Positions 1 through 64,000 of a stretch of 64,000 nt of DNA are shown piece by piece. Below the pieces are notes generated by a model that made no database searches, was not told where the DNA came from, and worked only from the letters and a program-made list of their open reading frames with translations. The DNA lies in the NCBI RefSeq assembly GCF_028641065.1, contig NC_073379.1, forward strand, positions 112,592,001-112,656,000. Reading direction: 5' to 3'. The DNA comes from Leucoraja erinacea. Taxonomy: Eukaryota. The position numbers and the translations under genes were made by a program. The stretch's first letter is position 1. Every line of letters begins with the position of its first letter.

Positions 1-160
1 GCCCCCCACCCCCCCTGGACTGTCTCCCTCGGATGGTCACAACACACAGTTTATTTATTTTTTATTTTTTTGACATCGGTTGGAAGCTGCATACTAAATC
101 TCGTTGCACTGATGTGCAATGACAATAAAATATATTATTATTATTATTATTATTATTATT
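1..160 (+). mobile_element. 3' tail of a Rex1/L2-type LINE ending in (TTA)n
   Basis: gttgcactgatgtgcaatgac hairpin, AATAAA, then (tta)n at about 133-160. Confidence 0.5.
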
Positions 161-2315
161 GTTACCAGATTTACATTACAGCCATTTTCACGGCAGAGCA
201 CATTGTGAAACCTTTAATGATGTTAAACACTTCTATCAATTTTCCTCTTAACATTCGAAGAGAAACACCTCTAACTTCTCTGATCTCTCAATGACAAATT
301 GTCCCTCAACATTTATCCTATTTGGTATGACGGTACGGCAAACTAAATTCCTCGTATGTTGCAAAACATACTTGGCTCATAAATTACGGTTATTATTCTA
401 GTAAATCTCTTCTACATTTTCTTGTTCCTGACATCCTTCTGAAAGTATGATGCCTGGGAACAGACATGACACTCAAAAGTGGTTATAAAAGTTTTAAATA
501 ACTTCATTTCTTTATATCAATGTCTCTATTAATATGACTAATTATCCCATTTTGTTTGTGAGCAGACTTCTCAACGTCCTGACACCTCCACCAGTCTATT
601 TCCTTCGCTCCATAGATGCTGCTGCACCCGCTGAGTTTCTCCAGCTTTTTTGTGTACCTTCGATTTTCCAGCATCTGCAGTTCCTTCTTAAACACCTCCA
701 CCTTCCCTCTGTTCCCACGTCTCCTTAAAAGTACACCATTTAATTTATATTGACTCTCAATATTCTATTTATCAATTATCCATATTCTTCATTTCAAATT
801 CTCCACTTTAAATCTAATCTAAAATGTGTCTGCCTGTTCACTATGTTATCTATGCCTTTCTTTAAGTCTGTCATTATCCGGTTCATATTTTACTATATTT
901 TCAAGTTCCATGGATAATAATGTGAGCATTATGCAACAACTTTCTGAACTGAGCAACTGCAAGAGCAGTTTTCTTAAATACTTGGATTTTCAGAAGCACT
1001 GATAAGATGGTACATGAGATACATCTTCTGAAGGTCGAAGCATGTGGTATTAAGAAAGCTTAATCACTTTGCTGAAGGACTGACTATGAGACAGAACACT
1101 GATATCTACAAAAATAAATAAAGTTTGAAAATTAAACTGAAACAAAGCAGAAATACAAAGCATTAGTTATCAGAAATATGAATTAAAATAATTGGGAATA
1201 AAAGTAACATAAATCAAAGATCGCTAGTGGGGTGTTCGATCAATTCATTTATGTGAATGTTTTGTAGGAAGACATGCCTGAATGGTAGTGTCAAATGAGA
1301 GATATGCAAAGCTCTGAGGTAGAACACAATATATTATAAGACTACTGTAAGGAAAACAGCAGATGCAGTTCAATGCAAAACATTGGAATACTACATTCTG
1401 ATGAAAAAAAAGTTATTTAAATATGATATTTCCTAATCACTTAGGGAGATAACCAATTCTTTGATAGTATGAATGCAGGTAGAACATATCAGAGAAAAGA
1501 AAAATTTAATTGTAGTATTATAGTTTAAGGCACCAAACTGATACGCAGATTTGAAACAATTCTAAACTGAAAAAGCTGATTATAGCTGTCATGATTAAAG
1601 ATGCAAATGGCCATTCCTAGTTTCTTTTCTCAATCATTCTTTTTGTGAACTTGGTTCCATCAGGCTATGTTGTATAGAATCAACGTTCGAGCTGGAAATG
1701 GATTTCTTAATTAGCTGTGAAACCTATTCACATTTGTAGCGTTAACCAGCACAGAATGATAGAAAGCATTGGGGCAAGGAAAGCTGAGAATTTCTGAGTT
1801 TAGGTTGCAGACCTGCAGGTTTGATTAACAAATAGACACAAATAAATCATGGGTATGCTTGGCTAAACTTGATGTTAGTGGTGGAAACGTAGAAAATACC
1901 TCAAAACTCCTTCCTTTAATTGTATGTGCACAATGTAAATTGGCCACGTGTAAATGTCCTTGGACTATTAATGAACAACAGCATTAAAGTGGTTTGCAAG
2001 TAAAACTTAAAAGTTTATCCATGTCTCTTGGAGAAACTGCTACAATTAATTTCACAGTACACAATATTTGAAGTATCACTCTTCAAAGGAGCATAATCAT
2101 CAAAGCTGAAATTAGCATCACAATAAATCTATTTATTTAATATTGTTTTCTGACAGTATGCATTGCCCCTCCACTATCTTCTTGAAAGGCAATACATGTT
2201 AATGTTTTTTTTTAATTTCACATACTTCACTTTGATCACCAAATTAAGCAGCGGCTCATTAGCATATACCTCATTTCACTATAGGCAAAGCAGTTCCTTA
2301 AAACAATGTTGAATC

Positions 2316-2870
2316 ACAGAGTAATACAGCACAGAAACAGTCCCTTTGACCCACCACATTCATATCCAACCATCGTCAAATCCAAATTACTCACACTTGG
2401 TTCATAGCCATTGATGCTTTGGTGATTCAAATGGTTGTCTAGTTGCTACTTAAATGTAGTGAGACTTCCTGCTTCCATCACCTTCCCTGACAGTGTGTTC
2501 CAGATTGTACCCACCCTCTAAGTGAACAGAAAACTTCCTTCGGGCCCGTCAAAACCACTTACTCCTCACCATAAATCTATGCCCTCTGGTCTTATAGATA
2601 CTTCTTCCATGAGGAAGTTTCTTGTTGTCTACTTCCCATAATTGTGTACATCTCTATCAAATCTCTAGGAAGGAACTACAGATGCTGGTTTAAGCTGAAG
2701 ATAGATACAAAAAGCGTGACAGGCAGCATCTCTGGAGAGAAGGAATGGGTGACGTTTTCAGGTCGACCTGAAACATCACCCATTCCTTCTCTCCAGATAT
2801 GCTGCCTATTCCACTGAGTTACTCCAGCTTTTTGTGTCTATCAAATCTCACCTCAGCCTCCTCTTGAAAG
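2316..2870 (-). mobile_element. Degraded CR1-type LINE 3' fragment interrupted by a foldback element
   Basis: Similar to the minus-strand CR1 3' ends at 19540-19900 and 39450-39770. Confidence 0.6.
2666..2836. mobile_element. Short Penelope-derived foldback element with 13-bp flanking direct repeat
   Basis: Inverted arms centred on ggtcgacc (2761-2768); tctatcaaatctc at 2653-2665 and 2837-2849. Confidence 0.75.
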
Positions 2871-3534
2871 TTATACATGACGTTTGCTGGCAATTTGACA
2901 TGACATTACATCCCGTTAAAAAATGAGCCAGTCCATAGTTGGACTCGATTTCAGTGAAATTGATTAGTACTTTCTAGCATGATGTGCTAGACTAATAAAA
3001 TCCCACTTGCCAATGTTGGGTGTGCAATTAATATACAAAATGTAGTTTCAAGCTAAAAAATTATTGTGATTTTACTTCAGAAAATATTTTAAGAGAATAG
3101 AAATATTTAGAAAATAGTCCAAGTTCAGAAAATTAGAAAATGAAACGTCACGATGATAATAAGTTACAGCTCACAATTCAATATAGCCATGGTTCAACAT
3201 TTTGTTGAGACCACTAAATTAATTGAATCCTTAAATCTGTTGCGAATCCTGAACTGCACTTCACTGAAAAGGACTACCATACATCACCCCAATTCAACCT
3301 ATGTTGAACAACTGTCCCAAATCTTCATTGTTTTAAACAAATCTGTTTTAGTAGTGTACTGACCTCCACATCAACAGACAACAAAATTAGTATCAATCAA
3401 TAAATCAATCAAGAGGGAAAAATGAATGTAAATAATGGCATAGTTTAGTTCCGGCTCATATATATCCATGTTCCACACCCCAGTTAATGTTGTACCGTGA
3501 AAGGCTAAGAAATAAAAATCAAAACTTTACTTAC

Positions 3535-3602
3535 ATGTTCATTCCTGGCATGCCTGGGCCACCTAAAGCATTCAGTGGGGGCCTCATTCCTCCACCGTAA
3601 CT
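3535..3602 (-). CDS. SSBP2: SSBP2 internal exon, 68 nt ([22 protein letters not shown]+M)
   Basis: ttgcag|AGTTACGGT...ATGAACAT|gtaagt; phase 0 to 2; CTAAC branch-point-like motif upstream; [17 protein letters not shown] is SSBP2-type. Confidence 0.95.
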
Positions 3603-3890
3603 CTGCAATGATAACCAAGGGTTAGCTACCATAAAGAAAAGACAAACCCGAGAGGAAGAGGGACATTATTTCCCTAGTAGAATTCAAGGACTGTGGCTTG
3701 TGTCTCAAAATAACATTGAAAGCGTGCTGGAAAATTAAATCTCACATTCACATCAAAATATGGATCTTTTGCCAACATTTTAAAAATGCATGCAGCTTAG
3801 CATAAAATCAGTAGCATTTTGAACAATTGATGCATCAACTTTTGTCTAAAAAATGCATCAGCTGCTAATATAAACACAGTTTCTAGCTAC

Positions 3891-3964
3891 CTGCAGTCCT
3901 AAGGGGGGAACCATCCCCCGTGGTGGAGTCATTCTCTGCATTGGTCCACCCATGGTTGGATGTC
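3891..3964 (-). CDS. SSBP2: SSBP2 internal exon, 74 nt ([25 protein letters not shown])
   Basis: ttcag|GACATCCA...CTGCAG|gtagct; phase 1 to 0; matches [24 protein letters not shown] with one extra Pro codon. Confidence 0.94.
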
Positions 3965-5013
3965 CTGAATGTCAAAATATCAAATAAATTCAAGGACAAA
4001 CATTTTAGTTGATTTATATATTTCATAAATTAGCAAAAATGTTATACAAAAATCTAGTATGTGTCCACCTTGAACTAATATAGAACATTAAACATTAAAT
4101 ACAATAACTATGTACAGCAGGTCTACATTCGGCTTCATGAGAAACTATTTCTCTCACACTCCTCCCACCATCTTGAGTCTCCTTCTTCCAACCTTTACAT
4201 TCCTCCTTCTTTCTCTCTTGCATCCTACCACAAAGCCTCCTCCTTCATTCCCTGCAATGCCTTCCCCATTGCAATACGTCCCCTGGCTTTCTGCTACCAC
4301 TCCCCACTTCAAACGCTCTCCTCACACCAGAAGTCATCCCTTGTTCTCCAGCCAAGATTTCTTAAGGATTGAAGGGTTGATGGAAGCCAGGATGGATGTG
4401 GGAAAAGGTGAGGAGAAGATAATGGGTATGAATGTACCCAAGTATGTGAATGTGTAAATGCATCATTGCTGAAGGGCGCCCCTACACACATGCCTTGGCA
4501 TCCTGTCAAGCTTGTATGGTAACGGATGGTTAATGTACCAATGGTTGTAGCTATCCCACATTAAATGGAATCATGCAAATACAGTCTACACTCCTCAGTA
4601 TGAAGTAAGGCACCAGAAGCACAAGGACCCTCAAACAGAGCCCCAATGGCAACAGACCTGAACATTACTCCACTATCGTAGCCTGAGAACTTTAATGCTT
4701 TAACAATGGCATTGCCACTAAGTGAATAACATAGGCATGAGATGGGCAACATAAAGAACATGGCATTGAGTGTACCTGCTTCCGGAAAGACAACCTGGAA
4801 GAGGAACACTATCTTCATGGGATAGGTTGCCTAAGAATAAGCAGATCGAGCATCTTTGCAACACTCAATAGTTTAATGGTACTTTCATTGTCACGTGTGT
4901 AAAGTGCTAACACAGTGACATTTTAAAACTTACAAATGTCCACTTTTCCCATGGGATAATGTTGTCTGGAATATTAATCTGGAAGTTACAGATGTGGCAA
5001 AGGATAGCTTCTA

Positions 5014-5989
5014 ATTAATGATTTGGACGAGGGAATTGAATGCAACATCTCCAAGTTTGCGGATGACACAAAGCTGGGGGGCAGTGTTAGCTGTGAGGAG
5101 GATGCTAGGAGGCTGCAAGGTGACTTGGATAGGGCAAGTGCATGGCAGATGCAGTATAATGTGGATAAATGTGAGGTTATGCACTATGGTGGCAAGAACA
5201 GGAAAGTAGACTATTACCTGATTGGTGGCCGATTAGGAAAAGGGGAGATACAACGAGACCTGGGTGTCATGGTACACCAGTCATTGAAAGTAGGCATGCA
5301 GGTGCAGCAGGCAGTGAAGAAAGCGAATGGTATGTTAGCATTCATAGCAAAAGGATTTGAATATAGGAGCAGGGAGGTTCTACTGTAGTTGTACAGGGTC
5401 TTGGTGAGACCACACCTGGAGTATTGCGTACAGTTGTGGTCTCCTAATCTGAGGAAAGACATTGGTTGCCATAGAGGGAGTACAGAGAAGGTTCACCAGA
5501 CTGATTCCTGGGATGTCAGGACTTTCATATGAAGAAAGACTGGATAGACTCGGCATGTACTCGCTAGAATTTAGAAGATTGAGGGGGGATCTTATAGAAA
5601 CTTACAACATTCTTAAGGGGTTGGACAGGCTAGATGCAGGAAGATTGTTCCCGATGTTGGGGAAGTCCAGAACAAGGGGTCACAGTTTAAGGATAAACAG
5701 GAAATCTTTTAGGACTGAGATAAGAAAAACATTTTTTGCACAGAGAGTGGCGAATCTCTGGAATTCTCTGCCACAGAATGTAGTTGAGGCCAGTTCATTG
5801 GCTATATTTAAGAGGGAGTTAGATGTGGCCTTTGTGGCTAAAGGGATCAGGGGGTATGGAGAGAAAGCAGGTACAGGATACTGAGTTGGATGATCAGCCA
5901 TGATCATATTGAATGGCGGTGCAGGCTCAAAGGGTCGAATGGCCTACTCCTGCACATATTTTCTATGTTTCTATGCTTCTATGTTTCTA
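5014..5989 (+). mobile_element. CR1 LINE, 5'-truncated (RT C-terminus, 3' UTR, (TTCTATGT)n tail)
   Basis: Translates [36 protein letters not shown]; in-frame stop at 5386-5388 and a frameshift near 5460; octamer tail. Confidence 0.93.
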
Positions 5990-7134
5990 CTCTAACCATA
6001 AACAAAGCCCTGGCTCACATCCCAGAGGGATACCAACCAACCATTTTGAGCAACATCAATATCAGGGCTGGTAAAAAGACAATCCTCTGGAAAAGTTTCA
6101 TTGACTTGGAGAGGTAGCTGTTCCAGAAAAATGCTTGGTGCATGCTCCTGTCATAATCAAGCTGAGAAAAGAACACAGGAATTCATGGCAAAAATCCTGA
6201 TCTAGGCACTGGCACCCAACACATATCTGCATTAAAAGTGCAATGATATGCAGTAATAACGGTCAGACTGGCTATTGCCCAATCTACTGATATTTCTATA
6301 AGCCTGGTCGCAGAACAATGGTAGAAACACAATAATACTGAAGGTCTTGTTCCTGCAAAGAGAGCACTTCATGGTATGGCCCCAGTTCCCCTGTGTACTC
6401 CAAGTTGAAGCTTCAGATGGAACACAGCGATTGATAAAGTTGTCATTAAAATCCAGACTGACATTGGGTTTGTGCAAATCCATAACTCATGGAGAAAATG
6501 GGTGATTGCCAGACTGGGGGTTGGCACAATTGGAATATGAGCGTTTGATCAACAAAGCTAAACATTAGTTTAATCAGTAGTGTAATCAGTATAAGTCATT
6601 ATAGCTACTTCTCACCTACAACTCAGTTTACTTATAATTGCTTTTATCAGATATACAAAGCTATTTTCTATTTAGATAGGGACAGGCCTGTGAATTATTA
6701 TTTTAATAATCACAATATCTTTTAATGTACTTTTTTTTTAACTTGCATTAAAAAGCTCCCCCCTTCCTCAAAGCCCTCCTGCAATTTACAGCAATTCCTG
6801 ATGGTGCTTACTTCATCATGCCCAGCTTTGTGAGAGATAACTGCTTCAGCACAATACTTTTAAAACTACTTCAATAGATCACAGAATTGAGTCTTCCAGA
6901 ATGGGATTTATGCAAATACGCAGAATACAGGGAGTACACTGAAGCAACCAGAAATAAAGCAGAAACAAGGCAATTTTACAAATATATACATATGCATTAA
7001 TGCATTATACATATGCATTAAAGTCTCGAATATAAGAACTAGAACCAGGGTTTTACCATAGGCATTCCTCATGCTTGCACTGGTATTTAATAAGCATACC
7101 TCTTCTGAGAGAGGTGGCTTTAGAGATTGTAACG

Positions 7135-7970
7135 GTATTAGTGGTGATATTTCAAAATTGCTGGAGTCAGCAGTGGTCCCAGAGGACTGGAAAATTGGAA
7201 ATATTACTCTGCTGTTCAAGAAGGAAGCGAAGCAAAAGTGGAGAAACTATAGACTGTTTGGCCTGACTTCAGTGGTTGGTAAGATCTTAGAGGCCATTAT
7301 TAAGGATGTGTTTTCCGAGTACATGATGGTACATCAGGCACATGATAAATTAGGCCAAAGTCAGCATGGTTTTCTGAAGGGGAGATCTTCCCAGACAAAT
7401 CTGCTGGAATTCTTTGAGGAAGACAGTAGCAGGATAGACAAAGGAGAGTCAGTTGACGTTGTTTACCTGGCTTTTCAGAAGGCCTTTGATAAGGTGCTGC
7501 TAGTGGGGCTGCTAAAAAAGATGAGAGCCCATGGTATTAGAGGGAAGGTAATAGCATGGATTGAAGGTTGGCAGAATGGCAAAAAGCGAAGCGTGAGAAT
7601 AAAGGGGGCTTTTTCTAGTTGGCTGCCAGTGACCAGTGGTGTTTTGCAGGGGTCAGTGTTGGGGCCGCTACTCTTCAGGTTGTATATCAATAATTTGGAT
7701 GATGGAATTGATGGCTTTGTGGGTAGGTTTGCACATGATAGGAAGATAGGCGGAGTGGGTAGTGTAGAGGAAGCAGGGAGTCTGCAGAAGGACTTGTGCG
7801 GTCATGCACTTTGGTAGTAGACGGCTGGGTCAGAGGCGGACTGGGTCTAAAAATATTGGTTGCCAGGAGACAAAGGGGGCCCACTTCATCAGGGTCCCAC
7901 TTGCCATCGGGCAAGCTGACACCCTGGCCAGTCCGCCACTGATAGGACTATTTTCTAAATGGAGAATCAG
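7135..7970 (+). mobile_element. CR1 LINE RT fragment
   Basis: VPEDWK, NYRL, SQHGFLKGRS, DVVYLAFQKAFDKV, SGVLQGSVLGPLLF motifs. Confidence 0.9.
7831..7941. mobile_element. hAT-like MITE (about 111 bp) inside the CR1 fragment
   Basis: Terminal inverted repeats CAGAGGCGGACTGG (7831-7844) and CCAGTCCGCCACTG (7928-7941); no clear 8-bp TSD. Confidence 0.6.
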
Positions 7971-8208
7971 GGATCCTGACCTACATAACGATCCTTTCAT
8001 CCTGTCAAGAGATAAACTACACTTGGAGTGGATCCCACAAAACATCGCCCCAAATAAATTGTAATGCATTTACAATTGTTGTGTCTTCAATTCCCACACA
8101 TTGTCATAAAAATACAGAAATGCACAAATTGACAACGATTTAAAAAGTTGGAGCTTTTTGTATGATAACATAGAAGAACTACCATGAAATATAGAAAGTA
8201 ATTTTTAC

Positions 8209-8275
8209 CTTGCTGTCGTGTTGGGTCTATTCCACTCGGCAGCAATGGCTGTGTTCCTGGAACTCCTCCAAGTGA
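8209..8275 (-). CDS. SSBP2: SSBP2 internal exon, 67 nt ([22 protein letters not shown]+G)
   Basis: cccaaaag|TCACTTGGA...CAGCAAG|gtaaaa; phase 0 to 1; matches SSBP2 [23 protein letters not shown]. Confidence 0.94.
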
Positions 8276-8833
8276 CTTTTGGGAAGGAGGTGGAAAAAAA
8301 AGAGCTGAAAATGTACATTTTCAAAATCTGAGGTATAATTTCTTCTTGATCAAAAATGTTGATAAAATAAATATTAGATGCTGATATTATACACATGTTA
8401 CATATTTCAGGTATCTTGTAAGCAAGCAGAAACATATAAAAACAGAATATTTTAGAAACATTAAGAAACATGTTTTTTCCATAATTGCTACCTGACTTGC
8501 TATTTCTAGTATCTTCATTTTTTCCCCCAGAAAGCTGCTGCAATTTTTATATTTTCGTATTTACATCCATACATACACTTTTTACACAAATAGATACATT
8601 AAGCCACTCTGTTTTATCACCTTTGGTGTAAAACCACATTTGGAAAAAATCAGCTTAGGTAGTACAGGTATAATGCACAAATCAGATTTTCTAGAAACAA
8701 AGAATTACCATTATAATAGGTATTGAGACTTGTTTAGCAACCACATTATGATCTTCAAAAACTATGTTTAATCAAGGATTCAGATGAAAGGTCATTGACC
8801 TGAAACATTAATTCTGTTTTTTCTCTCCAGATA

Positions 8834-10845
8834 TTGTGTCATGTTCGCGGCACTCGCCTGAAAAACCGGGAACTGGAACGGCGACTGTCAGAGTGGAACA
8901 CACACACACACACACACGTCACAGTGGAACACACACACACACACACACACACGTCACAGTGGAACACACACACACACACGTCAGAGTGGAACACACACAC
9001 ACAAAGTCAGAGTGGAACANNNNNNNNNNNNNNNNNNNNNNNNNNNNNNNNNNNNNNNNNNNNNNNNNNNNNNNNNNNNNNNNNNNNNNNNNNNNNNNNN
9101 NNNNNNNNNNNNNNNNNNNNNNNNNNNNNNNNNNNNNNNNNNNNNNNNNNNNCACACACACACACAGTCAGAGTGGAACACGCACACACACACGTCAGAG
9201 TGGAACACACACACACACACACACGTCATACACACAGATATACACCACATAGACACAGACACACGTCATACACACAGATATACACCACACACACACACAC
9301 ACACGTCATACACACAGATATACACCACACACACTCAGACACACGTCATACACACAGATAAACACCAAACACACACACACACACGTCAAGTGGAACACAC
9401 ACACACACACACAGTCAGAGTGGAACACGCACACACGTCAGAGTGGAACACACACACACACGTCAGAGTGGAACGCACACACACATCAGAGTGGAACACG
9501 CACACACACGTCAGAGTGGAACACGCACACACACACACACACGTCATACACACAGATATACACCACATAGACACAGACACACGTCATACACACAGATATA
9601 CACCACACACACACACACACACGTCAGAGTGGACACACACACACACACGTCAAGTGGAACACACACACACACACGTCAGAGTGGAACACACACACACACA
9701 CACACACGTCAGTGGAACACACACACGTCAGAGTGGAACACACACACACGTCAGAGTGGAACACACACACACACACGTCAGGGTGGAACACACACACACG
9801 TCAAGTGGAACACGCACACACATACGTCAGAGTGTGAACACACACACACGTCAGAGACGGGAACACAGTGCACACACACACGTCAGAGTGGAACACGGGG
9901 GGGGGGGGGGGGGAGTGGAACACGCACACACACACACACACACACGTCAGAGTGGAACACGCACACACACACACGTCAGAGTGGAACAGACACACACACA
10001 CACACAAGGTCAGAGTGGAACACACACACACACACACACACGTCAGAGTGGAACACACACACACACACACACGTCAGAGTGGAACACACACACACGTCAA
10101 GTGGGAACACGCGACACACACACGTCAGAGTGGAACACGCACACACGTCAGAGTGGAACACACACACACACACGTCAGAGTGGAACACACACACACACGT
10201 CAGAGTGGAACGCACACACACACTCAGAGTGGAACACGCACACACGTCAGAGTGGAACACACACACACACGTCAGAGTGGAACGCACACACACATCAGAG
10301 GTGGTGGACACACACGACACGTCAGAGTGGAACACGACACACACACACGTCAGGAGTGGAACAGCACACAAACGTCAGAGTGGAACACGCACACACACAC
10401 ACACACCACAAAGGCCAGGGAGCGCTGTCTGAAATTCACACGGTGCAAAACCAAGATGATACAGACACACACCGCGTTGAACAGGAGGTTAAGACGGCTA
10501 GCACAGTGTACGGTAAATCCTTTAAAGAGGGGGGGGGGGGGGAGCCGCATGCGTGGCGGGGGAGACCCTGGAGACACTTTTAAGAAGCCAGACAACTTTT
10601 AATAAACCAGAGATACACAGCTGTGAAGGTTGGTGGGCATTTTTTGGTCGCAGAAAAATTTTGTGCATGTTGAAAAAATTGTGGCGGCCATACTGAGGCT
10701 AGTTCCCAGTTCCCCAGAATGCGGGAATTCCTCGCGACCATGAAGGAGACTCACTAGAGACCACCAGCGAATATGTGGCGACCATGTGGCGATCATGAGG
10801 CCAGCGCAGACTTTTCTTCACTCGCCTAAGTGGGACAGGCCCTTT
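8834..10845. mobile_element. Non-autonomous DNA element, PIF/Harbinger-like, with internal satellite
   Basis: Right end AAGTGGGACAGGCCCT followed by TTAA, compatible with a TWA target; left terminus not found. Confidence 0.5.
8885..10410. repeat. Compound satellite (GTCAGAGTGGAA(CA)n) with interspersed GTCATACACACAGATATACAC units; contains N gap 9020-9152
   Basis: Directly visible tandem units with variable CA length. Confidence 0.95.
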
Positions 10846-10850
10846 AAGCT

Positions 10851-11160
10851 GAGGGGGGGGGGGGAGGAAGACAATGGGGACGCGGCCTGGGGGGACCGCT
10901 GTGAGGGACGGTGGGAGAACAAAGGGAGACCCGGTATGGGGGAGGGGGGGGGGGCACTAGTTTAGAATCCTCTAACCAGGGGATAAGTCTGTGTTCGTTT
11001 GTTTGTTTTGTTCATTTGTTCCGGTGAAGGCGCTGGGCACACGGCAGCGTTTTCATTTTGTTTTCACTTTTAATTTCAAGTGTTCGTGTACCTTGTGTGT
11101 TGTGACTGTTGGCAGACCGATTCCCCACCGGGGATGAATAAAGTTTTATCGTATCATATA
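10851..11160 (+). mobile_element. 3' end of a LINE or SINE
   Basis: ttccccaccggggat hairpin, AATAAA, then a short tatc/tcgta tail. Confidence 0.45.
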
Positions 11161-12272
11161 AAGTTTAATTTCCACATTTGCGGAGTCATGGGCACTGATT
11201 GCATCTACAATTGCTACGTGCACTAGATTCATGTGCTACTCAATGCACCATACAGCCATTCTAAACGGCCAACAACCTTTATCAATTAAGAGATGGCCTA
11301 ATATTTATTTATTCTATCTGATTTTGACACTTTTAAAATTACCTTACACTCACAACCTTTACACAAACACCAGCTGTTCAACCATAACAATCACATCATA
11401 AAACACATTTTACTATATTCACTGACATGTTTGCTTCCCCAAGTAATGTGTAATAGAGTCATAGAGTTATACCGGGCGTAAACAGACCCTGTGGTCCAAC
11501 GCCCATGCCAACAAAGTTGCCTAACCAGGTTAGCTGGGCAAATTAGCTTGTGTGAGCAGAGACAAAAAACTTTTGAACAGTGACTGAGTACATGAGAAGG
11601 CAGCATAGAGTTTGTCTCCTGCCTTGTCAATCTTTAAAATGTGAAAATATGAAAATAATTATGTCTTTTAATATTCTAAAGCAAAATACAGGGATCGTGT
11701 AAAGTACTCAAAATATCCAGCAGGTCACACAATATCTGGTGCAGAACACTATGACGGTGAAATTGAAAAACAAAAGTATTCGACCGCATTCACATTTACA
11801 GCTCACACACGGACACTATGAGCAAATTAGAGGATAACTTAGAGAAGGGATTTGCAGGCAAGACATTAGGAAGGGGTGGCCTGTAGGCAGGTTAGGGCCA
11901 GGGTAGTGTAGGTGTCAGCTCTTCAGAAGGGAGCATACAATTTACGATGCAGAGAAGAAAGAAGAAGGTTTACAGTTATTTACAATGAACAGCCTGAAAG
12001 AATGCCACAATGTCAAGGAACGTGGTGGAAAACGGCACCAACTTTGCTCCTAGGTGACTTCATTGTCACATTTTTGGGCCTCGCCACAATGCAGCATTTA
12101 AAAGTCGATAGTCACAATAGAAGTGGCCACTCAGCAAAAGTGTGCTGCATTGGAAAGTCAGATTTGTGTCTCAGAAGCTCAGCTTGTCCTACATGACCTC
12201 AGACTACTGTCATCATTTAGTTCTTCAGAACATCTTGAAGGATGTTGCAACAGTCCTCCAGTCGATTAGCCG

Positions 12273-12530
12273 GATTGCTGAAACACCGATCTATGGGAGA
12301 GGCCGTGGACACTGGTGCACAATACCAGGTGATTACACAGATTGCTGAAACACCGATCTATGGGAGAGGCCAGTGGACACTGGTGCACAATACCAGGTGA
12401 TTACCCGGATTGCTGAAACACCGATCCATGGGAGAGGTGGCAGTGGACACTGCTGCACAATACCAGGTGATTACACAGATTGCTGAAACATCGATCTATG
12501 GGAGAGGCAGTGGACACTGGTGCACAATAC
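12273..12530. repeat. Minisatellite, about 3.8 copies of a 67-70 bp unit
   Basis: gattgctgaaaca...ctatgggagagg...gtggacact...gcacaatac starts at 12273, 12340, 12408, 12478. Confidence 0.9.
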
Positions 12531-12534
12531 TGCT

Positions 12535-13460
12535 GTCCTCACAGGACAACACCATTCTTCTGCCATCACTGGGACATAGCCTGTATCCTACTGCTGCCTG
12601 TCAACAAACAAGCCTAAAGTGCTGGTATCCTTGATGCAGTTCATATCTAGTCCTTTTAAGCTCACAGTTTGACAAGATCATCCACCAATGCCGGTGTGGG
12701 CAGGTTGGCCTGTTTCTACACTGTATGGCTCTATAATGCCATCTGCAATCTTGCTCGCCAAGCATTAGCATTCTTTTACTAGCCATTCTGCACCTGACAG
12801 TGGGCATTCACTGAAGCCACATTGCGTAGTTATTTGCCTCTACAGTAAGGTGTGCTTGGCTTTTATTCTCACATTGTGGCCAAGCAGGCAGTATATTGGA
12901 CAGGAATGGAGCAAAATAAAGGTATAGGACTGTGGGAATTGGGGTCACCATTAAACCGGTTGTTGCTGGCCACAACGCTTTGCTCTTCTCTTCCTTTTCT
13001 TCTCCCCCCTTGCTCCAAAACTGCTCATCATGTATGTAGCTGGTGTTATGCTGCATAAACCACAACTGTGAACTTTTGAGACCCAATCAGTTGAATACTC
13101 CAGGGCTGCTTCAAAATGCTGCAAGCAGTGAAAGCACAGACTGCTCCTGCATTTCATGTTGCAGCATGATTTTCTTTGTATGCTTAATGTTTGCAGGTGC
13201 AGGGGTTACATACCAGCAACACAGGCTATATTGTCAGCAGCCTCCAGCCAGCATTATCATGGTAACTTGTGCAGACAGTGCAGTGGATTGTGGCAGAAAG
13301 ATGGCCTCACGCAGTCCTCCACCTGCTCTGTAGTTACAGAAATGCCTCCAGCATTGTATGGATTTCAATGAGAACACTGACTGAACTACAGATGTCTTGC
13401 AGACTGTTTGTTACTGAAATGAAGGCAAAAGAACTGCTCTCTTCTCGCCTTGGGTAGACC
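12535..13460 (-). mobile_element. Old RTE-like LINE remnant
   Basis: Degenerate minus-strand motifs resembling NxxKTxxM and the C-terminal GHxxRM...GRP...W...DLK pattern. Confidence 0.45.
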
Positions 13461-13504
13461 TTTGTTATAGAAGCTTCTCTTCCCTATTCTAGCTACTTAA
13501 GCTT

Positions 13505-14255
13505 AGAACACAGAACAGGACAGCATGGAAACAGGCCCCTCGGTCCGAAGTTTTGGATCGCACATGATGTTGAATTAAACTAATCCTTTCTACCTACATG
13601 TGATCCAAATCGCACCATTCTCTGCATATTCATCTGCCTATCTAAAAGCCTCTTAAATGCCCCAATCGTATCTGCTTCCAGAACCACTTCTGGCAGCATG
13701 TTCCAGGCATCTACTAATCTATGTGTCAAATATTTGCCCCACACACATCCTTTAAACTTTTTCCCCTTTTACCTTAAAGCGGTCTTCTAATATTTGACTT
13801 TTCCATCTTGGAAAAAAGGCTCTGAACATCTACCCTATCTATCTATGCCTCTCGTCATTCTGTAAACTTCTATCACTTCTCTCTGCCTCCCAATCTCCAG
13901 AAAAAAACTATCCAAGTTTGTCCAACCTGTCCTTATAGCTAATACCCTCTAATTTTGGCAGCAACCTAGTACACCTCTTCTGCGCCTCTCCAAATCCTTT
14001 ATATCCTTCCTGGAAAGGTATGACCAGAACTGCATGCAATAATCCAAATGCAGCTTCAACAAATGTTTTATGAAGCAACAACATGATTTCCTGATTCCTC
14101 CACACAATATCATGACCAATGAAAGCAAGCATACCATATGACTTCTTTAGCTGTCTATCTACTTGTGTTGGTGCTTTAAGGGAGCTAGGGACTTGGACTC
14201 CGCCATCCCTCTGTACATCATTCCTGTTAAGGATCCTGCCATTAACTATAAAACT
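13505..14255 (-). mobile_element. Degraded CR1 LINE 3' fragment
   Basis: YGMLAFIG, HLDYCMQFW, SYKDRLDKLG motifs on the minus strand; tail at about 13505. Confidence 0.85.
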
Positions 14256-15783
14256 TTCTTGTGGTTCAAATAAAGTTCTAATCATCCTGGAAGCTAATGT
14301 TTTGCACTGAACCTTGAACTCACGTAAAGCTCCTTCAACAACTGCCAAACAAGTCACAGGAATATTTTACCAACTTTATCGACCTATGGAAAGAGACAAA
14401 CACTCATTCAACTATCGCATTGCCAGTAGAAATAAAATAACAATTAACCTAAAAGGGACTAAATGTGTACAAAGGAACTGCAGATGCTGGTTTAAACCGA
14501 AGATAGACACAAAATGCTGGAACAACTCAGTGGGACAGGCAGCATCTCTGGAGAGAAGGAATGAGTGATGTTCCAGGTTGAGAGCCTTCTTCAGCATTTT
14601 GTGTCTATCTTCGATTATTGGATAGTGGACTATAGTTTGACAATATCTTTACCCTATTATTTTTATATAGCTGCTGCTCCGCCTCCAATAGACTAATTGA
14701 TGACATGTAGTACATACTCAGCAGTACAAAATCGCCTGCAACCTTTCCTCCAAACTACTGAATCTAAGGACAAGCCTACTGCTGCAGATTGTATTCCCAT
14801 GCAAACTTCTCTTGAAAGAGAGGAGCGTGTTCATGAGAATCGCCCAATATATATTAATGCACATTCAAATAGTTGGAAGGTGCATGTAAATATTAAAACG
14901 GAGGTTTTGAGTTCATTAGTCAGCAGATGGATTATTTCCATTTTAACTTTATTCTACTTTCCAGAGATGCTGCCTCCTGCTGATTGTTTCCAGCATTTTC
15001 TATTTTTATTGCACTCCAGCCTTTGGTTGTGGTGGCTTCATAATTCAGCTAGACTGTAGGACCTCCTTATTTGTCTGTCACTAGCACCAGAACATCCAGA
15101 TCAGCATCAGCACACACTCCTGCACCCCGTGGTGCCATTGTCATTGATCTCAATCTAAAACATCATCCATTCCTTCTCTGCAGAGATGCTGCCTGTCCCG
15201 CTGAGTTACTCTGGCATTTTGTGTCTGTATTCTGCCATTGGTTGGATTCAGTGGCCACCTTGCCTTTAAGAGGTGTAGGAATGCCTTTATTTAGGTACAG
15301 ATTTATTTCAGCTGAGATGTAGGATTCCTGACATTCTTAATGTTCTTATCCACCTATATGGAAAATGCACTTTACATATCCTAAGCCACACAAAATTCCC
15401 GCTTAATGGCTTCACAACAATGCAAGTGCATATTTTCGTACAAATTAAGTATTGTGTTTGGTCAAAATAAAACAAAATAACCAAGACAATAACCAAAATA
15501 TGTTCTCAGAAATAATTTACAGTCCATTTATTCAAGCCATTTTAGATTTTTTATAAACTTTCTATTCTCAAGGAAAGAAATAATATTTCAAATATAGTTT
15601 GTTATTGTATGTTCCTAAGATTATATGGTAAGTATAAGGAATATTAAACTTGTTAATACTTATTGTGAATTAGGAATTACAGTGAATAAATACTCTATGT
15701 TTTTATGTTTTGATTACAATTATGGAACATTAAAATAGTATCATTCTTATACTTACTTCTGCAGATCAACATATCACAAAACA

Positions 15784-16570
15784 GTTGAATAAATTTTACC
15801 CAAACGTCTCTCCCAGATGCGATAAATGTTTGTTTCAAAACGCTAATATAACACATTCATTTGTAGGATGTACAAAGTTGAATACATTTTGGAGCGATAT
15901 ATTTGATATATTTACAAAGCTTTTCAAGTCAAGAATAGAACCTAATACGGAATGGATTATATTTGGAATAATAGTAGAAGATATCAATTTAAATAAAGAC
16001 CAAAACGTTTTTTTTAATTATGGGTTAATAATTGGAAAGAAATTGATACTTAAATTTTGGAAAAATACAGCTATACCAATTGTTAAAATGTGGATTAGGA
16101 ATATGATGGACATAGCACGCCTTGAAGAAATGAGACTCCGACTAATAGATAAATATGACCAATTCTTAAGGAGTTGGTCTCCTTTCATCGACTTTTTGGA
16201 ATCATGTGATGCAGCGGTACCGTAAAGATTACTGATTTCAGTTCATGACGCGGATAGATCTACATCTCCGAATACAGATTTGAAAATTTCTCTTTTAAGG
16301 GGCCTTCTCTCCTATTTCTACTTTCCACTTTTTATTTTTTTTATATACACACTTCACGTTTTTCTATTCTCTACCATCTATTTTTCCTCTTTTTCCCCTT
16401 TCTATTGTTTTCTTTTTCTTGTCTTGCTTACTTCCTTTTCAAAACATAAAACTAGAGGTTGTACATAGAATGGATTATGGTATGACATAGTTGGCACCTA
16501 AAATTAGATTCCACTGTACTGTTTTGTACTGTATTAACTTCTAATAAAATAAACAATACAAAAACAAAAA
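15784..16570 (+). mobile_element. L1/Tx1-clade LINE 3' end (ORF2 C-terminal zinc-finger region), 5'-truncated, 16-bp TSD
   Basis: Open frame SPRCDKC...HSFVGCTKLNTFW...; AATAAA and A-rich tail; aacatatcacaaaaca at 15768-15783 and 16571-16586. Confidence 0.92.
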
Positions 16571-16676
16571 AACATATCACAAAACAAGGCTGGAAACATT
16601 AATACAACTTTGCATGAAATACAATGCAAATGTGACAGATGTTTATTATAATTAAGTGATTTAAATAATATTTTAC

Positions 16677-16736
16677 CTGGTTAGGTATTCTGAGAGGTGG
16701 CCTGGGGCCTCCTGGATAACGAGGTGACATGAAAGG
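16677..16736 (-). CDS. SSBP2: SSBP2 internal exon, 60 nt ([20 protein letters not shown])
   Basis: ttgcag|CCTTTCATG...AACCAG|gtaaaa; [14 protein letters not shown] is the SSBP2-type sequence (SSBP3 has YAGGPRPPIRMGNQ). Confidence 0.96.
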
Positions 16737-18086
16737 CTGCAAAGAAAAATAAATGGAGAAAAATACTTTTCAATTAAAATAATTCAACTTTATGCACCAT
16801 CCTTATTTTTTTTAATTACAATTTCACCATATGTCCCTTTTTCAGACGGTCTTCCCACCAGGAGTCTCATCAGTTTCACGTTTAACATGTCACTTTTTGC
16901 ATATATTCTTTTTGAGTGGTTGCGAGTCCATTCCATAACAGGAATTATCATCACAAACGAACATACGTCACACATTGAGTCAGCGAATCTAAAGATCGGC
17001 CATTACAATATCACAATCCTGTGATCACAATGGTATTAAGCAATCCTTTTAATTGTTAAATGAGTAAGTCCAACACAGTAATTCATAGCGTCTAAATTAT
17101 CATGTCCATCAGCATGAAATTTAACCAGTGTATAAATCCATACAAATTATACTTTAACAAACACACAAAAGTTATCTGCATGTTTAAATTGTACAACAAA
17201 AAAATAAGTCAAAACAAAATGCAAGACCCAGTCTGAAGGAGGGTCTCGACCCGAAAAGTCACCCATTCCTTCTCTCCAGAGATGCTGCCTGTCCCGCTAA
17301 GTTACTCCAGCATTTTGTGTCTCCCTGCAAGGTTATTGAGTTGGTCTGCATATGACCAACAGTAGCCAAAAACAAATTCAGTGCCATGTAAATATTCCAG
17401 ACTACCTGGTGAGTTATATTATTTTCTGGAAGGCATGGAATCATTTACTACAATCATTGCGGCAATTGTCCAGAACAATATCAACATTCCATTTTCTTGG
17501 CTCAGGTACACATTTCTGCCTTGTTAAAATACTTGTATATCCCATTTCCTGTAAAAATTAAATCTATTGTAATATCATTGCATTCAGGAGAATGAGAGTG
17601 CTAGTTCATACTTAAAATCAAATTCCGGATATAGAAATGAATGTTAAACAGAGGCATTAGAAGTAAACTTCCAATTTTAAATATTTAGAATGTGCCAGTT
17701 CTTGATATTTATTAACTTGTTTTATTAACCCGGATCACAGAGAACCACATTTTTAAAATATAAATTTCCAAAGTTAATTTCTTATTAGTAATGCAATAAG
17801 TGTCATCTACTATGAATGAAATAATCTCCACAGAACCAGTTGGTCATTAAACAAACCAACTTCCACAACTTACTTCACAATATGAATGTGACTAATTGAC
17901 AACTGGTCATCATGCAGAAAACACACGTATTTGTTGTTCACAATTTTAACGTTTTTGATATTTGAAAAATATTGCCACCTGAACAGATAAGCATTTTGCT
18001 GGCCTTGACCAAATACCCATGGAGATTGACCTCAGATTCCAAAAAAACAAATACCAGATAACCAAAACAGAACAGTGTATTTTAAT

Positions 18087-18245
18087 GTTTAAGAAGGAAC
18101 TGCAGATGCTGGAAAATCGAAGGTAGACAAAAATAGGCGACGTTCTGGGTCGAGACCAAGAAGGGTCTCGACCCGGAACGTCGCCTATTCCTTCGCTCCA
18201 TAGATGCTGCCTCACCCGCTGATTTTCTCCAGCATTTTTGTCTAC
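18087..18245. mobile_element. Short Penelope-derived foldback element
   Basis: 26-bp stem at 18132-18189; flanks cagtgtattttaat (18073-18086) and cagtgtgttttaat (18246-18259). Confidence 0.8.
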
Positions 18246-18570
18246 CAGTGTGTTTTAATATTACTTTTAGAATTGTCTGCAATTGAACTCATTTGGACAC
18301 AAAACATAAAAGAAAAAAATACAAATTTCCCATTGAACATTTATTCAACTTTCAAACTGCAGTTGGAAAGTTATATCAGAGGACAATATTCTAGAAGTGC
18401 ATCAAACTGTACTGATATTCATAAACAAAATAGACAACCTATATTTTAAAACTACATTAAAAAAATAATCTTTCTAAAGCTTAAATGGGTACATTTCAAC
18501 ATTTCATACCCTCAAACTATCTATTTGCATTTGGCCTGAGGATCTGAGACTGTCCATGGTTAGTTGCAGC

Positions 18571-19452
18571 TCAAGAGTCAAGAGAGTCAAGAGTCAAGAG
18601 TCAATTTAATTGTCATTTGGACCCCTGGAGGTCCAAACGAAATGCCGTTTCTGCAGCCATACATTACACACAAATAGACCCCAGACACAACATAATTACA
18701 TTTAACATAAACATCCATCACATAGCTGTGATGGAAGGCCAAATAAACTTATCTCTCCACTGCACTCTCCCCCCCCCCCGATGTCAGAGTCAAAGTCATA
18801 GCCCCCGGCTGGCGATGGCGATTGTCCCGCGGCCATTAAAGCCACGCCGGGTGATGCGAGGTCGCACACCGGGTCTTGGTGTTGGAGCCCCCGGCGTGCG
18901 CTCGCAGAGTCCGCGGCCATTCCAGCTGCGCGGGGCAGTGATGTCAGGCCCCGCTCCAGGAGTTCTTCGACCCCGCAACTCGGGCGGGAGAATTCGCTGT
19001 TGCAGGAGCCCCGAAAAGCGGTCTCTCTCCAGGGATCCGCGGGCTCCCGGTGCCGTCGTCCGCAGACCCGCAGTTGCAGCCTCCGACTCTCCGGTCGGGC
19101 CGCAGCAGCAGCAGCAGCGGCAGCAGCGCTCCTCCACCGCTCCACCCGCTCCGGACTCGGCCAGCTCCGCGACGGCAACGGTGAGTCGGCACCTGAGTCC
19201 CCGGTCTCTTCCTGTTGGAGGCCGCTCCTCGTTGCGGCCTCAACGACACCTGAGACCCGACGAGAAAAGGTCGGGTCTCCAGTGCAGGGAGAGATTCAAA
19301 AAAGTTTCCCCCCCCTCCCACCCCCCCCCCCCCCCCCCCCCACACACACACCCCAACATAAAATAACAAAAAACTACATAAAAACACAGACAAAAAATAA
19401 TAAGAACGCCGACAGGCTGCAGAGGCCGCTGCTGGCCAGAGCCGCGCCGTCT
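18571..19452 (-). mobile_element. GC-rich non-autonomous retroelement with (TCTTGAC)n tail
   Basis: Tandem tcaagag tail, a ttaattgtcat motif and gtgatggaaggc shared with 63209-63964 and 51500-51660; CpG-rich body with no RT ORF. Confidence 0.65.
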
Positions 19453-19537
19453 ACTATCAACTAGTCTATTGAATTAAGTTTAAACCGATAGTTAGCGAAT
19501 GCTTCCCACAATATTATTAATGTTCTGGGTATAGTTA

Positions 19538-20385
19538 GTCATAGATAGATTAATACAGGCCCTTCGGCCCAACTCGCCCACACCGGCCAACATTGTCCCG
19601 GCTACCCAAGTCCCAACTTGCCTGCGCCTGGTCCATAACCCTCCAAACCTGTCCTATCCATGTGCCTGTCCAACTGTTTCTTAAACAATGGGATAGTCCC
19701 AACCTCAACTACCTCCTCTGGCAGCTTCCTCCATACAATCACCACCCTCTGTGTGAAGAAATTACCTCTCGGATTCCTAATAAATCTTTTCCCCTTCACC
19801 TTGAACCTATGTCCTCTGGTCCTCGATTTCCCTACCCTGGGTAAAAGACTGGGTGCATCTACCCGATCTATTCCTCTCATGATTTTGTATACCTCCCCTC
19901 ATCGTCCTGTGCTCCATAGAATAGAGACCCAGCCTATTCAACCTCTCCCTTTAGCTCACACCCTCTAGTCCTGGCAACATCCTCGTAAATCTTTTCTGAA
20001 CCCTTTCAAGCTTGACAATATCTTTCCGATAACATGGTGCCCAGAACTGAACACAATATTCTAAATGCGGTCTCACCAACGTCTTATACAACTGCAACAT
20101 GACCTCCCAACCTCTATACTCAATACTCTGACTGATGAAGGCCAAAGTGCCAATAGCCTTTTTGACCACCTTATCTACCTGCGACTCGGACTTCATGGAA
20201 CCATGCACCTGTACTCCGAGATCCCTTTGCTCTACAACACTACCCAGAGGCCTGCCATTTACTGTGTAGGTCCTGCCCTTGTTCAACGTCCCAAAATGCA
20301 ACACCTCACACTTCTCTGTATTAAATTCCATTAACGTGGCCACCTGGCCAATCGATCCAGATCCTGCTGCAATCGTTCACAACCA
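19538..20385 (-). mobile_element. CR1 LINE 3' fragment
   Basis: [44 protein letters not shown]. Confidence 0.92.
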
Positions 20386-21090
20386 TCAGGAGGAAAGTAA
20401 TGAAGGCAGCAAAATGTTACAGTTGCCAGTGTTTTTTAGCAAAAAGCCGGTTTACTATTAACATTTTGGGGCTCTTCGCCTGCAATTTAAACTTAAAGAT
20501 GGCAGAAGTTTCATCTTCATGACCTACAGAAAGGCAAGATGGGAGATGTAATGGAGCTTCTCATCAATTGTGATATCAATACCCTTGTGCCTACAATCAC
20601 ATCCGGAGTCATTTGCTGTGGCATACCATGATGTTGCATGTGTTTACCTTTTTTGTTCTAACTATAAAGTATAATTCACTGATATTACAATTTTTGACAG
20701 GTTATTTTGATATTCAGACCATTACTTGATGTTTGAGGTTAATTTTGAGAATAGTTATACTTTAAACAACAGCTCCACATGATTAAATTTGCTAACAGGC
20801 GGTAATCTGGGTACAAGTAAAAGACTGAACTAATCTGGAAAACATACAATGTTATGCACAAAATGCAAAGATTCGGGCCAGTGGAAAAGTATTTTTCACA
20901 AAGCAATGATAACCATGCAAAATAATACTAACATCAATTTTGCAAGCAAACCAAAATGCAAAAGAACCAAATCACAACTAAACTGGAACTGATGGATAAA
21001 ATGTCATTAGAGCAAGTATTAATATATTTCGTAGGAGCTGGTGCTTACACAGCCTTGGTTTGTTGTGAATAACTACTTGTGCCTTCCTAC

Positions 21091-21174
21091 CTGGCTGTGA
21101 GGTCCCATCATGGGATTGCTGGGATTATGTGGTGGAGGCTGTGCATGTGGAGAGGGCTGTGAACCTGGTGGTCC
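21091..21174 (-). CDS. SSBP2: SSBP2 internal exon, 84 nt, possible cassette (GPPGSQPSPHAQPPPHNPSNPMMGPHSQ)
   Basis: Minus strand ctctag|GGACCACCA...CACAGCCAG|gtagga; phase 0/0 and open; nearly identical to the recalled SSBP3 exon found between FFQ and PFMSPRY. Confidence 0.9.
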
Positions 21175-22614
21175 CTAGAGACAATTGCAAACATAAATTA
21201 GCCAGCAGCACAACTATTAACAAAGTTACTGCCTACTTATGCCAAGGTTCTCAACCTGACCGTTAGTCATACCCTGTTAATATGTTTTAATTCGGGACAG
21301 TTAAGTGACATTAAAATAAACAATCTATTATTCTGAAATTAAGTGTACCCACTGTTCTAAAACTGGCAGAAATATTTCATTGAGCTCAGCTCATACATCA
21401 TAATCCTAAAAACTTCAGATTAAACATGCAAGTGTTGTGGAAATAATATGTTTGCCTATCAATTGGATATGATGAATATCAATCTTTTTAACATTATTTT
21501 TTAATTATATTTTTAACATTATTATAACAAAGCAGAATTTGTTTCCAGATGTTTGTTATTTTAGAAAACATAATAGCCCATTAATAACATTAAAATAAGC
21601 TTCAATGTGAAAAAATATTATTTGGGAAAGAAAATAATGGTCAAAATGGTATTAAGAATAGTTTACAAGTGACATTATAAAATGTTCATGCGTCAGCCAC
21701 AACATTCATGCCTAAATGGTCCGAATGATGTAGTTCTCAATTTATTTCATGTTTTTTGCCAATTTCCACCAAAAATACCTTTTCCAATTGTTACTTGAAG
21801 AATTCAATGTTATTGGAAGAACTAATCCGCTTTGAAGCACGCCACCCATTAATATTCTGCATCAGTTTGATGGAAGTGACAAATCTTTTAAAGCCCCCTA
21901 AATTACTTGACAATACATCTCTCAGTTTAGAAAACTGCTGTTGAACAAATAATCACCTGATTTTGAAAATATGCTGCTCTAAAAATATTTTCAATTTAAT
22001 TAAATTATCCCATAATATTTATCCTGTGTTTTATTAAAACTGCTGAACTAAGTAACTTATCTTTGTGATGTGAGAATTGGAACCTACTACATTAGAAATC
22101 ATAACTATGTCAGATTATTCAACAAAAAATCATTTTGATCGAATATGATCCCCATATTCTATGTGGGAAATTCAGTGTGATACAGAAACGCTATCATCCC
22201 TTTCCCTCAGGCCAGGCATGGTGGATAGTTGTTTAAGGAGGAACTGCAGATGCTGGTTTAAAGCGAAGATAGACACAAAAGCTGGAGTAACTCAACGGGA
22301 CAGGCAGTATCTCTGGAGAGAAGGAATGGGTGACATTTCAGGTCGAGACCCTTCTTCAGACAAATAATGGGAATGAAAATATTTCTTAATGGGAGAATTA
22401 TGTGAGTGGTAAAATTCTGTAAACACAGTTCCCCTTATTTAAATCATCTGTACTAAATGCTATATTGCCTGGGATCACAAAGTTTTATACATTTGAAATG
22501 TAATCAACTGCATCCGTAATGAATATATTTGGCCAGCTAAACAGTCATCAAATGTGAACATTTGTTCCTTACTGCAGTCACAAGCAACTGCATATGCCAA
22601 ACTCTTGAGCAAAA

Positions 22615-22720
22615 CAGTGCTGGAGTAACTCAGTGGGTCAGGGAGGGTCCCGACCCGAAACGTCACTATCCATTCTCGCCAGAGATGCTGCCTGACCTAC
22701 TGAGTAACTCCAGCACTGTG
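22615..22720. mobile_element. Short Penelope-derived foldback element
   Basis: cagtgctggagtaactcagtgggtcagg ... cctgacctactgagtaactccagcactg arms around gggtcccgacccgaaacgtc. Confidence 0.75.
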
Positions 22721-25448
22721 ATTTACACAGCATTCCTTAGTGCCTGATTGCTAGCAATCATACAATTTATGTTGCCTTGAACAACTACCAATCCTGTACA
22801 ATTCCTTTCACAAAATGCCCATTTTCTCTGTATTCTGCAGGCAGTTACCAATTTTTTACTCACACTTGAACCTGAAAATCAAAGGGTGGCCACTTGCTTG
22901 TGTATGATGCTGTCAATCATTTCCCACCTGAACGCCCATGCTTATTAATATGTTTGTGGTAAGAAGGACTGGATCTTGCAAGCAGCTCTCTTTCAGTCAT
23001 TACTGTGGCATACATTTTCAGGATACCACAATACCCTCGAATAAAATTAAAAACAGATAGCTCTTTTGCTGTGTCGTAAAATCACATGGGATTGTAATAG
23101 GGATCGGTCAAAACGCTGATTAAATAGTCATTAAATTAGATAAGTCATGCTAGGTTTCAGTTTAATACTCAAATAATATATGAATATTCCAATACGCTGC
23201 ATCAAAAAAAAACATCAGTTTATTGCCTATTGTAAACTACAATGAAAATACCACACCCCTCCTGTATCACCAGGGAGAAAATAAACCATTGTCAAAGGTT
23301 ATTCTCTCCCAATTCATTACCACGGCCACTTTCATCCACTGGGTTATTGCTAGCTTCAGAGCAAAACTGAGAGTGATAGAAGGTTCTCTTGTCTATCAAA
23401 AAATGAGCCTTGTTTAAGAAACCTTACAAAAGTGAGCTAGTTAAAATACTCACCTCCTTATATAAGCAAATATTAAAAAAATAAACACCAAACAAAACAG
23501 AAATATTGCACAAATACCTGCCATGTACTAGATGTGAATCAAATATATGAAACAAAGCATCCAGCCTTCTCTCCAACACTCTAAGCCCACCACCATAATC
23601 AGGGAGTTACTAAATGCTGTTAACGTTGTATCATTTAATCTTGACCATAATGTACTCAGCTTTTGGTTACCTGAACTACAAGAAAGGCTATATATTATTC
23701 TGAAATATTTTCTGATTGGAAGAAATGTATGCATTTAACTAAACAGCACGTTCACAACCTCTTCTGCATGTAAACTAAATGTAAGATCACTTTCCACTAG
23801 GAGGCAACAATGCTCCACTAACTTAGTTTGCATTCAGTAAGAAAAACATTCTTAATATTATTGATAAGGAGTGAATATTAACCTATTTTATAAGAGGATT
23901 CTTTTTTTTTTACAATTATGAATCAATGAGGTCAGTTCCTTGGCAGTAGCCTAGCTATTTTAATAATGTCCAAATTCTCAGGTATAAACTATCTATGAAG
24001 CGGTAAAACCTAATATTGCCCTTTATAATATGTTCATTTGCTGTTTGAGAATTTCAAAATGATAAAAGGTTCTGATGAAGGGGATGTTGCGAAATAAAAT
24101 CATAGCTATAGGTCCAATTGGTGCATAATTTATCATATCATGCAAATCCACAAAATGGAAGCAATTGAATAAGTATAAATGTATCTAACACAACTTCATA
24201 TCACAGCAAAATCCACTGGCTATTCCCCATGGAGATGTCTGAATCTATGGAACAAGACCTTCTGCATCATGCTCCGTGTACTGAGAACCCCCCTGCTGAT
24301 TTTCTTTGGAATTCAAGAGTATGTGCATGCTTAGGTAGGTAAGTCACAATCCTCTTGTGCATAAGCTGACTCAGGCAGCTCTTAGCACAAACCCTGGGGG
24401 GGAACCTTATTCAGTGCAGGTCATCCTGAACTGCAACCTATATAAAGGTTTAAAAATAAACACATTTTCTATCAAATTTTGAATATTCAGTTTTTAAATA
24501 ATTCATTAAGCTTGAATGGGATTGGTGGTGCACTGTATTTTCCTACTTTCTTTTTTCATTGGTAATAATTACAATGTATCAAACTTCATTGAACATAGAA
24601 CAGTATAGCACGGGAACAGGCCCTTTGGCCCACAAAGTCTGTGCCGAATATGATGTCAATATCTCATCTGCCTGCATATGATCCATATGCTTCTATTCCC
24701 TGCCCAGCATAGTGCTTCAAATTGGCACTTGGTTTAAATTAAAACCCAATTCATTTGAACCATAATGATTGGCATGGATGCAGGTGCTTTTTACTGAATT
24801 TAAAAAAAAGTGATGGATTGTTTTCAGAGCTGCTCAGTAAATTCCCACCTAACAACAAAAAGTAAAAATCAATGAAACCCAGAGTATTAGAAAATGGAGA
24901 AAAAGAGCACGTTAGCATTGGCAAATGACATCTCTATAATATTGATCAAAATGACATCAAGCAGATTTAACATTTATCAATTCAGACACTGAAGGCTCTT
25001 GTCTAGTTTACGTACTTTAGAGTACTGCTTATAACAAGGCTGAACTTTCATTGTTATAAATAGATGCATTGAATGTTTGGATTTTAATGGAAAACATCAA
25101 GTACATCAAGGTGATTCAAAATTAATCCCATCCTTCTACCTGAAATTATTTTACGCCACGGTGGGACATTTTGTGAAGAATTTCTCATAAATTTCCTAAC
25201 AGTGTTCCTTAATTTTCTTTAATAAACAACATTTAACAGAATGCACAAATCAAACTCAAATGAAATGTGAACAAGGTGAGAAAAAGCCAAAATGGTGCTC
25301 AACTGGATCTGGTACTCAGCGTTGGAGACTGGTAGGAGTGGCAACATGAAGGGAAACTGAAATCCATCATTTGTCATCAAGGAACAAAGATAAGCACATG
25401 GGGTAAGAATATATGATAGAAATGCAGCTGCATTGAGGAGGCTGCATT

Positions 25449-25483
<35 letters not shown>

Positions 25484-26059
25484 GACATTTCTGTAATCAT
25501 TAAGGTGAGTCTTGCATTGTATACTGCTAAGCTAACAATCACCATGGAGAGGATTCAGAATAGCATACACAACAAAGCTAAGTTCTTAAAATCAAACTCC
25601 CAGGACCCAGGGGGGAGGTTCAAAAAGTAGGCTGCCATTTATGGACACCAATTAAACTTGGCCTGATACCATTCCATTCTATTTTGTATGCCGACACCAA
25701 TTTATTTTCCGGATTGCTCCTTGTTTTTCCCCAATGATAATTTAGACTTTATGATACAATCATTGCAGTTCTTGAAGTGCTCCCTCATAGACAAGTAGCT
25801 TAGTTGGCCCATTCACTCCCTGTTCCCAAAGTCTACAGTGCCTACTACCTGCTTAGGTTGAAAACATACTGATCATTCCTGACCATATTTCAGAAATCTG
25901 TCGAGTACTTTGACTTGTAAAGTTATAGTAGTGATTGAAATTCCTCACTCTACACCTTTTACACTTACACCTCTGTAATTTCACTGCACACTTACTCCAA
26001 TATTTTGGCCCATAAATTTCCTTCAGTAGCATGACAGTTCTCTTCACTATTAAATATTA

Positions 26060-26990
26060 GTGGCTTGTGGATTTACGGGCTGGGTAAAATTTCAAGATTG
26101 CAAACGATGCCAGCTTTGGTAGGCATGGTAAATAGTGAGAAGGGCAGCAATGAACTATGAGTAGGCAAGGCATAGTTAAAGGTACTCAAGTGCACAAAGT
26201 ATTATTACTGCATGTATACGGTTTACCCTGTGAGCATCATGTGAACAAGGAATTAATTGCACACTGGTGTATACGAAAATAAACTAATCTGAATATGAAC
26301 CTTAATGTAAGGAAGAGTGAGACAATATATTTAGCAGCAAGAACAATATAGATTACGTGTATTGGGTATGCAAGAACAGGGAGATCAGAGTGCATGAATG
26401 CATTAATCTCTGGAAATAACAGGACATAGAGAAGGACTGGTCAGTAGGGCATAACGATCCTGGCCTTTGTGTACAATAGGGAGGTTGTGATTAATGTGAT
26501 AAAACACTAGTTAGATCACAACTGGATTCAAAATCTTACGGAGGAGGTAGAAAAAAAAGTTCCCAGGACAAGGGACCTCAAACTGGAAGGTTACACAGGA
26601 AAAGTAGGGCATATTCAAATGGGAAGAAAGATAGTTGAGAGATGGTTTAACAAGGAAGTGTAGATTATGAATGTAGGATTAGATAAAGTACATTAAGAAC
26701 TGTACAGGAGCGGGTGAATCAAGAACCACAGAACTAATGTTTGAAAGGTATAGTCCAAAGATCCATAGTGATGGGAGGAAAAGCTGTTTTGTTCAGCAGA
26801 TTGGATATGAACTGCAAATTACTATGCATCCGAGCAGTGGATACAGTCAATTACAATTTCAGATATGAATTAAATAGGGAATTGAAAAAAGTCATTTACA
26901 GGCTAACGGAAAATAGTAAAGGGATGTGACTGGTAGCATTAGTCAACAAATAGCTAGGACATTCAATAGTTTCCTTCTGTACTATAACAA
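26060..26990 (+). mobile_element. Highly degraded CR1 LINE
   Basis: tttcaagattgcaaacgatgccagctttgg (KFADDTKLG-like) and remnants of LVR, RGD and 3' UTR. Confidence 0.55.
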
Positions 26991-28330
26991 TTCGATCATC
27001 CTTTTAATCCACTCACTTTAACTGATTGCCCTTAAAGGCTTTTATAAACTTGGGTGGGAAGTAAGGTTGGAAAGCATCTGTAAAATATCCTACTTTCATT
27101 GAATTATTATTATGTACTGATAAGGCTTAGAAAGCATGGTTGAGTTTTCTTATTAATCCAATAGCACTTCCAATAGCAGTAGTGTTAGAGCCTGAATAAG
27201 TCAGAAAGGTCAGCAGTAAAGGAAACTGGAAATGTTCTGACCTGCATGGTTCTCCCTGAAATTACAGAGGATACCTAGATTTGTTTTTAAGAACAAAGCT
27301 TTAAAAAACAAGCCCTAAATATCCTGCGCCTAGAAATTTGGTCTCAAAGGGTCTCAATCCAAAGCGTCATCTGTATATTCCCCACCACAGATGTTGCCTG
27401 ACCCACTCCGTTCCGTCAGCATTTGTTTTTTGCTCAAAATTCCAGCATCCAGCACCTGTGTGCCCTGAAATTTCATCACATATCAAAGAACAAATGAAAT
27501 AGATGCAGGAAAAGGCCAGACTGCCCCTTAAACCTGCTATACCATTCAATAGTTTTTACCTCTGCACCATTTTTCTGCAAAAATCCCAATTCTCTTCTAG
27601 CTCCCTGATTGCTGCCCTCAATAAGCCCCTGCTGGCACTGTTTTTCCAAAAAGTAGGGCTTTGTTCACCCCATCCCAGGTGCTAATCTTTGCCAAATCAT
27701 GACATTTAAGTCAGACCTACTCTAGAGGCACTATCTGCCCCGATCAACGACTCTGACAACCATCATTTGTATCCTTTCATGATATCCACATAATGGGTCC
27801 ATTAAAATTGGTCGGCCATTGTGTTTATGTGGGTTTTAACGCACATTTTGTCTGGAAAATGGCACTTTCCAGTGTGCAGGCAATACATGGTCAAGTTCAG
27901 TTAAAATGGACAAGAGTAACTAGTTGCACTCTAACCAATCTGCTCACTAGCAAAAGCTTGGTCCTTTACAAAGCTTGTTTTTTTTTAATTTACTGCAGTA
28001 GAAATCACAGCACATCAGAAGCTATGCCATTAATGTCCATCAACTCTAGTCCTTCATATTAGTCCAATCTACCCCTTTAAAAGGAAAAATAGTACATTTG
28101 TGTAATTATCAGCAATATTCATAAATTCGATGTTTGTGCTTTAATTTAAACCTATAAATCCACATAGATGTATGTATGTAATCCTACTAGTTCCTGAGTT
28201 CACCATCTGCTTCAAGTCAATTATAATCTGCAGTGATAATTTAGAGGGATTCAGCATATCTCTTATTCTTATTTAGAAATCATCAAGTATTTTTTTTTAA
28301 TCTTCTCCTACTGCTTAAGTCTCTTATTAC

Positions 28331-28420
28331 CTGAAAGAATCCCGGTGGTACCGGGCCTACTGGCATTCCGTCTCCTGGGGGAATGTTTCCTAGTACTGGA
28401 CTGGGAGCTGCTGCTGCACT
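28331..28420 (-). CDS. SSBP2: SSBP2 internal coding exon, 90 nt ([30 protein letters not shown])
   Basis: Minus strand reads ttacag|AGTGCAGCA...TTCTTTCAG|gtaata; phase 0/0; peptide matches the recalled human SSBP2 segment right after the LUFS domain. Confidence 0.96.
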
Positions 28421-29569
28421 CTGTAAAGAAAGGCAACTCCTGTGTCATTACATCCTGTAACAAGGAACTGGCATACTTCCTAAGTGCAAAGAATAAAATA
28501 ACACATACTTTGAATCAATTAAACTCATGACAAAAACAAATCTAAATATATCCTTTATGTGCAGCAAATGTTTACATAGGCATAGCGATATCATAAAACC
28601 ATAACAATATTTAAATGTCTAACTGCTCATTTGAAAGACAGGCCAATCTTCTCTATAATGAATGGCTGATTTAGCTGACAATCATGGCTAAATGCAACAT
28701 TAATTAAATTTGCACATCTATCCATTTTTTCAGACACTATAATTCAACAATCGTGACAAAATAACATTGTTAATTGCACAATACAATTGTTGGGGTCAGA
28801 TGGATGAAGGGAAAAGAACATTTTTAGGGATTTGTATTTGGTACTGTGCAGAACTACACAGATCTCCACAGAACTGGAGGCAAAGATGCTTCCTGAAAAA
28901 TACCAACTTTGTAAAGTTATTATCTTTCAGTTAAACCTTCCATTATGGTTTTACAAAAGTTTAATTTAATATCCACCCGATTAGAATTTTAACCCAATGA
29001 TTTAGTTCAGAAGAATCAGAAACAGTCAGTGGAGTAAAGAGATTAGTTGAGGGTGGCAGGTGGGGCATGGTTGGTGATGAAAGGAATTATGCAGAAGTCA
29101 GCATTTCAGTCCCAAACTTTTAGCAACAGTCCTGGATATTAAAGTCAAACTCATGCGTCAAAACACAAGGAAAAATACAATGAACAAATGAAAATATACA
29201 TACAATTTCAATAAATTATGTAACTGAGCAAAACATGGAGAAAATGATATCTAACATAAAGGACTGTAAAATGATGCACACACAAATATATTGTGAAGTT
29301 ATAATAACTTGAATTGAATCTTTACAGTGAAGCAAAGGAAGTGATTGGGAAATAACATAATATTCATTTTCAATATCCACATGACATTTACGAAACAAAG
29401 ATTATTAGATAAGATAGTTGCTGTTTAGAAGAAGGGGCAGGGAAAAGGAGAAAAGCTAAATAGAATTCCTTCCCAGTTGTATCGATTCAAATGAATGATG
29501 CCAAAATGTTGTACATAGCAGCTTCAGAGATAGGAAGCATGCCTTTTCTCTTTCCTTCTCCAGAATGAT

Positions 29570-32420
29570 ACCTATGGAATTAAAATAGAAAATGCTGGAT
29601 AAATTCAACAGGTCAAGCAGCATCTGTGGAAAGAGACAATGTTTCAGATCAAAGACCTTCCATCAGAACTTGGAGAGAAAAACAAACTAGTTTTAAGTTA
29701 TAAAGAAATGGGTATGATGTATGGATAAAACAAAAATAGTATTTCTGACTAGGTCATGCCAAGGTTGTAGAGGTCTTCCCCATCAATGCTTTAATGGAGA
29801 TATTTTGAGAATGATAACACAAAGGTGTTGCAAAATACAGGATAACGGATACACACCCAGCAGATCAGACTATGCAAACGGAGAACAAAAATCTGAGCCA
29901 ATGTCACAAATGGATGACGGAGCAGAAGTGGCCAGTTCTGATGAAGAGAGAGAGTGAGTTATCTTATGTTGTAGAATTTAATATTGAGTTCAAAGGCTGC
30001 ATCAGGCCCAGATGGAAGATGTTCCTCAAGCTCTTGTTGGTCCTTGTTATAAAAGTGCAAGATGCCACAGAAAAAGCAGTCAGGGAGAGAGTGGAATGGA
30101 TAATTGAAGTGTTTCTGGGCGAGCTCTCAGACACACCCTTATATTCCTCCACTGACCAAAAAGCCATCGTTTGCTTAACTGTCATGGACCTCATTTCTTA
30201 TGGGAATCTTCCCACAATAGCTTCCAACTCTTACTCTTCCAGCTGACAAACTTCATGTTTACCCCTCCTCCACAAGCACCAGTGTCCAGGCAGGACCAAT
30301 GTTCGCTCTCCTTTAGCCCAATGGAACTCATTTCTTCTTGCCTTGACTCCATCATTTCTCCCCAGCTCCAGTCCTTTTTTACTAACATTCATGATGCCCC
30401 GGGTGCCTTCCACCACTTTGACGGTTTTCATTTGCCTGGTTCCAAGCAGATCATCTATTCCATTTATAGGTAATCCCTCTCTACCTCCATCCACAATCAC
30501 AATAGACTGCTGCCCTTTGGTTTCTCCCTTGAAAAATGGCCCAACTAGTTCTTCTCCATCCTCATTGATTGAATTAATTCTCGCATTCAACAAATTCTCC
30601 TTCACCTCCACTGATTTTGTCCAAATCAAAGGTGTAACTAGGGGAACTCATATGGCACCAAGCCGCACCTGTCTTTTTGTGGGATTTATGTGTTTCATCT
30701 GGGCCTGAGCTCTCTCCTTCAAGTCTTTTTCAGCTTCATAGATGAATGCATTAGTGCTGCTTTGTGCATTGGAATAGAAAAATATACCAATAATCATTTT
30801 CTGAACTTAATTATATTCTCCCCTAATACTCTCCCCTTAATTCCATTCTCCTGGACAATCTCTGACCCTTCCCTCCTATTTCTAGATCTTCCTGCCTTCC
30901 TGTCAGATGGCTAGCCACAAAATCTGTCACCTGATTCTACCATGACCATATTTCCTCCCACTTTGCCTCCATTCTCCTAGTTTCTCCGTCTCTGCAGAAT
31001 TTGTTCCAAACAGGCTCCTCAGTGCTGTCTTCTTTCTTTCCAAACTGTGGCTTCCCATTTTTAATGAATCATCTTTTTAAATTTCTGCCAGCTTTAACAA
31101 GATTCCACCACCAGACACATATTTCCCTCCCCTTCCCCTCTCAGTATGTTGAAAGGATGATTTCCCCCCCCCCCCCCCAGTGACATATTTATCACCACTA
31201 ACTCCTCGCCTTCTCACAGCTTTCCTGTGCAACTGCAGCAGATGCAAAACCTGCTTCACTTCAGCCTTCCAATCATCCAGGAGCCCAAACAGTCGCACTC
31301 GGTAAAAGCATTGTTTCACTTTAGTTCTTTTAGTCTGGTGCACTGCATTCAGTGTTCATAATATGTTCTTCATTACCTTGAATAAACCAAATACAAGAAT
31401 GGGTGAATACTTTGTGTGGCATCTATGTTCAGTCCAAGAGATGTTCCTGACCTAATTATCAAGTCAAGTCAAGTTTATTTGTCACATACACATACGAGAT
31501 GTGCAGTGAAATGAAAGTGGCAATGCTCGCGGACTTTTGTGCAAAAGACAAACAACCAAACAAACTATAAACGCAATCATAACACACATATTATTTTACA
31601 TAATAAATAATGGAATGAAAAATGTTCAGTAGAGTTCAGTAGAGCTGCCTTGCCTTACTCACGAGTGCTGATATGCCATGTCATATCCTCGGAGATGTGG
31701 ACTCCCAGAAATTTAAAACAGTTCACCCTATCCACAGGATCCCCATTTATCCTCAATGGAGTGTACGTCCTTGGATGATGTGCCCTCCTAAAGTCCATGA
31801 TCAGCTCCTTCGTTTTTTTGATGTTCAAGAGGAGGCTGTTCTCCTGGCACCAGAGTGCTAGATCAGCCACCTCCTCCCGGTAGGCCTTCTCGTCGTTGTC
31901 TAAGATCAGGCCCACCACCACAGTGTCATCAGCAAACTTAATTACTGAGTTGGAGCTGAACCTAGCCACACAGTCATGTGTGTACAGGGAGTAGAATAGG
32001 GGGCTGAGGACGCAACCCTAGGGCGATCCTGTGCTCAGGGTGAGGGATTTCGATGTATTCCCTCCCATCTTGACTACCTGGGGCCTGGCGGTGAAAAAGT
32101 CCAGGACCCAGGCACACAGGGAGGTGTTGAGCCCCAATTCCATTAGCTTCTCGGCCAGTCTGGTGGGGACTATCGTGTTGAAGGCTGAACTGTAGTCTAT
32201 GAACAGCATCCTCACGTAGCCCCCCTTCTGGCTGTCCAGATGGGAGAGAGCGGTGTGCAAGACCTGGGAGACCGCATCATTCCAACCTTTTCTCACTTTG
32301 ATCATGTGCCTGTGGCCTCCAACAGTGCTATAATGAGGCACAACAAACGTTCAAGGAACAGCACCTCATCTTTCATCAGGTCATGTTGCAACGCTCTGGA
32401 CTACAACTTTAGGTAACGGG
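29570..32420 (+). mobile_element. Degraded Penelope-like element (RT and GIY-YIG remnants) with an inverted upstream segment, interrupted by a Rex1 insertion
   Basis: FNKFSFTSTDFVQIKGVTRGTHMAPSRTCLFVG (PLE RT); CxxC and GIY-YIG-like remnants at 31200-31440; EEQHLIF-like terminus resumes at 32281-32420; opposite-orientation sequence at 29570-30170. Confidence 0.75.
31459..32280 (-). mobile_element. Rex1/Babar LINE fragment with internal deletion and (GACTT)n tail
   Basis: [10 protein letters not shown]...[18 protein letters not shown] and KFADDTVVVGLI; same family as 56353-57092 but lacking about 400 bp near 31645. Confidence 0.92.
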
Positions 32421-34269
32421 CTTTCTCTGAATGTATCAGACCCAGCCATTTCTACCGTATGTCATCCATCTATGACATTTGACTTTTTTGGTCTCCCAAA
32501 CCCAGAAAACTAGCATTGTCATCTTTACTCAATTAAATCAAACAACCAAGTCTAGATTAATCAAACATAATGTACTGGAGTAGCTCAGCAAGTCAGGTGG
32601 CGACTGTGGAGGGAGTGAATAGGGGCAATTTTGCTTTGGAAAGCTCCCTCAGACTCTGAGGAAGGGTCCCAACCTGAAACGTCCCTATCCATTTTCTCAA
32701 GAGATGCTGCCTGGCCCGATGAGTTATTCCAGTATTTTGTATTCCGCTGAAGATTCCAACATCAGCAGATTCCAACATCAGCAGATTTAATCTTCACATC
32801 ATGATGTAAATAATCACAGGATACAATTACCGAGGCACTGAAGACTACAGGGGTTTTACAACATGCTAAATACAGGGGCTGCGGAGCTTGTTTGAAAGTG
32901 GTGGGGCAGAGTGATCACTGATCACCGTCCTCGGGGGTTCCCGGAGAGCGTGTAAAGCGACTGAGCGGTGGCAGGGGGACACGGTAGGGACGTTTTAAAA
33001 TTTGATGTATTAAAATCATGTTTTAGAGCATTGTAAAAGTATGATTGAAATGTTTTTTGTTTGAAGGATTTTTACGATAATGTAGGGCCGACATGAGAGG
33101 TAGGAGCAGGTGATTATTATTTTTGACCCGAAACGATACGTCACCCATTCATTTTCTCCAGAGATGCTGCCTCACTGACTTACTCCAGCATTTTGTGTCT
33201 ATCTCCCCTATTGCCTTGCCCTTCCTCCCAGACTTTTACATGGTTTTCCCCTTCAGTGCTAGGCCCAGCCCTCTTTGTGAAAGGTCTCCTGAAGTGTTGT
33301 CTCTCCACTCTCTGCCGTTGCCACTGGTGTGATCACCCGCAGTCCATGTTGTACATCTCTTGGAACAACTTCTCCTTGTTTGTCCCACCACAGGATTGTG
33401 AACATGCTCTCAGTCTCCTAGTCCCCTCACCTGCAACGTAAATAGCCCGAGAGTCTACACAATACTGAGACCTTTCATTCATGCTCACCCATTCTGGCTT
33501 CCCTACAAACTCTTGACATCCTTCCAGATGTGAAACCAGAGCAGACCCTGGAATCTATCTGGAGTTAGCCTGTGTTTGGCATGGCAGCTCAGTGTTTTTT
33601 TCGTTCCTGATTCCTCTGAAAATGGGAGCAGGAAGGTTGGGTTGTTCAGCAGCGTTCTCCATTAGTCCGTCCCCTTGACCTCGTGCCCTCAGACTCCGGG
33701 CCCCTCACCCCGTTGCTCGCTTCCACCAGCTCCGTGTGTGAGTGTGGGAAGCTTCCACTCTCTCTCCCTCCACCCACCCCCCTTCACGTTCACCGGCCCG
33801 CCAGCCCGCCTCAACCGCGGTGAGTTGCTGACACTCCCTCCTCCAGGTGAGTTACAGGTGAGGTTGGTGCTTCCTGCAGACACTGAACCATCCCGTCGCT
33901 GGGCTGGCCGCTAATTCCCGGGGGAAATATTGCTAACAAAGTGGATTGGCTGCAGCCCATGAAATATATCAGATCCGAGAGACCACCAAGTATTAGTCCC
34001 CTAGTCTGATGGTAATGATGGAATTAGGAACCTGCAAGCTATAAACTGACATTGTGGGGTGAAAAATACGGTGTTGCTGCTGATGGATTATAGAGGGGGC
34101 CCAGACAATAAAGAGGGACCATTGGGGAGTTTAATGAATACTTTGTAACTTTGTTGACGCCCAATACGTGGTGACTCTTTGCACACCTTGAGGATCGTAT
34201 GCAAAACAAATGATTTTACCGCGACATGTCACATGTGATGATAAAATATCAATCAATTCATCAATTCTG

Positions 34270-35766
34270 GATTGCTAGTTTGGAATTGCTGGATCTGTTC
34301 TGAATCTATCTCACTTGGCACAATGATAATGCAGCAGTACATCATGGAAGATGTGCTCAGTGTGAGAATCATACCTCTGTATGACAACTTACACTGATCA
34401 CTCTTGCCAACACCATCGTGGTCAAAATGAGAAACTAAGAAACAGAAGCCCCTCCTGCTTTCTCCACCCTAGTTGGTCTTTTACCTCAAGACCATTTGAT
34501 CCATCAAGTCTAATGTCGAGTCTATGTCAGCACTTAGAGCAATCCCATATTCAACTTATTCCCCCCCCACCACAGGTACCATGTAATCCCGTGCTACCTG
34601 CTCCATGGTCGGATAGTCGGCGACTAAACCGTCTCCTCCACCTGGTTTGCCAGGTGTGGAGGGGGCTGTGGACTCCCAGCAGGACCAAAAACAAGACCTG
34701 TCAAAGGGTGGATGAGCTCTGAGCAAGCCAACGGCCATCCACACTTCAGTAGCAGTTGCGATCACTATCGTACAAAGCATCGTAAGGCACCGTGCCCGGT
34801 GATGTTTTCAACTATGATGATGACGATTTTCATGAGATCATAAGTGATAGAAGCAGATCAGTCTGAAGAAGGGTCTCAACCCGAAACGCCGCCCATTCCT
34901 TCTCTCCAGATGCTGCCTGTCCCACTCAGTTACTCCAGCATTTTGTGTCTACCTTCGATTTAAACCAGTTTCTCGACGCTACAATCATCTGCCAGTATAA
35001 TCATCATGTTGCTAACTCTGATGATGATGATACTTTATAATCACTTGTACCCAGCTAGGTATAGTGAAATTATTTGGTTTTGCATACAAAGTACACGAAA
35101 GAGTCGCCACAAAGGCGCCAACAAAATTACTAAAAAGTACTCAGCCCTTCTTCATCCCTCCCACGCAGTGACCCCTTTGTTGTCGGTGGCCACCCCACTC
35201 TGGGTCCCTCTCTGGCAAGTCTGACCAGCTGGTAGAAAGGAGGAACCTGGGACATTGGATGAAAGACGGTTCTGTGAGGATTAACAACATCACTGGATCA
35301 TCCGTAGCACAGCTATTGCAACATCGGGAGAAGAACTTTGCAGGATCTACCACTGTGTCCAAAACCAATGTCCAGGTCAACCTCATGCAACCAGTCCAGT
35401 TTTATTGTATTTTGTCATAACAGCTTGCGACAATGGAGTGGCTTCATCTGTCATTTTGGGCAGGTAAGAGTCACCCCGACTTGCATATGAGGAGTTGTAG
35501 AATTCTTAAGATTTTTTTGATCATCACAGAAGCATTCGCCATCTGTTTCCTGACTACTGCAATTTCTCTCCCTCAGGCCTATTTACGTAAAATGAATGCA
35601 AGAGGCTTTCACAGTTCATCATCTATCACACAGCATTTAGGCCTGGTGCGGCTGAGCAGTTTTTCTGTGCTTGCTGATAACAGGCTGCTTAACTCTTCCT
35701 TGATTTGGATTTGGGCTTTTTCAGCGATTTCTGGCTTGCTACTGCATTAACAATTCCATTTTTCAA
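34270..35766 (-). mobile_element. Old degraded LINE remnants interrupted by short repeats
   Basis: Degenerate endonuclease/RT-region similarity to CR1/L2; no intact ORF. Confidence 0.4.
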
Positions 35767-35962
35767 NNNNNNNNNNNNNNNNNNNNNNNNNNNNNNNNNN
35801 NNNNNNNNNNNNNNNNNNNNNNNNNNNNNNNNNNNNNNNNNNNNNNNNNNNNNNNNNNNNNNNNNNNNNNNNNNNNNNNNNNNNNNNNNNNNNNNNNNNN
35901 NNNNNNNNNNNNNNNNNNNNNNNNNNNNNNNNNNNNNNNNNNNNNNNNNNNNNNNNNNNNNN
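35767..35962. other. Assembly gap (N run)
   Basis: 196 N; the other gap is 9020-9152 (133 N). Confidence 1.
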
Positions 35963-36054
35963 TACAATATATATATGCTTTTTATAATATAATTTTTAAT
36001 ATATATTTTATATATATATATATGGATTTTACACATACACACATATTATATATA

Positions 36055-36210
36055 CAGTGCCCTCCATAATGTTTGGGACAAAGACCCATCATTTATTTAT
36101 TTGCCTCTGTACTCCACAATTTTAGAAAAAAAATCGCATGTGGTTAAAGTGCACATTGGCAGATTTTAATAAAGGGTAATTTTTATACATGTGGTTTCAC
36201 CATGTAGACA
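36055..36210 (+). mobile_element. Tc1/mariner terminal fragment
   Basis: TA|CAGTGCCCTCCATAATGTTTGGGAC, a Tc1-type terminus after a TA site. Confidence 0.7.
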
Positions 36211-38190
36211 TTGGGTTCTAAATTTTGCAAAAAAGTCTATTGTTTTAAAATGCTTGCAAAAATTTATGGTTTCAAGCATGTAGAAAAAACTCTATTGTTT
36301 CTAAAGCTTGCAAAAAATGGTCTATTGGTTCTAAAGCTTGCAAAATATGTATATTGGTTCTAAAATGCTTGCAAAAAAGGTGTCTATTGGTTCCAAAGCT
36401 TGCAAAAAAATGTCTATTGGTTCTAAAGCTTGCAAAAAGTATTCTATTGGTTCTAAAGCTTGCAAAAACATGTCTATTGGTTCTAAAGCTTGCAAAAAAT
36501 GTCTCTATTGGTTCTAAAGCTTGCAAAAAGTGTCTATTGGTTCTAAAGCTTGCAAAAAGTGTCTATTGGTTCTAAAGCTTGCAAAAAATGTATATTGGTT
36601 CTAAAGCTTGCAAAAAAATGTCTATTAGGTTCTAAAGTAGGCCATTCGTTCGAGCCTGCAAAATATGATCATGGATGTCTATCGGTTCCTAAAATGTTCT
36701 GCTCCCTCTTAAAAAATGTCTCTTTTGAGACAGTCTATAATGCTTGCAGAAAAGTTGTCTCATCTCGGTTTTAAAGGTTCTAAAATCCAAAAAAACATGG
36801 GAACAATTTTCCTATTGGTTCTAAAATTAAGCTTGCAAAAAGTGTCTCATTCTCCTAAATTTTAGAGCTAAAACCAAGTCTGCAAAGACAGTCCTGACAT
36901 CCCAGGAATCAGTTTGGTGAACCTTCTACAAATAATGTCCTTCCAGATTTGGAGACCAAAACTGTACGCAATACTCCAGGTGTGGTCTCACCAAGACCCT
37001 GTACAACTGCAGTAGAACCTCCCTGCTCCTATACTCAAACCCTTTTGCAATGAAATCTAACATACCATTCGCTTTCTTTACTGCATGCTGCACCTGCTGC
37101 TTACCTTCAATGACTTGTACCATGACAAAAATGTATATTGGTTCTAAAAGCTTTTCCCGCAAAAAATGTAACTCACATTTATCCACATTATACTGCATCT
37201 GCCAAAGCTTGCCTAAAAAACCTTGCAGTCTCCTAGTCTACAGCTAACACTGCCCCCCAGCTTAGTGTCTCCGCAAAGCTTGCTTTCAAAAGAAAATGTC
37301 TATTGTAAATAGCTGGGGTTGAGGCTTGCGGTAACTAGCACTGCCTGCCATTGTGAAAAGGACCCGTTTACTCCTACTGCTTCCTGTTTGCCAGTTCTAA
37401 ATCAATACTGCTTGCAAAATGTTTGCATACTAATCTCTTATGTGGTGTCGAAAGCCTTCTGAAAGCAATAGGTGGCTAGAGGGAGGACTATAAAAGACCC
37501 CTTTCGTAAATCCATGTGTTTGTCTAACCTTATTTTTGAATCACAGTCTCTTCAAGATGGAGGAAGGCAGAGGGTTACACGTTTCTCTGAGCTTGAAAGA
37601 TGAACTAACACATGTCTGGACTCAAATACTGAGTGCCCTTAGTAGTTTCAATTTAAAACTGCTTGCAAAAGTGTCCCCTATTGGTTCTCCTTAAAATTAA
37701 ACCAAAGTTTGCAAAAATGATCAAACTCATCTGTTTCTATTGGTTCTAAAATGCTTGCAAAATAGTGTTGCTCAGTTTTTATGTTCCCAGCCAGTTTTCT
37801 TTCAAATCTGCTTGCAGAATGTGTCTTTCTTGGTACTCCCACAATGTTTGCAAACGCATCATCCTTCGCTGTCTCTTTTGGTTATACAATGCTTGCAGAA
37901 TGTGGGATGAACTTTTTTTGGTTCTAAAAATGTCTTCCATTGCATGCTTTCAAAAATGTCTATTGGTTCTAAAGCATGCAGAAAAATGTCTATTGGTTCT
38001 AAAGCTTGCAAAAAAAATGTCTATTGGTTCTAAAGCTTGCAAAAAATGTCTATTATTGGTTCTAAAGCTTGCAAAAAAAAAGACTATTGGTTCTAAAGCC
38101 TGCAAAATAATGTCTATTGGTTCTAAAGCTTGCAAAAAAATGTTTATTTGTTCTAAAATGCTTGCAGATAGCATTTCTATTGGTTCTAAA
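36210..38190. repeat. About 30-bp minisatellite (CTATTGGTTCTAAAGCTTGCAAAAAATGT); clean at 36210-36640 and 37950-38190, scrambled with CR1 sequence in between
   Basis: Directly visible tandem units; CR1 motifs ([13 protein letters not shown], minus strand) interleaved in the middle. Confidence 0.9.
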
Positions 38191-38389
38191 GTGTGTGCGT
38201 GTGTGTCGTCTGTCTGTGCGTGCGTATGTACGAGTGTCTGTGGATGAGTGTGTGAGTGTCTGTGTATGAGTGTGTGTGTGTGTGTATATGTGTGTGAGTG
38301 TTTGACTGTGTCTCTGTGTATGAGTGTCTGAGTGTGTGTCTGCGTGAGTGTCGGAGTATCTAGTGTGTGTGTGTGTCTGTGTGTGTGAA

Positions 38390-38424
<35 letters not shown>

Positions 38425-38955
38425 AGCCACTAAGAGTACATGGGGGGAGATTGAGGGGAGATGGACTGAATGCGTGGGGGGGGGGGAGAAGGGAAGAGGG
38501 GTGACTTAGTGAACTGCCATCACCAGCTGTGAGTGACTGGGCTGCCAGCCCACCAGCCATGAGTAAGTGAAATGCCAGCCCACCAGTTGTAAGTGACTGA
38601 AGTGCCAGCCCACCACCCATGACTTAGTGAACTGCAAGTCCAAAAATCCATTCAGTCCACAATGTCCATACTAGCCCTCTGGAAACCTGTTCCTTCAGTG
38701 CACAACAGCCTGAGTGACTGAGCTGCCGGCCCAGAGTGACTGAGCTGCCGGCCCAAGAATCCATTCAGCCCACAATGTCCATACTAGCCCTCTGGAAGCC
38801 AGTCCCTTTGACTCACAACACACATACTAGCGCTCCAGAAACCCCCCCCCCCCCATTGGCCAGCAATATTGGAATTGGTGGAGAGGTGGAATATTGCGTT
38901 GGGGGACCAGCCCTCCCGTGTGATGCTGGGACCCAACGGGTCCCACTTAGTCTAG
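38191..38955 (+). mobile_element. Helitron-like non-autonomous element, 3' part
   Basis: Ends with the GGGACCC-AAC-GGGTCCC hairpin, 7 nt, then CTAG|T (38952-38955); contains a (TG)n tract and about 30-bp tandem units. Confidence 0.75.
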
Positions 38956-39271
38956 TATATTACTAAAACTCTTATCTTGATCACTTCCTGTCTGCGTTGT
39001 AATTAAATTTGCGCAAAAAACGACCCCCATAGCGCTATGATTTTTTGCCACCTTACTCACCATTGTCCTCTGTGCAAGTTTTGTTCCGATCGGTGAAATA
39101 GTACAAAGGTTATGAAGGTTTTTGAAGGTTCTCCCTCCCCCAGCCCCTCCCTCGGCCACTCACACACCCCCTCCATCCCTCCCCCACACCCCTCCCCAGA
39201 GTTGTGGAACATTGCTTTGGGGACCGGGTTGCGTTGGGGGAAAAGGTGAGTGGTGGAATATTGCGTTGGGG

Positions 39272-39275
<4 letters not shown>
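38956..39275 (+). mobile_element. Second Helitron-like copy (5' part), cut off by (TA)n
   Basis: Starts tatattactaaaactc (AT-rich Helitron-like 5' end); shares gtggaatattgcgttgggg with the subterminal motif of the other copies. Confidence 0.55.
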
Positions 39276-39308
<33 letters not shown>

Positions 39309-39310
39309 TC

Positions 39311-39345
<35 letters not shown>

Positions 39346-39449
39346 ATTATATATATATATAGATGATGATAGACAAATCATAGCCCCCTTACTGACACCA
39401 AATCTTCACTGAATCCCACATTGGCCAGGTATGCGTTCTGAGAAATAGT

Positions 39450-39770
39450 CATATTCATACCACATGGAAAACGAGCTCTTCGGCCCGACTCATCCATACC
39501 GACCAAGATGCCACATATCATCTAATCCCAGTTGCCTGCATTAGGTCCATGTCCCTCTAAACCTTTCCTATCCATGTACCTGTCCAAGTGTCTTTTAAAT
39601 GTTATTGTACCTGCCTCAACCACATTCTCTGGCAGCTCATCTCATATACCCACAATCCTCCGAGTGAAAAAAGTGCCGCTCAGGTTCCCAGTAAATCTTC
39701 CCTCTCTCACTTTAAACCTATGTCCTCTGGTTCTTGATTGCCTAACCCTAGGTAAAGGACTGTGCATTCA
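39450..39770 (-). mobile_element. CR1 3' fragment
   Basis: Similar to 19540-19860. Confidence 0.75.
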
Positions 39771-40672
39771 AAACCTGCTCCATTTATGGCCCGACACAGT
39801 AACACAATTATTTGCACAGAATTTCAAAACTGCAAAAATGTCCTTACGTAAAAGTCATGGAATTTGTTATCTACATGGTAGGTTTCCAAGTTTCAATTCA
39901 GTTTTAATTTGAATTCAAATTGAACCACATAGCATTTTGCCCATGAGCAGCTGCTAGCTTTATCTCAAATTGGAGAAAATCTGCATATTTTTGGCCAATA
40001 AGTCTTCAGGAGGAGGACAAAAATTTTAATAAGATGCACGTTAATTTTATCAATGAACCACCAAATAATTTTGAAAATCCACATGCACATCTATGGTGCT
40101 GTTGCATTAATATCCATTGTTTTTCTTAAAAGAGCCCATGCTGATGTTAATTAACCCATGTCTTCTAATACAGCACGTTAGATTGCATTAAGTCTTCGAG
40201 TGGGAATATCAAATACTAGAGTATACAGTTTTAAGGCGAGAGTGGGAAAGCTAAGAGGGTCCATTTTTTTTTAACTACACAGAGAATGGTAGGTACCTGG
40301 AAACAATGCCAGGCATGGTGGTGGAAGCAGATACAATGGTGGCATTTAAGAGGCTTTTAGATGGGGGCACATGGATTTGCAGGCAATGGAGTGATATGGA
40401 TCACATGCAGGTAGAGGAGATTAGTTTAATTTGGCATCATGTTCCATACAGACATGGTAGGCCAAAAGCCTTTTTCTGTGCTGCACTGTTCTATGTTCTA
40501 TGACTGAACTACTAGAATTAAATTAGCCATTCCATTGCATTCATTTGACTGGGATTGTTGTTCTGGTACAGCATTGGTAGTAAACTTGATCAGAGGGTCA
40601 AGCCTGAGTTCAGTTAAATACTTAATGGTAGGCAAATCTGAATGGAGCTGCTAACTTCTACCCCGCTATATG

Positions 40673-41200
40673 CAGAGCTGCCTACTCTCACGCATTGAGC
40701 GTGAGACTCACGCATTTAGCATTTCGACAAATTCTCACGCTCTCACGCTGATCACAAATTTCTCAGGCTCTGTCGTGAGAAATTGTGTGATCAACGAGAA
40801 TTTCAAAACTAATATCAACTGCATGGGCCGTGGGTGTTGGAGAGCCGGGGCTGAGGGAGGGATGGAAGCGGAAGCAGCGGTGGGGGCAGATACGGACGGG
40901 GAGCCGGGGCTGGCGAGTGTTTGCCGAGCTGGCAAGTCGCTCGCTGCAGCTCCGGCCATGGAGCAGCCTCAGTGCAAGAGTCCCGGGGTGTCGGAAGCAT
41001 TGCGCCGATGCCGTGAGAGTCTCTGTGCCGAATTCGCCCAAGTGACCGGCATGGACCAGGTGCGGCTCGGTGCATCCTGTAGGACAACCAGTGGCTGCTG
41101 GAAGTAAGTACCAAGCACAGGGTAAAAGCGGTGGAAGATAGTGGCCGTTAAATGGGGGTGGTTGGAGAAAGCATCCTGCTTGCCTGATAGATTTTCACTC
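40673..41200 (+). mobile_element. Non-autonomous DNA element with hairpin-rich terminus carrying a host-gene fragment
   Basis: Terminus CAGAGCTGCCTACTCTCACGCATTGAGCGTGAG, near-identical to CAGGGCCGCCAACTCTCACGCTTTGAGCGTGAG at 48520; internal inverted repeat tgatcacaaatttctca...tgagaaattgtgtgatca. Confidence 0.6.
40958..41109 (+). pseudogene. TDP2: Disrupted TDP2 exon-1-like fragment (N-terminal UBA-like domain) with splice donor
   Basis: GCCATGG, then RRCRESLCAEFAQVTGMDQ, a 1-nt frameshift, ARCIL*DNQWLLE|GTAAGT; resembles recalled TDP2 RRLLCVEFASVASCDAAVAQCFLAENDWEME. Confidence 0.7.
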
Positions 41201-41209
41201 TTACTGTAA

Positions 41210-41535
41210 CTGCAGGAAAAATGTTCCCGATGTTGGGTGACCGGGGGTCACACAATTTAAGAATAAGGGGTAGGGCATTTAGGATAGAGATGAGGGCAAA
41301 CTTTCTTCACCCAGAGAGTTGTGAATCTGTGGAATTCTCTGCCACAGAAGGCAGTGCAGGCCAATTCACTGGATGTTTTCAAGAGAGAGTTACATTTAGA
41401 TCTTGCGGCTAGCGAAATCAAGGTATATTGGGAAAAAACAGGAAAGAGGTACTGATTTTAGATGAACAGCCATGATCATATTGTATGAGTGCTGGCTCGA
41501 AGGGCCGAATGGCCTATTTCTGCACCTACTTTCAA
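41210..41535 (+). mobile_element. CR1 3' fragment
   Basis: MFPMLG, cagagagttgtgaatctgtggaattctctgccacag and the CR1 3' UTR. Confidence 0.85.
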
Positions 41536-41749
41536 TGCTTGACTATGGGGGCAATAAAACTCAACCACTTGATTTTGAAACAAGCATGGTGAGGGTATAA
41601 TGTAGTCATATAGAAACAAACAATTGCAGTTGCTGATTAATACACAAAAGAACACAGAACGCTGGAGTAACCCAGCAGGCCAGGCAGCTTCTCTGGAGAA
41701 CATGGATAGATGACATTTCGGGTCGAGATCCTTCTTCAGACTCTGTCTG

Positions 41750-42189
41750 GGACTGGCCCTCTCCCGATTGCTGGCGGCCAGGGGAGAGGCGAGGGTCGGC
41801 AGAGTTTATGGTCGTGGCTATCTGCAGGTAAGTGTCTCGCAATGGCGGCGGCAGGCGCAGTTTGGAAACTGTGTTGGCCGGCAGTGGCAGCAGCAGCAGC
41901 AGCAGGTCCGGCCTGGTTGCCGTGCGACCCGGGGATGGCGTGAACGGCCTGGGTTGTGAGTGGCCAGAGGCGGCACAACCTGGGTACAGCACAGGCGGAC
42001 TGCGCAGCAAGCGGGGCCGCTTGAGTGGCAGGCGCAGCGAGTGGCCGAGGAGGTGCCGCGGGAGTAGCCAGCGCTGCAAACGGTTGGGGAAGGGGTGAGA
42101 GCCAATGGTGGCGTGGACAGCCATCAGTACATCCGTCCTCCATAACTGAAATCCGTTATAAAGAGGTCCGTCAAAACGAGGGTTTACTG
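41750..42189. mobile_element. pogo/Tigger-like non-autonomous element, right end, with GC-rich interior
   Basis: Ends CCGTCAAAACGAGGGTTTACTG|TA (reverse complement CAGTAAACCCTCG). Confidence 0.6.
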
Positions 42190-42581
42190 TATACACACAA
42201 AGTAACTATTAATTTCCCATGGTTACTTTAATAATTTGAAGACTGCAAAACTGCTCATTGTTAAATAAGCTGTTATTATTTGTACAGCCAAACAAAAAAA
42301 GTAATAAATTGATGCCCTTTTTGATCTATAGCTTGCTCAAAATAACACTTCCATTGATTTGGATGGATAGGGATGGAACGAGGATGGAATTTGGATGGAA
42401 CTAGGGAAATTCACAAGTATTAACCATTCTTTCAATACAAAATAATGGACTTTTTAGATTTTTACAAACCTGTGACTTTCAGCAGCTGTGTAACTAACAT
42501 TAGTTGTGTTACTCACAGATAGACACAAAATGCTGGAGTAACTCAGCAGAACAACAGCATCTCTGGAGAGAAGGAATGGGT

Positions 42582-42609
42582 GACGTTTCGGGTCAAGACC
42601 CTTCTTCAG
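42582..42609 (-). ncRNA. Minimal hammerhead-ribozyme-like core within a short Penelope-derived element
   Basis: Minus strand CTGAAGA-A-GGGTC-TT-GACCC-GAAAC-GTC: CUGANGA box, stem II, GAAA box and GUC triplet. Confidence 0.65.
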
Positions 42610-43239
42610 ACTGAAGAAGTTACTGAAGAAGTTAGTTGCTGCCTGATGACAAACACTTTATAAACACATCAACAACAGCTGTTAATGTCAGAAGCATTAA
42701 AATATAGCAATATCCCTTCATTTTTCATATTTTAAAATCATCAACTTATCACTTTTGACAATTTTGTAACAAATTCAAGTTAAAGCTTTTTTCATCAGAA
42801 TGTTATAAAGTTTACTTTGTACTCAATCCCCTTTTGAATAAAGCCACCAATCCCATAATTTTAACAAGCTTCTCAATTTGTCCTGCTGACCTCAATAATT
42901 AACTCTTATACCGCACCAGGCGTCTCTGTTCTAATACCACTTTAAAATGAGACCATTTACATCAAGTTGTCCCTCATTGTCTCTCTTCATTCTGCCTACC
43001 AGAATGTTTAGCTTTCAGTTTAGTTCTATTATTGTCACCTGTATCAAGGAACAGCGAAAAGCTTTGTTTTGCATGCTTTCCAATCAGATCAGTTAACACA
43101 ATCAAGTCAGACTGAAATACAACAGATAGAGCAATAGGGAAAATACAGAGGGCAGAATATAGTTCTTAGCATTGTAGCGCACCAGATAAAATTAAGTTTA
43201 AATAGTAAATCGAGACCAAAACTACCTTAGCATGAGTTA

Positions 43240-44030
43240 AAGATGTAAAAAGATTGTAAACAAATGATTAAGAGCTGACTGAGACTGGAAAACTAGAAAC
43301 GGAGTTACTAAACTGATAAAGTGGCAGAGGACAGCAGAAATGTCACACAACAAGTAGGATTGGACTGTGCCAAGGAAAAATGGTGGAGGAATAAACAAGT
43401 TCAAAGTCTGAGCAGGCTGGAACAATGAATGTGCCCAAACTGGCTTGCTTATGGATTGGGGTAGAACCAGGGTGTGTGGGGATGAGGGGTGATAAAGCTA
43501 GAGGTTAAGGAGATAAAGTTAGAGGCTGCCAGGAAGACATTGGCCTGATGTGTTTTGGTAGGGCACAGTCCAGTGGAACGTATGAGTTGGTATTGGAAAG
43601 TTGATATTTGGCCCAACTGTTATATTGGTCAATTGGCCAAACTACACAAGCTTTAGTCAGAAAGTTTCATCACAATATCAGGTACTTAGTGAGTAGAATG
43701 CTGCCAATTCTGTAGGAATTAAGACAGAATGAGTAAACTGTAGGGAAAAATCCCATTGTTGGAATTAACAATAAACAGATCTAGAGAAAGTAAGTAGCTA
43801 GAAAGGTTTCAGATTGTTCGGGAGTATGGGAAGAAAAGTTCCAGTGTCTAAATTGCCTGAAGAAATGGATGCAGAGGAAGAAGAGCTCAATAAATAGATT
43901 CAATAGATTCATTAAAATGGGATTGTAAGGGGAATGAAGCCAAGGCCTTTGCTAAGGACAGATCATGAGATCAGAGAGGGGAATATCAGAACTTGAGAAG
44001 TGGCAGGAAGTTATGTATTTGGGGTTCTTC
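43240..44030 (-). mobile_element. Old Penelope-like remnant
   Basis: Purine-rich reverse-complement similarity to the PLE RT region at 30170-31100. Confidence 0.45.
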
Positions 44031-44907
44031 AATACAATTTTCAACACTAAGATATCAATATATCCCAAATCCTGTTCATATCAGAGAAAGCTGCACCACT
44101 CTACACAGCACAGCATAAAATATTCACTACAATGATGTTTGTAACAACCTTCTATAATTATATCCAATTAATGCCCAACTAAGGTCATAAGTGATAGGAG
44201 TAGAATTAGGCCATTTGGCCCATCAAGTCTACTCTGCCATTCAATCATGGCTGATCTAAATCCCCCTCCTAACCCCATTCCCCTGCCTTCTCCCCATAAT
44301 CCCTGACACCCATACTAATCAACTAAGATGACATGCTATGAATTTAACCAATTAATTCAAAGCCACAATTCCAGTTCCTTCCAGTAAATTTCAATGAAAC
44401 AATGGGAAAAAGACAAAACTGTAATGTCATGCTTCTTTCAGCACTTCCTGATACGAGGACAGCCTTGCAAATGATATTTTGCATTGTACTATTTCCATCA
44501 TGTCTAAATTTGGAAGTGCGACTACATAAGGCTCTAAGAATCAAGGCCAGAGAACGCATATTGCTCTGGAATAGAGATGAAACTGTTGACATAATTTCAA
44601 TGTTCCATTCGTGTTTAAATGATGAAGATTTCCTCATCGGATTTTCCTGCCACAAGGATAGTTATACAAATAAATGTATATACTGTTGTTTCACCTTGTT
44701 TTTCTTATATAATAGATCTTCACCATGGTTTGTATTCAGTAGGTTAGTTGGAAAAGATACTTGGGCAGACACTACAGTGGAATATGATTTCTTGTTAAAA
44801 TTGCTAAACATTAGTTTTTCTATCAATACATCTGAAACAAGTATTCACTATTTATCAAAATCATATCAGACAACTTTTCAAAATATTCAACAGTTCAAGC
44901 CATTTAA

Positions 44908-45313
44908 AATTTAGAAGATTGAGGGGGGATCTTATAGAAACTTACAAAATTCTTAGGGGGTTGGACAGGCTAGATGCAGGAAGATTGTTCCTGATGTTGG
45001 GGAAGTCCAGGACAAGGGGTCACAGTTTAAGGATAAAGGGGAAATCCTTTAGGAGTGAGATGAGAAAAACATTTTTCACACAGAGAGTGGTGAGTCTCTG
45101 GAACTCTCTGCCACAGAAGGTAGTTGAGGCCAGTTCATTGGATATATTTAAGAAGTAGTTAGATGTGGCCCTTGTGGCTAAAGGGATCAGGGGGTATGGA
45201 GAGAAGGCAGGTACAGGATACTGAGTTGGATGATCAGCCATGAACATATTGAATGGCGGTGCAGACTCGAAGGGCCGAATGGCATACTCCTGCACTTAAT
45301 TTTTATGTTTCTA
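44908..45313 (+). mobile_element. CR1 3' end (same family as 5014-5989)
   Basis: RGDLIETYKIL...LWNSLP; near-identical to 5568-5970. Confidence 0.93.
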
Positions 45314-48300
45314 TTAACAGAATACATTATTCTACTTTTAAATATATCTACTGTAGTTTGTACCCTCCAAACTATTTTTAACACAGGAGGCTTTAACGGA
45401 ATATACAATAAGATAAAAGAAACAACTGCCAATTTCAACCTGCTCTGCTCCGGTTAGTCATTAGAATTGTGGTTCTAGTCCTGTTGCTATAAATAAAGAC
45501 TTTAGTGCAGTACTGAGGTTGTGCTGTACAGCTGAAATTCCACCCATAGATATGATGTAAAACTGCACCCTTGTTCGTCTCTGTTTGTAGGTGTAAAAAA
45601 CCTCATTATATAAGTTACACAAGACTTTGGAGCTTTCCTAACATTCTGTAATATGCAACTGAGGATAACATATTGAGACAGATTGCAGACAGAAAGCAGA
45701 GTAGAGGAACACAGGGTCCTGGTCATGTTGGCAGGCCGTGGCGACTGAGATACTGCACGAATTGGTGCCTGCGCTATTCATAACCTAAAACACCAATTTG
45801 GTTGAGGGGACTGAATATCATATTTCTAAACGTTGATGATACAGAAACTAGGTGCAATGGCAAACGGGGGGGATGTCGGTGGATCTCCCTTCACCTCAGC
45901 ATATTGGTGTTATAGTTATACAGCACAGAAACAGGCCCTTCAGCCCTACTTGTTCATGCTGACTACGATGCCCCATCGGCTCATATCCCACTAAACCTTT
46001 CTACATGTAATCATGAAGAAGGCACATTAGCACCTTAATTCTGAATTATTTAAATGATTCCTTTACTTCTAGGATCTGCTATCTGTCTATTAACTATTTA
46101 TGTAACTATCCACAAATGTTGTCAGCTATAATTTTCTTTAAAAATCTTATGTGGCAACTTGTCAAAGGCTTACTAAAAATCTAAATATGCCACATCAACT
46201 GTTTCACCCACATCTATTTTGCTAGTCACAAATTCAAAAAAACTCTTAACAGATCTGGCAAACATGGTTTCCCTTTCATAAATGCACGGTAACTCTGCAC
46301 AACATCATTGTTATTTTCTAAGTATCCTGTTACTACTTCCTTAATAATAGATTTCAGCATTTTCCCTGTATTGTTTTTGGCAGCATCATGTGATTGAAAA
46401 TTGACTTGAAGCAAAACATGATGGTGACAAATCCAACCGACTCTGCCTAATGATTTTATAATTTCCCAAATTCCCTGTACTACCTCCATAATAATAGTCT
46501 GCAGCATTTTCTTGGTAGAATGGGATGCTATCAAGGAGATTACTGATGAAATCTGAATATGTTGAAAGAACATGTGTGCAGATGATGATAGAGGATGGCC
46601 ACAGAATGAAAATAAGTGGCCTTCAGGATAGCTGGGCTAACAAGATTAGCGTCACCCCCCCCTTGAATTGAAGTTGCAATCTAATGGCAAGTAAAAGCAA
46701 ATTTATGGTGAGAACTGAAATCAGTTTCCCAAAGTTGATCTGGATGCAACTCCAAAAGACCTTAAGTCGACAAACCGTCCATGAGCGATCAAAAGCAACT
46801 AAAAGGTTGAGAACACATTCAAATTGGTACAGTTGCAGATGTTAAGCACATAGGTAAACTTGTCCTCTGTAAATTGTCACCAAGTTGCAGGGTATAATTA
46901 AGAATGTGCATCGATGGATTATCCAAAATCCAATTTAAATTTTCTATAGGGATACCTACAGTGCTGAAGAGTCACAAATTTAGCAATTCCATCCTTACAT
47001 CCAGTAAGTTATAGAAGTTATGCTGTGAAGAAAACAGTAGCCATGTTGTGAGCTTTATTTTTACATAAAACTGCATTAATCTCTGGTGAAATCAGCACAC
47101 AGAAGGAATGTCTTTTGTATTTTTTTGTTGTTAACATAAGGGTGAGGGAAGAGCTCTTGGGAGAAAGGCCAGTGCAGGCCTTATTCACAATATTTGGAGT
47201 TGTCATTATTAACATAGTAGGCAAATACATAAAAACAGTTGCTCTGAATCAATCGCGAGGATATATTTTAGGTGCAGAGAATTGAATGAGAAGCATAAAG
47301 AACCTGCAAGGAGCAGTACAATATAAATAATTGACACAGTTGAGTATATTCATTGCTCTGGCAAGCTCCGTAGTTAAAAGCAAACCACTGCTACCTGAAT
47401 GTGACAACTAACAATATACCATTAGATATGTTGCGTACATTTCTGTCAGCCATTGTATGCAACTGTTAGACAGATCTTTTCATCAGTATAACATTTTACA
47501 CAGTTAGCAATGCATTTCTGCATCTTGTGTTAATCAGAGTTTGTATCAGTAAGATACTTTTATGTACTCCAAGGATGCTATTTTCAAGCGATGCAAAATA
47601 CTTTAAGTTCATTAAAACATAAATTTGAGAATTAGGTGCTATTGTCAAACCATGAGCAATATTGTTTTAAACATAATGATGAGAAAATGCAGAAACATTT
47701 GGTCATATGCATGAAAATTACAATAAATTTTAACTGAAATAAATATATACACGATTAAATAAATGGGGAGAAAAAAAAATCCCACAACTCCAATTATAAA
47801 CAATCCACACAATAGATTAAAACTTCCCTGCTTTCAAGGTTTCTTTCCAAACAGAAATTAATCAGAAAATAATTTTCATTTATGTGGTAACTTTTATTAT
47901 TTCAGTTTCTCCTAAAGTGCTTTACAACCATTTAATATGCTGAAAGTGTTGCCTTGTCAAAGTATACCTCATCCCAACATAGAATAAATGACCAGATGAT
48001 CTAGTATCAGCAATTGCAGCACCTCCCACAGTACCAGTACAACACTCCCTCTTGCTGCACCTCAAATGCCAATTTAGATTATGTATTTAAATCCCCAGTG
48101 TTGATTATTTCTGAAACTGATGTGAGAGAACTGAAGATAACAATTTTAAAGCTCTGATGCTCATTATGTAGCAAAATTATAACAAAGTAAAATATTTAAT
48201 CTACTTTAGATTAAGTAATTGTAATAAATAAACTACAAAAGTCACATTTGGTATTTATCAATAATTGGTTGAGGGAAATCTTTGTGATTTTAGCAAAAAT

Positions 48301-48519
48301 TAATTTTCAACCTTATACTGAAAATTATAATTTCTTATTTGTCATCTTCGAATATTTTTTCCACCATTATATAATCAAAATTCTTCCTAATTTGAATACC
48401 GCTGTTAAATTTCAAGAGTCAAGACAAGAGAGTCAAGAGTAACAACAACGGAACAGGCCTATAAATGCAATACACACAGATAATATATAGAAACATATTC
48501 AATAAATTAATGTATAATA

Positions 48520-48557
48520 CAGGGCCGCCAACTCTCACGCTTTGAGCGTGAGACTCA
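48520..48557 (+). mobile_element. Isolated terminus of the element family at 40673, abutting a CR1 tail
   Basis: CAGGGCCGCCAACTCTCACGCTTTGAGCGTGAGACTCA. Confidence 0.65.
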
Positions 48558-49067
48558 CATAGAAACATAGAAATTAGGTGCAGGAGTAGGCCATTCGGCC
48601 CTTCGAGCCTGCACCGCCATTCAATATGATCATGGCTGATCATCCAGCTCAGTATCCCGTACCTGCCTTCTCCCCATACCCCCTGATCCCCTTAGCCACA
48701 AGGGCCACATCTAACTCCCTCTTAAATATAGCCAATGAACTGGCCTCGACTACCCTCTGTGGCAGAGAGTTCCAGAGATTCACCACTCTCTGTGTGAAAA
48801 AAGTTCTTCTCATCTCGGTTTTAAAGGATTTCCCCCTTATCCTTAAGCTGTAACCCCTTGTCCTGGACTTCCCCAACATCGGGAGCAATCTTCCTGCATC
48901 TAGCCTGTCCAACCCCTTAAGAATTTAGTAAGTTTCTATAAGATCCCCTCTCAATCTCCTAAATTCTAGAGAGTATAAACCAAGTCTATCCAGTCTTTCT
49001 TCATAAGACAGTCCTGACATCCTAGGAATCAGTCTGGTGAACCTTCACTGTACTCCCTCTATGGCAA
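48558..49067 (-). mobile_element. CR1 3' end (same family as 5014-5989)
   Basis: DRLDAGRLLPMLGKSRTRG...; catagaaa tail. Confidence 0.93.
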
Positions 49068-49378
49068 CACAGTCAGTACACCTCTCCTACACTTGTCTCC
49101 TGCACTAAGATCATCTCGCAGAGATTGATCCCAGCCTAACCCTCCCTATTCTCTCCTATTCTGCAAGAAAAAAACTACATTGAAGACTCAAACTCGCGAT
49201 CGAGTAACTGCCGGGATCGAGGCGCAAACTCGCGACCTTGCGGATATGAGATGAGCACTCTACCACTTAAGCCAGCCGTTAAAATCTACGCTAAAATCTT
49301 CCATTCCGAAAGCCGAAAAATTCTGAATTACGAAAAGTGTCTGGTCCCAAGGCTTTCGGATAAAAGGTTGTGCACCTG
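49068..49378. mobile_element. pogo/Tc1-like MITE right end containing a tRNA-like segment
   Basis: Ends TCGGATAAAAGGTTGTGCACCTG|TA; tRNA-like sequence at 49211-49277 on the minus strand. Confidence 0.6.
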
Positions 49379-49474
49379 TATATTTAATTAAAATAATTAA
49401 ATTTACTGTGCTGCTTACATGTCCATCTCATTTATCTGTGCTGAGAGATTAATTGTCCAGTAACATATCTGCCA

Positions 49475-49860
49475 CAGCCTTTTACTCAGAGTAGGGGAAT
49501 GAAGAACCAGAGGACATTGGTTTAAGGTGAGAGGCGAAAGATTTAAAAGGAAACTGAAGGGCAACGTTTTAGTGCAATGCGTGGTGGGAAGATGGAACGA
49601 TCTGTGAGAGGAGATGGTTGAGGAGATAACACAACATTTAAAAGATATTTGGACCAGGTACATATCCAAATGTAACTGGTCCAAATTGAACATGTACCTG
49701 GTCCAAATGTGTTTTAAATTGGACCAGGTTTCAAATACAGGAAAGGTTTAGAGGGATATGGACCAAACAAAGGCAGGTAGAACCGGTATAGATGGGACAC
49801 CTTGGTCAGCGTGGGCATGTTCGGCCGAAGGGCCTGTTTCCATGCCGTGTGACTCTACAT
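49475..49860 (+). mobile_element. CR1 3' fragment
   Basis: ccagaggacattggtttaaggtgagag ... ggccgaagggcctgtttcc tail. Confidence 0.75.
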
Positions 49861-50179
49861 GAAGGAAACTGGGGATGAGCAGTTAAGTTACTGCATAGTA
49901 GCCAAAGTTTGTATTGTTAATCTAGAAACATGGCAGTTGGAAAAAATCTTTTATAGCAGCAAGACCATGCACTGACTAGGTGACTGATTTGCAAAGCCCC
50001 TGAGACCCTGCAATGATTATTCTGATCTCCCAGTTGCAGGCCAATTTAATCCCCCTTCCCAGCCCCACACCGACTTGTCCATCCTTGGTCCGAGTGAGAC
50101 CCAACACAAGCTAAGGTGCAACACCTTATATGCTGCCTGGGGAGTTGGATATTCATACCAACTGTGAAGTTGGGCAGTA

Positions 50180-51495
50180 TTGCTTGTTATAAAGCATCCC
50201 TCCCTGACAAGCTCCATGAATTGTTTACTAGCTTTGAACAGATGGTCACTGGAATGACATCATCCACCCCGACAGCCCTGTGTGCGCCTGTTCCCATGAT
50301 CACAGTCAGATCAGCCTCCCTGAGAGTGAACCGCAGCAGGTTAATGACCCAGATTTATTCCCGACCACATCCTCACGACCTGCATGCATTAACTGACAAG
50401 AGTATTCATGGACATCTTTAACCTTTCCCTACTCCATTCCGGTGAAAGCAAAGGTAGCGAGTCTTAATGACTACCATCCAGTGGCTCTGACATTCACTAT
50501 CATGTAGTTGTTCTTGCATGGCTGGTCATGATGCACATTAACTCCAGCCTTCTAGATGGCCTGCAGTTCACCAGCCACTACCACAGGCAAACAAAATTGC
50601 TCTGCACTACATGCATTGCTGCAACACTTGAATAACAAGGACACTTACATCAGACTCCTATTTATTGCCTATGGATCTGCCTTCAACATCATAATCCCAA
50701 CCACACTCATCTCCAAAATCCTGGAATAGGAGTCAGCATCTCCTTCTGCAATTGGATCCTCAACTTCCTGACCCATGGTCAACGATAATTCTCAACACTG
50801 ATGCCGGGCAAGGATGCATTCTCAGCCCCTGACTAGACTCCTTATACACTCATGACTGTGCGGCCAAATGCTGCTCTAATTCCATTTATCACTCACCACT
50901 GCAGTGGGCTGGATCTCGAAAAATGGCAAAATGGAGTACAGGAATGTGATAGTGAACTTAATAACATGGTGTCAAGACAAGAGCCTCTCCCTCAATGTTA
51001 GTAAAACAAAAGAGTTAGTTATACTTGAGGAAATGAGGTGGTATATGGTGCTGAAGTGAAGATGGTTGAAAACATCAAGATCCTTGGCGTAAATATGACC
51101 GATAATTTGTCCCGAACCAAACATATTGACGCTATGACCAAGAAGGCACACCAATGCCTCTGCTTCCTCAAACCATTAAGGAAGCTAGCATGTGTCCAAC
51201 CACTCTTACAAACCTCTAGACGCACCACAGAAAACATCAGGAAGCATCGCAGCTTGGTTTGGCAAAAACTCTGCCTAATATCACAAGAAATTGCAGAGAG
51301 TTGTGGATGAGGTCCATTCCATCACGAGCCACCCCCCTTCCCCACACCCCAACCACCTCCTACCTCCATCTACACTTCACACTGTCTGAAGGAAAGTAGA
51401 CAGCATAATAAAGAACCAATTTCACCCAATCATTTCCTCTTCTCTCTCCCGTCGGGAAGAAGATGCAAATGTTTGATCACATGTACCGCCAGATC
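50180..51495 (+). mobile_element. Old Rex1/Babar LINE remnant
   Basis: LPDKL.EL..SFE, NDY.PVALT-like, SAFNIIIP, QGCILSP, KKAHQCLCFL motifs. Confidence 0.8.
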
Positions 51496-53534
51496 ATAAT
51501 CATACTTTATTAGTCAAGTATGTTTTGCAACATACGAGGAATTTAATTTGCCACACAGTCATACCAATACAGAGCAACACGACACACAAAATACATTTTA
51601 AACGTGAACATCCACCACAGCGACTCCCCCACATTCTTCACTGTGATGGAAGGCAACAGCGACTGTATGGTCCTCCCATTGGATGTAGTCTCAAGCTCTC
51701 AAACCTATCGCACTGCAGATTTATTTTTAACCTGCATTTTCTCTAACTGCAATGCTATAAGGTTGTAATGCTGGATCACTTTAGTCTGCACTGGTATATT
51801 TTCCTTTGCCTACCTCTTGTATTTGTGTATGGCTTGATTATATTTTATAATATGATCCGACTCAAGAGCATGCAAATAAAGTTTTTCACTGTTTCTTGGT
51901 AGAGGCGACAATAATAAACCAAATACCGATAGGTTAAGGTTCACTTGCACAGAATTTCTAATTTCTGTTCTGTTTCTGTTTGTAACCTGTGTTTCATTCT
52001 AACCTAGAGCTAAGGAATTAGTTTAACATTATCTTATCCAGTAGCATTAATCTGGTATTTCCTGGAAACCAAAGGATCGTTAACTATGAACCTATCTATG
52101 TATGTTTGATGGTGGAGGGATCCGGGGTCCATGAAGATCTAGACCAATTCAAGAAAAACAACAAACAGAATTTGAATTTTGTGCTAACTGAATCTGTATT
52201 CCGAAAAGCACAGCAGCATATAAATTAAGGACTAAAATCAGAAATATTTTTCTTCTAAGGTGATCAGAAAAGTGTGTCAAGAAATTCAAGTGAAGAACAA
52301 CATTCTTTCTTCTCGTGCTTGTACCCAATTTATTTTCCCTGATAACATTTGAAACATGAGTCAACAAAAATTCAAACCGTCACTTTGGGACATGAGTCAC
52401 TGTTATGTGACTTTCTTTGAGAACATTTCAGGGGTATTTGAACCATATTGTAAAGCAAAATACTGTTGATTCTATAAATTCAGCTTCAGAAGGTTTTAGC
52501 CCATTTTGGATCAAAGCAAAGTAAGGGCATCTGCAGCTGAGCATTCTAGGCACATGGATGGCTGAAGCTAGTAGATTACTCCTTTTTAATGGGTCTCCCC
52601 CAACCCAGTCTCAACCAATCATCCTCCCCACAGGCCCATCTAATCTATACTTCTCCAACCCTGTAATACCTCCAAAGAGAAATCCAGTTGTGTGTTTGTA
52701 CATTGTACATCTGATCATCTGTAGTGCTGCCAATTCCAAACTCTATCTTGACCATATTCATCAGACATAGGTCCTCCACACAATATCTCCCTTTCCCTCC
52801 ACTGTGCCAATCTATTCAATCCCCCAACTCTAACATTTTGCCTGTCTCTTCCCCTTCCCCCCCCCCCCCCCCTTAAATGCTGATCTCTCACCAATCTGAT
52901 GCAAATGCTAAATGCCAGGGACTCTGTCACCCAACACCAAGCTCCATCACCCTCCATCAGCAAACACCAGTCTTCCACACATTAACAGCTAGTAACATTA
53001 TCTCCCCAAACTTCCACGCCTAATGCAAGTCTCTCCCTTCCAAATATATTGTCCAGGTATCTCTACTCCTCCATATAAAATTCCCATACATAGTGCAGGT
53101 CTTTCATGCGATGTTATCATAAGCAAATGCTAATCGTTTCCCCGAACACTGCCAGTCTCTACCCATTTGTCACACCAAATTCTGGTTTCTCTGCAAACTC
53201 CCCAATACTATGTGCAAGTCTCTTCAGTGATTCCCCAAAAACCAAGTGCTAGTTTCTCCAATGATATACCAATACCAAGTCCCTCATATTTCTTCTAATA
53301 ACTAGAACCATGACTCTTCCCAATTAGCCCTCTCAACATCAAGTGCTGGCCTCTATCCAATAATCTTCAACATTGTGTTCTAATCATTCCACTCCTCCAA
53401 CCATGCCAGTCCCTCCCCTCTCTGATTGATTGATGTGGCATTATTTACCTTTCAACATCAACATCTTGCACCAAAACTGTGTCAGTCACTCCCCTAATCC
53501 TTTCCAGATGCATGGTACTCTAATGCTACCCATA

Positions 53535-53965
53535 TCATAAGTTCATAAGTGATAGGAGCAGAATTAGGCCATTCGGCCCATCAAATCTACTTCGCCATTC
53601 ATTCATGACTGATCTATCTTTCCCTCTTAACCCCATTCTCCTGCCCTCTCCTCATAACCCCGGACACCCGTACAATCTCTGCCTTAAAAATATCCATTGA
53701 TTTGGCCTCCACAGCCTTCTGTGGCAATGAATTTCACAGATTTACTGCCCTCTGTCATAAGAAATTCCTCCACATCTCCTTCCTAAAGAAACGTCCTTTA
53801 ATTCTGAGGCTATGACCTCGGGTCCTAGACTTTCCCACAGACTCTCAACATCCACTCTATCCAGGCCTTTCACTATTTGGTAAGTTTCAATGAGATCCTC
53901 CCTCATCCTTCTAAACTCCAGCGAGTGCAGGCCCAGTGCCATTATACTCCATTCGTATGTTTCAT
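53535..53965 (-). mobile_element. CR1 3' fragment
   Basis: LGLHSLEFRRMREDLIETY on the minus strand; cataagt tail. Confidence 0.85.
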
Positions 53966-56352
53966 CTCACATCCAGATACAGGCTGAGCCTCGCCTAGGA
54001 AAAGAAAATTGTAAAATTCAATGTTCGTTCTGTTGCATTGTAAACAACCCTAACAATCTCAGGGTTGGAGGAAACACACTCTGATCTGTATCATTCAGTT
54101 TATATCACTGTTCTGAAAAACTGATATCAAATATTTAAACACGGACAACTGAATAAAAAAAGTAATTTAAGATCAAAATATTATTGTCCTGTAAGTGATT
54201 TAAACATACATATAAATGGTGCCCAAAAGTGTACATAGACTGCATGGATTCCCAATGCTTAAAGTGACTGTACTGTAGTTTAATGACCCATGGGACAGGG
54301 AACTTAGCAAGAGCTTAGAGGTTGAAGTCAGTTGTTGTATCTTGTGATATTTTGCATAAAACAGAGGAATGACAGTAAACCACAGTAAGACTTAGAACAG
54401 TAGAGTTCAAGTTCAAGTGAGTTTATTGTCATGTGTCCCTGATAGGACAATGAAATTCTTGCTTTGCTTCAGCACACAGAACATAGTAGGCATTTACTAC
54501 AAAAACATAGGAACAAGCCCTTTGGCCCACTTTGTGTATGCAACATCTAACATACAATACTCAAGAACAAATAGTAGAGCAAGGCCGCTGATTCAAAAGG
54601 AAATCGAGGATTGCAGTGTTCTTTATTTAGAAGATGGCTCGTCCGTAACTCACCTGACCCTGCTGTACATTCAAGAGAATTCTCCACTTATCATATGGAT
54701 TGTACAGAATCTACAGGCAAGGGAAAAGCGGCAAAGTCTCCTCTTTGATCCACAATTCACAATGCACTGTTGTGATGGTCTGAGCACAATTCTGCTCCCC
54801 TCATCAGAAATTCCCATCCCATTTATCTACTAAGGAAATACTATCATGTTGGCGGTCTACTTATGACCCCAAACAAAAGCCAAGATGCCACAGGATGAAT
54901 TAGGCTCAGTCGTCAACTCTCTTGAGACAGCAGACTCTGATGCCCTGTTCATCATCACCGGTGGCTTCGATCAAGCAAACTTCACCAACATACTCCTCAA
55001 ATACCATCTGCATGCCTCCTGCCCCAAGTGAGATGTTGAGTAGAGTTTTCAGTTTGTTTAAGTTTAGTTTTATTGTCACGTGAACTGAATTACATTGCCA
55101 AGCTTTTGTTGCATGCCAACCAGTCAGCGGAAAGACAATACATGAATACAATTGAGCTGTCCATAGTGTGCAGAAACATGATAACGAGAATAACGTGAAT
55201 GACGTTTAATGCAAGATAAAGTCTGAGGGTCTCCAAAGAGGCTGATAGTAGCTCAGGACTGCTCTCTAGTTGTTGGTAGGATGGTTCAGTTGCCTGATAA
55301 CAGATGGGAAGAAACTGTCCCTGAATCTGGAAAACTGTCCCTGAATTTGGAAAACTGACACTCCAGATCACTGCTACATCACTGTCAGGTGTGCCTACCT
55401 CTCCATCCCTCATCCTCATTTTAGCTAGTCTGATCATCTGTCAGTGCTGCTGCTGCCAGCTTACTAACAAAACGAGTATACAGGAGGTATGAGGCTGAGA
55501 ACCTACTTTAGGACTACCTTGAACTCAGTTCACACGAAGAACACTTTAAGGCCACTTCATCCAGCCTAACCAAGTAGACCTCAGTTGTCACCGGTTTCTT
55601 CAAGAAATGCCTTGATGATTGGATTCTGACAAACACATTAAGGAAGAAGGGTCTCGACCCGGAATGTGATCTATTCCTTTTCTCCAGAGATGCTGCCTGA
55701 CTCGCTGAGTCATTTCAGCCTTTTGTGTACGTCTTCGGCTTAAACATCTACAGTTCCTCCTTACACAAAGACATTAGGGTCTATCTTAACCAGAATTCTT
55801 GGATGAGCAGATTCACTCTCTTCTAAAGGACAGAATCAAGGCTTTCAATCAGGATAATCCTGTACTTTACTAGGTGGCCATATACGAGTGCCATAAGGCT
55901 ATCAGGAACGTGTAGGAAGGAACTACAGATGCTAGATAGACGCAAAATGCTGGAGTAACTGAGGCAGCATCTCTAGAGAGAAGGTGACGTTTCAGGTCGA
56001 CACCCTTCTTCAGGCTGAGGTTATCAGGTATGTTAAGACAATATTCCAGAACAGACAAGAGGCATAATTTAAGCAACCAAATGCCAGAAAACTGTGACTA
56101 AGCCCGAATGAAATAATGGGCAACAAACTGGAATCTGGGGTGACATGTCCAGTATGGTGCAATTCCACCTCTAAAAGATTAAACATCATTATTTAGTTTA
56201 GCAGCCAGGTAACACGTATGTTTAGTAATGGTGCACATAGAGCACGTTTTTGTCTACAAAAAAAATAACACTGGTTATGAGCAATTTATTTTTGAATTGC
56301 TGCAATTCCTCCAGTGAAGATACACTATTTCAGTCACCACCACATCTAAGAT

Positions 56353-57092
56353 AGTCAAGTCAAGTCAAGTCAAGTTTATTCGTCACATACACATACAAGA
56401 TGTGCAGTGAAATGAAAGTGGCAATGCTCGCGGACTTTGTGCAAAAAGACAAACAAACAAACAACCAAACAAACTATAAACACAATCATAAACACACACA
56501 TATTCTTTTACATATTAAATATTGTGGGTGGAAGGAAAAACGTTCAGTAATGTCAGTCCCTGGTGAGATAGGCGTTTACAGTCCGAATGGCCTCTGGGAA
56601 GAAACTCTTTCTCAACCTCTCCGTTCTCACAGCATGGCAACAGAGGCGTTTGCCTGACCGTAGCAGCTGGAACAGTCCATTGCAGGGGTAGAAGGGGTCT
56701 CCCATGATTTTATTGGCTCTGGAGTTACACCTCCTGGTGTATAGTTCCTGCAGGGGGGGGGCGAGTGAAGTTCCCATAGTGCGTTCGGCCGAACGCACTA
56801 CTCTCTGCAGAGTCTTCTTGTCCTGGGCAGAGCAATTCCCAAACCAGATGGTAATATATCCGGACAAGATGCTTTCCACAGCCGCTGAGTAGAAGCACTG
56901 GTGGATCCTCGGAGACACTCTGAATTTCCTCAATTGCCTGAGGTGGTAAAGGCGCTGCCTTGCCTTACTCACCAGTGCTGAGGTGTGTGATGCCCATGTC
57001 ATATCCTCGGAGATGTGGACTCCTAGATATTTAAAACAGTTCACCCTATCCACAGTATCCCCATTTATACTCAATGGTGTGTACGTCCTCGG
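56353..57092 (-). mobile_element. Rex1/Babar LINE 3' end with (GACTT)n tail
   Basis: Open frame FKYLGVHISEDMTW...KARQRLYHLRQLRK...SFFPEAIR. Confidence 0.93.
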
Positions 57093-57392
57093 TAGACACG
57101 ATAGACACGAATGCTGGAGTAACTCAGCGGGTCGGGCAGCATCTCTGGGGAAAATGGATGGGTAACGTTTCAGGTCAGCTACCTTCCTCACCCCCATATC
57201 TAATTGGCATTTAACAATGGGCAATAAACGCTGTCCTTAAATTCCACTGATGGAGAAACAATGGATTACTTCCACAAAATGATCCTTAAAGTATGAAAAA
57301 CTAAAAAAAGGTAAGAGAGATAACCAGGAAAATGGAGAGATGGTAAACAAATGAATTACATAAAATCACACTGTATTTCACATCTTGATCAT

Positions 57393-57780
57393 TAGCTTGA
57401 CTTAGTTGGTAGCACTCTCACTCACTCCTGAGTAAAAAGGTTGCTGGTTTAAGATTTCAAGGTTTGTGTACAGAATCTAGGTTAACACCTCATCTGAGAG
57501 ATTCTGTACAGTCAGAAAGGCTGTCTCTTGGCAGAGGCGTTAAGGAACATAATGATTTTACATGTAACGTTAACGAGCCAATGGAACACTAAAAAAAAGT
57601 CAGGGTGTATTTTTGAGAACTCATGCCAACATTTCAACCAATGGCAGTAAAAACAGACTGACTTGTTATTTACTCCTTTAATGTTTGCAACATTATATGG
57701 ATAACATTTGCTACTGCATTTGCCCAAATAACAATGTATTAATGCCTATTAACCTAGAACATTTGCAAATAATTTAAATT
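57393..57780 (+). mobile_element. Old tRNA-derived SINE, DeuSINE/SacSINE-like
   Basis: A-box-like tgacttagttggtagcactct and degenerate B box ggtttaagat, followed by a decayed body. Confidence 0.4.
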
Positions 57781-60496
57781 TTCAATAAGAGGTTGGAGGA
57801 AGACATTGAATTGAAAAAAGTGAATTCAAAACCACTTTCAAGATGATCCCTAATAGGTGACCAATCAGCTTTCACAAAGCGGGCTGGTCAGTCAAAGCAG
57901 ACTCCATGCCTCCATTGTAAAGGATATTGCCTTTAATGTTTTTTTTTGTTTTAGAATTATACCACATGGAAACAGGTCCATTGGCCTACTGAGTCTGCAC
58001 TGACCATCACAAACCATTTGCATAATCACTGCACTAATCCCAGGGACCAAAAAAATGTATAAATTGAAAAACTCAATGGAATGATGGATATCAGTATTCT
58101 AGAACAAGCAGGTGATTTGGTCCAAAATTAAAAAAAAAAAACACGAATTCTAGACACACTTGCGACCTCCAAACCCAAATAACATAATTTCCCATACACT
58201 TACCTATCTTACAATCCCTTATTCGGCACCCCAATACATTCCAAACAACTTCCTCATTTTCAACAGTTACCTCTGATCTTCAACATAGATTTCAAACTCC
58301 CAATAAATCATCCATTGGGAATGTCCCTGATCTCCAAATAGCCACAGTAGAGGGGGGGGGGGGGGGTAGATTATGCTGGAGAACACAAAAGCTGGCAGCG
58401 AGGGGGGGGGGGGGGGGGACAAAGACAGAAAATCAGAAAATCCCACTAATTCTTCCGTCTTTTCATCTGCCTTTGCCCAATCATCTGCCTATCAGAACCC
58501 CCCCTCCCGCATCTCTCTTCCAGCTTTCATCCCCCACCTCCCACTGCCACGATCCGTCTGAAGAAAGATCCCAAACCGAAAGATCATTTCCATGTTCTCC
58601 AGTGATGCTCCCTACCCGCTGAGTTACCAGTACTTTGCGTCTTTTTTGTATTTCAAAAGCAATTACAAATTAATAACAACATGAAGCAATTGAAAATAAA
58701 TATCATTATGTATTTTGTTCACAATGACATCTTGATAATATTTAATATCAAGAAACACAACCAGGTCAACTTAGCACTTTACAGCTGACAAAATTATTGT
58801 TGATGTAAAAAAAAATCTATGATCCAATTTGATCAGGTAGCAGCCCAACCATATTATGTTCAAACAGTTTAATTTTCCTGTTGAATCCACAGAGCAAACC
58901 GGTTCAAGCCTCTAGGTTACATATGTCATGGGCATTATCATCTAATTTCTGGTGCATATACTTTTAGAACTTTTAGTTGTACTTATAAGTTTCAAAATAA
59001 AAATGTAGAGGGAGAATACCACATATTCTCCCGCCTTCCCCACCCCTATTTTAAATGACGATTGCTGAATGGAGAAGCCCGAGGCAGCACAAACACAATA
59101 ACCACTATACCGCTACAATTGTAAATTAAGAGATGCTTGCCTTGAAATGATTCACTCTTTACCATTTTGTTAAACGTGCTATGTGTCTCTTCAATACAGA
59201 GTCCGATGAGCAAAAACTTGAAAATCCTGATAGAATAAATAAACTCCATTCTTAACTACTCATTAAAAATGATACATGCATGTTTCCAAGTGTCTCCCAA
59301 TGCTATACGCCACATCTTTTATTTAGTTTAGAGATACAGTGCAAAACAGGCCCTTCAGCCCACACCGACCAGCAACCCCCGCACATTAACACTATCCTAC
59401 ACACACACCAGGAACGATTTACAATTATATCAAGCCAGTTAACCTTCAAATCTGTATGTCTTTGGAGTTATCTTTCTCATGATGACCATGATCTTTCATG
59501 ATGACCCCAGGGAATTAAGTCATGTCCTCAGAGAACGCTCTCCATGGCAGGCTAAATAGCCAAGCATTTAAGCTGCAGGGAAGTGCAGACAACAGATGGA
59601 GAGAAAGGACTCATACTCTGCAATGTGTATGAAGATCCATTGTCCAATGGACATTGTATGAATGGCCTGAACTACAAGGAGGTGTAGGCTTATCTTGGAG
59701 CCAATGATCTGAGCACCTTGCACTGTGACAAAGACATTGCCCAGGTAACATGACCGTGGCGCAGAGTGTGACTAAAACATAAATATTCTCACAGAGATCC
59801 TTTAATTTGCATGTCATTGCACTCTTGTTTGCAGGGTTTGTTCGTGTTTAGTTGGGAGTTATAAACAGTCATCGGTCTCACAATATTGCTCCAATTTTTC
59901 TCAGCAAGACAGGGATGAGTGTTACACACATTGATGATGTTAATATATTGATGAATGATAGTGGAAAAATAATAACTAGTCTAACGTGAATGACATCTGA
60001 AAGTTGACTGCCTGATGGCCTATCACCAGAAATGGATGCTTTTGCATTAAAGCAGGCACTGGACTGCCTTTATATTTGATTTGCACATTTTTAAATGGCA
60101 TTAATAAGTTAAATTGTTCGGCAATTCTCCTTCCTTAATGTGCTTTGTGCCAATAAGCAGCCTGAGTGACAGATTGTTGGCTTCAGGTGTCAGGGGAGAC
60201 AGCAAGAATCCAGGTCTTGATGAGAATACATGGATGGGAGTAAGGTGGATATGTAGGTCAGGAGGACAACATCAAAATAAACATCCTGGGAATTTGTAAC
60301 ATTCTTGTGGATTCAATTTGCAGGAAGTCAAAGCGTTGGTCCAATATTAACAAAATTAATAATTAATGCAGCTTTCTGACTAAGTGTGGCTTTAAGAAAG
60401 TCTGGTGAAACTGAATTCAATGAAAAATGGAAAGAAAACCTCCACTCACTGAAGACTGATGGAGCTTTGGGGATCATGAGTGTGATCAATGGATTA

Positions 60497-61418
60497 GAGC
60501 CGTGACTGGGGCCGTAAAAGAAGCCGCCGCTGGAACCAAGGATGAGCCTGGGTCTGGGGTCAGGCACGAGCTCGGAGATGAAGTCGGGGCCTGGACGGTT
60601 GGAGTCTACAGACAGGGCTGGGCCGAGTATGAGAACCAGGCCGAGCTCCAGGCCCTGGCGCTGCTCTACAACCTGGGTAGGTAGGTCCTGGGGCAGGGAA
60701 TGGGAGTGAGGGGAGGAGGATGAGGGAAATGAGGAATAGGAAGATGGGGTGGGGGAGTGGGGTGGTCGAGGGAGATGGGGATGGGGTGGGGAGGAGGGAG
60801 ATGGGGAAGGGTGGAGGAGGGAGATGCCTTCTCCCTATCTACCTCTCTACCTCTACCCCCATCCCCCTCCTTCTCTGCCCCCCTACCCTCTCTACCCCGC
60901 TCCCTCTCTAGGGATTGAAGAGGGAGGATGAAGAGGAGGAGGAGGGAGTGCTGGGGGATAATGAGAAAAATGAGCCGCGCCAGCGCAGGTGGGGGCTATG
61001 CGGGAGGAGGGAGATGGGGGTAGGGTGGAGGAGGGAGATGCCTCCTCCCTATCTACCCTCACTCCCACCCTCTCCACCCCTTCCTCTCCACCCCCCTCCC
61101 TCTCCCTCTCCACCGCTCCCCCCCCACTCTACCCCTCTCTCCCCCCTCCCTCTCTCTACCCCCTCCCCCTCAAATCCCCAGCCTCTCCCTCTCAACCCTC
61201 TCCCCCCCTACCTCTACCCCCATCCCCTTCCCTCTCTGCCCCCCTACCCTCTCTACCCCGCTCCCTCTCTAGGGATTGCAGAGGGAGGATGAAGAGGAGG
61301 AGGAGGGAGTGCTGGGGGATAATGAGAAATGAGCCGTGCCGGCGCAGGTGGGGGCTATGCGTGAGTGGTGTAATATTGCATTGGGGGAACAGACCCAACG
61401 GGTCTGCACTTGGTCTAG
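60497..61418 (+). mobile_element. Helitron-like non-autonomous element with exon-like cargo and internal direct duplication
   Basis: 3' hairpin CAGACCC-AAC-GGGTCTG (61390-61406), 8 nt, CTAG|T (61415-61418); subterminal motif shared with 38887 and 39250. Confidence 0.7.
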
Positions 61419-63208
61419 TCTTTCCTATAACATGGGACCCAGAACTGAACACAATATTCTAAATGCTTTCCCACCAACTTCTTATACAACTCCAACATGA
61501 CCTTCCAATTTCTTTGAAGATTCTATTGGTATATTTATAAACAAAATGCATATCTCCCAATGTTAAAATGCTAATTTTATCTTCAGTTCCGTTTTTACTG
61601 CTGGATGTAAACTCAAGCCACAACTATGCAGGAAGTAAAAAGAATTACATTAGTTAGGAAGGAAGTTGATGCATTCCCTTTGCCATTGCCATTAGAACAC
61701 TTCCTGAATAGCTCAGGATCCCATTAATTCAGGTTGAATGAAATATGCAACGATAGCCACAATCTGTGGTAGGAAAAAGCCAGGTTGCTTTTAAGTATTT
61801 TTAGTAAACTGCTTTCAAGGTTTTAAGGATCCACAATATTTTCTCAATTTGTTTTACATGTGGTAATTCCTTAAGTCACGTTAGTTCTTCATTAGCTGAT
61901 TACTAACTGTGAAGGGCAATATTTTCAGTTTAAGACTGCAGCATAATCATTTTAATTAAACCTCACTGCTTAGAAAACAGTAACTCTTTAGTTTTTCAGT
62001 TAAATATGATCCTTTAAGTAACGGCATCCTATTAAGGTCATAAGGTCATAAGTAATAGGAGCAGAATTAGGTAATTCGGCCCATTGAGTCAACTCAGCCA
62101 TTCAATCATGGTTATTCTATATATCCCTCCTAACCCCATTGTCCTGCCTTTGCATAACCCGTGACACCCGTACTAATCAAGAATCCATCTATCTCTGCCT
62201 TAAAAATAACCAGAACTATTAACCAGATAAGCATCCATTCAGATCAAATTAACATCTCTACTGGCCAGCATTACTATTTTGTCATGGGGTCCAAGTGAAT
62301 TTAAACAAATATAATGGGTGAAAATATTTTAAAATGTTGCTTCTTTTTAAAAAGGTTAATAATTGCAAAAAAAATGCAAGCCAATTACAAAATTGCTTCA
62401 CAAATTGCGAAGAACTAACTGACTTCCAAAGATTAAATCCCAAATCAAAAAAAAGGATGCAGCTTTAACTGACAGGAGTCCTTGTGGGATGAAATCTTTT
62501 GTCTTTGCAGATGATGTAACTTTTCTAGCGGCACCTCTATGTGCGTAGGATTCTCAGTGCTAATTAGGGAGATCCATTGAGGGCACCTCTCTTCTGTGCC
62601 CAACATGATTTCTCGTCTGCTCTACAATGCAACAAAGGTATATTGCAACATGCTGCACAGGAGGCAAACATATGCATTAGTGTGTGATTTATACAGAAAA
62701 CATAAACATAGATATAAACATGAGGACAGATGATCAATGACCTTGAGCTGTTTTCTAACATAACCCCTTTGCAATGAAGGTAGTATTTTCCATGATAGAT
62801 TAGACTATTTATAGGTTTCCCCAAACAGTTAAAATAAAGAACAATTAACACATTGATTACGTAGTTTTCAACCAATCCAAATTACTCTCTTGCCGTGTTC
62901 CCTACAACGATGAATAAATCTTACACATCTAAATAAACACGACAATTTTTTTTTTCATTCAATGGAAACTAATTACAGCTGAGTCATACTGTTATAAACC
63001 GTCCAAGATTCATGGCCATATGATCAATAATCAATAATCTCTAGGGTGAGAGTGTAGAAATACAAAATTAAATAGTGATCACAATTACAAATGTTACATG
63101 TGCAATATGAAATGCAGAAATGAAAGAGATAACTATCGATATTCAGTCATTTCTCCCCCCCCCTTCCACCAAGGAGTGGGAGGGACCTTTACATTCAAAA
63201 CAGTAACA

Positions 63209-63964
63209 AAGTCAAAGTCTCCTTTATTGTCATTCAGACCTTTCAGTCTTAATGAAATTTCATGCCTTGCAGTCATAACATATAATAAAATAACAAAACA
63301 CACAATGAACACAGATTTAACATCCACCACAGTGAGTCTACCAGGCACCTCCTCACTGTGATGGAAGGCAAAAGTCTTAAAGTCCTTGTCTCTTCCCTCC
63401 TTGTTCTCCCTCTGCGTTGAGGCGATGCAGTTTCCGATGTTGTGACCCAGCCGGGTGATGGTAAGTCCCGCGGCTGAATCCGAGCTCCGCGAACGGGCCG
63501 GTTCAAACTCCGCGGCCCGGGGCGGACGAAGCTGCCGCCCTCCAGTCCAGCAGACGAAGCTGTTGTTGCGGGAGCTCCGGAGAATGGGTCACCAACCTGG
63601 GACCTGCGAGCTCCCGACGTTGTCGTCCACTGGGCCCGCCGCTGCAACACCACCACAGCCCCGAAGTCGGCCAGCCCCGCGTTGGAAAGTCCTGGCTCTG
63701 CCTCCGGAGCCTCGAGGTCGGTCCCAGTTGGAGGCGTCAGCACAGACGGAGACGGAAACGGGCGATACAACAAGAAAAGGTCGCATCCCCCCGAAGGAAG
63801 AGACCAAATACATGTTTCTCCCACCCCCCCCCCCCCCCCCCCCCCCCCACACATACACAACTAAAATAAACTGAATAAACTAAAACAACAGGACAAAAGA
63901 AAACAAAAAAAAAGGCAAACGGACTGCAGGCGAGCCGCAGTTGCAGGGCAGCCCCGCCACTTCC
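63209..63964 (-). mobile_element. GC-rich non-autonomous retroelement (architecture like 18571-19452)
   Basis: aaagtc tail, ttattgtcat hairpin region, gtgatggaaggc motif, poly-C/(CA) tract and similar 5' head. Confidence 0.65.
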
Positions 63965-64000
63965 TGTCTGAAGAAGAGTCTTGACCCAAAATGTCACCCA

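What the first reader, a model, noticed from the sequence alone, without database searches (positions are those of the whole stretch)
40673..41200. Apparent transposon capture of TDP2 exon 1 with Kozak ATG and splice donor
Seen: after a hairpin-rich terminus (40673; second copy at 48520) there is CpG-rich sequence with GGAAGCGGAAG, an in-frame upstream ATG at 40862, GCCATGG at 40958, and a 146-nt exon-like stretch ending GAA|GTAAGT (41104). One 1-nt deletion near 41060 and one CAG-to-TAG change (41080-41082) would restore LCAEFAQVTGMDQxAARCILQDNQWLLE. Knowledge (recalled): this resembles the N-terminal UBA-like domain of TDP2, whose first exon ends at the equivalent W-x-x-E. Inference: the retained donor and intron-like tail indicate DNA-level capture by a Pack-type DNA element rather than retrotransposition. 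TDP2 removes 5'-phosphotyrosyl protein-DNA adducts, so an element spreading its promoter and first exon could donate promoters or create antisense/small-RNA cross-talk with the real gene.
Basis: partly seen in the sequence, partly recalled or inferred. Interest (0 to 1): 0.72.

Follow-up and report, generated by a model that had tools for sequence, protein, structure and literature searches.

The report
Skate transposon spreading TDP2 first exon
A jumping DNA element in a skate genome carries the start of the DNA-repair gene TDP2 and has copied it to more than a thousand places, which is far more than reported for gene capture by this kind of element in animals, but the copy here is broken and the copies are likely inert passengers.

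Summary
Confirmed, with corrections. Window 40673-41613 is the left part of a non-coding terminal-inverted-repeat (TIR) DNA transposon carrying the 5' end of TDP2. From 40829 it aligns in order to the real gene (G000:C2): 5' leader, exon 1, donor and intron 1 with its resident repeat fragments, so capture was at DNA level. An exon-end motif occurs 1,167 times, gene included. 35 of 40 exon copies have the left TIR; 25 of 26 complete copies have target-site duplications, mostly 6-7 bp. Corrections: the stop is GAG>TAG; capture starts only 33 nt before the first ATG, so little upstream promoter came along; GGAAGCGGAAG is not in TDP2. The cargo decays neutrally (dN/dS about 0.95 in 13 copies picked by their ends) and its CpGs mutate about five times faster. 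RNA reads of a related species run through the donor unspliced. This copy lacks its right end. No transposase partner was found; superfamily open. It is a Pack-TIR of unusual copy number; bat Helitrons give a precedent for the anatomy. This scan has already reported the same family on other DNA of this genome and in other genomes.

The parts
40673..40685 (+). Left 13-bp terminal inverted repeat (two differences from the family's common form)
   Evidence: Sharp 5' boundary across 30 aligned loci; exact inverse found at right ends of complete copies
40686..40770 (+). Subterminal left arm with short repeated motifs in both orientations; shared with family members that carry no TDP2
   Evidence: L122 842-934 aligns to 40672-40770
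40746..40796 (.). Fold-back hairpin between the shared arm and the captured piece
   Evidence: DNA fold of 40673-40800, z -4.65
40829..41103 (+). Captured TDP2 5' leader and exon 1 (ATG 40862, ATG 40958; 1-nt loss at 41060; GAG>TAG at 41080-41082); encodes the N-terminal part of the UBA-like domain in intact copies
   Evidence: 110 of 126 aligned bases identical to the gene before the second ATG, 135 of 146 in the exon
41104..41613 (+). Captured TDP2 splice donor and intron 1, cut off at 41613 in this copy (no right end, no target-site duplication)
   Evidence: 403 of 472 aligned bases identical to the gene's intron; no further element sequence downstream in the window
41211..41547 (-). Interspersed-repeat fragment that sits at the same place in the real TDP2 intron 1 and was captured with it
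   Evidence: Matches other dispersed copies in the window and is colinear in the TDP2 intron
48520..48558 (+). Second left-end stub of the same family, followed by an unrelated repeat; no TDP2 cargo

Best explanation
This is a truncated copy of a non-coding TIR DNA transposon that carries about 1 kb of the TDP2 5' end and was likely spread by a transposase supplied in trans, with the gene piece likely riding along as a neutral, silenced passenger. Shown: TIRs, target-site duplications, colinearity with the gene including intron and intron repeats, more than a thousand copies on many chromosomes, neutral decay of the reading frame. Inferred: the capture happened once, by template switching during repair or replication of a transposon copy, which stitched the left arm to TDP2 and then to at least one more donor (the right end of a different DNA element plus about 1.5 kb of non-TDP2 DNA) before returning to the right arm; a short duplication at the TDP2 3' junction fits this. 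The mosaic then amplified as subfamily A (about 3 kb; this copy) and a derived subfamily B (internal deletion, duplicated left part, GA-rich array, shared frameshift). Inferred: copies are methylated in the germ line and appear in RNA mainly by read-through from host transcripts.
For: Colinear match to G000:C2:37570548-37569498 (-) through exon, donor and intron. 1,167 motif matches, control 0. Left TIR within 560 nt in 35 of 40 exon-selected copies, TIR or subterminal arm in 37 of 40. Of 34 TDP2-bearing left/right pairs, 8 were set aside because the locus ended inside subfamily B; of the other 26, 18 have exact duplications (5 bp 1, 6 bp 7, 7 bp 9, 8 bp 1), 7 have one mismatch, 1 none; mismatched-flank control 1 and 16 of 1,122. 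In 13 copies picked by their ends, non-CpG divergence is 0.029/0.026/0.030 at codon positions 1/2/3 and 0.032 in the intron, dN/dS about 0.95, 3 stops, CpG sites 0.153; 24 of all 49 copies are out of frame. RNA depth is flat across the donor (about 32, 33, 32 in three bins) and no joint is listed for the raw-read run.
Against: No autonomous element with these ends was found in 15 P-like and 50 hAT loci examined, so the mobilizer is unshown. Across all 49 copies dN/dS is 0.64, but most were picked by likeness to the exon or protein, which favours intact copies. The neutral estimate rests on 33 changes in 13 copies, out of more than 1,100. The donor GT is kept in 26 of 26 bases of the end-picked copies (too few to test). 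The RNA run is from another species, 6% read, and 262 loose ends were not displayed. Methylation is inferred from CpG decay only. The second donor locus was not found. Template switching is inferred, not shown.
Confidence: 0.8

Rival explanations
1. The copies act as mobile promoter/first-exon cassettes: some start transcripts and splice the UBA-like exon onto host exons.
For: CpG-rich leader, two ATGs and a consensus donor are carried; 25 of 49 copies keep the frame; element reads exist in a polyA library; bat Helitrons with the same anatomy contribute splice sites to transcripts (PMC4224331, passages).
Against: Capture starts 33 nt before the first ATG; CpG decay five times background and neutral coding change; no depth drop at the donor; this copy has a frameshift and a stop, and no host exon was seen in 150 of 171 stop-free stretches scanned in the window (short exons would be missed).
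Confidence: 0.1
2. The copies regulate the real TDP2 in trans, by antisense or small RNAs made from more than a thousand near-copies of its first exon.
For: Copies are a median 92% identical to the gene over exon core and intron start; in run X21 the element has 12-35x depth while TDP2 exon 2 had none.
Against: No small-RNA data laid; library strandedness unknown; run is from another species and exon 2 was laid at 90% likeness; read-through or DNA carry-over explains the reads as well.
Confidence: 0.07
3. The unit is a small TDP2-carrying transposon nested in a second transposon that does the moving (reading of earlier scan notes), or it was spread by a Helitron or by retrotransposition.
For: The piece after the TDP2 cargo is the right end of a different DNA element, which also stands alone in the window at 32873-33080; subfamily B has two left ends.
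Against: In subfamily A a single left TIR and the far right TIR share the target-site duplication; the outer left part of subfamily B is itself a copy of left arm plus TDP2 5' piece; no matching left end of the second element and no duplication around an inner unit were seen. Duplications of 5-8 bp with TIRs and a retained intron argue against Helitron or RNA routes.
Confidence: 0.08

Closest known systems
Multicopy animal Pack-TIRs: Pack-hAT-N8_XT (CAPSL 5' UTR, Xenopus) and Ssk-FB4 (Drosophila); Tan et al. 2021, PMC8277862 (abstract, sections 7, 9, 14, passages and one supplement search read)
   Same: Host 5' gene sequence between the TIRs of a non-autonomous DNA transposon, re-transposed with distinct target-site duplications; parental gene on record.
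   Different: Those have three to four copies; this has more than 1,100. Their pipeline demanded 90% identity and a unique best hit, so it would tend to miss a family like this. Skates were not found in its text or supplement (elephant shark had 0). Ssk-FB4 makes a protein; this cargo decays neutrally.
HelibatN3 and other bat Helitrons with captured 5' gene ends; PMC4224331 (passages read)
   Same: 5' UTR, first exon and part of first intron of a host gene amplified to about a thousand copies in a vertebrate; 5' ends favoured.
   Different: Rolling-circle elements, whereas this one has TIRs and 5-8 bp duplications; the bat elements include promoter sequence, this one holds little upstream of the ATG.
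hAT5/hAT6/hAT7 groups of hAT (PMC12730594, passages) and P-superfamily elements such as Galileo (PMC4168063, passages)
   Same: Short TIRs; non-8-bp duplications (5, 6 or 7 bp for those hAT groups; 7-8 bp for Galileo).
   Different: This family mixes 6 and 7 bp; no transposase was tied to its ends, so it cannot be assigned. Likeness of the TIR to Blackjack-lineage hAT ends is recalled, not tested.

Membership tests
Pack-TIR (Tan et al. 2021) | Internal host sequence flanked by both termini of one TIR element | tested here: met
   26 complete TDP2-bearing copies with both ends; the window copy itself has only the left end
Pack-TIR (Tan et al. 2021) | Identifiable parental locus not itself flanked by the element | tested here: met
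   TDP2 at G000:C2; no hit of the element's arms in 40 kb around exon 1
Pack-TIR (Tan et al. 2021) | DNA-level, not retro, duplication (intron kept) | tested here: met
   Donor and up to about 740 nt of intron 1 colinear with the gene
Pack-TIR (multicopy type) | Distinct target-site duplications at separate insertions | tested here: met
   25 of 26 (18 exact), control 1 of 1,122 exact
Canonical hAT | 8-bp target-site duplication | tested here: not met
   Exact duplications: 16 of 18 are 6 or 7 bp, one 8, one 5
hAT (including hAT5/6/7) | hAT transposase within matching ends | tested here: inconclusive
   None in 30 + 20 loci around PF05699 hits, out of 150 listed and 1,468 candidates; one nearby hit was an older remnant into which the element had inserted
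P superfamily | THAP/P transposase within matching ends | tested here: not met
   15 P-like loci examined have a different terminus; the family's left-end motif lies inside their first intron. Other P families were not excluded
Helitron | No TIRs and no target-site duplication | tested here: not met
   TIRs and 5-8 bp duplications present
Functional exapted promoter/exon | Transcription start or splicing at the copy; purifying selection | tested here: inconclusive
   Neutral in 13 end-picked copies; no splicing seen in one shallow run of another species; rare exapted copies cannot be excluded

The most novel reading that the evidence does not exclude
A skate TIR family acts as a collector of gene starts: it carries several CpG-rich cargoes between the same ends, and its more than 1,100 TDP2 exon-1 copies yield more RNA than the gene itself, enough to draw small-RNA silencing onto a DNA-repair gene or to seed new first exons.
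Probability: 0.1. Interest if true: 0.8.

Novelty: new variant of a known kind. Interest (0 to 1): 0.45.

Why it matters
It shows that cut-and-paste elements in a vertebrate can amplify a captured gene start to Helitron-like numbers, so the reported rarity of multicopy animal Pack-TIRs may partly reflect search filters and species sampling. More than a thousand copies of one known exon, with the source gene at hand, make a ready test set for whether captured first exons get exapted or trigger silencing of their parent. Practically, TDP2 exon 1 is a repeat in skates: read mapping, primers, probes and gene models there are confounded. No function is shown.

Tried and rejected
Autonomous partner: P-like transposase loci (15 examined) have other ends; hAT loci (50 examined) show no matching ends; long left/right pairs on C1 were separate copies or held LINE pieces, not a transposase. 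Source of the 1.5-kb middle part and of the non-TDP2 cargo: only element copies among the 40 best hits (891 and 714 candidates); Pfam named none of 71 stop-free stretches at a useful level. Host gene in the window: 150 of 171 stop-free stretches of 72 aa or more gave only two RT pieces and one ALKBH8_N hit. Sequencing runs: no RNA holder listed; small-share rows not used as evidence; contigs X1, X6, X7, X12 are only guessed to be RNA. One X7 piece reaches about 80 nt upstream of the capture junction, a hint that the TDP2 transcript starts outside the captured part, too weak to count. Literature: no paper held TDP2+transposon+skate, TDP2+captured+non-autonomous+transposon or transposable elements+Leucoraja+DNA transposon+captured; on duplication lengths returned nothing; one search gave a listing with no obvious report of this element (titles and abstract starts only). 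PMC3942097 and PMC12905397 passages did not settle the superfamily. Repbase/Dfam could not be searched, so the element may be catalogued there. The ETS-like motif was rejected as TDP2-derived.

Full report
Observation. The left end folds better than shuffles (z -4.65). A DNA search of the window's genome with 40940-41130 gave 2,374 first-look candidates, of which the 40 scored were 90-94% identical apart from the window itself. A 34-nt motif at the exon end matches 1,167 places with up to one mismatch, the gene included, and its reversed control none.

Identity of the cargo. Intact copies hit Pfam UBA_4 (2 of 3 above cut-off) and the TDP2 UBA chain 6q00_B. The homologue search returned two proteins named TDP2 from skates and one unnamed read-through product. 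The real gene lies at G000:C2:37548389-37570402 on the minus strand. The window aligns to it in order from 40829 to 41613: 110 of 126 aligned bases before the second ATG, 135 of 146 in the exon, 403 of 472 in the intron. Longer copies continue to C2:37569498, about 1 kb in all. Repeat fragments in the intron stand at the same places in gene and element. This is DNA-level capture. Corrections: the stop is GAG>TAG (38 of 40 copies have GAG), and GGAAGCGGAAG is absent from the gene and present in 5 of 40 copies. The stretch from ATG 40862 matches the longer N-terminus of the Rhinoraja protein P0003, so it is likely the ancestral start; capture begins 33 nt before it. The element shares two residues with P0003 where this genome's TDP2 differs, and several with this genome's TDP2 where P0003 differs, which suggests capture inside the skates, before those two changes.

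Anatomy of the element. The 5' boundary is sharp at 40673. Complete copies end in the inverse 13-mer. Exact end patterns occur 633 (left) and 892 (right) times, including members without TDP2. The left TIR lies within 560 nt of the donor in 35 of 40 exon-picked copies, TIR or subterminal arm in 37 of 40. Of 34 TDP2-bearing pairs of ends, 8 were set aside because the fetched locus stopped at the inner left end of subfamily B; 18 of the other 26 have exact target-site duplications (one of 5, seven of 6, nine of 7, one of 8 bp), 7 have one mismatch, 1 has none; mismatched flanks gave 1 and 16 of 1,122. Subfamily A (about 3 kb; the window's exon length type) runs left arm, TDP2, the right end of a different DNA element, about 1.5 kb of non-TDP2 DNA, right arm. 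Subfamily B lacks the middle, has a duplicated left arm with a partial second TDP2 piece and a GA-rich array, and shares a 155-nt frameshifted exon. The window copy stops at 41613 with no right end further on, so it likely cannot move. The stub at 48520 is a bare left end.

How it likely works. Mobility by cut-and-paste transposition is supported by TIRs, distinct duplications and dispersal. The enzyme is unknown: 15 P-like loci have a different terminus and 50 hAT loci showed no matching ends. The mixed 6-7 bp duplication fails the 8-bp rule of canonical hAT; hAT5/6/7 and P-type elements have such lengths (PMC12730594, PMC4168063, passages), so the superfamily is open. Capture by template switching is inferred from the mosaic of donors, the short duplication at the TDP2 3' junction and the lack of element arms near the gene; it follows the gap-filling and FoSTeST models of Tan et al. 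(PMC8277862, sections 7 and 9).

Does the cargo do anything? In 13 copies picked by their ends, non-CpG divergence from the majority is the same at all codon positions and in the intron (0.026-0.032), dN/dS is about 0.95 with 3 stops, and CpG sites diverge at 0.153. All 49 copies give 0.64, but most were picked by likeness to the exon; 24 of 49 are out of frame. This fits a neutral passenger that is likely methylated. One raw polyA run of a related organism (X21, about 6% read) laid 200 reads along the element, TIR side included, with flat depth across the donor and no listed joint; 262 loose ends were not shown. On the real gene the same run had no depth at exon 2 at 90% likeness. So element-like RNA exists and looks unspliced; read-through or DNA carry-over explains it, strand cannot be told, and rare exapted copies are not excluded.

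Comparison with what is known. It meets the Pack-TIR features tested. Tan et al. found four multicopy cases in reference genomes, the example having three derived copies, but required 90% identity and a unique best hit, which would tend to drop a family like this; the elephant shark had none and skates were not found in text or supplements. Bat HelibatN3 amplified the NUBPL promoter, 5' UTR, first exon and part of intron 1 to a thousand copies (PMC4224331, passages), so the anatomy and scale have a vertebrate precedent by another mechanism. Three paper searches found no report of this element; Repbase and Dfam were not searchable.

Earlier scan notes. The same family was noted before in this genome (e1-9816630, e1-9903594) and in others (e1-9913780, e1-9105354, e1-9215088). 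They agree on capture and scale and are not independent support. Their nested-transposon wording is only partly borne out here: a foreign element end is inside, but the unit that moves in subfamily A runs from the single left TIR to the far right TIR.

Verdict. A real, well-supported, high-copy Pack-TIR carrying the TDP2 5' end; this copy is broken; function not shown and likely none. New variant of a known kind, interest 0.45.

Noticed in passing
L094, L104, L105, L093, L108, L109, L122 (G000:C1): The same TIRs, with 6-bp duplications where both true ends were seen, flank other CpG-rich interiors without TDP2; one has a CRE-like motif, an ATG and a possible donor (714 candidates). May be further captured gene starts; source not found, no Pfam name.
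   Followed up: partly
G000:C2:37570598-37570547 (L043): A small insert of about 50 bp with ends like those of the genome's P-like elements and an imperfect 8-bp duplication sits in the TDP2 leader almost exactly at the capture junction; contigs of organism G lack it. The spot may be a repeated insertion target.
   Followed up: partly
G000:C2:37570497-37570402 (L043): In this assembly the upstream TDP2 ATG is 95 nt before the second ATG, out of frame, whereas it is in frame in the window copy and in Rhinoraja P0003: a real loss of the N-terminal extension or an assembly error in a GCG run.
   Followed up: partly
L129-L134, L149, L150, L154 (G000 C956, C154, C1087 and others): Multi-copy P-like (THAP) transposase genes with 772-773 aa open frames and an intron-split THAP domain, 94-99% alike, on several unplaced contigs; possibly recent or active.
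   Followed up: partly
window 32873-33080 (-): Free-standing copy of the foreign DNA-element right end that also lies inside the TDP2 element.
   Followed up: partly
L221-L226: A recent multi-copy hAT family (96-98% identical, up to about 3.5 kb shared), with ends not matching the TDP2 element's.
   Followed up: no
window 36214-36637 and 37952-38191; 8898-10403: Two 30-bp tandem arrays of one unit 1.3 kb apart, and a long AC-rich minisatellite with a fixed spacer.
   Followed up: no
window 56556-57236 (-); 7062-7814 (+); 31658-32017 (-): ALKBH8_N Pfam hit (likely a retroelement-associated piece; recalled, not tested) and two reverse-transcriptase fragments.
   Followed up: no
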